In this document: positions 1 to 64,000 of the stretch, one piece after another
How the letters are laid out: every line of letters begins with the position of its first letter
How positions within the stretch are numbered: position 1 is the stretch's first letter
Assembly (NCBI GenBank): GCA_963812605.1
Contig: CAWEWF010000006.1
Location: 128,001-192,000 of the forward strand
Direction of reading: 5' to 3'
Length of the DNA: 64,000 bases
Source: an uncultured Verrucomicrobiae bacterium
GTDB lineage: Bacteria > Verrucomicrobiota > Verrucomicrobiia > Palsa-1439
The notes under the pieces: generated by a model
What the model saw: only the letters and a program-made list of their open reading frames with translations
Database searches by the model: none
Told to the model about the DNA's origin: nothing
Made by a program: the position numbers and the translations under genes

Positions 1-1119
1 TCAAAGGCTAATGACGCGCAGTGGGACTCGAACGAAGGACGTTCCCCGCGGCTGTCCAGTTTCACAGCGAAGCTTCGCAGTCTACCGAAGAGCAAACCGG
101 CGTTTATGGAGCCCATGAAAGCCCGATTGGCGGAACGGCTTCCCGCCGACGCAGAGTGGCTATACGAAATAAAATTTGATGGCGTGAGAGCGATCGCGAT
201 AAAAGACGGAACGGGAATCAAACTTCTTTCCCGCACTCATCATTCTTTGGGCCCGAGTTTTCCAGAGGTTGTCAGATCGTTGCGCGAAATGCCCAATAAA
301 TCCTTTGTGCTTGATGGCGAAATTGTCGCCTTGGATGATCAGGGTCGTTCCTCATTCCAGTTGCTGCAGCCATTCATTCACGTCGAAGACTCTCCGGATA
401 CCAGACCACCGATTGTGATGTACTTGTTCGATATATTAAATTTGGAAGGAAAAAGCACTACGGCACTGCCGTTGCGCGAACGCAAAGATCTCCTCGAAAC
501 ACTTCTTCGCGAAAGGCCAGCTGGCCTTCGACTATCCGGAACTTTTCGAGAGAAACCCCAGCAGTTACTGAAACATATTGAAAAACTTGGTCTGGAAGGC
601 TTGGTGGGCAAGAGGCCGGATTCTCGCTATGAGCCGGGCAAAAGGTCGGGTTCGTGGATCAAGATCAAGATCGTCAGCGAACAAGAATTCGTAATTGGAG
701 GCTATACAGAGCCGCGCGGATCGCGGGAGTTGTTCGGATCTTTGGTCCTTGGATACCACCGTAGCGGCAAACTGCTTTATGCTTCCAAGGTCGGAACGGG
801 GTTTGATTCCCGTACACTTCGCACTTTGTTCTCCCAGTTTCAAAAGCAAAAGTCAAATCGCTGCCCATTTGATGATCTCCCGTCCAAGCACTCCGACGTT
901 AACGGGTTAAGCGCATCCGAAATGAAACGATGCACTTGGCTAAATCCTAAGCTGGTTTGCCAAGTTCGCTTTAGCCAGTGGACGAAGGACGGTCACCTGC
1001 GGCAACCCGTGTTCCTGGGATTACGTGACGACAAGCCACCGGGAGACGTGGTCCAGGAAGGACCGGTTATCACTGCCGGAAGCGCGAAGCCTTGCAAAGC
1101 CTCTGGCCGTCACCGTTGA
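1..1119 (+). CDS. ligD: NHEJ ATP-dependent DNA ligase D, ligase domain (5' partial; frame open from base 1)
   Basis: Motif I YEIKFDGVR, LDGEIV, EGLVGK, W-K-K, VIGGYT, KVGTGF, LRQPVFLGLRDDK; Ku gene 7.5 kb away. Confidence 0.9.
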   Translation, partial: SKANDAQWDSNEGRSPRLSSFTAKLRSLPKSKPAFMEPMKARLAERLPADAEWLYEIKFDGVRAIAIKDGTGIKLLSRTHHSLGPSFPEVVRSLREMPNKSFVLDGEIVALDDQGRSSFQLLQPFIHVEDSPDTRPPIVMYLFDILNLEGKSTTALPLRERKDLLETLLRERPAGLRLSGTFREKPQQLLKHIEKLGLEGLVGKRPDSRYEPGKRSGSWIKIKIVSEQEFVIGGYTEPRGSRELFGSLVLGYHRSGKLLYASKVGTGFDSRTLRTLFSQFQKQKSNRCPFDDLPSKHSDVNGLSASEMKRCTWLNPKLVCQVRFSQWTKDGHLRQPVFLGLRDDKPPGDVVQEGPVITAGSAKPCKASGRHR

Positions 1120-1163
1120 TCCCATTTCTGTGAATTGATCGCCCAGTTTCTCCGCCGGCTTCA

Positions 1164-1694
1164 TTATTCCGTTCGGATCTGAATTATGGTCCGCTTTATT
1201 TCTCCCTTCAAAAAATCGATCGATTCGCGCTCGGCTGCTTCTAGTGCATTTACCGCGGCAGTCTTTTTATTCCGCGCATTTATGTCATACAAAGCGTCGA
1301 CGATTGCTGTCGAACGAATAACGACCGTGAATCTCTTTTCAGGCGACGGGATGGGCTTGCGGGTCTGTTTTGTTGCAGTTCGCCTAAGCGGGGATTTGCT
1401 TGTTACCCCTTCTTCCTCTACCAGATCAAGGTTGATTCCAATAATTCGCTGCTCTTCGAATTTGCTCAGAGGTTTGGGAAACAGCAGATACAGCGCATTT
1501 TTGTCCTTGTGAAAACCAACAAGACCGAATTCGGCTTTATTCCCAGCAGGATGCGTTTTAATGGTCATAACACGCCTTTGCTTCGCGGCCTGCAAAAAGG
1601 CTGCGTCTGGCTTACCCCAAAGAGATACGAACTTGGGTTTTCCGCATTCTTCAATGACTTTGGCAAACCGGGCGGTTTGATTTGCAGAGTTCAT
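1164..1694 (-). CDS. Conserved hypothetical basic protein, convergent with ligD
   Basis: 176-aa ORF with ATG and GGAGG-like RBS; no family recognised with certainty. Confidence 0.6.
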   Translation of the reverse strand: MNSANQTARFAKVIEECGKPKFVSLWGKPDAAFLQAAKQRRVMTIKTHPAGNKAEFGLVGFHKDKNALYLLFPKPLSKFEEQRIIGINLDLVEEEGVTSKSPLRRTATKQTRKPIPSPEKRFTVVIRSTAIVDALYDINARNKKTAAVNALEAAERESIDFLKGEIKRTIIQIRTE

Positions 1695-1767
1695 CTAGAA
1701 GCCGCCTCCTAGGGTTAGGGAATGGTGATACCGGAGGCTTCTCCTCCGGGAATTCCCGGCCGAAAGA

Positions 1768-2265
1768 TCAATTGCCGAACGGAATGATGAGTCGCACGCC
1801 CGCGTAACATGGCTTGTTGTCCTCCCCGATGTTTAGGTCAAGCTTTACGCGCGGATTGTTGTGAGAATCTCTGGGAGAAATTTCTCGCGTGGGTCGCAAG
1901 GTGCCCTGGTCGAAACCAAAGTCGACATGGTTCTCAATGGACTTGGCCAGGTGGTCGACAGCAAAGACGATTGTGTCCAAGTCATATTTGGCACTTTCTA
2001 TTTCCTGTTTAAACGGCGAAGTGGCATCTCCAAGGGGGGCATATTCCGATTCGAAACGCTCCCAATCTTCGGAATCTGTGGGCGGCGGCCCCTGTAATGG
2101 GGCAAGGCGCACGTCACGCTCGTCAAATATTCGCGCGGCCGTCGATTCTTCGTTGTTACTCGGAACAATCTCCACTGCACTAGCGGGCTTGGAACTGGTG
2201 GAGTGTAAAGCAAATTCCGACACCGGCACTGCGGTAGCCATCATCAGAAAGCAGATGCAAAACAC
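1768..2265 (-). CDS. Hypothetical exported protein
   Basis: Hydrophobic N-terminus; C-terminal YAGVRLIIPF resembles a beta-barrel terminal strand; start uncertain. Confidence 0.45.
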   Translation of the reverse strand: MFCICFLMMATAVPVSEFALHSTSSKPASAVEIVPSNNEESTAARIFDERDVRLAPLQGPPPTDSEDWERFESEYAPLGDATSPFKQEIESAKYDLDTIVFAVDHLAKSIENHVDFGFDQGTLRPTREISPRDSHNNPRVKLDLNIGEDNKPCYAGVRLIIPFGN

Positions 2266-2550
2266 CCGCGCACATCTTGTGAATGTAAAATGTCGTGCGC
2301 GAGCAAATGCACAGTCTTCCGTGCCTACGTCTTCTCTCTGCGAGCCAACAGCACCGTCATGACAACCAGGCCGCCGCGAATTAGCGGCCGCTCATATGAG
2401 CGATCGTGATGACATTTCGTTCGCCATGGCTTTTAATATTAAGACTTGGAATTCGTTCAAGCTATCGGTACAGGCCCTATTGTGAACTAGGAGAACGACT
2501 GGTAAATCAACCAGTTTGCAGTTCGTCCTCAAAACACCCATACTGCGGCG

Positions 2551-3597
2551 GTGACGCCCTCCAAAATCTCAGCCGTTATCGCTCCAGGAGTGCTGCTGGT
2601 GATTCTCATTTGTTTGTACGCCGCCCGCGAGGTAGCTGTACCGGTTGCGCTGGCTTGTCTGCTAGCCTTCTTGCTGGCTCCTGTGGATCGGAAATTGCAG
2701 AAATCTGGATTCACTCGTTCCCTTTCGGTAGCGCTCATCTCTATATCATCCCTGCTCGTCGTGGGAGTCATCGCCTGTGTTGTAACGACCCAGGTGAAAG
2801 ATTTCGCCGAACAGTTGCCGGCTTACAAAGGCAATATCAAGAAACGGATCCAGGAATTGCGACAACATGGCAGTGGTACAGCCCTCGCCAAAGCGCGCGA
2901 TACCGTCGAGGAAGTAGCGGGCGAAATGACGACTAACGCGGCGGCAAATACTCATCCTCCTCCTGTACCGGTCACCGTGCAAAGTGGTACAACTCAGAGC
3001 CTCCTGTCCGTGCTGTCTCCTGTCTTGGGAACGCTTTTTAATATTCTTCTCATAATCGTCCTCGTGGTTTTTATGCTTTTGGAGCGCGAACACCTACATG
3101 ACCGAATGATCCGTTCCTTCGGAGAGTCGCATAAAGTCGCCACCCGGAAGGTGCTCGATGAGGCAGCGCTTTTGGTCGGCAGTTATCTGAAAGCTCAGGG
3201 CCTTGTAAACCTATCCGTGGCGACAGTCATTGGCCTCGCGCTTTTTATATTGGGCGTCCCTTACGCGTTGTTATGGGCCTTTACTATCGCAATGCTGCGA
3301 TTTATCCCATACATCGGCATCTGGATCGCCGCGACTCTTCCCTTGCTTGTTAGCCTGGCAACTTCAACTAACTGGTTTCAGCCTCTCGGTGTCGTTGGAG
3401 CCTTCGTTGTCTTCGAGCCGTTGGTGGGCATGATTCTCGAACCGATACTGTTTGGTCGCACCATTGGCATTTCAAAACTTGCCATGCTCATTTCCATTAC
3501 CTTTTGGACGTGGATGTGGGGACCAGCCGGTTTACTGCTCGCCACCCCTTTAACCGCCTGCTTGGTCGTGATCTCCCAACACATACCAGAATCTTAA
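2551..3597 (+). CDS. AI-2E (PerM) family transporter
   Basis: Multiple TM helices; LRFIPYIG, EPILFG, WTWMWGPAGLLLATPLT signature. Confidence 0.9.
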   Translation: MTPSKISAVIAPGVLLVILICLYAAREVAVPVALACLLAFLLAPVDRKLQKSGFTRSLSVALISISSLLVVGVIACVVTTQVKDFAEQLPAYKGNIKKRIQELRQHGSGTALAKARDTVEEVAGEMTTNAAANTHPPPVPVTVQSGTTQSLLSVLSPVLGTLFNILLIIVLVVFMLLEREHLHDRMIRSFGESHKVATRKVLDEAALLVGSYLKAQGLVNLSVATVIGLALFILGVPYALLWAFTIAMLRFIPYIGIWIAATLPLLVSLATSTNWFQPLGVVGAFVVFEPLVGMILEPILFGRTIGISKLAMLISITFWTWMWGPAGLLLATPLTACLVVISQHIPES

Positions 3598-3999
3598 TTT
3601 TCTAGCCGTGCTCTTAAGCGAAGAGCCGGCGACGTAGTTGGGTTCGGCCAGGCACGTTCCACGAATTGGCTAGAGAGAATCGCTGGCTCATTTCGTAGGA
3701 CATCTGGGCGTTGTTCTCCTGCGAGCCCTTATTTCTCCCGGCCACAGTGCCGGCAATTTGCTGACGGTTTTCCTCCTCCAAAAGCCATTGCAAGAGCTGG
3801 CTAGTTCGCTTTGAGGTTTCCACTCGAAGCGAATCGGTTGAAACATCTCAACCGTCCTAGGTAGGCACCCTACTCAATGTTCAGCGGGCTGCTGATTGTT
3901 GTTTAAATCGTACAAGGCGAGTATGCGACATGCGAAATCGGCAGACAGTTTGCAGAACGCTGACAAAAGCGAACGCCTAAACAAAAGGGAGTGGCAGAA

Positions 4000-4491
4000 A
4001 TGAAATACAAACTGAATGTTCTCACTGCGGCAATTGTAGTGGCTGGATTGATTACAGCAAGCGCCCAAGACACAAATGAAAATCCGAATTCGTCATCCAC
4101 TAAACCGTGGCGCAATTCCTCGGTGAGCGGCTCAAACGACGTCAGTCGTTCAGAACTCGCGGGGAACACAAACGCCGTCTCCGACGCAGATAACACCGGT
4201 CGCAATGCACGCGACCGTGATGGCAACACCCTGACACCACTCAATCAGAGCAACAGCCAGACGGACTTGAACATCACCTCGCAGATTCGCAAGGAGATCA
4301 TTGCCGACAAGAATCTCTCGGTAAATGCGCACAATGTGAAAATCATTACCGCGAACGGCTACGTAACTCTCCGGGGATCTGTAAACACGTCCACTGAAAA
4401 GCGTGAGATCTGCGACGTAGCCAAGCGGATAGCGGGTTCTCAGAATGTGCAGGACCAGCTCGAAGTCAAAACTGATAATTCTTCAAATTAA
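4000..4491 (+). CDS. BON-domain (OsmY-like) exported protein
   Basis: Signal peptide; ADNTGRNARDR...TPLNQS, NVKIITANGYVTLRGSV, VQDQLEV. Confidence 0.9.
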   Translation: MKYKLNVLTAAIVVAGLITASAQDTNENPNSSSTKPWRNSSVSGSNDVSRSELAGNTNAVSDADNTGRNARDRDGNTLTPLNQSNSQTDLNITSQIRKEIIADKNLSVNAHNVKIITANGYVTLRGSVNTSTEKREICDVAKRIAGSQNVQDQLEVKTDNSSN

Positions 4492-4524
4492 TTTCACCAA
4501 CCCAAACCACACTAACAAAAAGGA

Positions 4525-5088
4525 ATGACTCCTATGTCCAAGAAATCAGTATTCTGCATTGCCACGTCACGTAGCCAAGCCGAGGATATTGTGAGCCGCT
4601 TGAAAAACGCCCAGTTCTCCAACAACGACATCTCCGCTCTCTTTGCGGATAAAGCTACAACCCGCGACTTTGCGCATGAAAAGAACACCAAAGCGCCCGA
4701 GGGTGCCATCACCGGCGCTGGTACCGGAGGTGTGATCGGCGGCGCATTGGGATGGATTGCCGGCATCGGTGCTCTGGCGATTCCCGGCACCGGACCTTTC
4801 ATTGCGGCTGGTCCCATCATGGCGGCATTAAGTGGCGCTGCGGTCGGCGCCGCAGTCGGTGGTGTTGCGGGCGCGTTAATCGGCATGGGAATTCCCGAAC
4901 TTGAAGCCCGACGATACGAGGGCAAAATCAAGGACGGCAATATTCTGATCTCCGTGCATACCGAGAACTCGGACGAAATCAAGAGAGCCAAACAGATTTT
5001 CGAGGTTGCCGGTGCGCAGGATATTTGCACCACCGGTGAGGATTCTGTTCCGAAGAGCAAATCCCAAACAGTCGTTACCCGTTCCTAG
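4525..5088 (+). CDS. General stress membrane protein (YflT/DUF3341-like, glycine zipper)
   Basis: TKAPEGA...GGALGW...IPG.GPFIAAGP...GMGIPE.EA..YE motif. Confidence 0.85.
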   Translation: MTPMSKKSVFCIATSRSQAEDIVSRLKNAQFSNNDISALFADKATTRDFAHEKNTKAPEGAITGAGTGGVIGGALGWIAGIGALAIPGTGPFIAAGPIMAALSGAAVGAAVGGVAGALIGMGIPELEARRYEGKIKDGNILISVHTENSDEIKRAKQIFEVAGAQDICTTGEDSVPKSKSQTVVTRS

Positions 5089-5194
5089 CAACGGGTGCTC
5101 AAATACGCTGCCTCGCTGCTGACAGTCGTACATCACGTCTGTCAGCAGCCAGCAACCGAGAAACATAACTAAATCAATAAGAAGGAAGTTTATC

Positions 5195-5698
5195 ATGGAT
5201 AATCTGAGAGACTTATACGTAGACGAGCTGAAGGATGTTTACAACGCCGAGCACCAGTTGGTCAAGGCCTTGCCCAAAATGGCGAAGGCTTCCAACTCAT
5301 CTCAACTACGCATGGCGTTCGAGGGTCATCTAAAAGAAACGCAGGGCCACGTCAAACGGCTCGAAGAGGTATTTGCAAACTTAGGTGTGAAGCCCGCAGG
5401 CAAGACCTGCAAAGCCATGAAGGGGCTCGTCAAGGAAGGTGGCGAAATGATCGAGGAGGACGCCGACGGCGCTTTAAAAGACGCGGGTCTCATCGGCGCC
5501 GCTCAACGCGTGGAACATTACGAAATGGCCGCCTACGGCACTCTCTGCGCCTTTGCGAAAGAGCTCGGCGACGAGCGAGGCGTGAAACTGTTGCAGCAGA
5601 CGCTGGAGGAAGAAGGAGCCGCGGACACAAAGTTGTCGGGGCTCTCGAAGACCATCAACAAAGAAGCGCGTCAGCAAGGCTCACAGAGCGCCGACTAG
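5195..5698 (+). CDS. yciF: Ferritin-like YciE/YciF (DUF892) stress protein
   Basis: DELKDVYNAEHQL, HLKET..HV.RLE, AAQRVEHYEMAAYG, TLEEE..AD. Confidence 0.92.
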   Translation: MDNLRDLYVDELKDVYNAEHQLVKALPKMAKASNSSQLRMAFEGHLKETQGHVKRLEEVFANLGVKPAGKTCKAMKGLVKEGGEMIEEDADGALKDAGLIGAAQRVEHYEMAAYGTLCAFAKELGDERGVKLLQQTLEEEGAADTKLSGLSKTINKEARQQGSQSAD

Positions 5699-5714
5699 TA
5701 ACCGGCATTGTTTG

Positions 5715-5758
5715 AATGAGGCTCGCGATCCCCCCAGGATTGCGAGCTTCATTTTTTT
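5715..5758 (+). terminator. Rho-independent terminator after the BON-yflT-yciF operon
   Basis: Stem AATGAGGCTCGCGATCC/GGATTGCGAGCTTCATT followed by a T run. Confidence 0.8.
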
Positions 5759-5796
5759 GTCCCAACCGGAAAATTGGTGAAGTCTGCCTGAGCGGG

Positions 5797-6933
5797 TTAC
5801 TTATTCGGTTCGCCGGTGATGTTCCCATTTGCGGTCGAGCCCTTCCCTAGATAGCCCTCCAGACTGGGAAACAAGGCTTGGATATAAGCATTGCGCAATA
5901 ATTCGCCAACCGTTGCAAAAATACCGGTGCCGGGGTTACTGATGTCACCACTGAGTGGAATGCGCGTAGCGATCTGATCCTTCGGTTGATTCTTGAGGAT
6001 CTCGGCGACACCCGCCACAATCGTCTCCCAGACAACCTTGAGCGGATTCTCCTTCGCTTCCTTCCAACGAGCAATCTCCAAGTGCTTTATAATCGGTTTT
6101 ATATAACCCTGCAATTTTCCCTGATCGACTTGCATCTCTGTAAAAACACTGAACCTGCCCGCCGATGCCGATACCCCTCCGTACGCTTCTAGGAAATCAT
6201 TCCACTCTGTCAGATCTATATCCGTCATTTCCGCCGCCAATTTGAAAGTTGGCTTGGCGTCGAACGGATCGGCCGTCAGATGAAACTTGAATCCTCCTCG
6301 TTGCGAAACAACGCCGGCGGCATCAATAGTTGCCACGAGCGTCTGGGACAAACGTCGGGAATTTGTTAGATTAACGGCGACAACATGGGTTTGGGTCATG
6401 TAGAGATCGACATTCGGCTTCCTGGAGAAATCGCGGAAATGAATTTGACCATCCTTGACCTCGAAGCGGTTAATCTTCAACGGGAATAGCTCTTTGACAC
6501 GCGCAATCCAACTCTTATCCACGGAAGTCTGCGAGGTTTCCGGGGCCGGGCTATTGACAAAGTTAAGGGAGGGGCGATCTATCAGAACCTTCGCCACCAG
6601 CGCTCCATGGAATAATTCGGCCCATTGCACAGAGAGATCAACCGTGTCGGCCGAAAAGAACGGGACGGGAACGGAGCCGGATGTCTTCTCAAGCTTGATC
6701 TTTTTGACCTGGTATGCGCCGCGAAACAGATTGACGTAAAGCGATCCTACATCTGCCCGATAACCCGGAATCTTATTTAGGGTATGCAACACATAGTGGC
6801 GAATTGCAATGGGTAGCAAGGCGTGCGCGAGTACCACAATCGCCACGATCCCCCCGAGGATGTAACCCAGTTTGCCACGGTCCTTTCGAAGCACAACAGT
6901 TGCCGGTGGTGATTCTCCTGAAGGCCGCGTCAT
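5797..6933 (-). CDS. DUF748 (AsmA-like) domain protein
   Basis: N-terminal TM; NLFRGAY, LSVQW..LFHG, GYIKPI, KNQPKDQIATRIPLSG; start uncertain. Confidence 0.8.
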   Translation of the reverse strand: MTRPSGESPPATVVLRKDRGKLGYILGGIVAIVVLAHALLPIAIRHYVLHTLNKIPGYRADVGSLYVNLFRGAYQVKKIKLEKTSGSVPVPFFSADTVDLSVQWAELFHGALVAKVLIDRPSLNFVNSPAPETSQTSVDKSWIARVKELFPLKINRFEVKDGQIHFRDFSRKPNVDLYMTQTHVVAVNLTNSRRLSQTLVATIDAAGVVSQRGGFKFHLTADPFDAKPTFKLAAEMTDIDLTEWNDFLEAYGGVSASAGRFSVFTEMQVDQGKLQGYIKPIIKHLEIARWKEAKENPLKVVWETIVAGVAEILKNQPKDQIATRIPLSGDISNPGTGIFATVGELLRNAYIQALFPSLEGYLGKGSTANGNITGEPNK

Positions 6934-7003
6934 AATGTTTGAAGTTTTTGTTTTGATTGCTTCCTCACACGTCCCGATCATTCGATTCGTTGTGAGTCCT
7001 TGC

Positions 7004-7405
7004 TTAATCACGGTGAATAGAATAGCGCAACGAGCGTAGAACTGCCGTTACTCCTGTGCGAAGTAAATTCATGTTTCTTACGATGGAATGAACGGGCGGC
7101 TCAACCGCCGAACCTACTTCTTTCAGAAAATGATCCGCGCCTTCCGTCCATTTGCGCACCGTGGCGACGACTTTTTCTATTTCATCCATTTGCGCGCTGG
7201 CTCGCCTTGAAATCTCGGTGACGTTTCTAATCAGTTCATGGCTATGTTGAACCAGCGTCAGCATGGCGGATTTCGTTTCCTCCGCTGACTGTGCGACATT
7301 CTTCAGATCCCGGCGAATCATGAAGGCAATGGGAATCACGCCCGCAACCAGGATGATGATTGCCAGGGAAGCAAGAAACAGGGCCACTTGTAAAGCAGTT
7401 GACAT
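7004..7405 (-). CDS. DUF948 (YoxC-like) membrane-anchored coiled-coil stress protein
   Basis: N-terminal TM then amphipathic helix; lies near ytxH as in typical stress clusters. Confidence 0.65.
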   Translation of the reverse strand: MSTALQVALFLASLAIIILVAGVIPIAFMIRRDLKNVAQSAEETKSAMLTLVQHSHELIRNVTEISRRASAQMDEIEKVVATVRKWTEGADHFLKEVGSAVEPPVHSIVRNMNLLRTGVTAVLRSLRYSIHRD

Positions 7406-7636
7406 ATCTCCGTTCGAATTGGCTGCCAGTGTATCCTCTAATCAGGCCGGCACAAGACGGTGAGGGGCTGATTCTGCATCCAGATTAATTCCTAGCTCCT
7501 GCGCTGGACAATCTGCTCGTTTGCCGAATGTCACGGCGGCAAATCCTTCGAACTCCTTGACCCATCGATATTTTCAGGGCCGCCATTCCTGGCGAGAGAA
7601 CTACTCCTCGCGTAATCCCTCCGGCAGTAAGGCAAA

Positions 7637-8536
7637 TCACCTCACACGCCCGGGAACTTTGATCGCATGCTCTTCCGCAGCGACGTAGCCGTGATAATGA
7701 TCGGCGAACACCTTGGTGAATTCGGCACCGTAAAAAACAATCATGGCCGAGTAAGACACCCAAAGCAAAATAAGAATGACTGAGCCTGCGGCGCCGTAAC
7801 CAGACCCGGGCTCAGCTTTTCCGAAGTACAATCCCAGTCCAAATTTCCCGACTTCAAATAATAATGCCGTAAGAAAAGCGCCGATCCACACATAGCTCCA
7901 TTTTATTTTGGCATCGGGCAGGAGTTTGAACATCAAGGCAAACAAAACCGAAGTAACGGAGTAGGAGATGGCAACATTGACTGCGTGGAACAGAAACATG
8001 ATGTAGGCGGGCCACCGCGCCTCCATCCATTTGCTTAGCGCGGCAAGCGCGGTTGTGACCACCAACGACACCAAAAGTACGAATGCAATTGATAGAATGA
8101 GACCGAATGAGAAGAGGCGAACTTTGACCAGCGTCCAGATACCGGATTTAGAAGGCTCCGCTTTTACCTCCCAAATAATATTAAGCGATTTCTGCAGTTG
8201 AACAAATACACCAGTCGCGCCTACAAGAATAGTCGTAATTCCGATGACGGTGGCCCAGATTGAAGTGGTACCGCTACTGGCTTTCTCGACCATTTCCTGT
8301 ACCTGGTCGGCAACACTATTTCCCATGGCTCCACTGATCTGGCTATGCAAATCACCCATTACGGCATCTCTTCCAAAGAAATATCCAGCGATTGTAATTA
8401 CGAGAATCAGTAGGCCGGGTAATGAGAATATCGCGTAATACGCGATCACGGCGCTTTCCCGAAACGGATCCTTTTGGTTCCATTTCGTAAACGCAGTCCC
8501 AAATAGCTGAGTCGTTTCCTTGAGCTTGGTGATCAA
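7637..8536 (-). CDS. YihY/virulence factor BrkB family membrane protein
   Basis: SAVIAYYAIFSLP, LNIIW, LPDA.I.W, YGAAGS..ILLWVSYS..IVFYGAEF. Confidence 0.9.
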   Translation of the reverse strand: MITKLKETTQLFGTAFTKWNQKDPFRESAVIAYYAIFSLPGLLILVITIAGYFFGRDAVMGDLHSQISGAMGNSVADQVQEMVEKASSGTTSIWATVIGITTILVGATGVFVQLQKSLNIIWEVKAEPSKSGIWTLVKVRLFSFGLILSIAFVLLVSLVVTTALAALSKWMEARWPAYIMFLFHAVNVAISYSVTSVLFALMFKLLPDAKIKWSYVWIGAFLTALLFEVGKFGLGLYFGKAEPGSGYGAAGSVILILLWVSYSAMIVFYGAEFTKVFADHYHGYVAAEEHAIKVPGRVR

Positions 8537-8589
8537 CAGTGAGTAAAGGTGTGATTGTTGCTAGAAGGAATCAGACCTGACGACCACCA

Positions 8590-9396
8590 TTACGCAGCCT
8601 TTTTCGCCCGTTTGCCGGATTTCTGCGATTCCCTTACGCTTTGCCGCAAGACTTCCACCAAATCAATAATCTTCGTGTTCTTTGGTTTCTTCTCCGCAAT
8701 CGGTTCAATTGACTTGCCGCCTTTGCGGGCCTTGTTACGGATCAATTTCAGAAGCGCATCGCGATAATCGTCGGTGTATTCCTCGGGTTTCCAAGCGGTC
8801 GTCATGTTTTTAATTAACTCTCCAGCGATGGCGACTTCCTGGGAGGATGGGCTCACCTTCGCTGGCGCCCGCAATTCATCCGGGCTTAGCAATTCATCGG
8901 CAAAATGCATCAGTTCCAATACCAGGAGTTCAGCACGCGGCTTAACCGCAGCCAAATACTGGCGAGTTTTGATCACCACTTTCGCGATGCCAACTTTTTG
9001 GCTTTTTGCCAGAGCTTCCCGTAGCAGGGCATAGGCTTTGTCTCCCCCCTTTTGTGGCTCCATGTAATACGGCTTTTGGAAAAACATGGGATTGATCTCT
9101 TCGACGGGCACAAAGTGAATGATGTCGACGGTTTGCGTTGCTTCGATATCGACTCTTTTGAAATCCTCCTCCTGCAGCACTACGAATTTATCCTTTTCGT
9201 ATTCGTAGCCTTTGACGATCTGTTCCCAAGGAACCTCTTTACCGTCTTTTTCTGCGACGCGCTTATAATTGACCGGACTCAGATCTGATTTGCGAAGTAG
9301 GCGAAATGAAAGTTCTTCTTCTTTGGTTGCGCGAAAAAGAGCAACCGGGATGCTCACCAGTCCAAAGCTAATAGTGCCTTTCCAAACGGATCGCAT
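8590..9396 (-). CDS. ku: NHEJ Ku protein
   Basis: MRSVWKGTISFGLVSIPV, IVKGYEYEKD, PYY, YTDDYR, basic C-terminal tail. Confidence 0.95.
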   Translation of the reverse strand: MRSVWKGTISFGLVSIPVALFRATKEEELSFRLLRKSDLSPVNYKRVAEKDGKEVPWEQIVKGYEYEKDKFVVLQEEDFKRVDIEATQTVDIIHFVPVEEINPMFFQKPYYMEPQKGGDKAYALLREALAKSQKVGIAKVVIKTRQYLAAVKPRAELLVLELMHFADELLSPDELRAPAKVSPSSQEVAIAGELIKNMTTAWKPEEYTDDYRDALLKLIRNKARKGGKSIEPIAEKKPKNTKIIDLVEVLRQSVRESQKSGKRAKKAA

Positions 9397-9476
9397 ATTT
9401 CCCCCCAGATTAAGGCCGGTACGGCTGTGCAGGACGGCTCACTCTGGAAGCGAGCCGTCCTCAGGTCTTGGTCGAG

Positions 9477-9746
9477 TTAGGACCGCTTGTGCTTCGAATC
9501 GTGGCCGGCATCCTTGCCGGAATCGAAAACCGCCGCGAGTTCGGATTTCCGGTCATGGATGAATTCCTGGGCGGTCTCAATGGTTTCTTGAGTCTTCTCT
9601 TTCAGCTGCTTGCCTTTTTTCGCCAGCAGTTTGCGCGTTTCAACACCCGATTGCGGCGCGTACAGCAACGCTACGACAGCTCCCGCTGCCGCACCCATCA
9701 AAAAAATACTCACGCTACTTCGCTGGATTGCCTTTTCTTCACTCAT
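9477..9746 (-). CDS. YtxH-domain protein
   Basis: GAAAGAVVALLYAPQSGVETRK motif. Confidence 0.9.
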   Translation of the reverse strand: MSEEKAIQRSSVSIFLMGAAAGAVVALLYAPQSGVETRKLLAKKGKQLKEKTQETIETAQEFIHDRKSELAAVFDSGKDAGHDSKHKRS

Positions 9747-9816
9747 TTTCGAATTCTCCTTTTCTTTTGTTCAAATGGCCGGTCCGTCATATTCATGGCC
9801 CTTGCATTTGAAACCA

Positions 9817-9942
9817 TTATTTACCGAACATTTTGGCTACGATGAAAATAAGAATTGCGCCGCCGAGACCGCCTCCGAACAAAAGGTAAATGAGTGAATA
9901 GCCAGCGGCGGCAATGACCGGCGTAAATAATCCGAGTATCAT
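9817..9942 (-). CDS. Small 41-aa membrane protein (not in ORF track)
   Basis: MILGLFTPVIAAAGYSLIYLLFGGGLGGAILIFIVAKMFGK*, GGAGG RBS upstream, co-directional with ytxH-ku. Confidence 0.7.
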   Translation of the reverse strand: MILGLFTPVIAAAGYSLIYLLFGGGLGGAILIFIVAKMFGK

Positions 9943-10237
9943 GTTTTTGCCCTCCATGCTGATCGTTGCGGGTTCGTAAACACGCTCTAATGTTCACTAT
10001 TCACAAGAAGTCCGCAATCGGCCCTTGAACTGTTTCTCGCCTAAGAATCTTTCCTAAATCGCACCTCCACATCCAAAGCCCTAAAACGCGTTGTTAGGCT
10101 GCGCTATTTGGCCCGGCACTAGGATTCAGACCGTAGCCGAATTCGGCGCTTCGTCTAATGACGGGCTGCTCTCGATTGATTACTATTCGTTCATGATCTT
10201 GTTACAGGATGAGACCACCGGGAAAACCAGCCTAGCG

Positions 10238-11257
10238 ATGTCTTCATCAACTCAATGCTTAATCACCGGTGGCACTGGCTTCATTGGGCGTCATGTAGTG
10301 TATGGGCTACTCTCCCGGGGGGTGCCGGTGCGTGTGTTTTGCCGCACGCCGAAAAAAGCGCGACGGTTATTCGGAGACCAGGTCGTCCTTGCGCGCGGGG
10401 ATCTGCGCGACCGCAACAGCGTCGAACGGGCCATGACAGGTTGCGATTATGTGATTCACCTGGGCGCAACCTTTCAGTTTGGACGCAGGACGCGAGAGGA
10501 AAATGAGTTAACAAACATTTCTGGTACGCGATACCTGTTGGAAGCCGCGGAGAGAAACAGTATCCGGCGCTTTGTGCATATAAGTTCCTGCGGTTTATTG
10601 GAGGGCAGCAGCGACTTGCTGACCGAGTGCGATTTTCCGGCGGATGTTGACTTTCGAGAATCGTACCGTTACTCGAAGTGGCGAGCCGAAATACTTGCGG
10701 TAGAGGCCGCCCATCGCGGATTGCCGCTGACGATTGCTAGTCCTACAAGTCCACTCGGGGCCGGAGACGAGGCGCCGACGCCAACGGGTCGAATCGTGCG
10801 GGATTACTTACGGAACCGGTTCCCTTTCAGCGCCCGTGTGGGGTTGAACTTTATTCATGTAAAGGATTTAGCGGATGGAATCGTGGCGGTTGCCGAACGC
10901 GGTCGAACGGGTGAAAGGTACTTACTCGGCCATCACAATGTGTGGCTTGACGATTTCCTTGAGGTTTTGTCTCGACTAGCTCGACGCCCGGCTTCACGAC
11001 TGGTCTTGCCACAATCCGTAATCACACTGGCCGGACGGATAGGCGAGGTAATCGGAAGTGAATGGATCTGCCGGGAGACCTCGGCCCATGCCCGTCGACG
11101 GCAGTGGTTTGACTTTACGAAAGCGGAGCGAGAGTTGGGTTGGTGGGCGCGCACGCCATTGGAAACGATCGCCTTTGATTCCATCCAGTGGTTCCATGAA
11201 ACGCCAATTCCTAACCCGAATCTCTTGCTCGCGAAATCCAAGGTCTCGGCATCTTGA
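10238..11257 (+). CDS. NAD-dependent epimerase/dehydratase, HpnA-like
   Basis: TGGTGFIG, YRYSK catalytic YxxxK, P..P.G.GD..PTPTG, GERYLLG. Confidence 0.85.
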   Translation: MSSSTQCLITGGTGFIGRHVVYGLLSRGVPVRVFCRTPKKARRLFGDQVVLARGDLRDRNSVERAMTGCDYVIHLGATFQFGRRTREENELTNISGTRYLLEAAERNSIRRFVHISSCGLLEGSSDLLTECDFPADVDFRESYRYSKWRAEILAVEAAHRGLPLTIASPTSPLGAGDEAPTPTGRIVRDYLRNRFPFSARVGLNFIHVKDLADGIVAVAERGRTGERYLLGHHNVWLDDFLEVLSRLARRPASRLVLPQSVITLAGRIGEVIGSEWICRETSAHARRRQWFDFTKAERELGWWARTPLETIAFDSIQWFHETPIPNPNLLLAKSKVSAS

Positions 11258-11296
11258 ATTGTTGTTAAAAACTTCATGGCTACTTTTCCGAAATCA

Positions 11297-11647
11297 TTAA
11301 CCCGACCATCGGCGCTGAAGCCTCACGATCATTTCATGCGGGACCGTTGTTTTTGGAGAATGTCCTGCGGAAGTTGTTCGCTGCATCAACTCTGTCAGGA
11401 CCTCATGTATCCCCCGCTCCCTATCAAGTTTGGGGTATAGGTCGGACAGACTGATATTGAATACCCTGACGAAGTATAAAAGTTCGTAATCGTCCACATG
11501 CACCAGCCGAGATTCGATCTTCGCTACGCTTACACGATCAATATCCCAGCCCAATAGCTGCAACTTCGTCGAGAGTGTGTTCTGAGACCACTGACGTGTG
11601 TATCGCAACTTTCGCACCTGCGGCCCGATCATGTTCAGATACTTCAT
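11297..11647 (-). CDS. XRE-family HTH regulator
   Basis: IGPQVRKLR...WSQ..L..KLQL.G.DI.R..VAKIES. Confidence 0.85.
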   Translation of the reverse strand: MKYLNMIGPQVRKLRYTRQWSQNTLSTKLQLLGWDIDRVSVAKIESRLVHVDDYELLYFVRVFNISLSDLYPKLDRERGIHEVLTELMQRTTSAGHSPKTTVPHEMIVRLQRRWSG

Positions 11648-11978
11648 TTATTCGGCTCTCTCTTACCAAATTGGAATTGGAATGGGTGCCCGAGTAATCG
11701 GATTTGTCGTGAGAATACGATGAGGGTTGCGGCAGTCAGGCGGGAATAGGCCACCGGAACCGCCAACGGCCGGAGCAGTCCCCAAAATCCGTCAAAGCAA
11801 CCGATGCACAAAGGAGTATTCATCGCGCACCCCTCTTCTAACCCGGCGCGCGGAATTCGTCATGACAGGAAAAGGAAGATTCTCATGTAGGGAAAAGGAA
11901 TAGGCCTGTTGGTCCCAGGTCTCTACAGGCTGCTGTCGGCCATCCGCAAAGCGTGCTCAAACCCAAGCAACAGGTCCG

Positions 11979-12671
11979 TCAGGAAGATGAAGAGGCTTCA
12001 TGCCACCACAAAACAGCCGCCCGAAGAACTGCGGGTGCGGAGTCGACTCCGAGTTTCACCTTGATGCGCTGACGATAAAGCTCAACGGTCTTGTGGTCGA
12101 GCGATAGTTCGTCAGCGATCTCCTTGATATCCAATCCCCGCCCCAGCATCTCGAACACCTGTAATTCACGTGGGCTAAGCCTCCCAAGCGGATGTCGCGC
12201 TTCTACGGTTTCACGCGTTAGCGCGCACCCGGTAAACCACTGCAGCATTCGCGGGCTAAGATAAACTCCGCCATCGAGCACCGTCCGGATAGCGTGAACA
12301 ATGGTGTGCACATCTTGTCCCTTGTTCATATACCCATACGCGCCCAAATCGAAACATAAGGGAGCGTACAATTCTTCGTTGTGAGCGGAATGGACAAATA
12401 GCCGAAGATTCGGATAACGAATGTGTAAATCGCGAATCAGATCCAGCCCGTGGGAATGTTTCAGGGCGATGTCGATAATGACGAGCTTAGGACACAGTTG
12501 CTCAACCAACTCTAGTGCGGGTTGTGCGTCCTCCGCCTCACCACAAACGTTCATGTCCGATTCGCCATTAATCACGAAGCGAAGAGACATTCGCACGCTG
12601 GTATGATCATCGACTACGAACACGCCGCGTTTGTGCGGCTCTACCGTCTCCGCCAGGCGTTCCCGGTCCAT
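11979..12671 (-). CDS. NarL/LuxR-type response regulator (orphan in window)
   Basis: VVDDH receiver, IIDIAL, LSPRELQVF..LG.G...KEIA..L HTH. Confidence 0.9.
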   Translation of the reverse strand: MDRERLAETVEPHKRGVFVVDDHTSVRMSLRFVINGESDMNVCGEAEDAQPALELVEQLCPKLVIIDIALKHSHGLDLIRDLHIRYPNLRLFVHSAHNEELYAPLCFDLGAYGYMNKGQDVHTIVHAIRTVLDGGVYLSPRMLQWFTGCALTRETVEARHPLGRLSPRELQVFEMLGRGLDIKEIADELSLDHKTVELYRQRIKVKLGVDSAPAVLRAAVLWWHEASSSS

Positions 12672-12801
12672 AACCGTTGGCCTTTCTCCCACCCGACCTT
12701 GGCCTTGAAGGCCTGTAAGTTACTACGCCGTAAGGCTGTAAGTCCAGACAATTCCGATAAATCTGGGGTTACCAATCCCTCCAAGCTGGTTACCACAACC
12801 C

Positions 12802-13161
12802 TCAAAGTTCGCTTACCTTGATTCTGGCAACGTATGCCTCCTCGTGAATCGCGATCGCAACGTACCGCGCCGGCAGTTCTCGCACCCAATCAACCGCAAG
12901 CTTTTGAAATGCCAGGCCAAGTTCGCGCAAATGCTTTCCGGTGATTTCCACTTCGTGTCCGGCAAAACGAAGATTGAGGACATCATCGTCACCGTGCCGC
13001 TCAAATCCCACGGCGCTAAGATGACCATAGGGAAACAGACGAAAATTGCCGTTTGAGAACTCAACCCTCAGCGACAGGGCTCGCGTGTCCTTGTTCCAAC
13101 TAACGTAATTTTTACTGACGGTTTCAGTAGCGGGGCGGTCGTCAACTTGGTTGGTTTTCAT
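12802..13161 (-). CDS. Hypothetical protein coupled to the relaxase 3' end
   Basis: MKTNQV...LFPYGHL...EVEITGKHL..L; ATG overlaps the inferred relaxase stop (ATGA at 13158-13161). Confidence 0.7.
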   Translation of the reverse strand: MKTNQVDDRPATETVSKNYVSWNKDTRALSLRVEFSNGNFRLFPYGHLSAVGFERHGDDDVLNLRFAGHEVEITGKHLRELGLAFQKLAVDWVRELPARYVAIAIHEEAYVARIKVSEL

Positions 13162-15975
13162 GGCTTCACCTCGACAGTCCGGGACTGATGAATGTCCCGT
13201 TCCCTTCTGGTCGCGATGAGCTCGCGTATCCGGTGACTCATGGCCTCCGCCAGGACTCGCGGTCGGGGACAACTACGACAAATTCCATGGAATTCCGAGC
13301 CTTTGGACAAATTGCTTGTTCGCCAGCTCCATAGCCAAAGTGCGGTCACCCGTAAGGAGAATGTTCTCGCGGAGTTGCTCTTTGTCGCTGGTGAAAATCT
13401 TGATACCCCGGCGTCCCCGGGAAATCGTGACATACCACTGTTGCCGGTTCGTGGCCGGTTTGATGGCCGAGTCTGAAAAGAGGACGAAATCGACTGTTTT
13501 ACCTTGGGACGCATACGACGTGATGGCAAAACCGCGCACGAACTGCCGGTAATTCCGACCGAGAATCCGTCCGTCCTGGAGCTTGACGCGGCCATCCGCC
13601 AGTACTTTATCAAGCGTAACCAGTTCCCCGTTCGCGATACGTTGGCCTTCGCCGGTCCTGCCATTGGCTTTCAGTTGCAGTCGGTCTCCGGCAGCCAGCG
13701 CCAATTCTCTGGGCTGACAGACCGTCAGACGATCCAGGAATTTGAAGGGGACCGTCCGCACGGTGTTGGCAGCTTCCAAAACCAAACCGTTGCGGGTGAT
13801 GGCCACCAGCCGGCCTGTTTGACCTTTCTTGAAGCCGGCCGCATTGCGATTGAGCACGATTATGGTGTCGTCTCTGTAAAAGCGGCGATCACGCTTTTGC
13901 GCGTCCGTGAGGTCAACCGGCTCCAGCGCGGTCACTATCTGCTCATACGTGGCGATGAAGCCACGGGATTTCAGGGCCAAGCGCACGCGGTCATTCACTT
14001 TGTGGATTTCCGACCAGGTTTGCGAAACCACCACCACCGTCTGACGTTCTTCTGCAAGCGTCAGGTAATGCTCAGCAAGACGTTCCTGTTGGTCGAGTAA
14101 TGTGCAGGTGACAATTGCCCCTTGCTGATCCAAGCGGCGGAATGATTTGCTCAGTTTCCCTTCGGCAGCTTCTTTCACAGCTTGTCGGTATTGCTCAATC
14201 TGCCGTCGTTCCGCTCTCGTCTTGGCGCGAGCGGGATCTTGGCGGCGAATCTCCGTCAGTTCCGCTGCTCTCAGCCCCGAATACTTCTCAATGGCTCGCA
14301 GTGCATCGGACGCTTCCACCGCTCCGTGTTGACGCGTGTCCCCGGACAGAATTACACGGCCAGCATTATCGCTGACGTACTGGAGAAGTTGTTGCATTTG
14401 CTTCGCCCCAAGCTGACCGGCTTCATCCACAATGACGACCGTGCCGCGGATCAGTGACTGTTTCGTGAGAAACTCACTCACCGTCTGAGCGCCCTCCAAT
14501 CCATCGCGCTGTAGGTCGATGACTTGCTGGCGTTGCGGCGCGATCACCTGGATTGTGTGCCCCGCTGTCTGTAATGCGGCTCCCACCCCTCGCAGCACGA
14601 AACTCTTCCCAGTGCCGGCACCGCCGCGAAATAGAGTGACGAAGTCCCCCGAATTCAGGATGCGTTCGACTGCTTGCCGCTGATCCCGGTCAATCCGGGG
14701 ATTCGTGTGGGAAGAAACTGCGCATAGTGGATCGAACTGTCCGATTAGGTCCTTCGCCATGCACACGATGTCCCATTCGCGCTGCAACGTTTGGAAGGTC
14801 GTGACTTGGTGCGGGCTCCCCTTATTGCGGATGTAGTCCCGTTTCTGCGTAATTGCCTGCAATTCTCCAATCTCGATATTTTGGCCGCGCGCATACTCCA
14901 ACGCATGGCGCCAAAGTTCATGCTCAAGAACAACCGAGCGACGGTCGAACAAGTGTTCCTCCGCCCACATGACAGCGGACAAGGCATCGCTTCTGATTCG
15001 CCGGTCCTGTTTCGGCGACTCACTCTTTAGATCAACCAGGGACTGCTTTTCCGTGGCAGAGATTTGGTTATCCCAGTGGCATCGTAAATCCTCCAGTCGA
15101 ATCCCTTTGATTTTGCGCAGCCGTTCGCTTTGGGCAATGCCTTCGCGAATGTCCTTCACATTGCCATCGCGCAGATGCGGTTTCTTCGTCAGTAACGCCT
15201 GCGTCTTTTCATCAATCTCCTGATGGCGCTTCGAGAACCGCTGGCAGAGTTCCTGGGAGAGACCCTTGATCTCGAAGTCGCCACGTCGATGGTTGTCCAA
15301 TTCGTATCCGAATTCCCCAAGTTCTCGCGCCAGCGCATGATAATAGACGTTCTCGACGTATTTCCGTGCCCGCAACATTTCGAAGTTTTGTAACGCCTTC
15401 CAACGGTTTTCTTCCGGATCGAATGTGGCGTTGAATAGGATGCAATGGCTGTGCAGGTGTGGGTCTAAAGCCCGCGAGGTGTCATGTTGAAAGACAGCGC
15501 AGACGATATTCGCCGTGGTTCGGTCAGACAAACTCCCCTCAGCGTGTACCCGCGTGGTAGCGAATTGCTCCAACTCTCCGAGTGCCGCCACGACGGCACG
15601 GTTGTGGGCCTCGACAATGCGGGAGTCGCGTCCGACTAATGCGGCAATCGAAACCGATTTGGGAGGCGAAAAGGTGAAATCATAGAAAACGCGGCGATTC
15701 GCCACCTCGCACGTCTTGCCGTCCTCATTGACCTCGTTTCGGGTGGTCTTGATCCGTTGCGTTAATCGCTTGCCCGTGCGGGGATCGAGGTTGTCGCAAA
15801 GCTGGAGGAACTCGTCGCGCCTCACCGTTCCCGCGATCTGGAGAGACTCCGCGCCTTTGCCGAACCACTGTCCAGCAATGGATTGTCCTTCGCTGTAATA
15901 GTCGCCCGCACCCAGGTGTTCTTCGAAGTACTCTTTGGCATTCGCCAGACGGTACTGCGTTTTGGGTGACAGCAT
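13158..15975 (-). CDS. MOBF (TrwC/TraI) relaxase-helicase; probable frameshift near 13275
   Basis: N-terminal Y...DYY, YDFTFSPPKSVS, HDTSRALDPHLHSH (HUH), GGAGTGKS, VDEAG, GDTRQH, ITSYASQGKT, YVTISRGR. Confidence 0.93.
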
Positions 15976-16133
15976 CGAACACACATACCGCTATTCGCAG
16001 GAAATTGTGTTCCCAAACGGGAACAACTTGTCTTGTGGAATGCGCTTTACTACAGCGCATGGAAAGATGGCACGCCCGACCTCTAACTCGCGTTAGAAGG
16101 CTGTGTACCACCGGATGACAATTTGATGCGCCA
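15976..16133. promoter_or_regulatory. Divergent promoter region, candidate oriT
   Basis: Between relaxase and HTH accessory gene; contains the 18-bp palindrome and hairpin ATGCGCT-N7-AGCGCAT (16040-16060). Confidence 0.45.
16008..16025. repeat. ICE palindrome copy 1, TGTTCCCAAACGGGAACA
   Basis: Identical to 24516-24533 and 32282-32299. Confidence 0.95.
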
Positions 16134-16487
16134 ATGAATGAACCGTCCACGTCCGATCCAATGAGCCACCGGTTTGCCGAGGCGGTGCGAAACTATGCTC
16201 CGACCGTGCCACGGAAGCAGCAAAAGCTCCTCACGCTCAAGTCGGGGATTGCCGAGCTTCGGCGCAAGGGCGCGTCGTACAAGACCATCACGGACATTTT
16301 GCGTGCCGCGGATGTGCCAGTTTCGCGCACGACTGTATCGCGGTTTTGCCGGGACGTTCTGCAGTCGGCCCATCCACGGAAGCGGCGCCGTCCCGCTTCC
16401 CGAAGCTCACCAACTCAACCATTGCACACTTCCGTGCCGCCCGTGAGCACCGGCGGGCCGCGAATCGCAGACCCCCGGACCATCTAG
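16134..16487 (+). CDS. HTH DNA-binding mobilisation accessory protein
   Basis: IAELRRKGASYKTITDIL....VPVS..TVSRF HTH; divergent from relaxase. Confidence 0.7.
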   Translation: MNEPSTSDPMSHRFAEAVRNYAPTVPRKQQKLLTLKSGIAELRRKGASYKTITDILRAADVPVSRTTVSRFCRDVLQSAHPRKRRRPASRSSPTQPLHTSVPPVSTGGPRIADPRTI

Positions 16488-16489
16488 CC

Positions 16490-17182
16490 ATGCAAAGGCA
16501 GCTAAACCTGATTCTTAACGGAAAGGGCGGCGTCGGTAAGAGTTTCTTTGCGGTCAACTTTATCCAATACCTCAAGGACCAACAACTCAAGCATGTTGCC
16601 ATTGATACCGACAACGAGAACTCGACCCTGAAGCGCTTCCACCCGGAGGCTCGATTCGTGAATCTGGAGAAGTCACGGGAAATCGACGAACTCGTTGCCG
16701 CCGTCGAAACCGCGCCGCTGGTGGTGGTCGATTGCCGGGCCGCGTCGACGGAACTGTTTCTGACCTATTTCACCGAATTGGCCGTCTTCGATGTCCTCAA
16801 AAGTATGGACGCGGTTCTGACAGTTGTATCACCTATCAATCATGATCTGGACAGCGTGGAGCAGGTTCGGTTCATCGCGAACTCATTCAACAGCCGCTGC
16901 CGGTATCTGATGGTGAAAAACCGCGCTTTTACCGAACAATTTGCCATTTACGACGCCAGTGAGACTCGGAAGCAACTGTTGAATGATTTGGTCGCGAAAG
17001 AAATGACCATTCCAAAGCTCCAAGACTGGTTGGTTGCCGCGTTGCACCAGTACAATCTCGCCGTCGGCCAAGCGGCTCAGGACGTAAGGTTCACCCTCAT
17101 GGATCGCCAGAGGCTGAAGAACTGGCAACGGCAGTTCGCCGGGGAGATCGAATTAGTACACGAGGTGGTTCTGCCGGCATGA
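16490..17182 (+). CDS. ParA/MinD-like ATPase (VirC1/StbB-type mobilisation accessory)
   Basis: Deviant Walker A GKGGVGKS, IDTD.EN, VVVD. Confidence 0.8.
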   Translation: MQRQLNLILNGKGGVGKSFFAVNFIQYLKDQQLKHVAIDTDNENSTLKRFHPEARFVNLEKSREIDELVAAVETAPLVVVDCRAASTELFLTYFTELAVFDVLKSMDAVLTVVSPINHDLDSVEQVRFIANSFNSRCRYLMVKNRAFTEQFAIYDASETRKQLLNDLVAKEMTIPKLQDWLVAALHQYNLAVGQAAQDVRFTLMDRQRLKNWQRQFAGEIELVHEVVLPA

Positions 17183-17541
17183 GCACCGAAGACCGAAAGC
17201 TGGCCCTCAAGAATGCCATTCTGGAGTGGCGGAAGAAGTACACGGTGCAAGACGGCGATCCGATGCTGGCCGCCGTGGAATTGTGGGAAATCTACTTCAC
17301 CCACGCCCAACTCAATGGCCCAAAGGAACGGCTGCCGTCATTTGAGGATTTTCGGGACACGATGGAACAGTGCGAACGGTTGAGTGGTGATCTTACAGGA
17401 CGAGCCGCCGAGATCATTGAGGAATTGCGTGCCGTGCCGAAAATCAGGAGCGACCTGAATCGCTTCCCGATGTTCGCGTTGGTATTCACCGCCGCGCTGG
17501 CGCTGCTCGCGGGCATCCTCATCGGGAGGCTAGTGCAGTGA
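17179..17541 (+). CDS. Hypothetical protein with C-terminal TM, mobilisation operon
   Basis: ATGA/GTGA coupling to both neighbours; DGDPMLA.VEL motif. Confidence 0.65.
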   Translation: MSTEDRKLALKNAILEWRKKYTVQDGDPMLAAVELWEIYFTHAQLNGPKERLPSFEDFRDTMEQCERLSGDLTGRAAEIIEELRAVPKIRSDLNRFPMFALVFTAALALLAGILIGRLVQ

Positions 17542-18812
17542 GCAGCACGCGGCATCTTGGATTCACAACAGCCGGTTTGTCTCTAGCAGCCGGGGCGTAC
17601 TTTCTCATGAGCCAAGACCCACCGCTCTCATGGGTGTTGGCTGGGATGTTCGGTCTTATCGGCGGCTATGCGACTGCCACTTCTCTTCGCACGAGACGTC
17701 GTCCGATCGTGCGATTGAAGGGGCTGGCGTGGACGCAGGAGGATTTCTGTCGCGGTTGGCTGATCACCGGGGACACCGGCTCCGGGAAAACGCGCTCCGG
17801 GATCACACCACTGCTCTACCAGGTATTCCACAACGAGCCGCGCTGGGGCGGGCTCTGCATTGATGACAAAGGCATTTATTGGGAAACGCTTTCGGAGATG
17901 GCCCGACACTTCAACCGGCAAAACGATTTGATCCTGCTCCAGGTCAGACCGGACGACGCCCCGCTTAGTTGGAAACCAACCCACACCTATAATCTCACGT
18001 CCGATGCTGGCATTCCGTACAGCACGTTCGCCAAATTCGTCGTTGATACCGCCGCCAGCCTCGGCCAACAGGGTGACAAGAGCTTCTTCAAGAGTCAGGC
18101 GCAGACGCACATTGCCCACGCGTTGGAGGCGCTGTATGAGGTTCAGGCTGACGTGACATTGGAGAATGCCCACGAGCTACTGCTGAACGAGGAAGAATTG
18201 GACGACACGCTGGCCGAGTTGTCGGACGGCTACCCAACTGAGCGTCGCCGTGCGCTCGTGGAGCATTTACAGCATCGTTATCTCAATCAACCGCCCGAAC
18301 AGATGGGCGGCGTGAAGGAGACCGTCGCCAATTATCTGCACAATTTCCTGACCCCCGACATCGCGCAGATCTTCTGCCCTGCCGCCAACACGTTTCAACT
18401 GAGCGACATAGACCGTGGAAAAATCATCTGCGTCGCCATGCCTCAGAAATTCCAGACGGAACGCCGGTATGTGAACACGTTTTTGAAAATGCTCTTCTAT
18501 ACGCACGTCTTGCGGCGTTTCGACCGGCCGAAGGAACAACGCAAGAACGACAACCTTCTGATCTTGTGGGCTGACGAAGCGCAACGATTCGTTACCTCAA
18601 ACGACGAAGGAATGAGCGACTACAACACGATCGACGTGATCCGCGAGGCGAACGCAGCCGTCGTGGCCGCCGCCCAATCATCCACGTCGTTCATTCCGCC
18701 TTTGGGCAGGGACAAAGCAAAAGTGCTGTTGCTGAATTTGCGGAACCGTATCATTTTCAAAGCTGCCGACGAGGAGGGCGCGCAGGAGAGCGCCGATTTC
18801 CTCGGCAAACGG
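17538..18812 (+). pseudogene. virD4: Type IV coupling protein VirD4/TraD, 3'-truncated
   Basis: Two N-terminal TMs, GDTGSGKT, WADEAQ, AAAQS; homology-like sequence stops after ESADFLGKR. Confidence 0.85.
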
Positions 18813-20474
18813 TGTAACTTCGATGAGTTGGGTTGCCTCTTTGAGTTCACGAATCCATGCAAGCGTTGGCTCAATTGTCTGCCACTTGGTTTCGATACCG
18901 CGAAACAACCCGCCGAGCAAAGTCCCCGCCGATGAACCCTCGAACGCGACTCGATTTCTTTCATGTGTTTCAAGTTCGTCAAGGAGCGCGACCGCGTCTT
19001 CATCCGATGGAAACGGTGAATTTAGAAAGGATCGCACAGACTTGCGTACTTTGTGGTAGCGCATGGAGAACCACCGCGACCAGTGACCAGTGAATGAACG
19101 CAATTCGCGTCTCTGGACGGTCATCGTCTCGATATCAGGTAAATCACCAAAGACGACTCGGCCAGAGTTTCGGTCACGAAAGTCTTGAAGTTTGCGACTC
19201 TCTGCAACTGCTGTTGAAACGATTTCAGCATTCGCTTTTGAGCAGAGGGCTTCAATTGGTAGTCCGGTCGGAGCTTGCGGACGATTGAGAAGGAATAGAA
19301 CTAGCTTTTTCGCCTCATGGATCTGATCCAGGCTCTCAGGCGGAAGGAGCGGCCAACCCTCAAAATAACTACTGAAAGCGTTCATCGCGGTCTGTAGAGC
19401 AGTACGCAATCTCTCCACCTTGTCAGCTAGTTGAGTTACAGATTCCAGCGTCTGGTTCTGTAGTCCAAGCTCATGAATGAACCTAGCTCCCTGTCGTTGT
19501 GTGTCGAGGAGTCCGTCGTCAGGAGGTTGTCCAATTTTAATCTCTGGAAACCAGCTACATAATTCTTCAAAGCACTTTTGGTACGCCTGGATGGCTGAGG
19601 TAAACAACTGTAGCGTCTCCGCCGGGCCGGAATCCCCAACGAGTCGAGCAACAACATTTTCAGCACCGTTTGTCGGGATTTTGAGCAACTTCGCAGGAAT
19701 ATCCGTCAACGCCGCGAGAAGTCGAAAATCTCCAATCCTGAGTGTCGCTCTCTCAAAAACCCCGGTCGACAATTCGAGTGGAGTCTTGCTAGCAATATCA
19801 TGCACAAGACCTGAGAGTTGAGAGAGACCTTGTTCAAGTCCAGGAAGCTTGCAAAGCGGAACGTTCCCCAGCGCATGCTGACATAAGCAAAGTGCAGATT
19901 CATCCAAGATACCGGTCGCTGCCCCGTCGAGTAATCGGTTTGAATCAGCAACGCGGGAATTCAGCCGCGCGACACTAGTATGGTAGCGCGAGAGTCGTTG
20001 AACAAAAGCTCGCGCATCGCTTTGCTTTGCAGGATCATCTAGCACATGGAGTGCAAGCAGCAACTTGCCTCCGTTTGGAACGTGTAAATCCGGATTCGAG
20101 CGATGACTGGCCAGCACCTCAATATGTTTCCATGCAATTTCGGCTTGATCGGCTGGTTGGTTGGCGAACCCTAGCGCATTTACGCCCGCTGGATTTAGGG
20201 ACGCGTAGGCGAAAAGATCCTCAGCCCAGCGTAGTATTTCATTAAGCTCGTCGAGGGAGACTTTAGACGATGCCACAGAACAACGAGGGCTGACGACTGA
20301 TGCGACTGCATTGAGCGCTTCCGTGGCGCGAGCCGCGACATAGCTCCGATTGTCGGCGGTAAAGCGGAGATGTCTTTGGGCCTTCGTTAACTGGCGATAG
20401 AACTCCTCTAAATCTCGTTCGAATCTGGCAGTCGCTGTAGTGTTGTCTGGTGTCTGCCATAGAAACTCTAATAG
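18812..20474 (-). pseudogene. Internal helical fragment, probably of a DUF4011/DUF3320-type SF1 helicase
   Basis: Long alpha-helical ORF with W.RWFS.RY..VRK and G.LF.G.ET.W motifs typical of the insert region of these helicases; no own start or end. Confidence 0.55.
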
Positions 20475-20532
20475 GTTCGCCCCGCTCAATCATGCCGACA
20501 AGTTCCTCTACGGATGCTTCAGCTTTTGCCAT
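20474..20532 (-). pseudogene. N-terminal stub (about 19 codons) of a GmrSD/DUF262-type restriction protein
   Basis: MAKAEASVEELVGMIERGE matches the recalled start of DUF262 proteins (..GELRLPEMQR), then diverges; AAGG RBS upstream. Confidence 0.55.
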
Positions 20533-20708
20533 TTGTTAAACCTTCGTTTTGGTAGTGGGTGTATCAAGGGGGTAAGCAAGACAGTAGCAAGCTCGGCAAG
20601 CGAGCGCAACTGCTTCCAATGGGGCCGCGAGAGCAATGGGTGAGCGGGATCAGACGGGCCGAACTGGCGGCGGAATTGAAAGCGAGGAGTTTTGCCCGAA
20701 GCAGAAAA

Positions 20709-20927
20709 TCAGGAAGAGGGAGGCCGCAATGTGGATGCATCAACTCCGGCCCAACGACATACTTCTCGGTGCGTATTTTTACCGTAATTGCGCGGGTTTC
20801 GGTACGGATACAGGGTTCCGTTTTTGAGCGCTTTGATAATCGCCTCTTTCTCAATCGCAATTCCCCCCTTTGTCAGGCAGTTCGTGGTTCTTCGGGTCAA
20901 GCCGTTAGGAAGAATGATCGATTTCAT
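20709..20927 (-). CDS. Small stand-alone protein resembling the RNA polymerase alpha CTD
   Basis: LTRRTTNCL..GGI ... RNYGKNT..EV parallels LSVR..NCL...I ... PNLGKKS..EI. Confidence 0.55.
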   Translation of the reverse strand: MKSIILPNGLTRRTTNCLTKGGIAIEKEAIIKALKNGTLYPYRNPRNYGKNTHREVCRWAGVDASTLRPPSS

Positions 20928-20945
20928 GCGCCTCAATTCTGTCGA

Positions 20946-22505
20946 TTACGTCAGCCTGCCTTGCAATGCCTTTTCAGAAACCAATCCAATTGCGATGGTT
21001 AATTCGGTTTCAAAGGCCCGAGTAACGTCCACAAGCCCCGATTTGGCATGTGTGGCTTCATGTATCAACGTTCCCGCATAATCTTTAACAGAGTTCAGTT
21101 GCTTCCGAAGAACAATAATTGTTTCGGAGGCCGGATCCCAAAGACCAAGGGTCTCATCTTCTGACGAGAAATCCTTACGCATCGTCTTTGAGATTTTGAT
21201 GTCTCGCACAATTCTCGGCTTGCCACCGACAAGTCCTAAAATATCATTCGATAAATTAAAAATCGTCCGCTCCTTCTCGCTGAGCCTTTCTATCGGAACA
21301 AACTCAAATTCGAAGCTGTCATTATAGTTCGTTACAAATTGCGAAATATCGACAATCGGTCTGCCCGAAAAATCCGTACTGCCCTTTATTTTGTCCTTGA
21401 GGTTCTCCGGGATCGAAACAATTTGATGTCCGCTCGCTTTGGCCTCTTGGATCATGTCTGGATGCATCATGATGTCCACCGATGAAACAAACAGAACCTT
21501 CCTGTCCTGATTGAGGATTTTGACAGCATGCTCCTGCACGTCTATCCACGAAAGTTCGTCATGAGCTGTTCCTTCATCAATTTTCTGCAAATCGTCAGCC
21601 AGAAGCGTTGCTACCTTGGCGGATTTACAGTTAAGCAGCGTCTTCTTCACGCAGTCAGTGTAAGCCGTTCTTCCAACGTTTGATCTTTCGCGATTGAGAG
21701 CCTTTTTAATGGGAGCGGTTAACTGCGTAATGTTGTAGCTAAAAAGAAAGTTCTCTTCTTCAGCAACCCTAACACCGTTAATGTAGATCTTGCCGGTGCT
21801 CCCAACTTTACCCACCACGTCTCCCGCCTTTGTTGATTCCAAGACCTGCTCCCCGGTAAACCTCAGAAACAAATTCTTTGCCCTGGCGATGTCATCGTCA
21901 GTTACGCCATCAATTATAAATTCCGTCCCAACAAATGTGTCGTCTGTTGGATCAGAAATATTGGCGTGTAAAGTAATGATGTCTGAAAAACCTTCCTTGG
22001 CGGATCTCGAAAGGGTTATGTCGCCAAACTTTGCCCTGATCAGAACCTTGATTCCCTTCCTGTCAAAGGTTGCCAAGGCGTCTTTTAAGCCAATGCCAAA
22101 TTTACCGATCACCCTTGGGTTTGACAGCTTCTCCTGATTCTCGTTTTGAGTGAGGTGGGTGTATTTCAATCCTCTTCCGTAATCTCTAATGCGCCACTGC
22201 TTGCCCTGCTTGGTAATCTCAACATCGCGTGTATTCGTTAGAAGCTGTTCGTCGAGTGCGTTGGCAATAATCTCACGAATGGCGTGAGATGTTTCCCAAT
22301 TCTCAAGGATTCGTTCGATGTTAAGGTCGAATTGTTTCACAGGGCCATGTTTGGAAAGGTTTCCTGCCGCTCCATCGAATGCAGAACCCGCCTGTGGAAC
22401 AACCAAGTCTGTTCCACACTTGGGGCAATTGACAGATGTGCCCGCCCCGGCCTCATCAATTGCAATATGCTGTCCGCACTTCTTACACGCAAAGGTGATG
22501 TCCAT
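20946..22505 (-). CDS. Zn-ribbon + GHKL ATPase + HExxH metallopeptidase-like protein
   Basis: CxxC...CxxC; REIIANALD, DYGRG, GKFGIG, GT; C-terminal LIHEATH; GGAGG RBS. Confidence 0.8.
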   Translation of the reverse strand: MDITFACKKCGQHIAIDEAGAGTSVNCPKCGTDLVVPQAGSAFDGAAGNLSKHGPVKQFDLNIERILENWETSHAIREIIANALDEQLLTNTRDVEITKQGKQWRIRDYGRGLKYTHLTQNENQEKLSNPRVIGKFGIGLKDALATFDRKGIKVLIRAKFGDITLSRSAKEGFSDIITLHANISDPTDDTFVGTEFIIDGVTDDDIARAKNLFLRFTGEQVLESTKAGDVVGKVGSTGKIYINGVRVAEEENFLFSYNITQLTAPIKKALNRERSNVGRTAYTDCVKKTLLNCKSAKVATLLADDLQKIDEGTAHDELSWIDVQEHAVKILNQDRKVLFVSSVDIMMHPDMIQEAKASGHQIVSIPENLKDKIKGSTDFSGRPIVDISQFVTNYNDSFEFEFVPIERLSEKERTIFNLSNDILGLVGGKPRIVRDIKISKTMRKDFSSEDETLGLWDPASETIIVLRKQLNSVKDYAGTLIHEATHAKSGLVDVTRAFETELTIAIGLVSEKALQGRLT

Positions 22506-22714
22506 GCTGGCTCCTCCAGTTCCTTGTATCCTACATCGGGACTGCTTTTGCTGGCAACGCTCCAGAACTGGCCTGTGAACGTTTAGGATAGTAGTTACAC
22601 ACATTGAAATTCGACATTCCAAATCAGCATTGATTTTGGTAGCATCCGCTCGGTCGGTTCCTCTGACCAGGCTCAAATTCGGCGTAGAATGCAGTTGCCT
22701 TTGTCGCTGTTTGT

Positions 22715-23421
22715 CAGACATGAGCAGCAAGACCACCGATTTGATCTTGCGATGGCCACTCTCGCTGCGGAACAAAATGAAGAACCGTTGTTTGTTCGTA
22801 ATCTTGAGAACATTCAAGGAGACGAGCGCGATATCATGATTATTTCTTGCACCTACGGGCCACACACACCGGGCGGAACGCCGACCCAGCGATTTGGCCC
22901 ATTGAATCGAGAAGGCGGTGAGCGCCGTTTCAATGTTTTAATCACCCGCGCCAAGTGGCGAATGGAAGTCTTCTCCTCGATCCGCAGCGACCAGATTCTT
23001 GCAGATGGCAAACGGCAAGGCGTTCGTGACTTCCATCTATTTCTGAAATACGCAGAAAGTGGCATTTTGACCGACCGAGGGGAGGCAACCGGAAGGCAAC
23101 CCGACTCTCCCTTTGAAATTCAGGTGGAAGCCGTTCTCTCGATCCGGTTTTGCTGTCGAGCGCCAGGTCGGCGTGGCTGGTTACTTCATTGATTTGGCTG
23201 TGAAACATCCACATCACGCCGGGCTGTTCGCACTCGGTATTGAATGTGATGGAGCAACGTATCATTCTAGTCGCGCCGCGAGAGATCGTGATCGTCTCCG
23301 TGAGAAAGTTCTCAAGGAACGCGGATGGAATCTCCATCGTATTTGGTCAACGGATTGGTTTGTTAACCCACAGCAAGCAAAAGCAAAGTTGATCCAAGCG
23401 GTGAATCTTGCGTGTAGGTGA
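22715..23421 (+). pseudogene. C-terminal fragment of a DUF4011-type helicase (AAA_12 + Vsr/MTES_1575-like nuclease); frameshift near 23140
   Basis: NLENIQGDERD, FGPLN..GGERRFNVLITRAK, DSPFE, QVG.AGYFIDL, GIECDGATYHSS..ARDRDRLR, RIWSTDW. Confidence 0.85.
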
Positions 23422-23571
23422 AATCGGCGGAACCTGATCTAGAGGTCGGTCTACCGGTAAGGCTTGCGGAAGTGGTTGTCGCCATCCAGATGAAAACTTC
23501 CCGCCAGGTTTCGCCGTCGTTCCATCCATCGGCAACAACTAGTTCTTGCGAACGTCAGCCAAATGTAGCAG

Positions 23572-24493
23572 TTAAGCAATCAGCAAACAATTCGCCTGCT
23601 CGTCCATCACCAATTTCCCGCAGCCAGTGCCGCCCGTCAGCAGGTCAACCACCACAGCGTCGCCAATGAGTTTTTCCACGGCGTCACGCATCGGGCGCGC
23701 CCCGAGCTTGGGATGGAAACCGCGACGGACAAGGAATGGCAGCACGGCATCGTCCGGTGTGAGTTCGTGGCCTTTAACTTTCAGGAACTCTAATTCCTGA
23801 GTCAGCAGAAGCTGCGCGATCTCCAACTGGTGGTCGTAAGTCAGTCGGTTGAAGACCAGCTTCTCCGTGATACGCGCATACAATTCAGGGCGCATCTGAT
23901 TGTTGTGCGCGCGTCAGGACGTGGCGTTCCATCGTGGCCGGCGTTGAGTATTGCAGGTTCATCAAGTCGGCGCTGCCGATGTTAGATGTGAACACGACGT
24001 AGAACCCACTCAATTCCAGCGTCTCACCGCTGGCCATCGTCACGCGTGCTGCGTCCAGGATTTGCAGAAAGACATCCAGCACGCGGGGATGTGCCTTTTC
24101 GATTTCGTCAAACAGCAGCGTGCCGACTCTCGACTTGTCATAGACCATCCCCAACGTCCCCCGCTCACCGAGCTTGCCGCCAAGCAACAGCCCCAAACTC
24201 TCCTGAGTCTGATATTCCGACATGTCAAAACGAAACACGTGATCTTTGCTCATCAGAAAACTGGTGAAAGCCAGTGTGACTTCAGTCTTACCCACGCCGG
24301 TCGGGCCAAGGAACAGAAAACTTCCTCGCGGGCGGCCTAGCTTCGTCAGGCCGAGTTCACCGCGCTGAAGTAGCGACACGATCCGCGGCAACACATGATC
24401 CTGTCCGCGAATGCGCTGCCGCAGAGGCAATTCCAATTCATGCAGTTTTTCATTGCGAGTTTGCCGGAGGGATAGTCGTTTTCATCGGCTCAT
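23572..24493 (-). CDS. Stand-alone ClpA/ClpB D2-type AAA+ ATPase (frameshifted near 23890 and at the 5' end)
   Basis: RIRGQD, FLFLGPTGVGKT, DMSEYQ, FDEIEKAHP, TSN, RPEL..RI, GARPMR; no N, D1 or M domain. Confidence 0.85.
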
Positions 24494-24515
24494 ATGTTGC
24501 CGCCCCCGTGAAAAT

Positions 24516-24533
24516 TGTTCCCAAACGGGAACA
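24516..24533. repeat. ICE palindrome copy 2
   Basis: TGTTCCCAAACGGGAACA between the divergent clpB-like and virB2 starts. Confidence 0.95.
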
Positions 24534-24568
24534 GCAAGCGCGGCTAATCCGCTGTACAACGCTGGCAC

Positions 24569-24872
24569 ATGAAAACAATATTCTTCACATACGACACTGC
24601 GGTTCGCTCCGATTCTGGCTCAGGCTGGCGGCGGCACGACCTTAACGCAAGGCACCAGCAGCGCGTTGGGCATCGTCATGCTCATCGGGTTCCTCTTCGG
24701 GACAATTTGCGTGATTAGCGGCGGGTTTGCGATTCGCCGTGGCGACACCGATTCCGGGAAACTCTCCATCGTCGGCGGCCTCATCATCGCCGGCGCTCCC
24801 GTGATCGTAAAGGCACTTTTCGTCGCGTTCGGCATCGGCACTTCCACTGTTGACGTGGGTACATTCCAATGA
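24569..24872 (+). CDS. VirB2/TrbC-like pilin (frameshift near 24600)
   Basis: Leader ending ILAQA, two hydrophobic helices, GGLIIAGAP; first gene of the T4SS operon. Confidence 0.7.
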
Positions 24873-25194
24873 ACAACCAAACGCTAAGACTGACCGAGAC
24901 CAACAGCGCCGACGATTCCAAAGGGCGGACATGGGGGCTGGAAGGCAATCTATTCTGGTACATGACCGGCGGCTGCTTCGCATCCGTGATGACATTGTTG
25001 ATTACGTTCAGCGTCGCGAAGGTGTCATTTCAGGTTCCTTGGTATTCGCGGCAATTCCGTTACTGCTCACGCTCCTGTACGTATATGGCTTCCGACAGGG
25101 AAAACCGCCGGGCTACGACACGGATTGTTTGGATTAATGGATCAAGGGTTCTGGCTTCGGCCCTGATTTGTGCCGCCAGCCCGGTATCCGCTAA
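24869..25194 (+). CDS. VirB3-like membrane protein (frameshift and in-frame stop)
   Basis: Two TMs, KPPGY..D motif; sits between pilin and VirB4. Confidence 0.55.
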
Positions 25195-25203
25195 AGGGCC
25201 AAC

Positions 25204-27928
25204 ATGTTCGATAACGCCCCACACGGCTATTTCATCCGCGACCTGATTGTCTTCAACGGTCTGCGCCAGGGCTGCTTCGTTTCCAAAGGATTCATCTTCG
25301 AACCACCCGACCTCGACAACGCACAGGTCTCCGACCTGAACGAGTTCCAGGAACAAATCACACTCCTGCTGGCATCGCTCGGCGACGCTCGACGGCTACA
25401 AGTGCAATTTTACTGCGACTCGGACTACCGCGCCCCGCTGCTCCGCTACAACAGGAAACCGAGAAGATGCAGAACGTCTGGACGAAACGCTGCCGCAACG
25501 AGAGGTTCATGCGTTACTGGCAGGCGATGGCAGACCGCAATCTCCGCCGTCAGCGTCTCATCCTCTACATCTCGCGCAAGATAGACACCTCGCCGAAGGC
25601 CACCAGCACCGCCGAGGCGCTGGCGGCGTTCTACGAGATGACGCTGGAGCAGATGCAGGCGGAATTCGCCCAGGTCCACGAGATGCTGGCCAGCATTTTC
25701 TCCGGCCAGGGCGCACGCATCATCCCGATGACCGATGCCGACCATTACCGGCACTACAAGATGTTCCTGAATCCGTCTCTGGCCGACCGTTTCGATTACG
25801 ATATTTTCGACGCCTTCGACCCGGAGTTTCCATCCAGGAGAACTGCTGGCACTGCGAAGGCAACGGCCAGACCGATTTCGGTTTCTGCATGGACGGCCAT
25901 TACCACTCCATCATCGCCCTCACGCGCTGGCCGAAAATGACCTATCCCGGGATCGTCCACCGCCTCACCAATCTGCGGCTGCTCGACTACACGATCACGG
26001 TCAACGTCGATCCGCTGCCCGTCCGCCAGGAAATCCTCAAGGAGGAAAAGGAACACGACCGTATCGCCGGCGACTACGCCAGCGAAAAGAAAATGTCACT
26101 GCTGACCGTGATGGAAAAGAAGCAGCACAAAATCGCCGCACTCGCAGGGACACGCTGCCGTTCCACGCGCAATTCATCGTGCGCATGTGGGACAAGACCA
26201 AGGACGGTTTGTCCGCAAAGACCAGCGCGATCAAGAACGCCATCAACTCGATGAACAGCGCGCAGTATTTCGAGAGCACTCTGCCAAGCACATCGAGAAA
26301 GCTGTTTTTCCAGACGTGGCCGGGCTGGACATGGGGACGTTACGAACATCGCAAACTTTACTGCGAAAGCCGTTACCTCGCCGACATGCTCCCGTTCTGC
26401 GCCACCTTCACCGGTCACCTGGAAACCGCCGAGGCGATCTACGAAGGCTCGGCGAGCAATCTCGTCGGCATCAAGACGTTCTCAGGGCAGGCGTCGAACG
26501 TCTCGCCGCAGCACGCCGTGTTGCTGGGCATGAGCGGAGCGGGCAAGTCCGTGACGGTATGCGATCTGCTTTCGCAAACCGAAGGCTACTTCGCTTACAC
26601 CGTCATCATCGAGGAAGGACTGTCCTACGGCATCTACACGCAGACGGTTGATCCCGACGCCAAGCCAATCATCATCCAGCCGGACGGCAACATGACCATC
26701 AATTATCTCGACACGAAAGGTCTGCCGCTGACGCCCGACCATCTCGCGTCCGCGACGGCGCTGGTTGCGCGCATGGTTGGCCTCAGCCAGCACGAAGACA
26801 AACAGATGCTCCGGCAGGCGCAAATCGCCAAGTACATCAATCTGCTTTACGAGGATGTTTTCCAGGACTGGTCGAGCAAACGCTCCGACCAACTGCTTGA
26901 CATCGCCCGGCATGCCTACGCTTTGAGCCACTACCGGCACGAAAGATGCCGCCCGGCGCAACGACGCTCGAAGCCTTTGCGGACTTCCGCGACTGGAAAG
27001 CGAAGCACGAGGACGAAGCCCGCGCGTATCTCGACCAGTTCGACGAAGGTGAGGTTCTCAAGTTTCTCAAAGACCCCAACACGAGCAAAGAGGTCCGCAA
27101 CCTCGCGTTCGCCTATTTCACAGCGGAAGAATTTCCGACGCACCGGATGTTGCAGGAGTTGATGTTCCTCGATGCGTCCGGGGCTGAGCGCGATCAAATC
27201 CACGAGATCGCTACGCTGCTCCTGCCGTGGTGTCGCGACGGCAACTACGGTGCGCTGTTCGACGGCGTCACCAACATGTCCCTGACCGGGAAGATTGCCC
27301 ACTTCGAGTTGGGATACATCCCGGACTCGGCGAAGGAATTGCGAGCCGCGGCCGGGTTCCTGATCACCAACGATGCTCGCAAACACATCATCACCCTGCC
27401 CCGCGCCGTTGCGGAAACGAAACGTATACGAGGAAGTCGCCCGCTTCCTCGACATCCCCGGCGGCGAGGAGATCGTCAAGGAGAGCTACGCGCAGCTTCG
27501 GAAGTTCAACTGCTGGAACATCTCGATCGTACAGCAGTACGCCCGCTTTAAGCAGAGCCGCATCCGCTCGGCGGTGTTCGGCAACAGTCGGCAATTTTTC
27601 CTGATGCGTCAGAACGACCGGGCTGACATCGATGACATCAGCCAGGATATCGCCATCCCGGAAATTACCAAGCACACCATCATGAACTATCCCGCTCCCC
27701 GACCATCAGGTCGGGCAGAAGTATGCGGCGTTCACCTATCTGCAAATCGACTCCCTCCGACCGATTTGCGGGACAGTTCACAACATCACCTCACCCGAGA
27801 TGCTGTATTGCAGCAGTTCCAGTGGCCAACATTTTGAGAAGCGGGCCAAGGAACTGCGTGGCAGTACCAACGTCGTCGAGGGCATCATCCGCCACGCCAG
27901 TCCCACCCCGGTAGCCGAACCCGTATGA
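25204..27928 (+). CDS. virB4: VirB4/TrbE conjugative ATPase (multiple frameshifts)
   Basis: Walker A GMSGAGKS, Walker B VYEEV, LRKFNC...IVQ; fragments across several frames. Confidence 0.85.
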
Positions 27929-28337
27929 AAACACCCCCTCTCATCATCCTCGCCTGCGTTTCACTCCTGATAACCGGCTGCGCCGCCTCGCGACCCATTG
28001 GCGATCTAGCAATGGGCGCCGGCGGCGCAGCACTCGCCAATGACTTGTCCCATGGCAATTTAGCCATCACCGCCGCCGGCGCCGCCGGTGGCGTCCTTGT
28101 CAGCGAGGGGCTGCACTACGCCAGTCAGAAGCAGGCCGGGAACGCTTACAACTCCGGCTACGAGAAGGGGCGCAGTGACGCTGTGAAACAGCAGTACTGG
28201 ATATTGGTCAACCAACAAAAGGAGAAAGCCGAGCAGAACCAAGACAACATCCGTTACTACGAGATCCCGGTCCCGAACAAACCATCGACGGAACAATTCT
28301 AAACCCAACAACCAAACTCCTACGAATCGAGGAATAA
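27925..28337 (+). CDS. T4SS-associated lipoprotein (frameshift near 28275)
   Basis: Lipobox LITGC, glycine-zipper, GYEKGRSDAVK. Confidence 0.7.
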
Positions 28338-28341
28338 GGCC

Positions 28342-29144
28342 ATGAAACATATGCTCGCCGTTATCACCGCCAGCTTGCTCTGCGCCGCATCCAGCCGCGC
28401 CCAGTACGTCGTGTACGACCCCGCGATGCACTCACAAACCATCATTGATGAAGCCCGGAACATGGCTGAGTTCGTGCAGATGATCGACAATCAGGTCCAG
28501 CAAATCACCACGATGACCTCGCAGCTGCAGCAGTTTGGTAATCCGGCTTTGGTAATCCGCGAATCCTCAATCTGGCTGGCTTCACGGGCTTGATTTCCGA
28601 CCTCCAAAATACCGGCGTAGGTCAGGCCTTTGGCCAGCTCGAAAATCTCGCCCAAGGAGTCAATGCCATGGAATACGACGCCAACGGCCTGTATCACAAC
28701 GTGGGGAGGACGTTCACCACCCCCGATGGCCATTCCGTGTCGCGAGCCGCCAACCTCTACCGTCAATTCGCCGCCATTAATGAGACGACCCGGAACTTCA
28801 CCGGTGTGTATGCCGACGTGATTTCCCGCCGCGACTCGCTCCGGCAAGACATTGCCACCACCACCGAACAACTTCGGGCAGCCACCACCGCCTCGGAGGT
28901 ACAAAAGCTCACGGGCATCTTGATTGGACTCAACGCCGAGCTTTCCGCCACGGACAAGGAACTCGACCACGCCACCAGCGTGAGCCTTGTCCAGAATGCC
29001 GAGAACCAGAACGACCAGGCCAAGCAGCAACAGGCGCGTGTCGAGGAGCAACAGGCCGAGTTTTCGGAAGGAATCCGTAAGTACAACAACACGATGGCTC
29101 TCAGCACAGAACCGGCCGCGTTCACGGACAACGCCCATGAGTAA
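28342..29144 (+). CDS. VirB5/TrbJ-like protein (frameshifted)
   Basis: Signal peptide then QYVVYDP, Q-rich coiled coil. Confidence 0.75.
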
Positions 29145-29301
29145 AAAATCGATCGTCGCCTTCGTTGCCGCCTTGGTGATTGCCACAGTGGTTGGCGCCG
29201 TGCTCACCGCGCGGCAGGCTAATCCAAGGCGGGCAACTTCTCCAGCCGCCCAAATCAATAAGGCGTTGAATCTCGCCACCGCGTCGCCGCACTTCCCTTA
29301 A
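29137..29301 (+). CDS. Small membrane protein between virB5 and virB6 (entry-exclusion position)
   Basis: 54 aa MSKKSIVAFVAALVIATVVGAV...; position only. Confidence 0.45.
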   Translation: MSKKSIVAFVAALVIATVVGAVLTARQANPRRATSPAAQINKALNLATASPHFP

Positions 29302-29311
29302 TGGTAGTTGC

Positions 29312-30457
29312 ATGAACAACTTCGACACTCTATTTCCGAACTTTGCGGCAAGTTGCTCCGCCTTGAAATCGGTGTTGATGCCGGTGGCGTATCTACTTCT
29401 CGTCACCGGCATGGTGTTGTCCATGATCGCGGGTCGGCGCAGCGCCGGGCCCGTCCTACGAGGGCTGGGACGGACCATCGTGTACATCATCGTCCTCACG
29501 CAGTTGGTGAATTGGGGCAATCAGATTGCCACCATTATCGATAGCACGGTCACCAATGTTCTTCACGCCGATCCCAGTAACGTGTACCAGCAATACAATC
29601 AGGCGTTGCAGGCCCAGCAATCCACTACGTCTCAAAACAGTTGGTGGGAAAGACTGTTTAATGTGGGCACGTCCATCTTTGAGGCGCTTATCTCTGGCCT
29701 GCTCTGGATCTTCGGTTTACTGGCCAGTGTCATTGTTTTCTACGCCTACCTGGTCCAAAAGTTCATTCTCTACCTCGGCTACGCTCTCTCGCCGATCTTC
29801 ATCGGCTTTCTGGCGATTCGCGCCCTGAACCAAATCGGTACGAACTATCTGTTGTCGCTCGTCGGGGTCATGCTCTGGCCACTCGGCTGGGCGGCAGCCT
29901 CACTGGTCACGGGAGGATTGATCACTTTCATGACCGACCAGAGTTTTCTTTGGAATCAGTCGCTTGGCGGGGCGGCGGGGTACGCGTTTCAGAATTTCAT
30001 CGGGGTCGCTGCGCTCGGCCTGTGGGTGATCTTCAGCACCATTGCCGCGCCTCTCATCATTCAACGAGCCATCACTCACGGCATTCAGGCCGGTGCCGCT
30101 CTGGTCAGCGGAGTGACTACCGCCGCGACCACTGCCGCCACTGGCGGATTCATTGCGGCCGGAACTTTCGGAGCAGGTGGAGGCGTTACCGGGGCGGTGA
30201 TGGCCGCCGCCGGTGGTGTCACGGCAGCCGGGGCCACGCTGGTTGGTTCTTCAATCAGCGGTAGCACGTACTCGCCGACAGGCTCGATGATTACGGCCTT
30301 GGGGCAGATGCGCAACGCAGGTGCGGGTGGGAAGAAGCATGGAAGTGACGATACGACCAAAACAACACAAGCGCCGGCCACCATGGACACAAGTGGCGAC
30401 AATGCCGTGCAAGCGTTGCTGCGCAAAACGAAGAACCCGCACACCCCATCAGCATGA
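29312..30457 (+). CDS. VirB6/TrbL-like inner-membrane protein
   Basis: Polytopic, LSPIFIGF, LWPLGW, Gly/Ala-rich C-terminal tail. Confidence 0.8.
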   Translation: MNNFDTLFPNFAASCSALKSVLMPVAYLLLVTGMVLSMIAGRRSAGPVLRGLGRTIVYIIVLTQLVNWGNQIATIIDSTVTNVLHADPSNVYQQYNQALQAQQSTTSQNSWWERLFNVGTSIFEALISGLLWIFGLLASVIVFYAYLVQKFILYLGYALSPIFIGFLAIRALNQIGTNYLLSLVGVMLWPLGWAAASLVTGGLITFMTDQSFLWNQSLGGAAGYAFQNFIGVAALGLWVIFSTIAAPLIIQRAITHGIQAGAALVSGVTTAATTAATGGFIAAGTFGAGGGVTGAVMAAAGGVTAAGATLVGSSISGSTYSPTGSMITALGQMRNAGAGGKKHGSDDTTKTTQAPATMDTSGDNAVQALLRKTKNPHTPSA

Positions 30458-31122
30458 ACACACTTGAGACAAAGCTCCGAGAAACCCCGGTGCCGAAAAC
30501 CGAGCGGCCCAATCTGTCCCGCAAGAAATTCGATCCGACGCGCATCTTCGTCGACCGGGACCGGCTCGCATGGTTCTGGTTTGTCGTGGCCGCACTGATT
30601 CTCGTGGGAGCGGCCATTGACCGCTTCTTTCTGGTGCAGACGTTCAAGCAGCGCGAGCGCGTGGTCGTTCTTGATCCATCCGGTACATTTCACCTTGCGC
30701 CACTACTGAAATTCGAGGAGGCCAAAGACCTCCACGCGGAGCAAAGCACACTGGCCACCGTCGCCTTTCTGGAGCGCAACCCCAAAGGCTTTGACCACGA
30801 TGATCTGCTAAAGCAGATGTTCTTGAAGAACGCCCTGGTCAAGGCTCAGACCTTACAGACTTTGGAAGGGGCGGAGTTCGTCGCGAAGCAACTGCATCAG
30901 AAAGTCGAGATTGCCAAAATCACGATTCTCCAGACCCGCGAGAACTTCGTTCTGACCCAGGTGAGCGGGCAACTCGTGCGCACTGGCATTTTCCAGGACA
31001 GAGCCTTCGCCGAAGCTGTCCCCTTCACCCTCGCCTTCAAGTTCCAGCGCAACCCCAATATGGTCCAGAACGGCAGATTCCCAACTGCCGTGTCCGACTT
31101 CAAATATGAAACATCTCCCTAA
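30454..31122 (+). CDS. VirB8/TrbF-like protein
   Basis: Single TM followed by VVVLD..G; C-terminal NP...NG.FP..V..F. Confidence 0.7.
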   Translation: MNTLETKLRETPVPKTERPNLSRKKFDPTRIFVDRDRLAWFWFVVAALILVGAAIDRFFLVQTFKQRERVVVLDPSGTFHLAPLLKFEEAKDLHAEQSTLATVAFLERNPKGFDHDDLLKQMFLKNALVKAQTLQTLEGAEFVAKQLHQKVEIAKITILQTRENFVLTQVSGQLVRTGIFQDRAFAEAVPFTLAFKFQRNPNMVQNGRFPTAVSDFKYETSP

Positions 31123-31993
31123 ACACATCGCCCTGCTATTCTTGCTGGGCCTTCAGTCAAGCTCCGCAAGGGGAGCCAACCCCATCGCGGAATACCGCCT
31201 GGACGAACATACCGTGTATCCAATCCCGGTATCCCGCAGCCACGTGACAACGATCAGTTTCCCCGGGCCGATCTCGGCGATTGATGCGGCGAATGTCACG
31301 AGCGACCCAAAAATCCCCGGACTGTTTCAAATCGCCCACACGAAGGGCTCGTATTTTGTGTCTGTGAGGGCGTTGGTCGATAGGGCGACGACCAATATGA
31401 ACATTCGGTGGAACAAGAAGACCTACGTGATCGAATTGGTCGAGAGTTCCTCACCGCTTTACTCCGTGATCTTTCAATACGACGCCGACGCCGACATCCA
31501 CCCCACCTCTGGTCGTGTCACACCGAACCGCCTAATAGCGCTCCTGGACAAGGCCAAGGCCTATCCGTTTCTCAAGGAGTACCACGCCGATGCCGTTGCC
31601 CAGGTCGACTATGTTAATTTCAGCAAGAACCCGCGTGTCCTGGACTACCGGGATTACGAGGTTCAACTCGACGAGGTTTTCCGGTTTAACCCCGAGGACA
31701 CGCTGATTTTCCGGATCCTCCTGCGCAACAATACCGACCAGCCGATTCAATATCGGCCCGAAGGCTTTTCACTCCGCGTCGGTGAACGGACATATCCAGA
31801 ATCGATCAGCGACGCGAGCGGCACAATCCCGCCGCAAGGCCAGGCGCCTGCGTACTTTGCCGTAACCGGGACACCCAACGGCGGACGCAATGACCTGTCT
31901 CTGAAGAACGATTTCACAGTCCTTCTCGACCGCATCGAGATGAACACACCACCGCCAAAACCGGTGCAGACCAAATCGAAACCGTTGAAATGA
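31106..31993 (+). CDS. VirB9/TraN-like outer-membrane core protein
   Basis: Signal peptide, VTTISFP, TNMNI; operon position. Confidence 0.65.
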   Translation: MKHLPKHIALLFLLGLQSSSARGANPIAEYRLDEHTVYPIPVSRSHVTTISFPGPISAIDAANVTSDPKIPGLFQIAHTKGSYFVSVRALVDRATTNMNIRWNKKTYVIELVESSSPLYSVIFQYDADADIHPTSGRVTPNRLIALLDKAKAYPFLKEYHADAVAQVDYVNFSKNPRVLDYRDYEVQLDEVFRFNPEDTLIFRILLRNNTDQPIQYRPEGFSLRVGERTYPESISDASGTIPPQGQAPAYFAVTGTPNGGRNDLSLKNDFTVLLDRIEMNTPPPKPVQTKSKPLK

Positions 31994-32215
31994 ACCCACG
32001 CAATGCCATCGCTTTCCTGCGCAGCCCGACCGGCATGCTTCTGTCCTTCGTCGTGGTGCTGATCTTCGCGATTGTACTCGTCAAAGGGTTCTACGACCCG
32101 AACAAGGGTAAGCCCAAGACTGCTGCTGTGCTAACGCCAGCCGAGAAAACAAATCGAACATCCCAGGTACTTCAGACGATCCAACGCGAAATCGTCCCCT
32201 TCAAGCCTCGCGGCG
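31990..32215 (+). pseudogene. N-terminal stub of probable VirB10/TrbI
   Basis: TM plus linker after virB9, then runs into non-coding-looking sequence containing palindrome copy 3. Confidence 0.5.
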
Positions 32216-32281
32216 CTGCGGCTTCTGCTTCTAAGGCTTCACGCAGGAACAACGTCACGCCTAGGCCCACGACGATGATTC

Positions 32282-32299
32282 TGTTCCCAAACGGGAACA
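32282..32299. repeat. ICE palindrome copy 3
   Basis: TGTTCCCAAACGGGAACA about 90 bp upstream of the MTase-helicase start. Confidence 0.95.
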
Positions 32300-32387
32300 A
32301 CCTCACGCGGCTATTCATGGCTAAATCCCCGCAGCAGCCAGTGTCGTCATGGCGCTGGAAGAATCGACATGTTCGACGTAAACTCAC

Positions 32388-35300
32388 ATGGCTCTCAAAC
32401 GGTCAAAAGGGAAACAGCAAGACCAGCTCGATTTATTCGGCGGCAATGGAAACGGACATGCAGCCCTTGAGCCAATACGGATTAATGGCGGAGAAACACT
32501 GGCGGGAGCACCGTCCGCAGATGGTGGCGGAAATGGAGCGGGCGGGCACGCTGCACCAGATGTTGCAGGACGCAGAGGAGAAGACCAAGGACGAAATGGA
32601 CGCGATTCGTCGAAAACTCATTCAACAGGGACTGACGCCGCAACAGGCACACGACCAGGCTTGGGAAATGGTGAGGGAGAGGTACATCCTACTTCCACCC
32701 GAGAACGATTAGGCCCGCCCCGCAACCAAGCCAACTACCGGATCACCGACCACGACCGCCTTGGCGAAGGGTCACTCAAGCAGAAGTTTCGCGCCAACGT
32801 CGCCGCAATTCGGTTGCTCCGACAACTTGAGGCAGAGAAGCGACCGGCGACCAACGACGAAAAGGCGGTTCTCGTGCGGTACGTCGGCTGGGGTGGCTTG
32901 CCGCAGGTATTCGATGTCAATTCCCGAGAGTGGTTCAAGGAGCAGGTCGAACTGTCCCAGCTTCTGACTGAGGACGAACACACCTCCGCCCGCGCTTCGA
33001 CACTCAACGCGCACTACACTTCGCTGGCCATCGTTCGCGGGATGTATGCCGCCTTGGCGCGTTTCGGTTTCAAGCATGGGCGCGTCTTGGAGCCGGCGTG
33101 TGGACTGGGCCATTTCGTCGGCCTGATGCCCGAAGAGATGCACGCGCACTCCACTGTCACCGGCATTGAGATCGACCTGCTGACCGCCCGCATCGCGAAG
33201 GTACTTTATCCCGACTCGGACATTCGCCACCAGCCATTCGAGGAAACTCGCCTGGCTGACGGCTTCTACGACGCGGCGATTTCCAACATCCCGTTTGGCG
33301 ACTATCAACCGTTCGACCCGCGTTTCAACGTTTTCAAGTTTCCCATTCACGATTATTTCTTTGCTGCAGCGTTGGAAAAGGTGCGACCGGGCGGGCTGCT
33401 TCTGTTCATCACCTCCAAAGGCACATTGGACAAGAAGGATTCGACGTTGCGCGAATATCTGGCGCAACGGGCCGACCTCCTTGGTGCGGTCCGACTTCCC
33501 AACGATGCCTTTAAGCGCAACGCGAACACCGAAGTCACCACCGACATCGTGATGTTGCGAAAGCTGAACCCTGGCGAAACACCATCCGGTCCTTCGTGGA
33601 ACCAGACCGAGGAGCGTGTCAACGCGAAGGGCGAGACGATCCAGATCAACGAATACTTCGTTCAACACCCGCAGATGATGCTCGGCAAGATGGAACTGTC
33701 GGGCAGCATGTACCGCGACAACGAACCCACGCTGGTCAGCGATGGGCGGGATTTGGCCGAGGCGCTGGCGGAAGCAGTCAGCAGCTTGCCGCAGAATATC
33801 TACCGTGCACAGAAACGGACCGTAGTTCTCCCTTCCCTCGATCAAACGTTTCCCGCCCCCGATTACGTCAAGCCCAGTGCGTTTGTGATGGTTCACGACG
33901 AGGTCGCCGTCCGGATCGGCGACTCCTTGAAAACGTTGCCGGGGTTGCCGGCGGAAACCAAAGTCCGCATCCGACGGCTGATTCGGGTTCGCGATTCGGT
34001 TCGGGAATGTCTCCGCAGCCAACTCGATGGCAGCGAGGAGGCTGCGATTGTTGCGGCCCGAGAGAGACTCAATCAGGCATACGACTCGTTCATCTCGCGT
34101 TTCGGGCCGATTTCGAACCGCTCGAACACACGGGCATTTGATGGCGATCCGGATTTGCCATTGTTGCTATCGCTTGAGAATTACGACGAAGAGACCAAGC
34201 GAGCCAAGAAAACGGCGATCTTCCGCGAACGAACCATTCATCACCAGAAGCCGGTTGAGTCGGTCGAGACTCCGAAGGAAGCGCTCATCGTTTCGCTCAA
34301 CGAAAAAGGCCGCGTTGACCTCGACCACATGAGCGCCTTGCTCGGACGCTCCGAAGACGAATTTTTGCCCGAATTGAAAGGCGCGATTTTCCTCAATCCG
34401 CAGAACGAACGAGTGGGAGACTGAAGACCAATACCTGTCCGGCAACGTCCGCGAAAAGTTGGAGACCGCCGAAGCCGCCGGCATCACCGATGCGCGCTTC
34501 AAGGAAAACGTCGAGGCGCTCAAAGTCAGTCCAGCCGGAGGATTTGTCGGCCACCGAAATTGACGTTCGGCTTGGGCCGTCATGGATTCCGGCAGAGGAC
34601 ATTGAAAAGTTCTGCCAAGAATTGCTCGGCGTGACGGCGTCGACGTCGAGCCACTCCACGCGCATCGGCACATGGATGGTCTCGGCAGACTACTACGCCA
34701 AAGCGCACGGTTGCCAACACCACCGAATGGGGCACGGACCGCGCCGGCGCGCTCGAACTGATTCAGGACGCGCTGAATCTTCGCACGCCGACCATTTACG
34801 ACAAGGAACCGAAGTCGGACAAGCTCGTCGTCAACGCGGCAAGCGACCGAAGGCCGCGCGCGAAAAGCAGCAGAAGATCAAGGACCGGTTCAAGGAATGG
34901 ATTTGGCAGGACGACGAGCGCCGCGAGCGCCTGGTGCCGAAAATACAACGACGAATTCAACAACGTTCGGCTGCGAACATTCAATGGCGACCATCTGACC
35001 TTGCCCGGCGCAAGCCAGGTCGTCACACTGCATCCGCACCAGAAAGCCGGCGTCTGGCGCATCCTGCAAACGCCCAACACACTGCTGGGTCACGTCGTCG
35101 GCGCGGGCAAGACATACACGATGGTTGCGGCCGGCGATGGAATTGAAGCGGCTAGGACTAGCCCGCAAACCGATGTTCGTGGTTCCGAATCACATGCTCG
35201 GCCAGTTCTCGTCCGAACTGCTTATGCTTTATCCGGGCGCAAACATTCTCGTGGCCGGTAAGGAGGATTTCGAGACGAGTAAACGGCGACAGTTGATGAG

Positions 35301-37545
35301 CCGCATCGCCACTGGGAATTGGGACGCAGTCATCGTCACGCATTCCGGCTTCGAGCGAATCCCTTTGTCGGATGAAACCAAGAAGACGTTTTTCCGCGAA
35401 CAACTCCATGATTTGGAGATGGCCATTCGCGAGCAGCGTGCCGGTAAGAACGATCGGCGGATGGTGAAAGACTTGGAACGTGCCAAGAAAAGACTGGAGA
35501 CGAGACTCAAGTTGCTGCTCCGCCGAGGAGAAGAAGGACAACACACTGACGTTTGAGGAACTGGGCGTGGACCGTCTGTTCATTGATGAAGCCCAGTACT
35601 TCAAGAATCTGTTTTACGTCAGCAAGATGACTCGAATCGCGGGCCTGCCGCAGACAGCCTCGGAGCGGGCTTTCGATATGTTTCTCAAGACCCGGTACAT
35701 CCAGCAGGTCAACGGCGGAGGCGGTGTGGTGTTTGCGACCGGCACTCCCATCTCCAACAGCATGGCCGAGATGTTCACCATGCAGCGGTATCTGCAAATG
35801 GCTGCGCTGACGAAGTTGCGGATACATCACTTCGATTCATGGGCCGCGACGTTCGGTGAGCCCGTAACGGCGATGGAATTTGCCCCGGACGGTGCGGGCT
35901 ATCGACTGCATACTCGTTTTGCCCGGTTTGTGAATGTGCCGGAGTTGATGCAGCAGTTCCGGCAGGTCGCCGATATTCAGACGGCGCAGATGTTGAAGCT
36001 TCCAGCCCCAGCGCTGAGACATGGGAAAGCCGTTATTGTCCGCGCACCGGCAACCGCGGAATTGAAGGCTCTCGTTTCCCGACTGGCTGACAGAGCGGAA
36101 AAGCTGCGCAAAGGGCGTGTCGATCCACGCGTGGACAACATGCTCAAGATCACCACTGAGGGCCGGAAGGCCGCGCTGGACCTGCGTTTGGTTAATTCGA
36201 GCGCCCGCGATCAGCCCGAGAGCAAGGCCAACCTCGCCGTCACGAAATCTTTCGCATCTGGCGGGAGACCAAGACTGACCGACTGACGCAGCTTGTCTTC
36301 TGTGATTTGTCCACGCCCAAGGACGCAGGGTTCTCGGTTTACGACGACGTAAAGGCAAAACTGGTCATGGCACGGTGTCCCCACCAACGAAATCGCCTTC
36401 ATTCAAGATTACAACAGCGACGCAGCCAAACTCGCCCTATTCAAAGACGTTCGCGCCGGCAAAATTCGTATCCTGATGGGCAGTACGCAAAAGATGGGCT
36501 CCGGCACGAATGTGCAGGAGCGGCTCATTGCGTTGCACCATTTGGACGCGCCGTGGCGACCGGCTGACGTGGAACAGCGTGAAGGTCGAATTCTGCGGCA
36601 GGGCAACCACAACGCCGAGGTGCAAATCTACCGCTATGTCACCGAGGGTCAGTTTCGATGCCTACATGTGGCAGACGCTCGAAACGAAAGCCAAGTTCAT
36701 CCAACAAGTAATGACTGGCCGCAACGACCTTCGCCACATCGAAGACATCGATGGTGCGGCGCTCACCTACGCCGAGGTCAAGGCTATCGCGTCGGGGAAT
36801 CCACTGGTCATCGAGAAGGCCCACATTGACGCCGAGTTGGGCCGCCTTAGCCGATTGCGCGCCCAACATCATGAGACGCAGTACCGGATTCGCAACACGA
36901 TCCGACGAACGACCGAGGAAATTGAGATTCTCACCAGACGGATTGAGAATCTCCACAAGGACATCGCGGTCAGACAGCCGACACAAAGCGACGCATTTAG
37001 CATCCGCATCGAGGGAGCGCAATACACGGATCGAGGAATTGCCGGTGAGTTGATCAATCGCCGTGCTCAACAACTCCGGGGTTCGGGGAAAGACTACGCG
37101 GTCGGTGAGCTTGCCCGGGTTTGCGGTGGTCCTCCGTGCCAGTGCCCTGGAGCATACTGAGCTTGTCCTCAAGGGCGCCAATCTCTACTCGGCGAGCCTT
37201 TCCGATAGCGCCCATGGCACGACACGTTCGCTGGAGCATGCCATACAGTCCCTCGACCAGAAATCGACTCAAACTGAGAAGGACGTTGCCGAGTGCCGAA
37301 AGCGATTAACGGAATTGGAGGCGAAGGTTGGCGAGCCATTCGAGCATGAAACCAAGCTCAAGAACCTCACTCAGCGCCAGGACGAGATTGTAAAGGCATT
37401 GGACCTTACCCGGAATCAGGCATCCAACAGGCTCGACGCGAACTCGCCCAGTGACAGCGAGGAGTTCCTTTCCGAGAAGGCGGCGAGGTCGGTGCGGCAA
37501 CAGATCCACCACCGTCATGCGGAGCGCACGATTTCACTCGGGTGA
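32388..37545 (+). CDS. DarB-like N6-adenine methyltransferase + SNF2 helicase fusion (many frameshifts)
   Basis: YVGWGG, LNAHYT, VLEPACGLG, ISNIPFG; HVVGAGKT, DEAQ, ATGTP, QREGRILRQGN. Confidence 0.9.
32458..32712 (+). CDS. TnpV/DUF1896-like small protein nested in another frame of the MTase-helicase gene
   Basis: QYGLMAEKHWREHRP.....ME..G.L...L...EE ... AWEMVRERYI; own TAG stop. Confidence 0.7.
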   Translation: MQPLSQYGLMAEKHWREHRPQMVAEMERAGTLHQMLQDAEEKTKDEMDAIRRKLIQQGLTPQQAHDQAWEMVRERYILLPPEND

Positions 37546-37628
37546 ATCAACTTCGACGAGATGAAATGAACACCGACTATCGGAATGACATGGACGGGCC
37601 AGCCTTGGAGGACCGGCGGAGGCCAGTG

Positions 37629-38808
37629 CTACACCCCCATGGATGCGGTCTGCTTGTGAACCGATGCCTCGGCAGTGACCGATTTCTTGAAGGTGACTCG
37701 TTGCGCCATATCGGTGGAATGTTGGTCCCGCAAATGACCATAGGTTCGCATGGCCAACGCGCCGCCGTCTTTATGTCCCAACCACCTGGAGACCGTCGGA
37801 ATGTCAACGCCCGATTCGATACATCGCGTGGCAAAGAGGTGACGCAAATCGTGGTGAGTAATCCTCGCCATTCCGACGACTTGGGCCGCCCGGTCCATGG
37901 CCTTCTGGCATTCACGAACGCGCATGACCGGTACATCATCCGGTTCATCGGGCCGCTCCTTGCGAAGGCGTTCCATGAGGCTCAAGCATATCAGGGATCA
38001 TGGGAACTTCCCGCACTTCACCTGCCACCCGGCCCTTCAGCCCGGTTTCCGCATCGCCCCGCACAATAATCTTCTGTCTTTTGAAATCCACATCCGACCA
38101 CCGGATGTTGCCCGCCTCATGAATGCGGAAGCCGCCATAGGCCAGAAAGCGGATCAGGTCGGCACAGTCCCACGAGAAACGCGCATGGGGCCGTTCCACC
38201 TCCTTGAGAAACGCAGGAAACTGATCGGGCTCGGGCAGGTGGAGTGTTTTCGGTCGTTCGGTCACCCGTTTAATGAACCGACCGGGATTGTCATAGCGAG
38301 CGCCCGCTTCTACGCCAATCTCAAAGACACGCCGCAGGAGGGAGATCGTATGATTGAACGCGGACGCGCCCGTGGCCGTGCGGAATTTCGCGGCCCAGTC
38401 CAGGCATTCGGACTTCGTGATCTTGCGCACGTCTTGCTCTTTCAAGCCCGGCCAGGACTTCAGCAGCGCCGTGGTTCGTTCCTCGTAATAGACTTTCGTT
38501 TTCGGTTTGAAATTCGGGTCGGCCCTGAGCCGCTGCTGGTACAGATCCAGACAATCGCCAAAAGTCATCTTTCCGGTGAAGACAACGTCGCGATGTTCAG
38601 CGGCTTGGCGCTCCTGCTTGTCCAAATCGGCCAAGCGAAGCTTCGCGACCGTGATGGAATCAGTTTCCAGCGACCTGACAATAAGCTTGCCTCGGATACG
38701 GATTCTCGCGAAATATGTACGCGATGGAACGTACCGAATCAGGTTGGCGTAGGGAGTCTTCTGCCAGGGACTTTTTTCTTCCTTTGGCTGGCTTTGGCGG
38801 CCTTTCAT
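37629..38808 (-). CDS. Tyrosine recombinase/integrase (frameshift near 37975)
   Basis: GFRIHEA (R), HDLRH, LGH, RTYGH (Y); N-terminal arm-binding-like YFARIRIRGKLI. Confidence 0.93.
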
Positions 38809-38887
38809 TTGAGCAGTATATAAAAGCAGTATCAAATGGTCAACTAGATTCGATTACTCCATTTGCAAGTGGTTCATTTGCAACTGA

Positions 38888-38966
38888 CGGGACGTAGCTC
38901 AGCTTGGATTAGAGCGCCTGCCTTGGGCGCAGGAGGTCGCAGGTTCAAATCCTGTCGTCCCGACCA
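38888..38966 (+). tRNA. tRNA-Pro(TGG)
   Basis: CGGGACG/CGTCCCG acceptor, GCTC/GAGC D stem, CCTGC-CTTGGGC-GCAGG anticodon arm, TTCAAAT T loop, encoded CCA. Confidence 0.97.
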
Positions 38967-38978
38967 TTTTGCTGGTGA

Positions 38979-39054
38979 CTCAGGTAGGATTAGAGCGTCC
39001 CGAGTCCCAAAACACTCGGGAAGATCGCAGGTTCAAATCCTGTCGTCCCGACCA
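38979..39054 (+). other. Degenerate tandem tRNA-Pro copy with replaced anticodon arm
   Basis: D-arm-like CTCAGGTAGGATTAGAGCG, hairpin TCCCGAGT-N8-ACTCGGGA, then 30 nt identical to the tRNA 3' end including CCA. Confidence 0.8.
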
Positions 39055-39127
39055 CTTTCCCCACGCGTTTATGCCCACCATGCCTGGGGAACGCGAAGTC
39101 CTCGCGTTCGCCGATACAGGAAATGGA

Positions 39128-39156
39128 TTGGCCGACGCACGGGATTCACTTATAAT
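39128..39156 (+). promoter_or_regulatory. Sigma70-type promoter
   Basis: TTGGCC-17 bp-TATAAT, 12 nt before the ATG at 39169. Confidence 0.65.
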
Positions 39157-39168
39157 CCGCGTTTGCGC

Positions 39169-39822
39169 ATGAAAATGGCCGTTCTGATTCTCGGCGTTCT
39201 TTCGTTATCAGCGCCTTTTTGCGCTCCCGTGTCGTCGGCAACGACGGGCGCGGACGGATTTGCGCCGGTCTTCAATGGGGTGAACCTCGATGGTTGGAAA
39301 ATGCAGGGACACGCTTCCTGGAAAGTCGAGCATGGCGAGATTGTCGGCCAGCCGGATCCGGGCCAAGGTACTGATTGCTGGCTTTTCACAGAAGAGGAAT
39401 GGACCGATTTTACGCTGGAGGTTGAGTTCAAGGTCGCGAAGAAGTGCAACAGCGGAATTGCGATCCGCATGCCCAAAGAGGCGACAGGTGACCCCGATAT
39501 GTACGGTTACGAGGTCCAAATCTCCGATGCACCGGGGAGAAAGCCGACGGGCAGCCTGTTGCATCACGTGGATTCCAAAATCAACAACGTCCATAAACCG
39601 AACGAATGGAATCGTCTATTGGTCACCTGCGAGGGAGAGCACATTGTGGTCTATCTCAACGGGCTGTTGACGGTGGATACGAAGGAACCCGGCTCCAAGC
39701 GGGGAAGAATTGGGATGCAGATTGCCAAAGGGGAGGAATTCGCCAATCAGGAAGCGCATTTTCGAAACATACGGATAAAGAGTCTTGCGCCAAAGGCGCT
39801 GCCTACTTCTGCCACGCCGTAG
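39169..39822 (+). CDS. DUF1080 (3-keto-disaccharide hydrolase-like) exported protein
   Basis: FNG.NLDGW, DFTL.VEFK, NSGI..R, GYEVQI, EWN, G.IG.Q, FRNIRIK. Confidence 0.9.
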   Translation: MKMAVLILGVLSLSAPFCAPVSSATTGADGFAPVFNGVNLDGWKMQGHASWKVEHGEIVGQPDPGQGTDCWLFTEEEWTDFTLEVEFKVAKKCNSGIAIRMPKEATGDPDMYGYEVQISDAPGRKPTGSLLHHVDSKINNVHKPNEWNRLLVTCEGEHIVVYLNGLLTVDTKEPGSKRGRIGMQIAKGEEFANQEAHFRNIRIKSLAPKALPTSATP

Positions 39823-39907
39823 GGTAGTCACGGTTCCAATCCTTCGCTTGCCCTTCCCTACCGATGGCGAGTACATTGGCAAGAGTCGGACAACGGAGGA
39901 TTCTCTC

Positions 39908-40354
39908 ATGAGTACGGTCAAAGAACTGTTGCGGGAGAAAGGCAGCGAGGTCTGGACCATCGCGCCACGGGCCACTGTTTACGAGGCGCTGGAATTGATG
40001 GCGGCGAAGAACATCGGCGCGCTGGTGGTTGTGGAAAACGGAAATGTCGTGGGGATGTTCACGGAACGCGATTACGCCCGCAAGGTCATCCTCAAGGGCC
40101 GGTCGTCCAAGACCACGACGGTGGGCGAATTGATGATCACGGATGTTCTCTACGTCAGTCCCGAGGACACGATCGAGAATTGCATGGCGCTGATGACCGA
40201 CAAGCGACTGCGCCATTTACCGGTGATGGAAAACGGCCAGTTGGCTGGGCTCATTTCCATCGGCGACATTGTGCGGGTAATTATCTCCGACCGCGAATTT
40301 ACAATTCGCGAACTCGAACATTACATCACGGGCGGGCACAGCTCGCGCGGATAG
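39908..40354 (+). CDS. CBS-domain pair protein
   Basis: NIGALVV, GMFTERDYARKV, RLRHLPV, ISIGD. Confidence 0.92.
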   Translation: MSTVKELLREKGSEVWTIAPRATVYEALELMAAKNIGALVVVENGNVVGMFTERDYARKVILKGRSSKTTTVGELMITDVLYVSPEDTIENCMALMTDKRLRHLPVMENGQLAGLISIGDIVRVIISDREFTIRELEHYITGGHSSRG

Positions 40355-40364
40355 TGCGACTTCT

Positions 40365-41402
40365 TCAAACCGGCGGCGGGTTGCGTTCGGGGAAGCCGCG
40401 TTGGTGCCAGTACGGATACGCCAGCGTGGTCGCGCTCGCGGCATCCAGCATGGACACTTGCGCCGGGGTAAGGTTCCAGCCGGTGGCCGCGATGTTCTGA
40501 CGCAACTGTTCTTCGTTACGCGCGCCGATGATTACCGTGGCAACCGAAGGTCGTTGCAATAACCAGTTGAGCGCGATTTGCGGAACCGTCTTGCCGGTTT
40601 CTTTCGCAACCGTGTCGAGGGCATCGACAACCTTAAAAAGATATTCATCCGCCACGGGCGGCCCCATGTCGAGCACCTGCTGGCTCTTGAGGCGCGTGGA
40701 CTGCGGGAGCGGCTGGCCCCGGCGTATTTTTCCCGTCAACCTTCCCCATCCCAGCGGACTCCAAACCACCGCGGCCACTTTTTGGTCGAGCGCCAGCGGC
40801 ATCAATTCCCATTCGTAATCGCGCCCGATGAGCGAATAGTACGCTTGATGCGCCACGTACCGCGCGAGGCCGTATTTTTCCGAAACCGCGAGCGATTTCA
40901 TTAAATGCCATCCGGAAAAATTGGAGCAGCCGATGTATCGTATCTTGCCGGCGCGCACCAGGTCATCGAGCGTCGCCAACGCTTCTTCCACCGGGGTCAT
41001 GGCGTCGAACGCATGCAGTTGATAGAGATCGATGTAGTCGGTGCCCAATCGACGCAGACTTCCCTCCACCGCTTCCGTCAAATGGTGACGCGATGAGCCC
41101 ACGTCATTGGGGCCGGGCCCTGTGCGGAAGGTGCCTTTGGTTGAAATCAACACCTGGTCGCGGCGGCCCTTGATCGCCTGTCCCAAAATCTCCTCGGCGA
41201 TACCCTGCGAATAAACATCCGCGGAATCGAACATCGTCAGCCCGGCCTCGAGGCAGATATCGACCAATCGCGTTGCCTCGGCCACGTCGGTGCTGCCCCA
41301 CGCCTTGAAAAACTCATTGCCACCGCCAAACGTACCGGTCCCGAAGGTCAACACCGGGACTTTGAACCCCGAGGCGCCCAATTGTCGAAATTCCATGCTC
41401 AT
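40365..41402 (-). CDS. Aldo/keto reductase
   Basis: FDSADVYS.G, SLRRLGTDYIDLYQLH, GKIRYIGCSN, WSPL. Confidence 0.95.
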   Translation of the reverse strand: MSMEFRQLGASGFKVPVLTFGTGTFGGGNEFFKAWGSTDVAEATRLVDICLEAGLTMFDSADVYSQGIAEEILGQAIKGRRDQVLISTKGTFRTGPGPNDVGSSRHHLTEAVEGSLRRLGTDYIDLYQLHAFDAMTPVEEALATLDDLVRAGKIRYIGCSNFSGWHLMKSLAVSEKYGLARYVAHQAYYSLIGRDYEWELMPLALDQKVAAVVWSPLGWGRLTGKIRRGQPLPQSTRLKSQQVLDMGPPVADEYLFKVVDALDTVAKETGKTVPQIALNWLLQRPSVATVIIGARNEEQLRQNIAATGWNLTPAQVSMLDAASATTLAYPYWHQRGFPERNPPPV

Positions 41403-41417
41403 ACTTTGTTTCCCTTT

Positions 41418-42905
41418 CTAAACTTGGCCAAGGTTTCGTGGTTTGAAAAATTTGTAATTGGGCAGCCGGGTATCATCGGGAACGAAGATTGCCGCGGAAC
41501 GCGCGGGGATGTCCAGCTTCAGGTTACCCGCTTCCATGTTGACCACCTGCGACGGATCGAGCAGGTTTTTCATGGGCAACGCGTGATAAAGATGCGAGTG
41601 CGGCGTGAAGACGATCTGGCGCAACGGCTGCGTGGAATTGTTGATCGCCACCAGCGCGACTTCGTTGATCTTGTCCGTGTGGCGAAGAAAAACCAGGGCG
41701 TCTTCGTCCAGTTTATGTCCCAGCACGGTGAGCCTGCCACGACGCAGCGCCGGGTGTGACTGGCGGATTTCGATGATCCTCTTGTAAAAACCCAGTGTCT
41801 CGTGGTCCCAGCGTTTCTCATCCCAAATCATGGGGCGACGGCAATCCGGATCGTGCCCGCCGTCCATGCCGATTTCCTCGCCGTAGTAGAGGAACGGAAC
41901 GCCTGGCAAGGTGAACTGCGCGACGACCGCGAGCCGCCGTTGGGCGGTATCATGGATCGTCCAGCGCAACCGCGGCGTGTCGTGACTCGAAAGCATGTTC
42001 CAGGATCGAATCGCGCCCGCGTGGCCGTAACCGTCATGGTATTCCCCGGCGCCATGGTTCATTTGCCGCGCGGAAACTTCGCCGGCGAGCCAGCCGAGCA
42101 CCGCGTCGCGGAAATAGTAGTTCATCACGCCGTGGAAAACCTGGTCGTTGTTGCACCAATCCCCCGCGTAGCACATCACTTCGCCCAGCAGCACGGCGTC
42201 CGGGAAACGTTGCCGGATCGTTTTGCGCATCTCATGCACGGTCTGCAAGCCGACATCCACGGCCACGTCGAAACGCCAGCCGTCCACGCCCAGCTCGAGA
42301 TACTTTTGCAGGACGCTGTTCTTGCCGCGAAACAGCCGCTTCTGCAGCGCCTCATTGGCCAGGTTCAACTCGGGCATGTGCCGATGGCCGCGCCAGCATT
42401 CGTATTCGCCGGACTTGAGGAAGGTAAAAAAATCCTTGTACGGTTTCTCGCCGCGCCGCGCCGCCAGGAACCAGGGATGGCTGTCGCTGACGTGATTGAA
42501 CACCGCGTCGAGGATCAGTCGCATCTTTCGCCGCTTCAATTCGCGGATCAACTGCTTCAGCGCCTTCTCACCGCCAAACTGCGGGTCGATGGTGAAAAAG
42601 TCGGTGGTGTCATACTTGTGGTTCGACGGCGCGATGAAGATCGGCGTCAGATACAACGCTGTCACCCCGAGGTCCTGGATGTAGTCGAGTTGTTCGTTGA
42701 TTCCTGCCAAATCGCCGCCGAAAAAATCTTTTCCGCGCGAGGGGTTCTCCGGCATTTCATCCCAGCGCCGGCGCGAATACGCGGGGTCATCGTAAAACGG
42801 CAGCGCCAGCTTCGATTCCGCGGTGTGCGGTTTGCCGACGGCGAACCGGTCGGGAAAAATCTGGTACGTCACCTGGTCGGCCATCCACAGCGGATCGTTC
42901 TTCAT
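41418..42905 (-). CDS. GH13 alpha-amylase/neopullulanase family glycosidase
   Basis: YQIFPDRF, SNHKYD, DAVFNH, DGWRFDVA, GEV, SSHD, YYGEEIG. Confidence 0.93.
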   Translation of the reverse strand: MKNDPLWMADQVTYQIFPDRFAVGKPHTAESKLALPFYDDPAYSRRRWDEMPENPSRGKDFFGGDLAGINEQLDYIQDLGVTALYLTPIFIAPSNHKYDTTDFFTIDPQFGGEKALKQLIRELKRRKMRLILDAVFNHVSDSHPWFLAARRGEKPYKDFFTFLKSGEYECWRGHRHMPELNLANEALQKRLFRGKNSVLQKYLELGVDGWRFDVAVDVGLQTVHEMRKTIRQRFPDAVLLGEVMCYAGDWCNNDQVFHGVMNYYFRDAVLGWLAGEVSARQMNHGAGEYHDGYGHAGAIRSWNMLSSHDTPRLRWTIHDTAQRRLAVVAQFTLPGVPFLYYGEEIGMDGGHDPDCRRPMIWDEKRWDHETLGFYKRIIEIRQSHPALRRGRLTVLGHKLDEDALVFLRHTDKINEVALVAINNSTQPLRQIVFTPHSHLYHALPMKNLLDPSQVVNMEAGNLKLDIPARSAAIFVPDDTRLPNYKFFKPRNLGQV

Positions 42906-42941
42906 GGCGCGGGATTCTAGGAGTTGTGATACGCTCGCGCA

Positions 42942-43874
42942 ATGCGCGAATCGCTGAAAAAACGCGGGACACCCCCGCGCTGGCAGGTCGCGCTGGCTTT
43001 CGTGGCGGTCTACTTCATTTGGGGATCGACCTACCTCGGCATCCATTTCGCGGTGGAAACCATCCCGCCGTTCTCAATGGCCGGCTCGCGGGCGTTGATT
43101 GCAGGTGCATTGCTCTACATTTGGGCCCGCGGACGCGGAGCTGCGCGTCCTGAAACTATCCATTGGCGTGAAGCGGCGATTGTCGGCGGTTTTTTATTAC
43201 TGGGCGGGAACGGGTTGGTGAGTTGGGCCGAGCAGTATCTTCCCTCGGGGGTGACGGCGCTGATCGTCGGCTCGATACCGCTGTGGATGGTGCTGCTGGA
43301 ATGGCTCTGGCACAGCGGACCGCGGCCGACGGTGGGGATCGTCTCGGGGCTCGTCGTGGGATTTGTCGGCGTCGGTTTGCTCGTCGCGCCCGTCGATCTC
43401 GGAAGCGGAGAGCGGGTCGATTCATCCGCGGCGATGGTGCTTTTATTGGGCCCGCTTTTCTGGGCGATCGGCTCGCTCTACTCGCGACGGGCGCGGTTGC
43501 CGTCGTCGCAGTTGCTGGGAGCGGCGATGGAAATGATCGCGGGCGGGGTGTTGCTGTTGGTGGCCGGCGCAGCGCTCGGGGAATGGAAGCATTTCAAATT
43601 GGCAGATGTGAGCGCCCACTCGGCAATCGCCTGGATTTACCTGACGCTCTTCGGATCGCTAATCGCTTTTACCGCGTACGTGTGGCTCTTGAAAGCCACG
43701 ACGCCCGCGCGGGTCTCGACCTATGCGTATGTCAATCCCGTGGTCGCGGTGATCCTCGGTTGGGCGCTGGCGAATGAGCCGATTACTCCGCGCACGTTGT
43801 TGGCGGCCTTGGCGATCTTTCTCGCCGTCGTGATTATCGTGACCCGCTCCAAGGAAGTGCCGGCGGAAACCTGA
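42942..43874 (+). CDS. EamA/YedA DMT transporter
   Basis: VYFIWGSTYL, GGNG, FGS.IAFTAY, YAYVNP. Confidence 0.93.
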   Translation: MRESLKKRGTPPRWQVALAFVAVYFIWGSTYLGIHFAVETIPPFSMAGSRALIAGALLYIWARGRGAARPETIHWREAAIVGGFLLLGGNGLVSWAEQYLPSGVTALIVGSIPLWMVLLEWLWHSGPRPTVGIVSGLVVGFVGVGLLVAPVDLGSGERVDSSAAMVLLLGPLFWAIGSLYSRRARLPSSQLLGAAMEMIAGGVLLLVAGAALGEWKHFKLADVSAHSAIAWIYLTLFGSLIAFTAYVWLLKATTPARVSTYAYVNPVVAVILGWALANEPITPRTLLAALAIFLAVVIIVTRSKEVPAET

Positions 43875-46646
43875 TCAGTGTTTCTTGGTCGCGGCAGCAA
43901 GCTCTTCCGTCAATTGCTTCTCCACCGCGGTTCGCACCAACGCGTCGTCGTTCTTGTATTCCGTCTTCGCCCAGGCCAATGCATGCTTGTCGCCGAGTTT
44001 TGCCAGCGCTTCGAGAATGTGCGGTCGCGCCCGTTGGGATGCCTTCGCGAAGGCCGCGCGCAACGGCCCGATGCTGGGTCGGCCCAGCGCGACGAGCGAA
44101 TCCTCGGCCGCATAGCGCACGTCCCACATTTCATCGTTGAGCGAGACGATCAATTTCGGAATCGCGCGCGCATCGGCGATCCGGCCGAGCGCTTGCGCGG
44201 CGTGCATCCGCACCAATTCCCGGTCGTCCGTGAGCGCGGCCATTGCGGGTTCAAACGCTGCGCGGGCGCGCAGGTGACCGAGCGTATAAAATGCGGTGGA
44301 TCTCGTCTTGTAACGGTCGATCAGCGGCAGCACATGCGGAATGGCTGCGCTTGCTTTCTCATCAAAGCGCGCCAGGAAATAGCAACACAGGCGGGCGACT
44401 TCGTCGTTCTTCGCGCGGTCGATTCCCTCAATGAGCAAGGGGATGGAGTTCGTGCCGAGACCGTCGATCACTTCCTCAGTCTTGGCGCGGACAAGAACGT
44501 CCGGACTGTCCAAGCGCGTGATGAGGTACGGCAGCGCCTCCACCCCGCGCTTCTTCAGTTCCTCTGTCGCCGCGGTGGCATCGGGCTTGTCGCTGCAAGC
44601 GCGGCGTAATAAGTGTTCGATGGGATGGTGCGGATCGACCGGGGCCGTCTGGTAAATACGGGTATGAGCTTGTAGGGCAGGCGGCCCGCCTGCCGTCATT
44701 TCCGGAATTGGCAGGTGGCCCGCCTGCCCTACAATATTCGTCGCGGCTTCGTAATCGAGTCCCGCGCCGTAAAGCGGCTTGAGCCAGATGGTGTTGTTCG
44801 TTTGGCCTTGCGAATAGTGGTCCTGGCCGCCAAGGTCGAGCAGGAGCGCGATGGAACCGTACTCGCGCTTGCCGCCATCGTGGCCGGCGGCTTGCGATTG
44901 GTTTGTATCAGTGCCGGTATACGAATCATTGCCGGCGCGGTCGAGCAGGAGCGCGAAAGAATTATTGATCGCCGCGCCCTGCGCGGTCGTATCGCCTGTG
45001 TATTTGTCGTCGCCGGCGCGGTCGATGAGCATGCCGACGGCATAATCGTGCGCCGCGCCCTGGCAAATGTGGCCGGCGGTATAGGTGTCGTTGCCGCTCC
45101 AGTCAATCAACGCGCCGCTGCTGAGATGAATCCCCGCGCCCTGACAGTATTGATACGCGTCGTAGGTATCGTTGCCTTCCGCATCGAGTAACAGGCCCAC
45201 CGAATACCAGTAGCTGGCGCCCTGGCCGTACACATCGGACACATAATGGTCGTCGCCCTTCAAATCGCAGAGGATGCCGATTCCTCCGCCCGCGAACGGG
45301 CGCATCCCGTAACCGAAACCCTGTGACAACGAGAAAAAATGATTCGGGAGCCAGCCGCAAGGATATTTGCCGCCGGCAAAATACGAATCGTCGCCGCTTT
45401 CGTCCAGCAGCAGCCCGAGTCCGCTCGTGCCGCCAAATCCCTGCGCCATCTCGGCCGCCTTGTACGTGGTATCGCCGCCGCGCTGCCACAAAATGCCCGC
45501 CCCAAACATTCCCGCACCCTGACAAAATGTGTCCGCCTCGAAGGTTTGTTTCCCCTCCCCCGTCATCAGCAAACCGCAACCGAAAAAGCCTGCGCCCTGC
45601 GACAGATGTTTTGCCTGGAACGTGCAATTACTGCCCAGCGCGGCGAGAATGCCAATGCCGAAGACTCCCGAACCCTGCGAGAAACTGCGCTTCGAGATGA
45701 ACTGATCGTTGCCGCCGAGATCAATCACAATGGAAATAGGCCGCCCGACCAATCCGTTCGCCCCGCCGGCGGAATTCAGGTAGGTGTCGTCGCCACCGGT
45801 GTCGATGATGAGAAACGCTTCGTTCGAGTACACGTTGTGCCCCGCCCCGCCGACGATGATCTTGCCAAGGGGAGTGTCGGTCTCGACTTGGAATTCCTGA
45901 CGCATTGCGGGATCGTCTTTTCCCGCTCGCAGGATGGCGATGGCCCTGTCTACGGAATCGGCCAGTTCTTCAAAAGCGGCAAACATGCCGACTAAATCCA
46001 GTTTGTCGCTTGCTTTGAGAATCGGAGTGGCGAGTTCGTCATCCTGGAGTTCGAGACTGTCACCGCGACGCAGCAAGTCGCGAAGTCCGCCGGTCTCGAT
46101 GCCCAAGTTTTCCCAGGACTTCAATTCTGCCTCGTCTTTATCCAACCCCAGACTGTCGACGGCGAAAGCCGCGAAGGCGCGATCTCGATCCGCCGGCAGC
46201 GATTGCAATAATTGCTGGTTCACCAACCCGGCGGTCTCCGTGATGATCTCGACAGCGCGCGCCACAGGTGGCGGCAGCTTCTTCATGAATTCCGCGTCGA
46301 TAGGAACCGGTGAATAAATCATTCGCACCATCGCTGGCGAAACTTCGATCTGTTCCCGCGAAAACCGCGCCAATGCCATCAATGAGGCGACCTTTTGCAA
46401 ATTGGACATCACGGATTGACCGTAGGCCGGCAAGGCCAGCGGGTGTTGCAGGAAGACGCTGGCTTTGTGAAGCACCAGTTCCGATTCGACGTTCGTTTTG
46501 ATGAACGAGAGATCGGCCGGGGTCATCTTGAGGGCGCGGAGCGCGAGTTCAAGGGCGTGTTCGTCCATGGAGTCGAAAGCGGGAGGAGTTTCCGCAGCGA
46601 CCACTGACGAGGCAATCAGGAATAGCACCAACAGTCGCGCGAGCAT
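43875..46646 (-). CDS. Large exported protein with Gly/Asp repeats and C-terminal HEAT repeats
   Basis: Signal peptide; repeated D..G.D.Y....QG.G...G.G units; VR..AA.ALG HEAT repeats. Confidence 0.8.
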   Translation of the reverse strand: MLARLLVLFLIASSVVAAETPPAFDSMDEHALELALRALKMTPADLSFIKTNVESELVLHKASVFLQHPLALPAYGQSVMSNLQKVASLMALARFSREQIEVSPAMVRMIYSPVPIDAEFMKKLPPPVARAVEIITETAGLVNQQLLQSLPADRDRAFAAFAVDSLGLDKDEAELKSWENLGIETGGLRDLLRRGDSLELQDDELATPILKASDKLDLVGMFAAFEELADSVDRAIAILRAGKDDPAMRQEFQVETDTPLGKIIVGGAGHNVYSNEAFLIIDTGGDDTYLNSAGGANGLVGRPISIVIDLGGNDQFISKRSFSQGSGVFGIGILAALGSNCTFQAKHLSQGAGFFGCGLLMTGEGKQTFEADTFCQGAGMFGAGILWQRGGDTTYKAAEMAQGFGGTSGLGLLLDESGDDSYFAGGKYPCGWLPNHFFSLSQGFGYGMRPFAGGGIGILCDLKGDDHYVSDVYGQGASYWYSVGLLLDAEGNDTYDAYQYCQGAGIHLSSGALIDWSGNDTYTAGHICQGAAHDYAVGMLIDRAGDDKYTGDTTAQGAAINNSFALLLDRAGNDSYTGTDTNQSQAAGHDGGKREYGSIALLLDLGGQDHYSQGQTNNTIWLKPLYGAGLDYEAATNIVGQAGHLPIPEMTAGGPPALQAHTRIYQTAPVDPHHPIEHLLRRACSDKPDATAATEELKKRGVEALPYLITRLDSPDVLVRAKTEEVIDGLGTNSIPLLIEGIDRAKNDEVARLCCYFLARFDEKASAAIPHVLPLIDRYKTRSTAFYTLGHLRARAAFEPAMAALTDDRELVRMHAAQALGRIADARAIPKLIVSLNDEMWDVRYAAEDSLVALGRPSIGPLRAAFAKASQRARPHILEALAKLGDKHALAWAKTEYKNDDALVRTAVEKQLTEELAAATKKH
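44670..44734. repeat. GTAG-type REP doublet (REPIN) inside the CDS
   Basis: TTGTAGGGCAGGCGG...CGCCTGCCCTACAA inverted pair; 27 bp identical (inverted) at 48951-48977. Confidence 0.85.
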
Positions 46647-46783
46647 GGCGTAGTTTGTTCGAGCGCCATCAAAATGTCCACACTGCAAAGGGCCAACCCC
46701 AAACGCTCGAGCGGCGCAGCCAGTCGAGGCCAGGAACGAACAGCGCTGCGCTCCCCGTGCCGACCCGCTAGCCGCTATCATCC

Positions 46784-47033
46784 GTGGAATATGAAGTTGA
46801 AATCAGCGACGAAGCAAAGGCCACGTTGCGGCTAATGCCGAAGGAAACCCGCCGCTCGATCGGATACAAAATCTTCCTGTTACAGAAGGGTTTGGGTCGG
46901 CAACGTGAAAAAACTGCGGGGCTCGACCAACGAATATCGGTTGCGCGTCGGCAATTATCGCGTACTGTTTGAACTCGAAGGAAAGACGATCATGATTTAT
47001 GCTATCGGAGATCGAAAGGACATATACCGATGA
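46784..47033 (+). CDS. RelE/ParE-family toxin (frameshift near 46895)
   Basis: YEVEIS..A...L; second frame VKKLRG...YRLRVGNYRVLF. Confidence 0.85.
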
Positions 47034-47230
47034 GCACGCCAGTTCTAAGTCGGAAATCCAGCCGAACAAAGCTGGACGCAAAAGTTCGCGAGGCTAAAGT
47101 CGTATTGCGGGAGTTACAGAGCATCCTGGAGGATTTGGACGACCGCCGTGAATTGGCCGCCGCCAAGAAGCGCAATGGCGGAAAGCGCGGGACCCCTTGG
47201 AGACAAGCCGCCAAGGAGCTACGGATCTGA
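47030..47230 (+). CDS. Probable cognate antitoxin (downstream of toxin)
   Basis: ATGA overlap; LEDLDD..EL..A ... PW..A.KEL typical antitoxin C-terminus. Confidence 0.7.
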   Translation: MSTPVLSRKSSRTKLDAKVREAKVVLRELQSILEDLDDRRELAAAKKRNGGKRGTPWRQAAKELRI

Positions 47231-47259
47231 CCCAACGCGAGATTGCACGCTTTTCTCGC

Positions 47260-47901
47260 TCACGAAAATCTATCGTCGGTCCATGGGTCGGCGGTGTTGG
47301 AATAGCCGCGAACTTCCCAGAAGCCGGGGTGATCTTCGGGTAGAAAAATGATGTCTTTGACCCACTTCGCGCCCTTCCAGGCATAGACTTTCGAGACGAC
47401 CACGCGCACGGGGCCGCCGTGTTCGCGTTCCAACAGTCGGCCTTCCCAATGATGAACGATCAGCGCGTCCTCGCGGGCCAGACCGAGCGGCAGGTTCGTC
47501 GAGTAGCCGTCGTAGCCGGTGAAGAGGACGAACTTCGCTTCCGGTTTCGGTTTCACGAGGTCGCAGATGGCTGCGAAGGCCACGCCCTGCCAGTGGTTGT
47601 CGAAGCGACTCCATGTGGTGACGCAATGGAAATCCGCAGTCCGCTCGACCTGCGGCAGGGCCAGGAAATCCGGCCACGTGAGCAGCTTCGGATTCTCGAC
47701 GAGGCCTTCGATGTTGAGTGACCACTTATCGAGCGGGATGTCGGGTTGAATGCCGAGATCGAGAACAGGCCAGTTCTTCACCTCGTGCTGGCCGGGTGGA
47801 AGACGCGACTTCGCGGCGGTGGGAGCATCACCCTTGTGAGAGTGACCGACCTTGGCGATGCGCTCCTTGCCTTTGATGAGTTTCTCGTTCAGCTCGTCCA
47901 T
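47260..47901 (-). CDS. Sulfite oxidase-like molybdopterin oxidoreductase (YuiH type)
   Basis: LPPGQ, DFHCVTTWS, HGGPVR, YAWKGAKW, GFWE.RGY. Confidence 0.9.
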   Translation of the reverse strand: MDELNEKLIKGKERIAKVGHSHKGDAPTAAKSRLPPGQHEVKNWPVLDLGIQPDIPLDKWSLNIEGLVENPKLLTWPDFLALPQVERTADFHCVTTWSRFDNHWQGVAFAAICDLVKPKPEAKFVLFTGYDGYSTNLPLGLAREDALIVHHWEGRLLEREHGGPVRVVVSKVYAWKGAKWVKDIIFLPEDHPGFWEVRGYSNTADPWTDDRFS

Positions 47902-48087
47902 GATTATCCTAGTAACCGGTTTGATAGTAAAAGACGAGGTTTGGTTTCGGGCGATGCGTAAAGCTTTGTCAGCTACGGCATAATGTGCAATTATTTATCG
48001 AGAAGTTTGGGAAGCAATTGCACCATGACAAGCTCTCGGCATAACAGGTGGCAAACAGCGAAAGTCATTTTACGGAGAGATTGAAGG

Positions 48088-48750
48088 ATGAAGTACTTGC
48101 CGGCCTACTCGTTCGACCCGATACAGTTTCATCGGATGCTTGAGAATAATGTGATCGTTGATGACAAGATCCGCCTTGACCTGCTGTTGATCCTGGCCAA
48201 GAAGCTGGTTTCAGACGCGTCACAAATCATGACAAGTGCGCTCGATAATATTCGTTTCGATGAATCATGGTTTGATACTTCCGATCCGACGATTAGCTAT
48301 GCCACCGAGTGCTATATGGTCGCCCTAACGAGCGTCCTGAGTGACTCGCCACCACTGAGCAATGTATCCGACGGCACGCTCCTTCGTATCCTTCCATTAG
48401 TCGGGTGGCTGAAGGAGAAGGTTGAGCTGTTGCGAGAAGGTCAACCACTCAGGTTGTTGGTAGAAACTCCCGTCAACCCCTTGTTCATTGCCACATTCCG
48501 GCCTCAGCAATATGGATCATGGTTATCGCTAGATGCAGTAAAAACGCTGCTTTCTGATTTCCAAGCGGTCGAGTCTCTCATTCGGAATCCCAATGATGAA
48601 ATGCTGCGGTCTGTCTCAGAGCATGTTGTTCCTTGGACCATACCGCAGCAACACCCTCGGACTTTGATAGCAGACGCCTACGCAGAGATTAGGAAGCGAC
48701 TTGAAGCTGCCGAGAGCCAAGGGTATGCCTTGTTCATGCCGTACCCTTGA
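48088..48750 (+). CDS. Hypothetical protein
   Basis: 220-aa ORF, visibly more AT-rich than neighbours; no family recognised. Confidence 0.55.
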   Translation: MKYLPAYSFDPIQFHRMLENNVIVDDKIRLDLLLILAKKLVSDASQIMTSALDNIRFDESWFDTSDPTISYATECYMVALTSVLSDSPPLSNVSDGTLLRILPLVGWLKEKVELLREGQPLRLLVETPVNPLFIATFRPQQYGSWLSLDAVKTLLSDFQAVESLIRNPNDEMLRSVSEHVVPWTIPQQHPRTLIADAYAEIRKRLEAAESQGYALFMPYP

Positions 48751-48767
48751 TAAGCGAGCGAGATTGT

Positions 48768-49232
48768 GGGCTCGTTTCCGAGAGAACGACAGCGACCCTT
48801 CGACAAGCTCAGGGTGACAAATTCAGGAATCGGGAGGAGGCACCGGTTTGGGATTAAGGCACCCGCTCCTTGATCCCCTTCGAGGAGGGGAAAGAGGCTT
48901 GGCCGGCACCTCGACTCAGTGAGGCGGCTACAATTCGTGTGACACCAACGACGGCAGGCGGGCCGCCTGCCCTACAATTAGGCTGTATCGTAAATCGATA
49001 ATTTTGCTGGACGCGATGCCTCAAAATGGGCATGATCGGTGTAGTTCTTTGACAACGCAGAGAAGCAGGCTTTGTTTGCCAAGGGGGAAGGGATCGCAAA
49101 AACATGTGTTTCTGCGAAACGAACCCAATTTCTTGGGAGGCGATTTTTTGTGCATCACCTTTATTGTAAGAGGCTTATCTTGTTTGCAGAGCGGTTTGCA
49201 AATGGGTTCGTTCTCGGAAAACGAACCCATTT
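48768..49232. repeat. Intergenic mosaic of several REP-like palindromes
   Basis: CCCTTCGACAAGCTCAGGGTGACA, two GTAG-type REPs, AAATGGGTTCGTT-N7-AACGAACCCATTT. Confidence 0.7.
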
Positions 49233-49422
49233 TCGGGCATTTAGGGTAAAATCGCAGTTGCAACGAAGCATAGTTACAACAGGTTGGAGATTTGATGGCA
49301 ATGGCGTTACGTCCGAGATTGACTTTGGGACGCGAATCTGTTTTCCTATTGTCCACAGCTTCACGGGTTAAGGAAGGTCTTTGGCAGCCGTCGTGCGCGT
49401 GCGAACCGGAGCACGTTGTGTC

Positions 49423-50886
49423 ATGAAATTTGACGGCTACGAAACAGACGGATTTTTCGACGAGATGTTTTCGCCGAACGGTCGTCCCCGCCTCGAAACG
49501 AAAGCGTTGGTCAAGAGACTCCAGTCGCTGCCACAGGGGGAATTGCAGCGTCGTCAAGGGGCCGCCGAGCGGGCGTTGCTTCAGCTCGGGATCACCTTCA
49601 ATGTTTACGGCGATGCCGCCGGCACCGAGCGCATTTTCCCGTTCGACGTTGTGCCGCGGGTGGTCGGCGCCAAGGAGTGGGAGCAGATCGAGCGCGGCCT
49701 CAAGCAACGCATCGAGGCGTTGAACCTTTTCCTCGACGATCTCTACCATGACCAGAAAATCATCAAGGACGGTGTCGTGCCCGAAGAAGTGATCCATTCG
49801 GCCAAGAGCTTCCGCGCCCAGTGCGTGGGCCTGAATCCGCCACGCGGGATCTGGTGCCACATTACCGGCACGGACCTCGTGCGCGACGGCGACGGGCAGG
49901 TGTATGTGCTGGAGGACAATCTCCGCTGCCCGTCGGGCGTGTCATACGTGCTGGAGAATCGGCAGGTGATGAAGCGCACGTTCCCGCAACTGTTCGAGGC
50001 GACGCGGATCCGTCCGGTTGTGGATTACCCGAGCCGCTTGCTGGAGATGCTCGAATCCCTCGCGCCGCCAAGCGTGCTGCAGCCACGGGTGGTCGTGCTG
50101 ACGCCGGGCGCTTACAACTCGGCGTACTTCGAGCATTCGTTTCTCGCGCAGCAGATGGGCGTGGAATTGGTCGAAGGACGGGACCTGGTCGTGGCCGACG
50201 GCCTGGTGATGATGCGCACGACGAAGGGTTTCGAGCGGGTCGATGTGATCTACCGGCGCATCGACGATGATTTTCTCGATCCGCAAACGTTCCGCGCCGA
50301 TTCGGAGCTCGGGGTGCCGGGATTGATGAACGTGTACAAAGCCGGACGCGTCGGCCTGGCCAATGCGCCGGGCACCGGCGTGGCCGACGACAAAGTCGTG
50401 TACGCCTACATCCCGAAGGTCATCAAATATTACCTCGACCAGGAGCCGATCATTCCCAACGTGCCGACGTATATGTGCTGGGAGGAGAAGGACCGGAAGC
50501 ATGTGCTTGCCAACCTCGACAAGCTGGTCGTCAAGGCGGCGAACGAATCGGGCGGCTACGGCATGCTGGTTGGTCCCCACGCCACGAAAAGCGAGCACGA
50601 GGAATTTGCGGTCAAGATCCAGGCCACGCCGCGCAATTACATCGCCCAGCCGACGTTGTCGCTCTCGCGCGTGCCGGTGCTGGTGGAAGACCATTTTGAA
50701 GGACGACACGTGGATTTGCGCCCGTACATTCTCTACGGCGAGTCGATTTACGTGCTTCCCGGCGGGCTGACGCGCGTGGCGCTCAAGAAAGGTTCGCTGG
50801 TGGTGAATTCGTCCCAGGGCGGCGGCAGCAAGGACACGTGGGTATTGTCCAACGGCGCCGGCAGCGAAGCCGAAGGAATCCACTGA
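49423..50886 (+). CDS. Circularly permuted type 2 ATP-grasp protein
   Basis: [51 protein letters not shown]. Confidence 0.95.
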
Positions 50887-51857
50887 TGCTCAGCCGCGTC
50901 GCGGATTCGATCTATTGGATGAGCCGCTACATCGAGCGCGCCGAGAATGTGGCGCGGTTCATGGATGTCAATTTGCGCCTGATGCTGGATTTGCCGCTGG
51001 GCGCGGAAGAACAATGGGAGCCGATGGTCAGCACCACGGGCGACCACAAAGTTTTTGTCACCAAGTACCCCGAGGCCACGCGCGAAAACGTGATCCAGTT
51101 CCTGGCGTTCGACGCGAGCTATCCCAACTCGATTCTTTCCTGCTTGCGTTCGGCGCGCGAGAACGCCCGTTCCGTGCGGGAGATCATTTCCTCGGAGATG
51201 TGGGAACAATTGAACCAGTTCTACCTGATGGTCAACGACGCCGCCCATTCCCGGGAGACGATGGGCGAGCCCGCGGAATTTTTCGCGGCGGTGCGCAACG
51301 CCAGCCACTCGTTCGGGGGAGCGACGAACGCGACCATGTCGCACGGCGAAGGCTGGCATTTTTGCCGCCTCGGCCTGGAATTGGAGCGGGCGGACAAGAC
51401 CTCGCGAATCCTGGACGTCAAATATTTCATCCTGTTGCCGACCCCCGCGGACGTGGGCACGCCGATCGACGACATCCAATGGGCGGCGGTCCTGCGGTCG
51501 GCCAGCGCGTTTGAAATGTACCGCAAGCGGTATGGACGCATCCTGCCGGAGAAGGTGGTGGATTTTCTGCTACTCGATCGCGAGTTCCCGCGCGCGATCC
51601 ACCATTGCCTGATCAAGTCGGAGGAATCGCTGCACCTGATCTCGGGCACGCCGCTGGGGACTTTTCGCAACCCCGCCGAGCAGCGGTTGGGGCAGTTGCG
51701 TTCTGATGTGGCTTTTGCGCAGGTCGGCGATATTATCAGCAACGGATTGCATGAATTTCTGGACGGGTTCCAGAAGCGGCTCAACCTGGTTGGCCGGGCG
51801 ATTTTTGAGGCGTTTTTTGCGATTCGCCCACTGGCCGAGGGAGAGCGGTTCAAATAG
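50886..51857 (+). CDS. Alpha-E domain protein (DUF403)
   Basis: MLSRVAD..YWM.RYIERAE, ARENAR, LERAD, FPR. Confidence 0.95.
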   Translation: MLSRVADSIYWMSRYIERAENVARFMDVNLRLMLDLPLGAEEQWEPMVSTTGDHKVFVTKYPEATRENVIQFLAFDASYPNSILSCLRSARENARSVREIISSEMWEQLNQFYLMVNDAAHSRETMGEPAEFFAAVRNASHSFGGATNATMSHGEGWHFCRLGLELERADKTSRILDVKYFILLPTPADVGTPIDDIQWAAVLRSASAFEMYRKRYGRILPEKVVDFLLLDREFPRAIHHCLIKSEESLHLISGTPLGTFRNPAEQRLGQLRSDVAFAQVGDIISNGLHEFLDGFQKRLNLVGRAIFEAFFAIRPLAEGERFK

Positions 51858-51872
51858 CGAGGAGATCGACGA

Positions 51873-52643
51873 ATGACATTCTGTTTGGGCATCAAAGTGC
51901 GCGAAGGACTGGTGGGATTGGCAGACACACGGGTCACCATCGGCACCGAGGTCATCACCGCCCGCAAAGTGTACACGCACCAGCGGGGGCGGCAATCGCT
52001 GTTCCTGATGGCGTCGGGCTTGCGTTCGGTTCGCGACAAGGCGCTCACGTATTTCGAGGAAGCACTGGCTGACCCGAACCAATCTTTCGACAGGATTTTC
52101 AAGGCGGTCAACTCCTTCGCGGCGCAAGTCCGCCGGGTTGCCCACGAGGACAAGGGAGCGCTCGCCCAAAGCGGCCTGTTGTTCAACATCTACGGCCTGA
52201 TCGGCGGGCAATTCGAGGGTGACGCCGAACACAAAATGTACCTGGTCTATCCCGAGGGCAACTGGGTGGAAATCGGCCAGGGCACGCCGTACCAGATCAT
52301 TGGCGCGGGCGGTTATGGCAAACCGGTGCTCGACCGCACCCTGACCTTTGAGGACACGATGCGATTCGCATTCAAGGTCGGTTGCCTGGCATTCGATTCG
52401 ACGCGCATCAGCGCCGCGGACGTGGATTTTCCCATGGACGTCGTCCTGTATCCGCGCGATTCCTTCCAGATGGTCGAACACCGCTACAAACGGGAGGACT
52501 TGCTGGACATCTCGAACTGGTGGCAGGAGCGGCTCCGCAAATCCGTGAACGAATTGCCCTCGGAATGGATCGAGCACGCCTTCTCCAAACTCATGCCGCC
52601 CACTGATAAGATTACGATCCTCCAGCAGCCGCGGCAGGAATAG
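51873..52643 (+). CDS. Proteasome-type Ntn peptidase (Anbu-like)
   Basis: N-terminal M-T-F-C (Thr nucleophile), ADTR, RK, Y.VYPEGN, YGKP.LDR, FDST. Confidence 0.88.
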   Translation: MTFCLGIKVREGLVGLADTRVTIGTEVITARKVYTHQRGRQSLFLMASGLRSVRDKALTYFEEALADPNQSFDRIFKAVNSFAAQVRRVAHEDKGALAQSGLLFNIYGLIGGQFEGDAEHKMYLVYPEGNWVEIGQGTPYQIIGAGGYGKPVLDRTLTFEDTMRFAFKVGCLAFDSTRISAADVDFPMDVVLYPRDSFQMVEHRYKREDLLDISNWWQERLRKSVNELPSEWIEHAFSKLMPPTDKITILQQPRQE

Positions 52644-52651
52644 ATTCGTCC

Positions 52652-53507
52652 ATGCTTTTTGAAGTCACGCACGTCACCACCTATCGCTACAGCCGCCCAG
52701 TATTCCTGGAGCCGCACACGCTGCGGTTCCATCCCCGCAGCGATGGCCAACAGCGCGTGAATCGATTTGAACTCTCCGTGGATCCCCGCCCCGAGGTAAT
52801 GACCGAGTGTCTCGACTGCGAGGGAAACGTCGTCACCGAGGTATGGTTCGGCAATCTGACGGACGCCTTCGAAGTCACGGTGACATTTGAAGTCGAAACC
52901 CTGCGCCGCGACCCATTCGACTATCTTCTCTCGCCCGCTGCCGAAAAACTCCCGGTTCAATATCCCAACGAGGACGGTCCCAGTCTTATCCCCTACTTGA
53001 CGAACGCGAGTATCGATGGCTCCGTTGCTGAATTCGCGCAATCCGTGGCCCAACAGACCAAGGGGCAGACCGTCCCGTTCCTCTTCCTCCTTACAAAGCA
53101 AATCCACGATGTTTGCCGCAACGTCATCCGCCTGGATGGCGATCCCCTGCCTGCGGGCGACACGCTGACAGCGCGGCAGGGATCATGCCGCGACCTCACA
53201 GTACTCTTCATGGACGCTTGTCGCACACAGGGCATCGCCGAGCCGGTTCGTGAGCGGCTATCAGGAAGGCGTGTCCGGCCTGTCCGAGCGCGACTTGCAC
53301 GCCTGGGCGGAAGTCTATCTGCCCGGTGGCGGTTGGCGCAGCTATGATCCGACGCTGGGACTTGCGGTGTCCGACCGCCACATCGCCGTCGCGGCCAGCC
53401 GAACGTCGCACGGGGCCGCGCCGATCACCGGCACTTTTCGCGGCACGGAGGCGACTACGCAAATGGCCTCGCGTATCGAGCTTGCCGTGGCCACAACGCC
53501 GTCATGA
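52652..53507 (+). CDS. Transglutaminase-like protein (frameshift near 53245)
   Basis: H.T.Y.Y N-domain, GSCRD, VSGY, LHAWAEVYLPG.GW..YDPT. Confidence 0.92.
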
Positions 53508-53606
53508 GCAAATCTCGCCGGTACGCGGCTTTCGGTGTAGGATTTCATTTAGTTGTGCGACCGATTCATCAACAGGTAGAGTTGCACCCTTATTCCAGGA
53601 GGCACG

Positions 53607-54719
53607 ATGAAAGCCATTGCCGTTTTTCCCGCAAAAAAGGAACTCGCCCTGATCTCGCATCCCGAGCCCGCGCTAACGTCACCGACCCAGGCGAAACTGC
53701 GCATGCTCGAAGTTGGCGTCTGCGGCACGGACAAGGAGATTTGCGCTTTCGAATACGGCACGCCGCCACGCGGCTCCGATTATTTGGTCATTGGCCATGA
53801 ATCGCTGGCGGAGGTTATCGAGGTCGGTCCGGGCGTTTCACGAGTTAAACGCGGCGACCTCATCGTGATGATGGTGCGGCGTCCCTGCTCCCACCCGGAG
53901 TGCCAGGCCTGCCGTTTGGACCGACAGGACTTTTGTTACACGGGGGATTTCACGGAGCGCGGCATCAAGGAGCAGCACGGTTTTATGACCGAGCTCATCG
54001 TGGACGAGGAGAAGTACATGAATGTCGTGCCCCGCGAGTTGCGTGATGTGGCGGTACTGGTCGAGCCCTTGACCATCGCGGAAAAAGGGCTGACGCAATT
54101 GTGGCAGGTACAACAGCGGCTGCCGTGGGCTTGTCCCCTGGAACCCGGCAAGCCAACGGCTTATTGTCATCGGGCAGTGGTCTTGGGCGCGGGGCCGGTA
54201 GGCCTGTTAGGGGCGATGGCGCTGGTAAACCAGGGCTTCCAGACATTCGTCTATTCACAAGAACCCAAGCCGAGCCCCAAATCGTCCGTGGTCGAATCGA
54301 TCGGGGCGACATATATTTCGGGCCAAGACACCTCGCTGGAGCAACTCGCGGCGCTGGTCGGCAACATTGACATGGTGTACGAAGCGACGGGGGCGTCGAG
54401 CGTGTCGTTTCAATTGATGGAATTGCTCGGGACGAACGGCGTGTTTCTCTTCACAGGCGTCCCCGGGCGCAAAGGGCCGATCGAGTTGGACGCCGATCTG
54501 ATCATGCGCAATCTTGTTCTCAAGAACCAGGTGGTATTCGGCACGGTCAATGCCAATCGCGAGGCGTTCGAGTCGGCGATTGCCGACCTGGAGGTTTTCA
54601 TGAAAAAATGGCCCCAAGCCGTTCGGGCGCTGATTACCCAACGCTATCCGATGGAGCGATACCAGGATCTGTTGTTGGGCAAAGTCGGCGGAATCAAGAA
54701 TGTCATTTCCATCGGTTGA
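53607..54719 (+). CDS. Zn-dependent glucose 1-dehydrogenase (MDR family)
   Basis: GVCGTD, GHES, VRR.C, ERGI...HGFM, GAGPVG, GTVNA. Confidence 0.88.
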   Translation: MKAIAVFPAKKELALISHPEPALTSPTQAKLRMLEVGVCGTDKEICAFEYGTPPRGSDYLVIGHESLAEVIEVGPGVSRVKRGDLIVMMVRRPCSHPECQACRLDRQDFCYTGDFTERGIKEQHGFMTELIVDEEKYMNVVPRELRDVAVLVEPLTIAEKGLTQLWQVQQRLPWACPLEPGKPTAYCHRAVVLGAGPVGLLGAMALVNQGFQTFVYSQEPKPSPKSSVVESIGATYISGQDTSLEQLAALVGNIDMVYEATGASSVSFQLMELLGTNGVFLFTGVPGRKGPIELDADLIMRNLVLKNQVVFGTVNANREAFESAIADLEVFMKKWPQAVRALITQRYPMERYQDLLLGKVGGIKNVISIG

Positions 54720-54737
54720 AGAGGAAAGAAGGAAACG

Positions 54738-57411
54738 ATGACCCAGGAAGAGATCAGGCTCGGCGAGGACAATCGCCGCGAGAAGAACTGGAAGCGATGG
54801 GGACCCTATCTTTCCGAACGGCAGTGGGGCACGGTGCGGGAAGACTACTCCGCGTCGGGCGACTGCTGGGATTATTTCCCACACGATCACGCCCGCAGCC
54901 GGGCTTACCGGTGGGGTGAGGATGGTTTGCTTGGCATTACCGACCGCGAATGCCGCCTTTGCCTGGGACTTGCGTTGTGGAATGGGAAAGACCCGATCCT
55001 GAAGGAGCGCCTGTTTGGCCTGACCAGCCCCGAAGGCAATCACGGCGAGGACGTGAAGGAGTGTTACTTTTACCTCGACTCCACGCCGACGCATTCCTAC
55101 ATGAAGGCGCTCTACAAATATCCCCAAACCGAGTTTCCCTATGCGTGGCTGGTGGAGGAGAACCGCCGCCGCGGCAAGAATGACCCGGAGTTTGAGTTGC
55201 TTGATACCGGCATTTTCAATGACAATCGCTACTTCAACGTCTTCGCCGAGTACGCGAAAGCCGGACCGGACGATGTGCTGATACGGATTACCGCAGCCAA
55301 TCGCGGTCCGGAGACCGCGGCACTGCATCTTCTGCCCACGCTTTGGTATCGCAACACCTGGATTTGGGGCTGCAAACACGATGGTTGTTGGATTAAGCCC
55401 CGCATCGCGGCAGTCAGCGACTCCACGGTCCAGGGCGAGCACGTTAATTTCGGAAAGCACTGGCTGGCCGCAGGACCGGGGCCGGATAACAAGGCTCCCC
55501 AGTTTCTTTTTACGGACAACGAGACCAATACGAAGGAACTTTTTGGCACCGACAATTACACGCCGTTCGTCAAGGATGCCTTCCATGAGTTCGTCGTCCA
55601 CGGCAAGACCGATGCCGTGAACCCCAAACCGGTCGGCACCAAGGTGGCCGCCTATTACAAACTGGAAATCCCCACCGGCCAGGAAGTCGTCCTGCGCCTG
55701 CGCCTGTCCAACCAGCAACTCTCTCCCCAGAAAAATCTGGGCCAGGAGTTCGACGATGTTTTTGCGGCCCGACGGCGCGAGGCGGACGAATTCTACGCCG
55801 CACTCATCCCCGCCAATCTTTCCAGCACCGAAACGAATGTGGTGCGCCAGGCATACGCCGGTTTGCTCTGGAGCAAGCAGTTCTATCACTACATTGTAAA
55901 AGACTGGCTCGAGGGTGATCCCCAGCAGCCGCCTCCGCCCGAAGACCGCAAGTCTGGCCGCAACGCGGACTGGCGGCACCTCTACAGCCGTGACGTCCTT
56001 TCGATGCCCGATACCTGGGAGTATCCCGTGGTTCGCGGCGTGGGACCTCGCGTTCCACATGATCCCCTTCACAAAACTGGATCCGCAGTTTACCAAAGAC
56101 CAACTTGTGCTGCTGTTGCGCGAGTGGTACATGCACCCCAACGGCCAAATTCCCGCCTATGAGTTTGCGTTTGGAGACGTGAACCCGCCCGTGCACGCGT
56201 GGTCGTGCTGGCGAACCTATAAAATGACGGGCGACCGCGGCGAGCGGGATCGCGTCTTCCTCTCGCGCACCTTCCAAAAGCTCGTGATCAACTTCACGTG
56301 GTGGGTCAACCGTAAGGATGCGGAGGGCAAAAACATCTTCGGCGGCGGCTTTCTGGGCCTGGATAACATCGGCGTTTTCGACCGCTCAAAACCGCTGCCC
56401 ACCGGTGGACGCCTTCAACAAGCCGACGGTACGGCATGGATGGCCTTTTTTTGCAACACCATGCTCTCCATCGCACTGGAACTCGCGCAGGATAATCCGG
56501 CAACAGAGGACATGGCGTCCAAGTTCTTTGAGCACTTTGTCGCCATTGCCGACGCGATCAATACCCACGGCGGCACCGGGTTGTGGGATGAGGAAGACGG
56601 GTTCTATTACGACCAGCTATACCTGGACGGAAACACGACCCGTTTGAAAGTCCGTTCGCTGGTGGGATTGATGCCGATCATCGCAGCCGAGGTGATCGAG
56701 GATGAGGTGGTGAAGAAACTCCCGGGTTTCGCGAAACGCCTGCAATGGTTTTTGGACAATCGCCAGGACCTGGGAGAGAACATTTCGTACATGGAATCTG
56801 CTGGCCAGGACAACGTCCATGGACATCGGCTCCTGGCCATCCCATCGCGCGAGCGGCTGGAACGCGTCTTACGATACATGCTGGACGAAAATGAATTCCT
56901 TTCGCCACACGGGATTCGTTCGGTATCCAAATATCACGAGCGCAATCCGTATGTATTCCACGTCAACGGCGAGGAATATCGGGTCGACTATGTGCCGGGC
57001 GAATCCAATTCGGGCTTGTTCGGCGGCAATTCCAACTGGCGGGGTCCCGTCTGGTTTCCCATCAACTATCTGCTCATCGAAGCGTTGGAACGTTACCATC
57101 ACTTCTACGGCAACACGCTGAAAGTAGAGTGCCCGACCGGCTCAGGTCACGCAATGAATCTGCAGGAGGTTGCTGACGAATTACGCGCGCGTCTGGCGCG
57201 CCTCTTCCTGCCGGACGCCGGCGGCCATCGCCCGTGCCACGGCCCCGAGCAACGCTACGCTGCCGACCCCTACTGGAAGGACCTCGTGCTGTTCTACGAA
57301 TACTTCCACGGCGACAATGGCCGCGGTCTCGGCGCCAACCATCAAACGGGTTGGACAGCTCTCGCCGCGCCATGCGTCGAGGATTCCGCCGCCATACGAG
57401 CGAAGAAATAG
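54738..57411 (+). CDS. GH63/MGH1-like glucosidase (frameshift near 56028)
   Basis: WGPYLSERQWGTVREDYS, SMPD.WEY|PWFAAWDLAFH, GLDNI, GNSNWRGP, EYFHGDNG.GLGA.HQTGWT. Confidence 0.92.
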
Positions 57412-57516
57412 TGGTAGTAGAGAACGATGCGAATAGGTACTGAGTTGGTGTAGTGAGAAAGTCGGTACAGGTATTGTTTGAATTTCCCTGCATTGAACAA
57501 CTTCATAGTCGAGTGG

Positions 57517-57873
57517 CTAAATTGCCGGGTGTTGACCGCCGGGCTTATTGCCAAAGCTGCCCCAACCATCGGGATGTCCACCAAACTGTGAGGCGAGTTC
57601 AGCCAGTTCTGCTTGGATCGCGAGAACATTCTCGTACGTAGCGAGCATTCTCGTGGAGCATTCGCAAGTCCACGGAAGCGTACACCCCAGACTCGCGTAC
57701 ATGTTGACTCTGTAACCACGTTTCCAAGCGACATCCGCCAGCGCTTTCGCAACCGCCTCGTCAGGCACGGCGACCTGAAAGCTGATGTACATGGGCTTTG
57801 TCATATCGGAGCCTATGTCAACGAGCCGGCGCAATGCGTCCCCATCGGAGTCGTTTGGAAAGTTGATTGCCAT
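57517..57873 (-). CDS. RraB-like (ribonuclease E inhibitor) protein
   Basis: D.DGDALRRL...GSDM.KP..I.F ... FGG..DGWGS. Confidence 0.75.
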   Translation of the reverse strand: MAINFPNDSDGDALRRLVDIGSDMTKPMYISFQVAVPDEAVAKALADVAWKRGYRVNMYASLGCTLPWTCECSTRMLATYENVLAIQAELAELASQFGGHPDGWGSFGNKPGGQHPAI

Positions 57874-58006
57874 AGGTGGCCTAAAGACTAACGGAGAATG
57901 TTTTGTTGCCATATCCCACGCCGGGATCGGTCAGCATGAGAGTCGGGCATTCCATCACCCTGATCGGAATCCTCGAATTATTATCAAACTCTACTGATGT
58001 CGGAGA

Positions 58007-61000
58007 CTACACGGCGTGCTTGACGGCGACCGTTACTGACGATGGCTTCTTTGACAGGGTGAACAAGCCCTCGGCTTTTCGCCGCGCTTCTTCCATCTTC
58101 GGGTAACGGATTTCGCGGTAGCCACGAACTTCCTCGACACAGCGCAGGGCCTTCACGTAGCGATCGTAGCCGGCGCGATCTTCGTGGTGGAAGTTTTCAA
58201 CCAGGCCGACGTACCAGTCGCGGAACTCGCGCTCGCGCCGGTGCCAGGCCGGCATGACGCGTCGCAGCCAGCGCAGGTGCTTGAGCAGGTTGAGTTGCCA
58301 CTTCTTCGGGCTCAACTTAAAACGAAAGTCCCGACCGAGGAAATTGAACTCGGGACGGTTCAAGTGGTGATAGATGATCTGGTCGCCCCGTTCCGCATCT
58401 ACATGATAACGGTGCTGATCCCGGCGCGTCTTCTCTTCGCTGGTGAGCAGATGCGCCACATAAATCTCATCCTTGATGACCATCGCCTTGTGCAGATTCC
58501 AGATGACCGCCTTGGTTGCCGCATAATCGAACTGGGCGCTGTCCTTTGCATAAACTTTCTCCACCAGGTCGAGGTAACGCGGGGCGTAGGCGTTCACGCC
58601 GCCGTACTCCAGCAAATCGTACAATCGCCAGACAATGTCGCGCTCCGTCCGTTCCCCGAGGCGAATTGACCCCTCGCTGCGGCGAATAAGCACCTCAAAT
58701 TCGCGCGCCCAATGCTCGCCTGATCGATGGTTGCGCTGCAATACCTCTTTGCGTTCAGCGATAAACTCCTCGTACGTTTCATGCAATTCATGTTCGTGGA
58801 CAAGTTCCGGTTCAAAGACCAGCTTGCGTCCCAGGTGCAGCGCCTTGATGTTGTCGCCCGCGGCCGAGCCCATCGTCTCCCGCAAGCCCCACTCGATGTT
58901 CTCAAGCGACAGGGGCAACAGGCCTTTTTGAAAGGCGATGCCGAGCATGACCACATTCGCGTACAACTTCGTGCCGAAAAAGTATTCGGAGATACCGGCA
59001 ACGTTCAGGCCGAAATACTCGTCCGATTTGGTGTAGCGGCGCAGTGTGTCCTCGAGTTCGGGCACGTTGAAGTCGTCCTTGCCGAGCAGGGTGAGGATCG
59101 TCGGCGTCTTGTAAGCATTCACCACTGCCACGGTGCGCTGTGGACTGCCGATGCGCACATTCCCTTTGGGCGAGAGGCTGCGCGTGGCCTCCAGCGGGTC
59201 GATGCCAAGCAACAAATCAGCCTGTCCGTAAGGAATAATGTTGGAGGTAGCGCTCGCACCCTTCGTAAAAATAATCTGGGAGAATACCCCGCCATTGCGA
59301 ATCGCCAATCCCTTCTTGTCGCAGAACAAAACGTGGTAGCCCTGCTGGAAGCCCGCCCGCACGAGCGTCGCCGTGCTCACGCCAATCCCCTGTCCACCCA
59401 CGCCGGCCAGATAGCAGCGCCAGGCGTCGGAAAAATCGGCGATCCGGGGGAGCGGAATGTCGGCGAGATCAATCGCGTCGATGGGCGCGGGGGGCTTCTG
59501 TTTGCGCAGGACGGTGATTTCCTCGAACGACGGACAGGCGTAAATCTTGGTGCACGCGGTATCGGAAACGCACCACGATAGATCAGTTTGAATCTTCGCG
59601 CCGAACGGTGTCTCGGTGATGGTCAAACCCGGACAACCGGTCGCCAAGGTGCATTCGAGGCAGTACTCGCAGACATCGGGGTTGATGTTGACGAAACGTT
59701 TCTCCGCGAGGAAACCGTGCTCACGAATTTCGCGCCGTTCTTCGCGCGATTCGCGGCGATGAAAGGTAATGCCGCACTCCTTGTCGGCGACAATCACCTT
59801 CACGCCATCGCGCAGGACCGTCTGCTCCAGCATTTTCTTCCACGTCTCACGGTAGGCAGGATTCGCGCGCACCACGTGCACGCCCTGCCCGATCATCGCC
59901 TCAACGATGCCGTCAATGTTCTGCTTGTACGTGTGCTCGCCAACAATGTCCACATCCATGGACGGCGTTGGTTGGTGGCCGGTCATCGCCGTGGTGGCGT
60001 TGTCGAGAATGATGTAGGTAATGTCCTGGCCCTGTTTGAGCGCGTTGGAGATGCCGAGCATCCCACTGTGGAAAAAGGTCGAGTCGCCAAGGAAGACCAC
60101 CTGTTTGTTCGTGATAAATGGGTCGATACCAGCGCCTGTACCGCCGCCCAGGCCCATGCCACTGTAGTTATGCATGAGATCCTTCGTCGGCTCGAACATC
60201 AGCATCGTGTAGCATCCCGTGTCCCCGTGGAAAACCAGGTCCACCGGGCCGCGCTGGTGATGCTGTTTCATGTAGCGCGGGTCGATGAATTGCTTTTTCA
60301 TCTCGATCAACACGCTGGCGCTGTCGCGATGCGGGCAACCGGGGCAAAATGTCGGAGTGCGCAGGGGAATATGGATGTCAAACTTGTCCGTCTCGTGGAT
60401 CAACTCGACAGCGCAGTCGATGCGCTTCTGGTCGATGGCGAGATTTGGGTCGTGAAAGAAGCGCCCCAGTGGCGCGAGTCGTTCGATAAGAATGCTCGGG
60501 TTCAACCCCCGGGTCGCGGGGATCCCCGTCAGCCCGGCTGGGAATTCCTTGCCCCAAACATTTGTACGGTTGGCGGCGGTGCCGTTTTGATTGAGGCGGT
60601 TGATGATTTCAGCGATTTGCTCTTCCATGAAGCCGCGACGCTCTTCGATGACGAAGACGCCGCGCACTTGCCGCGAAAATTCCGCGACCAACTCGGGATC
60701 AACCGGGTAACTGATGCCGAGCTTGAGAATCGGCACTTTGTCCGCGACACCGAGTTCTGCCAGCGCGTGCTCGAGATAGCAGAACCCCAGGCCCGAGGCC
60801 ACGAAACCGATCTCCGCGCGCCAACGCGGGTTCTCGCGGGCATTGACAATCCGGTTTACGCCATTGCGCCGGGCGACCTCACACAAGCGGGCGTTGCGTT
60901 GCGGCAGACCCTCTTCCTTGATCCACGTGCGCGGCGGCAGCAGGACCGTATTTTCCAAATCGATCCGCGTCGTATCGAGTGAGTATTTATTGACGCTGCT

Positions 61001-61600
61001 GATGTCCGGAAAACAATTCGGCCGCACCTGGACGCTGCCACCACCATCCGCCTGGTTGGTGGTGACAATGTAACCGATGAAAAGATTGGCTTCGCGAGAG
61101 AGCTTGAAACCGAGATCGATCCAGTCTTTCAACTCTTGATTGGTGCTGGGTTCCATGACCGGCATGAAAATGTGCTTGCAGAGATAACGCGAGTCGGCGG
61201 GAACCTGGGTCGAATCGCTCCAGGGATCATCGCCGATAATCACCAGCGCGCCGCCTTGGGGATGAGCGCCCGCGAGATTGCCAAGGGCCAGCGCGTCGGC
61301 GGCGACGTGAAGCCCGACCGATTTCATGGCGCACAAGCCACGCAAGGGGCCCATTTGCGAACCGTTAAGCATCGCCGCGCCCAGCGCCTCATTGTTGGCG
61401 ATGGTCGCGCGAATGCCTTTCTGCTTGTAAAGGGGTGCAACCAGCTCCATCGCATCGAAAAAGCCCGCGATGGGTGAGCCGGGGTAACCGGTCAAGAGAT
61501 GGGTGCCGCCTTCGGCTTCAAGAGCGCCCTTGATCAGCAGCTCGTTCCCCGTAAAAACCTCGGCCCCCTCCTCCTTGAGGAATCGTGGATCGACTGTCAT
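58007..61600 (-). CDS. Indolepyruvate:ferredoxin oxidoreductase-like, fused subunits (DUF6537 C-terminus)
   Basis: GYPGSP, NEA, FCPGCPHR, GDSTFFHSG, AMTGHQ, CxxC ferredoxin motifs, GVGGQG, VRGY. Confidence 0.9.
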   Translation of the reverse strand: MTVDPRFLKEEGAEVFTGNELLIKGALEAEGGTHLLTGYPGSPIAGFFDAMELVAPLYKQKGIRATIANNEALGAAMLNGSQMGPLRGLCAMKSVGLHVAADALALGNLAGAHPQGGALVIIGDDPWSDSTQVPADSRYLCKHIFMPVMEPSTNQELKDWIDLGFKLSREANLFIGYIVTTNQADGGGSVQVRPNCFPDISSVNKYSLDTTRIDLENTVLLPPRTWIKEEGLPQRNARLCEVARRNGVNRIVNARENPRWRAEIGFVASGLGFCYLEHALAELGVADKVPILKLGISYPVDPELVAEFSRQVRGVFVIEERRGFMEEQIAEIINRLNQNGTAANRTNVWGKEFPAGLTGIPATRGLNPSILIERLAPLGRFFHDPNLAIDQKRIDCAVELIHETDKFDIHIPLRTPTFCPGCPHRDSASVLIEMKKQFIDPRYMKQHHQRGPVDLVFHGDTGCYTMLMFEPTKDLMHNYSGMGLGGGTGAGIDPFITNKQVVFLGDSTFFHSGMLGISNALKQGQDITYIILDNATTAMTGHQPTPSMDVDIVGEHTYKQNIDGIVEAMIGQGVHVVRANPAYRETWKKMLEQTVLRDGVKVIVADKECGITFHRRESREERREIREHGFLAEKRFVNINPDVCEYCLECTLATGCPGLTITETPFGAKIQTDLSWCVSDTACTKIYACPSFEEITVLRKQKPPAPIDAIDLADIPLPRIADFSDAWRCYLAGVGGQGIGVSTATLVRAGFQQGYHVLFCDKKGLAIRNGGVFSQIIFTKGASATSNIIPYGQADLLLGIDPLEATRSLSPKGNVRIGSPQRTVAVVNAYKTPTILTLLGKDDFNVPELEDTLRRYTKSDEYFGLNVAGISEYFFGTKLYANVVMLGIAFQKGLLPLSLENIEWGLRETMGSAAGDNIKALHLGRKLVFEPELVHEHELHETYEEFIAERKEVLQRNHRSGEHWAREFEVLIRRSEGSIRLGERTERDIVWRLYDLLEYGGVNAYAPRYLDLVEKVYAKDSAQFDYAATKAVIWNLHKAMVIKDEIYVAHLLTSEEKTRRDQHRYHVDAERGDQIIYHHLNRPEFNFLGRDFRFKLSPKKWQLNLLKHLRWLRRVMPAWHRREREFRDWYVGLVENFHHEDRAGYDRYVKALRCVEEVRGYREIRYPKMEEARRKAEGLFTLSKKPSSVTVAVKHAV

Positions 61601-61644
61601 GATTTTGTTGTAGCGGGCCGGACGCTACCATAGAATCCTTTTTC

Positions 61645-62139
61645 ATGCAAACCCTTAAAACAGCGGGATGCCTGGCGCTCGCGGCGACGTGTTTCGTCGG
61701 CTGCTCCATGTTTGCCTCGATGCGCAAAAAAACCGACGAAGGGGTAAGCTTGCGCATCCACGAGGAGTCCAGTTCTTCACTTCCGGCCGAGAGCTTCCAG
61801 ACCGTCGAAATCCCGCATACGAACGTGAAACTCTCGATCAGTCCCTTTCCCGCGCTGACCGAAAGGGACGTGCAATCCGCGGAGCTTTACGACACGGCCG
61901 GCGGCAAGGCGATTTTCTTGCGGTTCGATCCCCATGGCACGATCGTGCTCGACGAAATGACTACCCGCGACCGCGGCCAGTACCTGGTGATCTTCCTCAA
62001 CCGACATCCCGTTGGCTCATGGTTGGTGGATCAGCGCATTATCAATGGCCAGTTCCTGGTGGAGGGTGATTTCACCGACGAAGAAGCCCGGAAAGCCGTG
62101 GAAGCGATTAACAAGCTCAGTGAAAAGAATCGTCGATGA
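61645..62139 (+). CDS. Lipoprotein resembling the SecD/SecF P1 head subdomain
   Basis: Lipobox FVGC; L.FD..G...L...T....G..L.I.LN, I..G, F..EEA. Confidence 0.65.
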   Translation: MQTLKTAGCLALAATCFVGCSMFASMRKKTDEGVSLRIHEESSSSLPAESFQTVEIPHTNVKLSISPFPALTERDVQSAELYDTAGGKAIFLRFDPHGTIVLDEMTTRDRGQYLVIFLNRHPVGSWLVDQRIINGQFLVEGDFTDEEARKAVEAINKLSEKNRR

Positions 62140-62388
62140 GTTGGTCGCGACTTTTCCCTCCCCTTATTTTCAGCTTTGTCCTCGCCGTCTCCGCGCGCGC
62201 GCTGGACATCTGTCTGCCCACCGCCAACGACGCGCTGCTGCGGCCTGCCCGTCGTGCAGCGAGTCAATGAAGCCGAACTGGCGCAGGACACTTGCCACGA
62301 ATTCGTGAAGCTCAATTCGCGTGGAAACGGTTGGATGCTGAGCAAGAGCGGACGGGAATGTTTCGACCTTCTGACCTACCCGCCGTAA
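62136..62388 (+). pseudogene. Probable internally deleted M23 peptidase gene (N- and C-termini only)
   Basis: Signal peptide + LPTANDAL joined out of frame to VNEAE....C...V.....W.LS..G....DLLTY; family match is from recall. Confidence 0.4.
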
Positions 62389-62416
62389 CAGCCGGGGATC
62401 GCCGCAGCCATGAATT

Positions 62417-62794
62417 TTAGTGCGACGCGCTTGCGGGCAAGCCACGGAACGATCGCAGCGCCTGCGGCAGGTCTTCGAAAAACTCCATCAAGTCACCCAT
62501 CGCGATCAGATTGGCCACATGCTGGATCGTCGGTGCGATCCCGACGCATTTCACGTCGCCGCCGCGGGCCTGCGCCATATGGGCGAAATCCAGGAGTTCC
62601 TTCAATTGCGCACTGCCGATGTAGGTGACACGCGAGCACTCCAGGACGATGCAAGGAGTGACTTCCGCGATCATGCGTCCCAACGTGGCGGACAGATCCG
62701 CGAAGGCCAGCACGTCGATCGCGCCCACCATTTCCACGACCTCGACGCCGGAAACCTGACGCATTTTGATCTGCAATTCGTGCATGGTAGTCAT
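62417..62794 (-). CDS. STAS-domain anti-sigma antagonist
   Basis: V.M.G.ID, V.E.S.VTYIGS, GGDVK. Confidence 0.8.
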   Translation of the reverse strand: MTTMHELQIKMRQVSGVEVVEMVGAIDVLAFADLSATLGRMIAEVTPCIVLECSRVTYIGSAQLKELLDFAHMAQARGGDVKCVGIAPTIQHVANLIAMGDLMEFFEDLPQALRSFRGLPASASH

Positions 62795-63250
62795 TGGACG
62801 TACCAAAGCATCGATTGTGCCCTGACGGGAAACCGGGATCTTTTGGCAGCAGACTTGCGAAGGGAGTCCAATTCTGTCAGTCGGGGTGCACGGAACTGGG
62901 CAACCCTTTTCGGCGGAGGCCGGAACAGGCCCCCCGCCGAACCCCAGTTTTGCGATAATTCAAGCCAAGTGCTGCGCAACGCGTGAGTTTGGGCATCACG
63001 ACCACTCCGGAAGACGACCGCATAGCGGGGGATCGACCACAACGCGGCCACTTCCTATACGAACTGCCACAGCACCCGGCTTATGGTACCGCAACCCTTA
63101 AATTGACCGACACGCTTCCCTACGACAAATGCGATGCACGTCGGACAGTTTTGTTCCCCCTTGTTTTTCGTGTTGCAGGTCGACCCAGCATTCGTAAGAA
63201 TCAGCCAGATGTTTCTGTTATTGGAACAATAACCGATTGCTGCGCCTCTT

Positions 63251-63805
63251 ATGGCCACGGACAAACAGAGCCGAGCTTCTCCGGCGATGGATTTTGAATC
63301 GCTGGTGGAGCAGTATTACCGGGGACTATATCAATTCGCATACAATCTCGCGCGCGACGAGGCGGAAGCTGGTGACCTTACCCAGCAAACGTTCCTCATC
63401 TGGGCGCGAAAAGGGCACCAGTTGCGCGACCCATTAAAAGTAAAAACGTGGCTCTTCACCACCTTGCACCGTGAGTTCCTCCAAACACGCCGCAGGCGCG
63501 CGCGCTTCCCGCACTATGAACTGGATGAAGTCGGCGGTGAACTCCCCACCGTCCTGCCCACGATGGTTGACCAACTGGACGCCGCGACCGTGCTTGCCTC
63601 GCTGGCGCAAGTCAGCGAACTCTATCGCGCGCCGCTGGCGCTCTTCTACCTTGAGGATTACTCGTACAAAGAAATCGCCGGGATTCTCAACGTGCCCATT
63701 GGCACCGTCCAGTCACGCATCGCCCGCGGCAAGAGCCAGCTCTATAAAACTCTTGCCGATGGCCAGTCGTCCCCAGCCTCGAGAGTAAAGGAACCCCATG
63801 GATAG
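63251..63805 (+). CDS. ECF sigma-70 factor
   Basis: DLTQQTF, KTWLF, YSYKEIA.IL.VPIGTV.SRI.RG. Confidence 0.93.
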   Translation: MATDKQSRASPAMDFESLVEQYYRGLYQFAYNLARDEAEAGDLTQQTFLIWARKGHQLRDPLKVKTWLFTTLHREFLQTRRRRARFPHYELDEVGGELPTVLPTMVDQLDAATVLASLAQVSELYRAPLALFYLEDYSYKEIAGILNVPIGTVQSRIARGKSQLYKTLADGQSSPASRVKEPHG

Positions 63806-64000
63806 CCGGCAGGCCAAACAGGTTTTGCTCGGTTACCGATCAGGCACCGACGCGAGCGATCCGCAGATCGCCGAGGCTCTGCGTCAACTCGAGCACGATC
63901 CCGAATTGGCGCTCTGGTTCGCGCAATTACAACGCGCGGATGACACGGTCCGTCGCCAGCTTCGGCAAACGCCCGTCCCTGTCGACCTCAAGCAGCGCAT
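63798..64000 (+). CDS. Anti-sigma factor, DUF3379-like (3' partial)
   Basis: MDSRQAKQVL..YR.G.D..DP..AEAL......DPELA.WF; overlaps the sigma stop. Confidence 0.75.
   Translation, partial: MDSRQAKQVLLGYRSGTDASDPQIAEALRQLEHDPELALWFAQLQRADDTVRRQLRQTPVPVDLKQR

What the first reader, a model, noticed from the sequence alone, without database searches (positions are those of the whole stretch)
32388..32712. Fully nested overlapping genes: TnpV-like ORF inside the MTase-helicase N-terminus, which begins with a beta-clamp motif
Seen: the frame from 32388 is open through this region and starts MALKRSKGKQQD-QLDLF (32424-32438), followed by a Gly-rich low-complexity linker. The +1 frame (32458-32712) encodes a helical 84-aa TnpV/DUF1896-like protein with its own stop. 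Known: QL[S/D]LF is the consensus sliding-clamp binding motif. Inference: both frames are translated (overprinting), and the anti-restriction MTase is tethered to the replisome to methylate the newly made strand after transfer.
Basis: partly seen in the sequence, partly recalled or inferred. Interest (0 to 1): 0.7.

Follow-up and report, generated by a model that had tools for sequence, protein, structure and literature searches.

The report
tnpV gene nested inside methylase-helicase linker
A small TnpV gene sits wholly inside, and out of frame with, the flexible N-terminal linker of a giant conjugative-element DNA methylase-helicase that begins with a sliding-clamp-type QLDLF motif. This two-frames-in-one arrangement is kept across bacterial phyla, although the big gene in this particular window is broken further downstream.

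Summary
ATG 32388 opens a frame that reads MALKRSKGKQQD-QLDLF (32424-32438), a Gly-rich linker, and then a DarB-like N6-adenine methylase. The +1 frame 32458-32712 encodes an 84-aa Pfam TnpV protein (30 bits, cut-off 27).

The arrangement is conserved. In 49 of 49 Verrucomicrobial-type loci the methylase frame has no stop across tnpV, against 5.2 expected from synonymous redraws. The third sense frame is closed in 49 of 49. The same holds in 9 of 9 Bacillota/Synergistota loci, where 2.6-13 stops were expected, and in 13 of 13 loci found through TnpV alone. Four standalone tnpV genes carry 3-14 stops in that frame.

The QLxLF codons vary only at third positions, so the leader is translated. TnpV is under purifying selection (dN/dS 0.12-0.20). 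The overlapped linker is only kept open (apparent dN/dS 1.9-2.7).

Four loci have the QLD[LF]F N-terminus without tnpV. One locus has a decayed tnpV with the methylase frame still open.

Clamp binding is inferred: motif match, conservation, and a weak complex prediction (0.59, best control 0.00).

The window's own methylase-helicase is a pseudogene after 34424, with at least five frame changes. I found no paper describing either feature.

The parts
32388..34424 (+). Long reading frame of the methylase-helicase (678 aa up to the first premature stop). It comprises the leader, the linker, the region N-terminal to the methylase, and the N6-adenine methylase domain.
   Evidence: One search lists the ORF. 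One search finds 88% identity to 1621-aa proteins that a source names 'N12 class adenine-specific DNA methylase'. One search shows tblastn of P0001 residues 1-582 matching here in one frame.
32388..32457 (+). Non-overlapped leader: ATG plus 22 codons, holding the QLDLF motif at 32424-32438.
   Evidence: Searches give the sequence. In one search (47 sequences), positions 1 and 2 of the Q and F codons are invariant, position 2 of both L codons is invariant, and position-3 diversity is 0.44-0.74. In one search, 50 of 52 loci have QL.[LF]F 10-21 residues after an ATG.
32458..32712 (+). tnpV-family gene (84 aa plus TAG), in frame +1 relative to the methylase frame and wholly inside it.
   Evidence: Pfam TnpV at 30 bits against a cut-off of 27; dN/dS 0.12-0.20. 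ATG in 34 and GTG in 5 of 49 loci at the aligned start, which lies 70 nt after the methylase ATG in 29 of 47; four-helix model with pLDDT 90.
32457..32714 (+). Gly/Ala/Arg-rich linker of the methylase protein, encoded by the other frame of tnpV. Its sequence is free to change but it contains no stop.
   Evidence: 49 of 49 loci open against 5.2 expected; the third sense frame is closed in 49 of 49; apparent dN/dS 1.9-2.7. One search gives the composition.
32661..32663 (+). In-frame TTG, 52 nt before the end of tnpV. Most gene callers start the methylase here, and it is a possible start of a short isoform.
   Evidence: short calls begin [MLV]G[ND]G; the codon is GTG 16, TTG 13, CTG 7 and ATG 4 of the 40 loci scored.
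34425..37545 (+). Degraded remainder of the methylase-helicase (SF2/SNF2-type helicase part), in pieces in all three frames.
   Evidence: the tblastn pieces of P0001 lie at window 34701-35135, 35134-35529, 35522-36655, 36651-37115 and 37087-37518, in frames 2, 3, 1, 2 and 3. The stretch 34406-34700 matches only weakly. One search shows the ORFs are fragmented.
29312..31993 (+). Type IV secretion genes directly upstream: TrbL/VirB6-like 29312-30457, an unassigned ORF 30454-31122, and a CagX/VirB9-like ORF 31106-31993.
   Evidence: TrbL at 30.2 bits (cut-off 25.9); CagX at 29.1 bits, below its cut-off of 34.2.
37945..38966 (.). Edge of the element: integrase-like ORF 37945-38835 (minus strand) and tRNA-Pro 38888-38966 (plus strand).
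   Evidence: Phage_integrase at 24.8 bits, below its cut-off of 27.1. ARAGORN finds tRNA-Pro(tgg).

Best explanation
The locus belongs to an integrative conjugative element. In this element family, one stretch of DNA encodes two proteins in two frames.

(1) A DarB-like polyvalent methylase-helicase is translated from the upstream ATG (window 32388). Its first ~17 residues carry QLxLF. A disordered linker of ~90 residues follows, then the methylase and the SF2 helicase.

(2) TnpV, a small four-helix protein of unknown role, is translated from its own ATG 70 nt downstream in the +1 frame. That gene lies entirely within the DNA that encodes the linker.

TnpV is the older, sequence-constrained frame. 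The linker is the overprinted frame: it tolerates almost any residue and is selected only to contain no stop. All of this is shown by comparison of loci.

The following steps are inferred. QLxLF docks the enzyme on the beta sliding clamp, so that the enzyme follows complementary-strand synthesis of the newly transferred DNA. It would then methylate the fresh duplex before host restriction enzymes can cut it. Ribosomes reading the long frame run over the tnpV start, so the two products may be translationally linked.

In this window the nested 5' part is intact, but the helicase two-thirds is frameshifted. At most a 678-aa methylase-only remnant and TnpV could be made here. Fuller copies lie on two other contigs of the same genome.
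For: Anatomy.

Family assignments:
- TnpV: (30 bits, cut-off 27). The nested ORFs of L067 and L068 score 121.5 and 138.8 bits.
- Methylase-helicase: (88% identity to 1621-aa 'N12 class adenine-specific DNA methylase'). One search gives N6_Mtase 38.7 bits for the L067 ORF, and SNF2/Helicase_C/ResIII hits for P0015 just under their cut-offs.
- Conjugative context: (TrwC relaxase 279.8 bits, T4SS coupling protein, TrbL, integrase-like ORF, tRNA-Pro).

Nesting is conserved:
- TnpV sits in frame +1 of the methylase frame in 52 of the 53 Verrucomicrobial-type loci that have a TnpV match next to the core.
- No locus has a stop in the methylase frame inside tnpV.
- 49 of 49 loci are open against 5.2 expected from synonymous redraws.
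- For 12 cluster representatives below 75% nucleotide identity, the summed log10 P is -12.3.
- The third sense frame has stops in 49 of 49 loci, mean 4.4.
- 9 of 9 Bacillota/Synergistota loci are open, with P(open) at most 0.055 and 2.6-13 stops expected.
- 13 of 13 loci found with TnpV alone in 401 genomes are open.

Natural controls:
- Four standalone tnpV genes have 4, 4, 3 and 14 stops in that frame. Two further plasmid records have none, and a frame of 1334-1398 aa open across tnpV.

The leader is coding:
- QLxLF codons vary at third positions only.
- QL.[LF]F is present in 50 of 52 loci.
- L049, L053 and L056, and L048 after a longer open frame, have M...QLD[LF]F plus a Pro-rich linker and no tnpV.
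- L036 has a decayed tnpV, yet its methylase frame is open and QLDLF is intact.

Direction of overprinting: TnpV-frame dN/dS is 0.12-0.20, against 1.9-2.7 for the methylase frame over the same bases. TnpV also exists as a standalone gene.

Clamp binding:
- The consensus QLxLF was validated experimentally for mobile-element proteins (PMC4549789, passages). The QLSLF motif of TrfA is required for beta-clamp interaction (PMC8034659, one passage).
- Complex prediction of the genome's own DnaN with the 40-residue N-terminus gave 'weak support': score 0.59 against a best control of 0.00. That mark was reached by 58 of 80 solved complexes and 2 of 110 mismatched pairs, but a score of 0.60 or under by only 7 of the 80 and by both mismatches. 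The runs agree in at least 29% of contacts, and the partner's pLDDT is at least 38. Solved clamp-peptide complexes exist, so the pass may reflect likeness to them.

Pseudogene: one search shows pieces in frames 2/2/3/1/2/3. The copies on C7 and C14 are 98% identical to P0001.
Against: - No direct evidence of translation of either frame was obtained. No RNA or proteome data were available.
- Most gene callers start the methylase at the internal [ATG]TG: 20 of the 120 listed proteins are long calls.
- That internal codon is a possible start in 33 of 40 loci.
- L005 has lost the upstream ATG and the Q of the motif, and carries ATG at the internal site. A short form can therefore suffice.
- L073 lacks the leader as well.
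- Motif variants QLDFL (3 loci) and QTDFF (1 locus) occur among the 13 TnpV-ascertained loci. Two of those 13 showed no motif in the part I printed.
- Shine-Dalgarno-like words are not enriched before either start: 8 of 47 and 8 of 43, against a background of 0.14.
- The loci are related, and the two genome collections overlap, so the counts overstate independence.
- The complex prediction is only 'weak', and one of its three runs scored 0.22.
- The role of TnpV is unknown: Foldseek's best E was 1.0 and VIA-align's best Z was 5.0.
- In this window the large protein cannot be made whole.
Confidence: 0.72

Rival explanations
1. Only the short methylase is made, starting at the internal TTG/GTG/ATG (window 32661) with a ~50-nt overlap on the end of tnpV. 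On this view the upstream frame is an untranslated by-product of GC-rich DNA.
For: About 100 of the 120 listed database proteins are called from that codon or later. The codon is ATG, GTG or TTG in 33 of the 40 loci scored. L005 has lost the upstream start and carries ATG there.
Against: - 49 of 49 loci are open against 5.2 expected, while the third frame is closed in 49 of 49.
- 9 of 9 loci are open in low-GC Bacillota, where up to 13 stops were expected.
- QLxLF shows third-position-only variation.
- The internal codon is CTG in 7 of 40 loci. It is forced to xTG by TnpV's conserved Trp codon.
- Short calls are what a gene caller that limits same-strand overlap would produce. This behaviour is recalled, not tested.
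Confidence: 0.08
2. Two isoforms are made, as for TrfA-44/33. The long form carries the clamp motif. The short form starts at the internal xTG and lacks it. TnpV is made as well.
For: Both start positions are widely kept. L005 shows that a short form is viable. TrfA is a plasmid protein whose QLSLF motif lies in an N-terminal region (PMC8034659, one passage). That TrfA has two in-frame isoforms is recalled, not read.
Against: CTG occupies the internal site in 7 of 40 loci. No enrichment of ribosome-binding words was seen, although only the upstream ATG and the tnpV start were tested. Nothing here requires a short form.
Confidence: 0.15
3. The nested tnpV is a relic that is no longer translated once the polyvalent ORF runs through it. 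Only the large protein matters.
For: L036 and L061 show tnpV decayed or merged while the methylase frame continues. Four loci lack tnpV altogether.
Against: - TnpV-frame dN/dS is 0.12-0.20.
- The frame is intact in 49 of 49 loci. The redraw test is weak here, with 37.4 expected open.
- ATG or GTG is kept at the aligned start in 39 of 49 loci.
- Pfam scores of 121-139 bits are retained in nested Bacillota copies.
Confidence: 0.03
4. A programmed -1 ribosomal frameshift joins TnpV to the methylase, or a +1 shift joins the QLDLF leader to TnpV, instead of two independent initiations.
For: The two frames differ by one base, and both are open over the whole overlap.
Against: I saw no slippery heptamer by eye in 32640-32712; no formal scan was made. 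A frameshift near the end of tnpV would not require the methylase frame to stay open over all ~84 codons and back to an ATG with a conserved motif. TnpV has its own conserved start.
Confidence: 0.02

Closest known systems
DarB-like DNA methylase-helicase dyad of polyvalent proteins of phages and conjugative elements (Iyer et al. 2017, PMC5512222; passages read)
   Same: An EcoKI/TaqI-like N6-adenine methylase is fused to an SF2/SNF2-type helicase, with a conserved region N-terminal to the methylase. The protein is encoded in a conjugative element next to transfer genes, and its proposed role is anti-restriction. The Bacillota relatives (L067, L068) are polyvalent ORFs of more than 2370 aa with further N-terminal domains.
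   Different: New here are a second gene inside the linker and a conserved QLxLF. The Verrucomicrobial proteins are the bare dyad (about 1620-1750 aa) rather than many-domain proteins. The window's copy is broken.
TnpV of Tn4451-type elements (Pfam PF14198)
   Same: It is a family member by Pfam score. It is a small helical protein of mobile elements.
   Different: The known tnpV genes are standalone. In plasmid records they are annotated alone, and their -1 frame carries 3-14 stops. Here the gene is nested out of frame in a giant ORF. The published guess of a lambda-Xis-like role (PMC3158075, passage) found no support in fold searches. The Verrucomicrobial form lacks the ~25 N-terminal residues of the Bacillota form.
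Beta-clamp-binding motif QL[SD]LF / QLxLF, as in TrfA of plasmid RK2 and in IS transposases
   Same: The pentapeptide matches exactly, lies in a terminal disordered stretch of a mobile-element protein, and is conserved while its neighbours vary.
   Different: Binding was not measured, and the prediction is weak. The motif is N-terminal (Verrucomicrobia) or internal, just after the linker (Bacillota), whereas transposases mostly carry it at the C-terminus (PMC4549789, passages). None of my searches found a bacterial DNA methylase reported to use it. DNMT1-PCNA in eukaryotes is the functional analogue; this is recalled, not from a call.
Same-strand out-of-frame nested genes in bacteria: comS inside srfA, gndA inside gnd (PMC11230408, passages)
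   Same: A small protein is encoded in another frame inside a large multidomain ORF, on the same strand.
   Different: Here the small gene is the old, conserved one, and the large ORF's linker is the overprinted frame. The nested gene is long (84-118 codons), belongs to a Pfam family, and the pair is kept across at least three phyla. Those published cases are short lineage-specific peptides.

Membership tests
TnpV (Pfam PF14198) | Score at or above Pfam's gathering cut-off | tested here: met
   30.0 bits against 27, E 5.5e-7, profile positions 21-94 of 111. The nested Bacillota homologues score 121.5 and 138.8 bits and cross-hit the window in tblastn (E 6e-4 and 2e-3).
TnpV (Pfam PF14198) | Encoded on a mobile element | tested here: met
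   TrwC relaxase, coupling protein, TrbL, integrase-like ORF and tRNA-Pro lie in the same window.
DarB-like methylase-helicase dyad (polyvalent proteins) | N6-adenine DNA methylase domain | tested here: met
   In the window, Pfam gives only sub-threshold methyltransferase hits. However, the ORF is 88% identical to proteins named N12-class adenine methylase. The relative L067 scores N6_Mtase 38.7 bits against a cut-off of 20.4. A motif of the (D/N)PPY type is present as NIPF; the motif name is recalled.
DarB-like methylase-helicase dyad (polyvalent proteins) | SF2/SNF2-type helicase fused at the C-terminus in one ORF | tested here: not met
   For this copy, the helicase part lies in at least five pieces in three frames. 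It is met in relatives: 1621-1735-aa single ORFs, with SNF2, Helicase_C and ResIII hits just under their cut-offs. The window therefore holds a pseudogene of a family member.
DarB-like methylase-helicase dyad (polyvalent proteins) | Conserved domain N-terminal to the methylase (LPD36 of Iyer et al.) | not testable with these tools
   No LPD36 model is in the libraries. A conserved block (NYRI...RYVGWGG) precedes the methylase. PF28553-PF28555 are listed for the relatives, but they are not in the local Pfam copy, so their names are unknown to me.
Beta-clamp-binding motif | Sequence QL[SD]LF / QLxLF | tested here: met
   QLDLF lies at residues 13-17. Over 52 loci the counts are QLDLF 32, QLSLF 6, QLNLF 4, QLELF 3, QL.FF 5 and none 2.
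Beta-clamp-binding motif | Lies in an exposed, unstructured terminal or linker region and is conserved above its surroundings | tested here: met
   the flanking columns are variable and contain indels. The motif codons vary only at third positions. The following linker is of low complexity.
Beta-clamp-binding motif | Physical binding to DnaN | tested here: inconclusive
   'weak support', score 0.59 against a best control of 0.00. The runs agree in at least 29% of contacts and the partner's pLDDT is at least 38. The pass may come from likeness to solved clamp-peptide complexes. No measurement was made.
Dual-coding (out-of-frame nested) gene pair | Both frames open, and the second frame kept open beyond what the first frame's protein sequence allows | tested here: met
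   49 of 49 against 5.2 expected; 9 of 9 with P at most 0.055; 13 of 13; third frame open in 0 of 49; standalone tnpV genes have 3-14 stops.
Dual-coding (out-of-frame nested) gene pair | Both products translated | not testable with these tools
   No ribosome profiling or proteome was at hand, and no RNA holder was listed.

The most novel reading that the evidence does not exclude
An ancient overprint, conserved across phyla. The giant anti-restriction methylase-helicase of conjugative elements arose, or was extended, by reading through the pre-existing tnpV gene in another frame, using it as a free disordered linker. The enzyme's conserved QLxLF would make it the first bacterial DNA methylase recruited by the sliding clamp, a bacterial counterpart of DNMT1-PCNA. 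It would mark incoming DNA as the complementary strand is made. TnpV, read from the same mRNA stretch, would be translationally coupled to it and act with it or regulate it.
Probability: 0.4. Interest if true: 0.85.

Novelty: new variant of a known kind. Interest (0 to 1): 0.68.

Why it matters
Long, conserved, same-strand out-of-frame gene pairs are rare in bacteria. A recent preprint states that only two nested ORFs had been characterised before 2019 (PMC11230408, passage). Here is a pair of 84-118 codons that is kept in Verrucomicrobiota, Bacillota and Synergistota. It has clean natural controls and a clear polarity: an old gene overprinted by a linker.

The finding has three consequences.
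- It shows a route to gene fusion: reading through an intervening gene in another frame.
- It explains why annotation pipelines truncate these methylases or drop one of the two genes. This affects domain and start-site catalogues of conjugative elements.
- The conserved QLxLF gives a concrete, testable mechanism for how a transferred anti-restriction methylase finds newly made duplex DNA in time.

Tried and rejected
Ribosome-binding signals. Counting Shine-Dalgarno-like words 5-17 nt before the methylase ATG (8 of 47) and before my first, faulty guess of the tnpV start (8 of 43) gave nothing above the background of 0.14. In many loci that script picked the Leu TTG of LTQYG instead of the real start. 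redid the start by alignment.

Fold of TnpV. Foldseek against the PDB gave a best E of 1.0. VIA-align wide gave a best Z of 5.0, rmsd 2.2 over 49 residues, within the range the tool calls common for helical models. No function could be drawn, and an Xis-like fold was not among the rows.

NCBIfam. There was no family for either TnpV. For P0015 only far-sub-threshold helicase and methylase defence families appeared.

Expression. The look-up of sequencing runs listed no RNA holder. All rows held a small share (0.11 or less) of the sampled words, as DNA contigs. I laid no reads.

Programmed frameshift. I saw no slippery heptamer by eye near the tnpV end. No formal scan was made.

Upstream fusion. 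The 240-aa frame 31990-32712, which would fuse a membrane segment to TnpV, is not kept in relatives. The TnpV frame closes 27 nt upstream in L003 and L006, and elsewhere in others. I therefore treat it as incidental.

Literature. Six searches found no description of the nested arrangement or of a clamp motif in these enzymes:
- TnpV + overlapping: 4 papers.
- TnpV with nested/embedded/out-of-frame terms: none of the 15 listed holds TnpV.
- TnpV + helicase: 2 papers.
- Sliding clamp, DNA methyltransferase, antirestriction, conjugative, DarB: 12 listed.
- Clamp-binding motif + methyltransferase + conjugative: 1 unrelated paper.
- A term search inside PMC5512222.
The library lacks most subscription journals.

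Full report
WHAT IS IN THE WINDOW

The frame that starts with ATG at 32388 is open to TGA 34422-34424 (678 aa). It begins MALKRSKGKQQDQLDLF, with QLDLF at 32424-32438. A Gly-rich stretch follows, and from about residue 110 the conserved N-terminal block and methylase domain of a large protein.

One base out of frame (+1), ATG 32458 to TAG 32710-32712 encodes 84 aa. This ORF passes Pfam's TnpV model (30.0 bits, cut-off 27). No DUF1896 match was found.

Between the tnpV stop and the conserved core there is no ATG, GTG or TTG in the methylase frame. The only in-frame alternative is TTG 32661, which lies 52 nt inside tnpV.

The surroundings are those of a conjugative element:
- TrwC relaxase at 13273-15984 (minus strand).
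- A coupling protein at 17538-18935.
- TrbL/VirB6 at 29312-30457.
- A VirB9/CagX-like ORF at 31106-31993.
- An integrase-like ORF at 37945-38835 (minus strand).
- tRNA-Pro at 38888-38966.

THE LARGE GENE HERE IS BROKEN

Relatives are single ORFs of 1621-1735 aa. One source names them N12-class adenine-specific DNA methylase, and they carry helicase domains.

I ran tblastn with the best relative against the whole genome. The window's copy matches in one frame only up to residue 582. The rest matches in pieces in frames 2, 3, 1, 2 and 3, at window 34701-35135, 35134-35529, 35522-36655, 36651-37115 and 37087-37518. The stretch 34406-34700 barely matches.

Two other copies are 98% identical to that relative. 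One lies at the end of contig C7 and shows one frame change. The other lies at the start of C14 and is cut by the contig end. Other long ORFs in the window are intact, so general assembly error is unlikely. I read the window's copy as a pseudogene of the helicase part. Its 5' third, including the feature in question, is intact.

IS THE NESTED ARRANGEMENT REAL? COMPARATIVE TESTS

A scan of one genome per species found 564 relatives, of which the best 80 were kept. Of these, 53 Verrucomicrobial-type loci have a TnpV match next to the methylase core. In 52 of them TnpV lies in frame +1 of the methylase frame. In L061 the frames are merged by an indel.

In none of these loci does the methylase frame contain a stop inside tnpV. 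Two loci (L046, L054) end at a contig edge inside the overlap. In L051 the TnpV frame runs on past its usual stop.

For 49 complete cases (48 loci plus the window) I kept each TnpV protein and redrew its synonymous codons from the locus's own codon usage. I left out L036 (decayed tnpV) and the Bacillota-type L067 and L068, which I tested separately.
- The methylase frame stayed open in 10.6% of redraws on average.
- That gives 5.2 loci expected open, against 49 observed.
- For 12 representatives of clusters below 75% nucleotide identity, the summed log10 probability is -12.3.
- The third sense frame has stops in 49 of 49 loci, mean 4.4.

The loci were ranked with a query that included the N-terminus, which could bias the sample. 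I therefore also searched 401 genomes of the phylum with TnpV alone. All 13 loci found other than the window's own have the methylase frame open across tnpV. The two collections draw on the same species set, so these loci are not fully independent of the first set.

THE SAME THING IN OTHER PHYLA

In the Bacillota and Synergistota loci of the same scan, the methylase core sits in ORFs of more than 2370 aa with further N-terminal domains.

A canonical TnpV (121.5 and 138.8 bits for L067 and L068) lies in frame +1 inside a Gly/Arg/Asp-rich linker of that ORF. This holds in L063, L065, L067, L068, L069, L071, L072, L076 and L082, and as a fragment at the contig edge in L078.

In 9 of 9 testable loci the big frame has no stop across tnpV, although 2.6-13 stops were expected. 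P(open) was at most 0.055, and it was 0 of 3000 redraws in five loci. L072, at 28% G+C, is the extreme case.

In 5 of the 9, QLxLF begins 4 nt before the tnpV stop codon.

Natural controls come from annotated plasmids. Four standalone tnpV genes have 4, 4, 3 and 14 stops in the corresponding frame. Two further records (L130, L131) have none, and a frame of 1398 and 1334 aa open across tnpV.

WHICH FRAME IS CONSTRAINED, AND HOW

Over the same bases, TnpV-frame dN/dS is 0.20 (12 representatives) and 0.12 (112 pairs at 80-95% identity). The methylase frame gives 1.85 and 2.70.

Nucleotide diversity at TnpV codon positions 1, 2 and 3 is 0.27, 0.19 and 0.45. This is close to an ordinary gene: the methylase core gives 0.27, 0.21 and 0.55.

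TnpV is therefore a normally constrained protein. The linker is constrained only to stay open, as expected for a disordered tether (G 19.6%, A 12.9%, R 10.4%). Since TnpV also exists as a standalone gene, the linker frame is the overprinted one.

TnpV's start is ATG (34) or GTG (5) at the aligned position in 49 loci. It lies exactly 70 nt after the methylase ATG in 29 of 47.

THE LEADER AND QLxLF

Upstream of tnpV only one frame is in play. In 47 aligned leaders:
- Positions 1 and 2 of the Q and F codons are invariant.
- Position 2 of both L codons is invariant.
- Third positions have diversity 0.44-0.74.
- Neighbouring columns vary in all positions and carry indels in whole codons.

This is the signature of a translated, selected peptide.

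QL.[LF]F occurs in 50 of 52 loci, 10-21 residues after an ATG in the Verrucomicrobial type. L005 and L073 lack it.

Four Verrucomicrobial loci (L048, L049, L053, L056) have no tnpV, yet keep QLD[LF]F, followed by a Pro-rich linker and then the core. In L049, L053 and L056 the motif lies close to the start of the open frame. In L048 it follows a longer open frame.

L036 has a decayed tnpV frame but an open methylase frame with QLDLF. The leader therefore belongs to the methylase, independently of tnpV.

The internal codon where most gene callers start is GTG 16, TTG 13, CTG 7 and ATG 4 of 40 scored. It is forced to xTG by TnpV's invariant Trp codon, so it cannot be the universal start. In L005 it is ATG and the upstream start is gone, so a short form can exist.

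WHAT QLxLF MAY DO

QLxLF is the experimentally validated consensus for binding the bacterial beta clamp, including in transposases of mobile elements (PMC4549789, passages). The QLSLF motif of the RK2 initiator TrfA is required for its clamp interaction (PMC8034659, one passage).

I folded the genome's own DnaN (366 aa, alignment of 29 rows) with the first 40 residues of the methylase (alignment of 24 rows). The tool's verdict was 'weak support':
- The score was 0.59, from runs of 0.22, 0.59 and 0.63.
- The best of three controls scored 0.00.
- The mark was reached by 58 of 80 solved complexes and 2 of 110 mismatched pairs.
- A score of 0.60 or under was given by only 7 of those 80 solved complexes and by both mismatches that passed.
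- The runs agree in at least 29% of contacts, and the partner's pLDDT is at least 38.
- Because clamp-peptide complexes are solved, a pass may reflect likeness only.

I therefore hold clamp binding as the most likely role (about 0.55), not as shown. The step from there to 'methylates the new duplex behind complementary-strand synthesis in the recipient' is inference. It rests on the anti-restriction role proposed for DarB-like methylase-helicase dyads (PMC5512222, passages).

TnpV ITSELF

The model is a confident four-helix protein (pLDDT 90). It has no convincing structural relative: Foldseek's best E was 1.0, and VIA-align's best Z was 5.0. The published suggestion of an Xis-like role (PMC3158075, passage) found no support here. 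Its function stays open. Its constant co-encoding with the linker suggests a linked role or linked expression, but this is speculation.

COMPARISON AND NOVELTY

The enzyme is a (broken) member of the DarB-like methylase-helicase dyad. The small gene is a TnpV family member. The motif is a textbook clamp-binding pentapeptide. Out-of-frame nested genes are known in kind (comS in srfA, gndA in gnd; PMC11230408, passages).

The combination is what I did not find in print: tnpV overprinted by the linker of the polyvalent enzyme across three phyla, and a conserved clamp-type motif in these methylases. Supplements were closed, and the library lacks most subscription journals. I rate it a new variant of a known kind.

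LIMITS

- Translation was not observed.
- The loci are related, so the counts overstate independence.
- The ribosome-binding-site analysis was uninformative.
- No RNA data were found.

Noticed in passing
window 31990-32712 (+): In this window the TnpV frame has no stop back to an ATG at 31990, which overlaps the stop of the VirB9-like gene. This gives a 240-aa ORF that begins with a membrane-like segment and ends as TnpV. Relatives close this frame at varying places (27 nt upstream in L003 and L006), so the fusion looks incidental.
   Followed up: partly
G000 contigs C7:116362-121498 (-) and C14:3-4699 (+); L002: The genome holds two more copies of the methylase-helicase, both 98% identical to P0001. 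One lies at the very end of a contig and the other at the very start of another. The element is therefore repeated and probably breaks the assembly. The C7 copy has the intact nested tnpV and QLDLF, and one frame change near residue 1422.
   Followed up: partly
L067, L072, L082, L076, L063 (Bacillota/Synergistota loci): In 5 of 9 loci the QLxLF motif of the big ORF starts 4 nt before the tnpV stop codon. The dual-coded stretch thus ends exactly where the functional motif begins. In Verrucomicrobia the order is reversed, with the motif first and tnpV after it.
   Followed up: partly
L005, L036, L061, L051: These are natural 'mutants' of the arrangement. L005 lost the upstream ATG and the Q of the motif and has ATG at the internal start. 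L036 has a decayed tnpV with the methylase frame intact. In L061 the two frames are merged by an indel. In L051 the TnpV frame runs on about 100 nt past its usual stop.
   Followed up: partly
L131 (NZ_OY725736.1 160217-166525): The gene table of this plasmid record lists the TnpV CDS but no CDS for the frame of 1334 aa or more that is open across it. Either the table is incomplete or the annotation dropped the large gene in favour of the nested one.
   Followed up: no
window 32433-32652 (-): Two antisense ORFs of 56-62 aa lie over tnpV. Across 49 loci, two of the three antisense frames are stop-free in 28 and 24 loci. This is the level expected for GC-rich DNA and is no sign of a third gene.
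   Followed up: yes
genomes G401, G407, G413, G419 (one genus), DnaN loci: DnaN matches in two pieces (about residues 3-229 and 231-365) within one open frame of 392-440 aa. This suggests an insertion of some 25 or more residues between clamp domains in that genus.
   Followed up: no
window 17538-18935 and 37945-38835: The coupling-protein ORF (465 aa) and the integrase-like ORF (296 aa, Pfam hit below its cut-off and covering only part of the profile) look short for their families. The whole element in this window may be decaying, not only the methylase-helicase.
   Followed up: no
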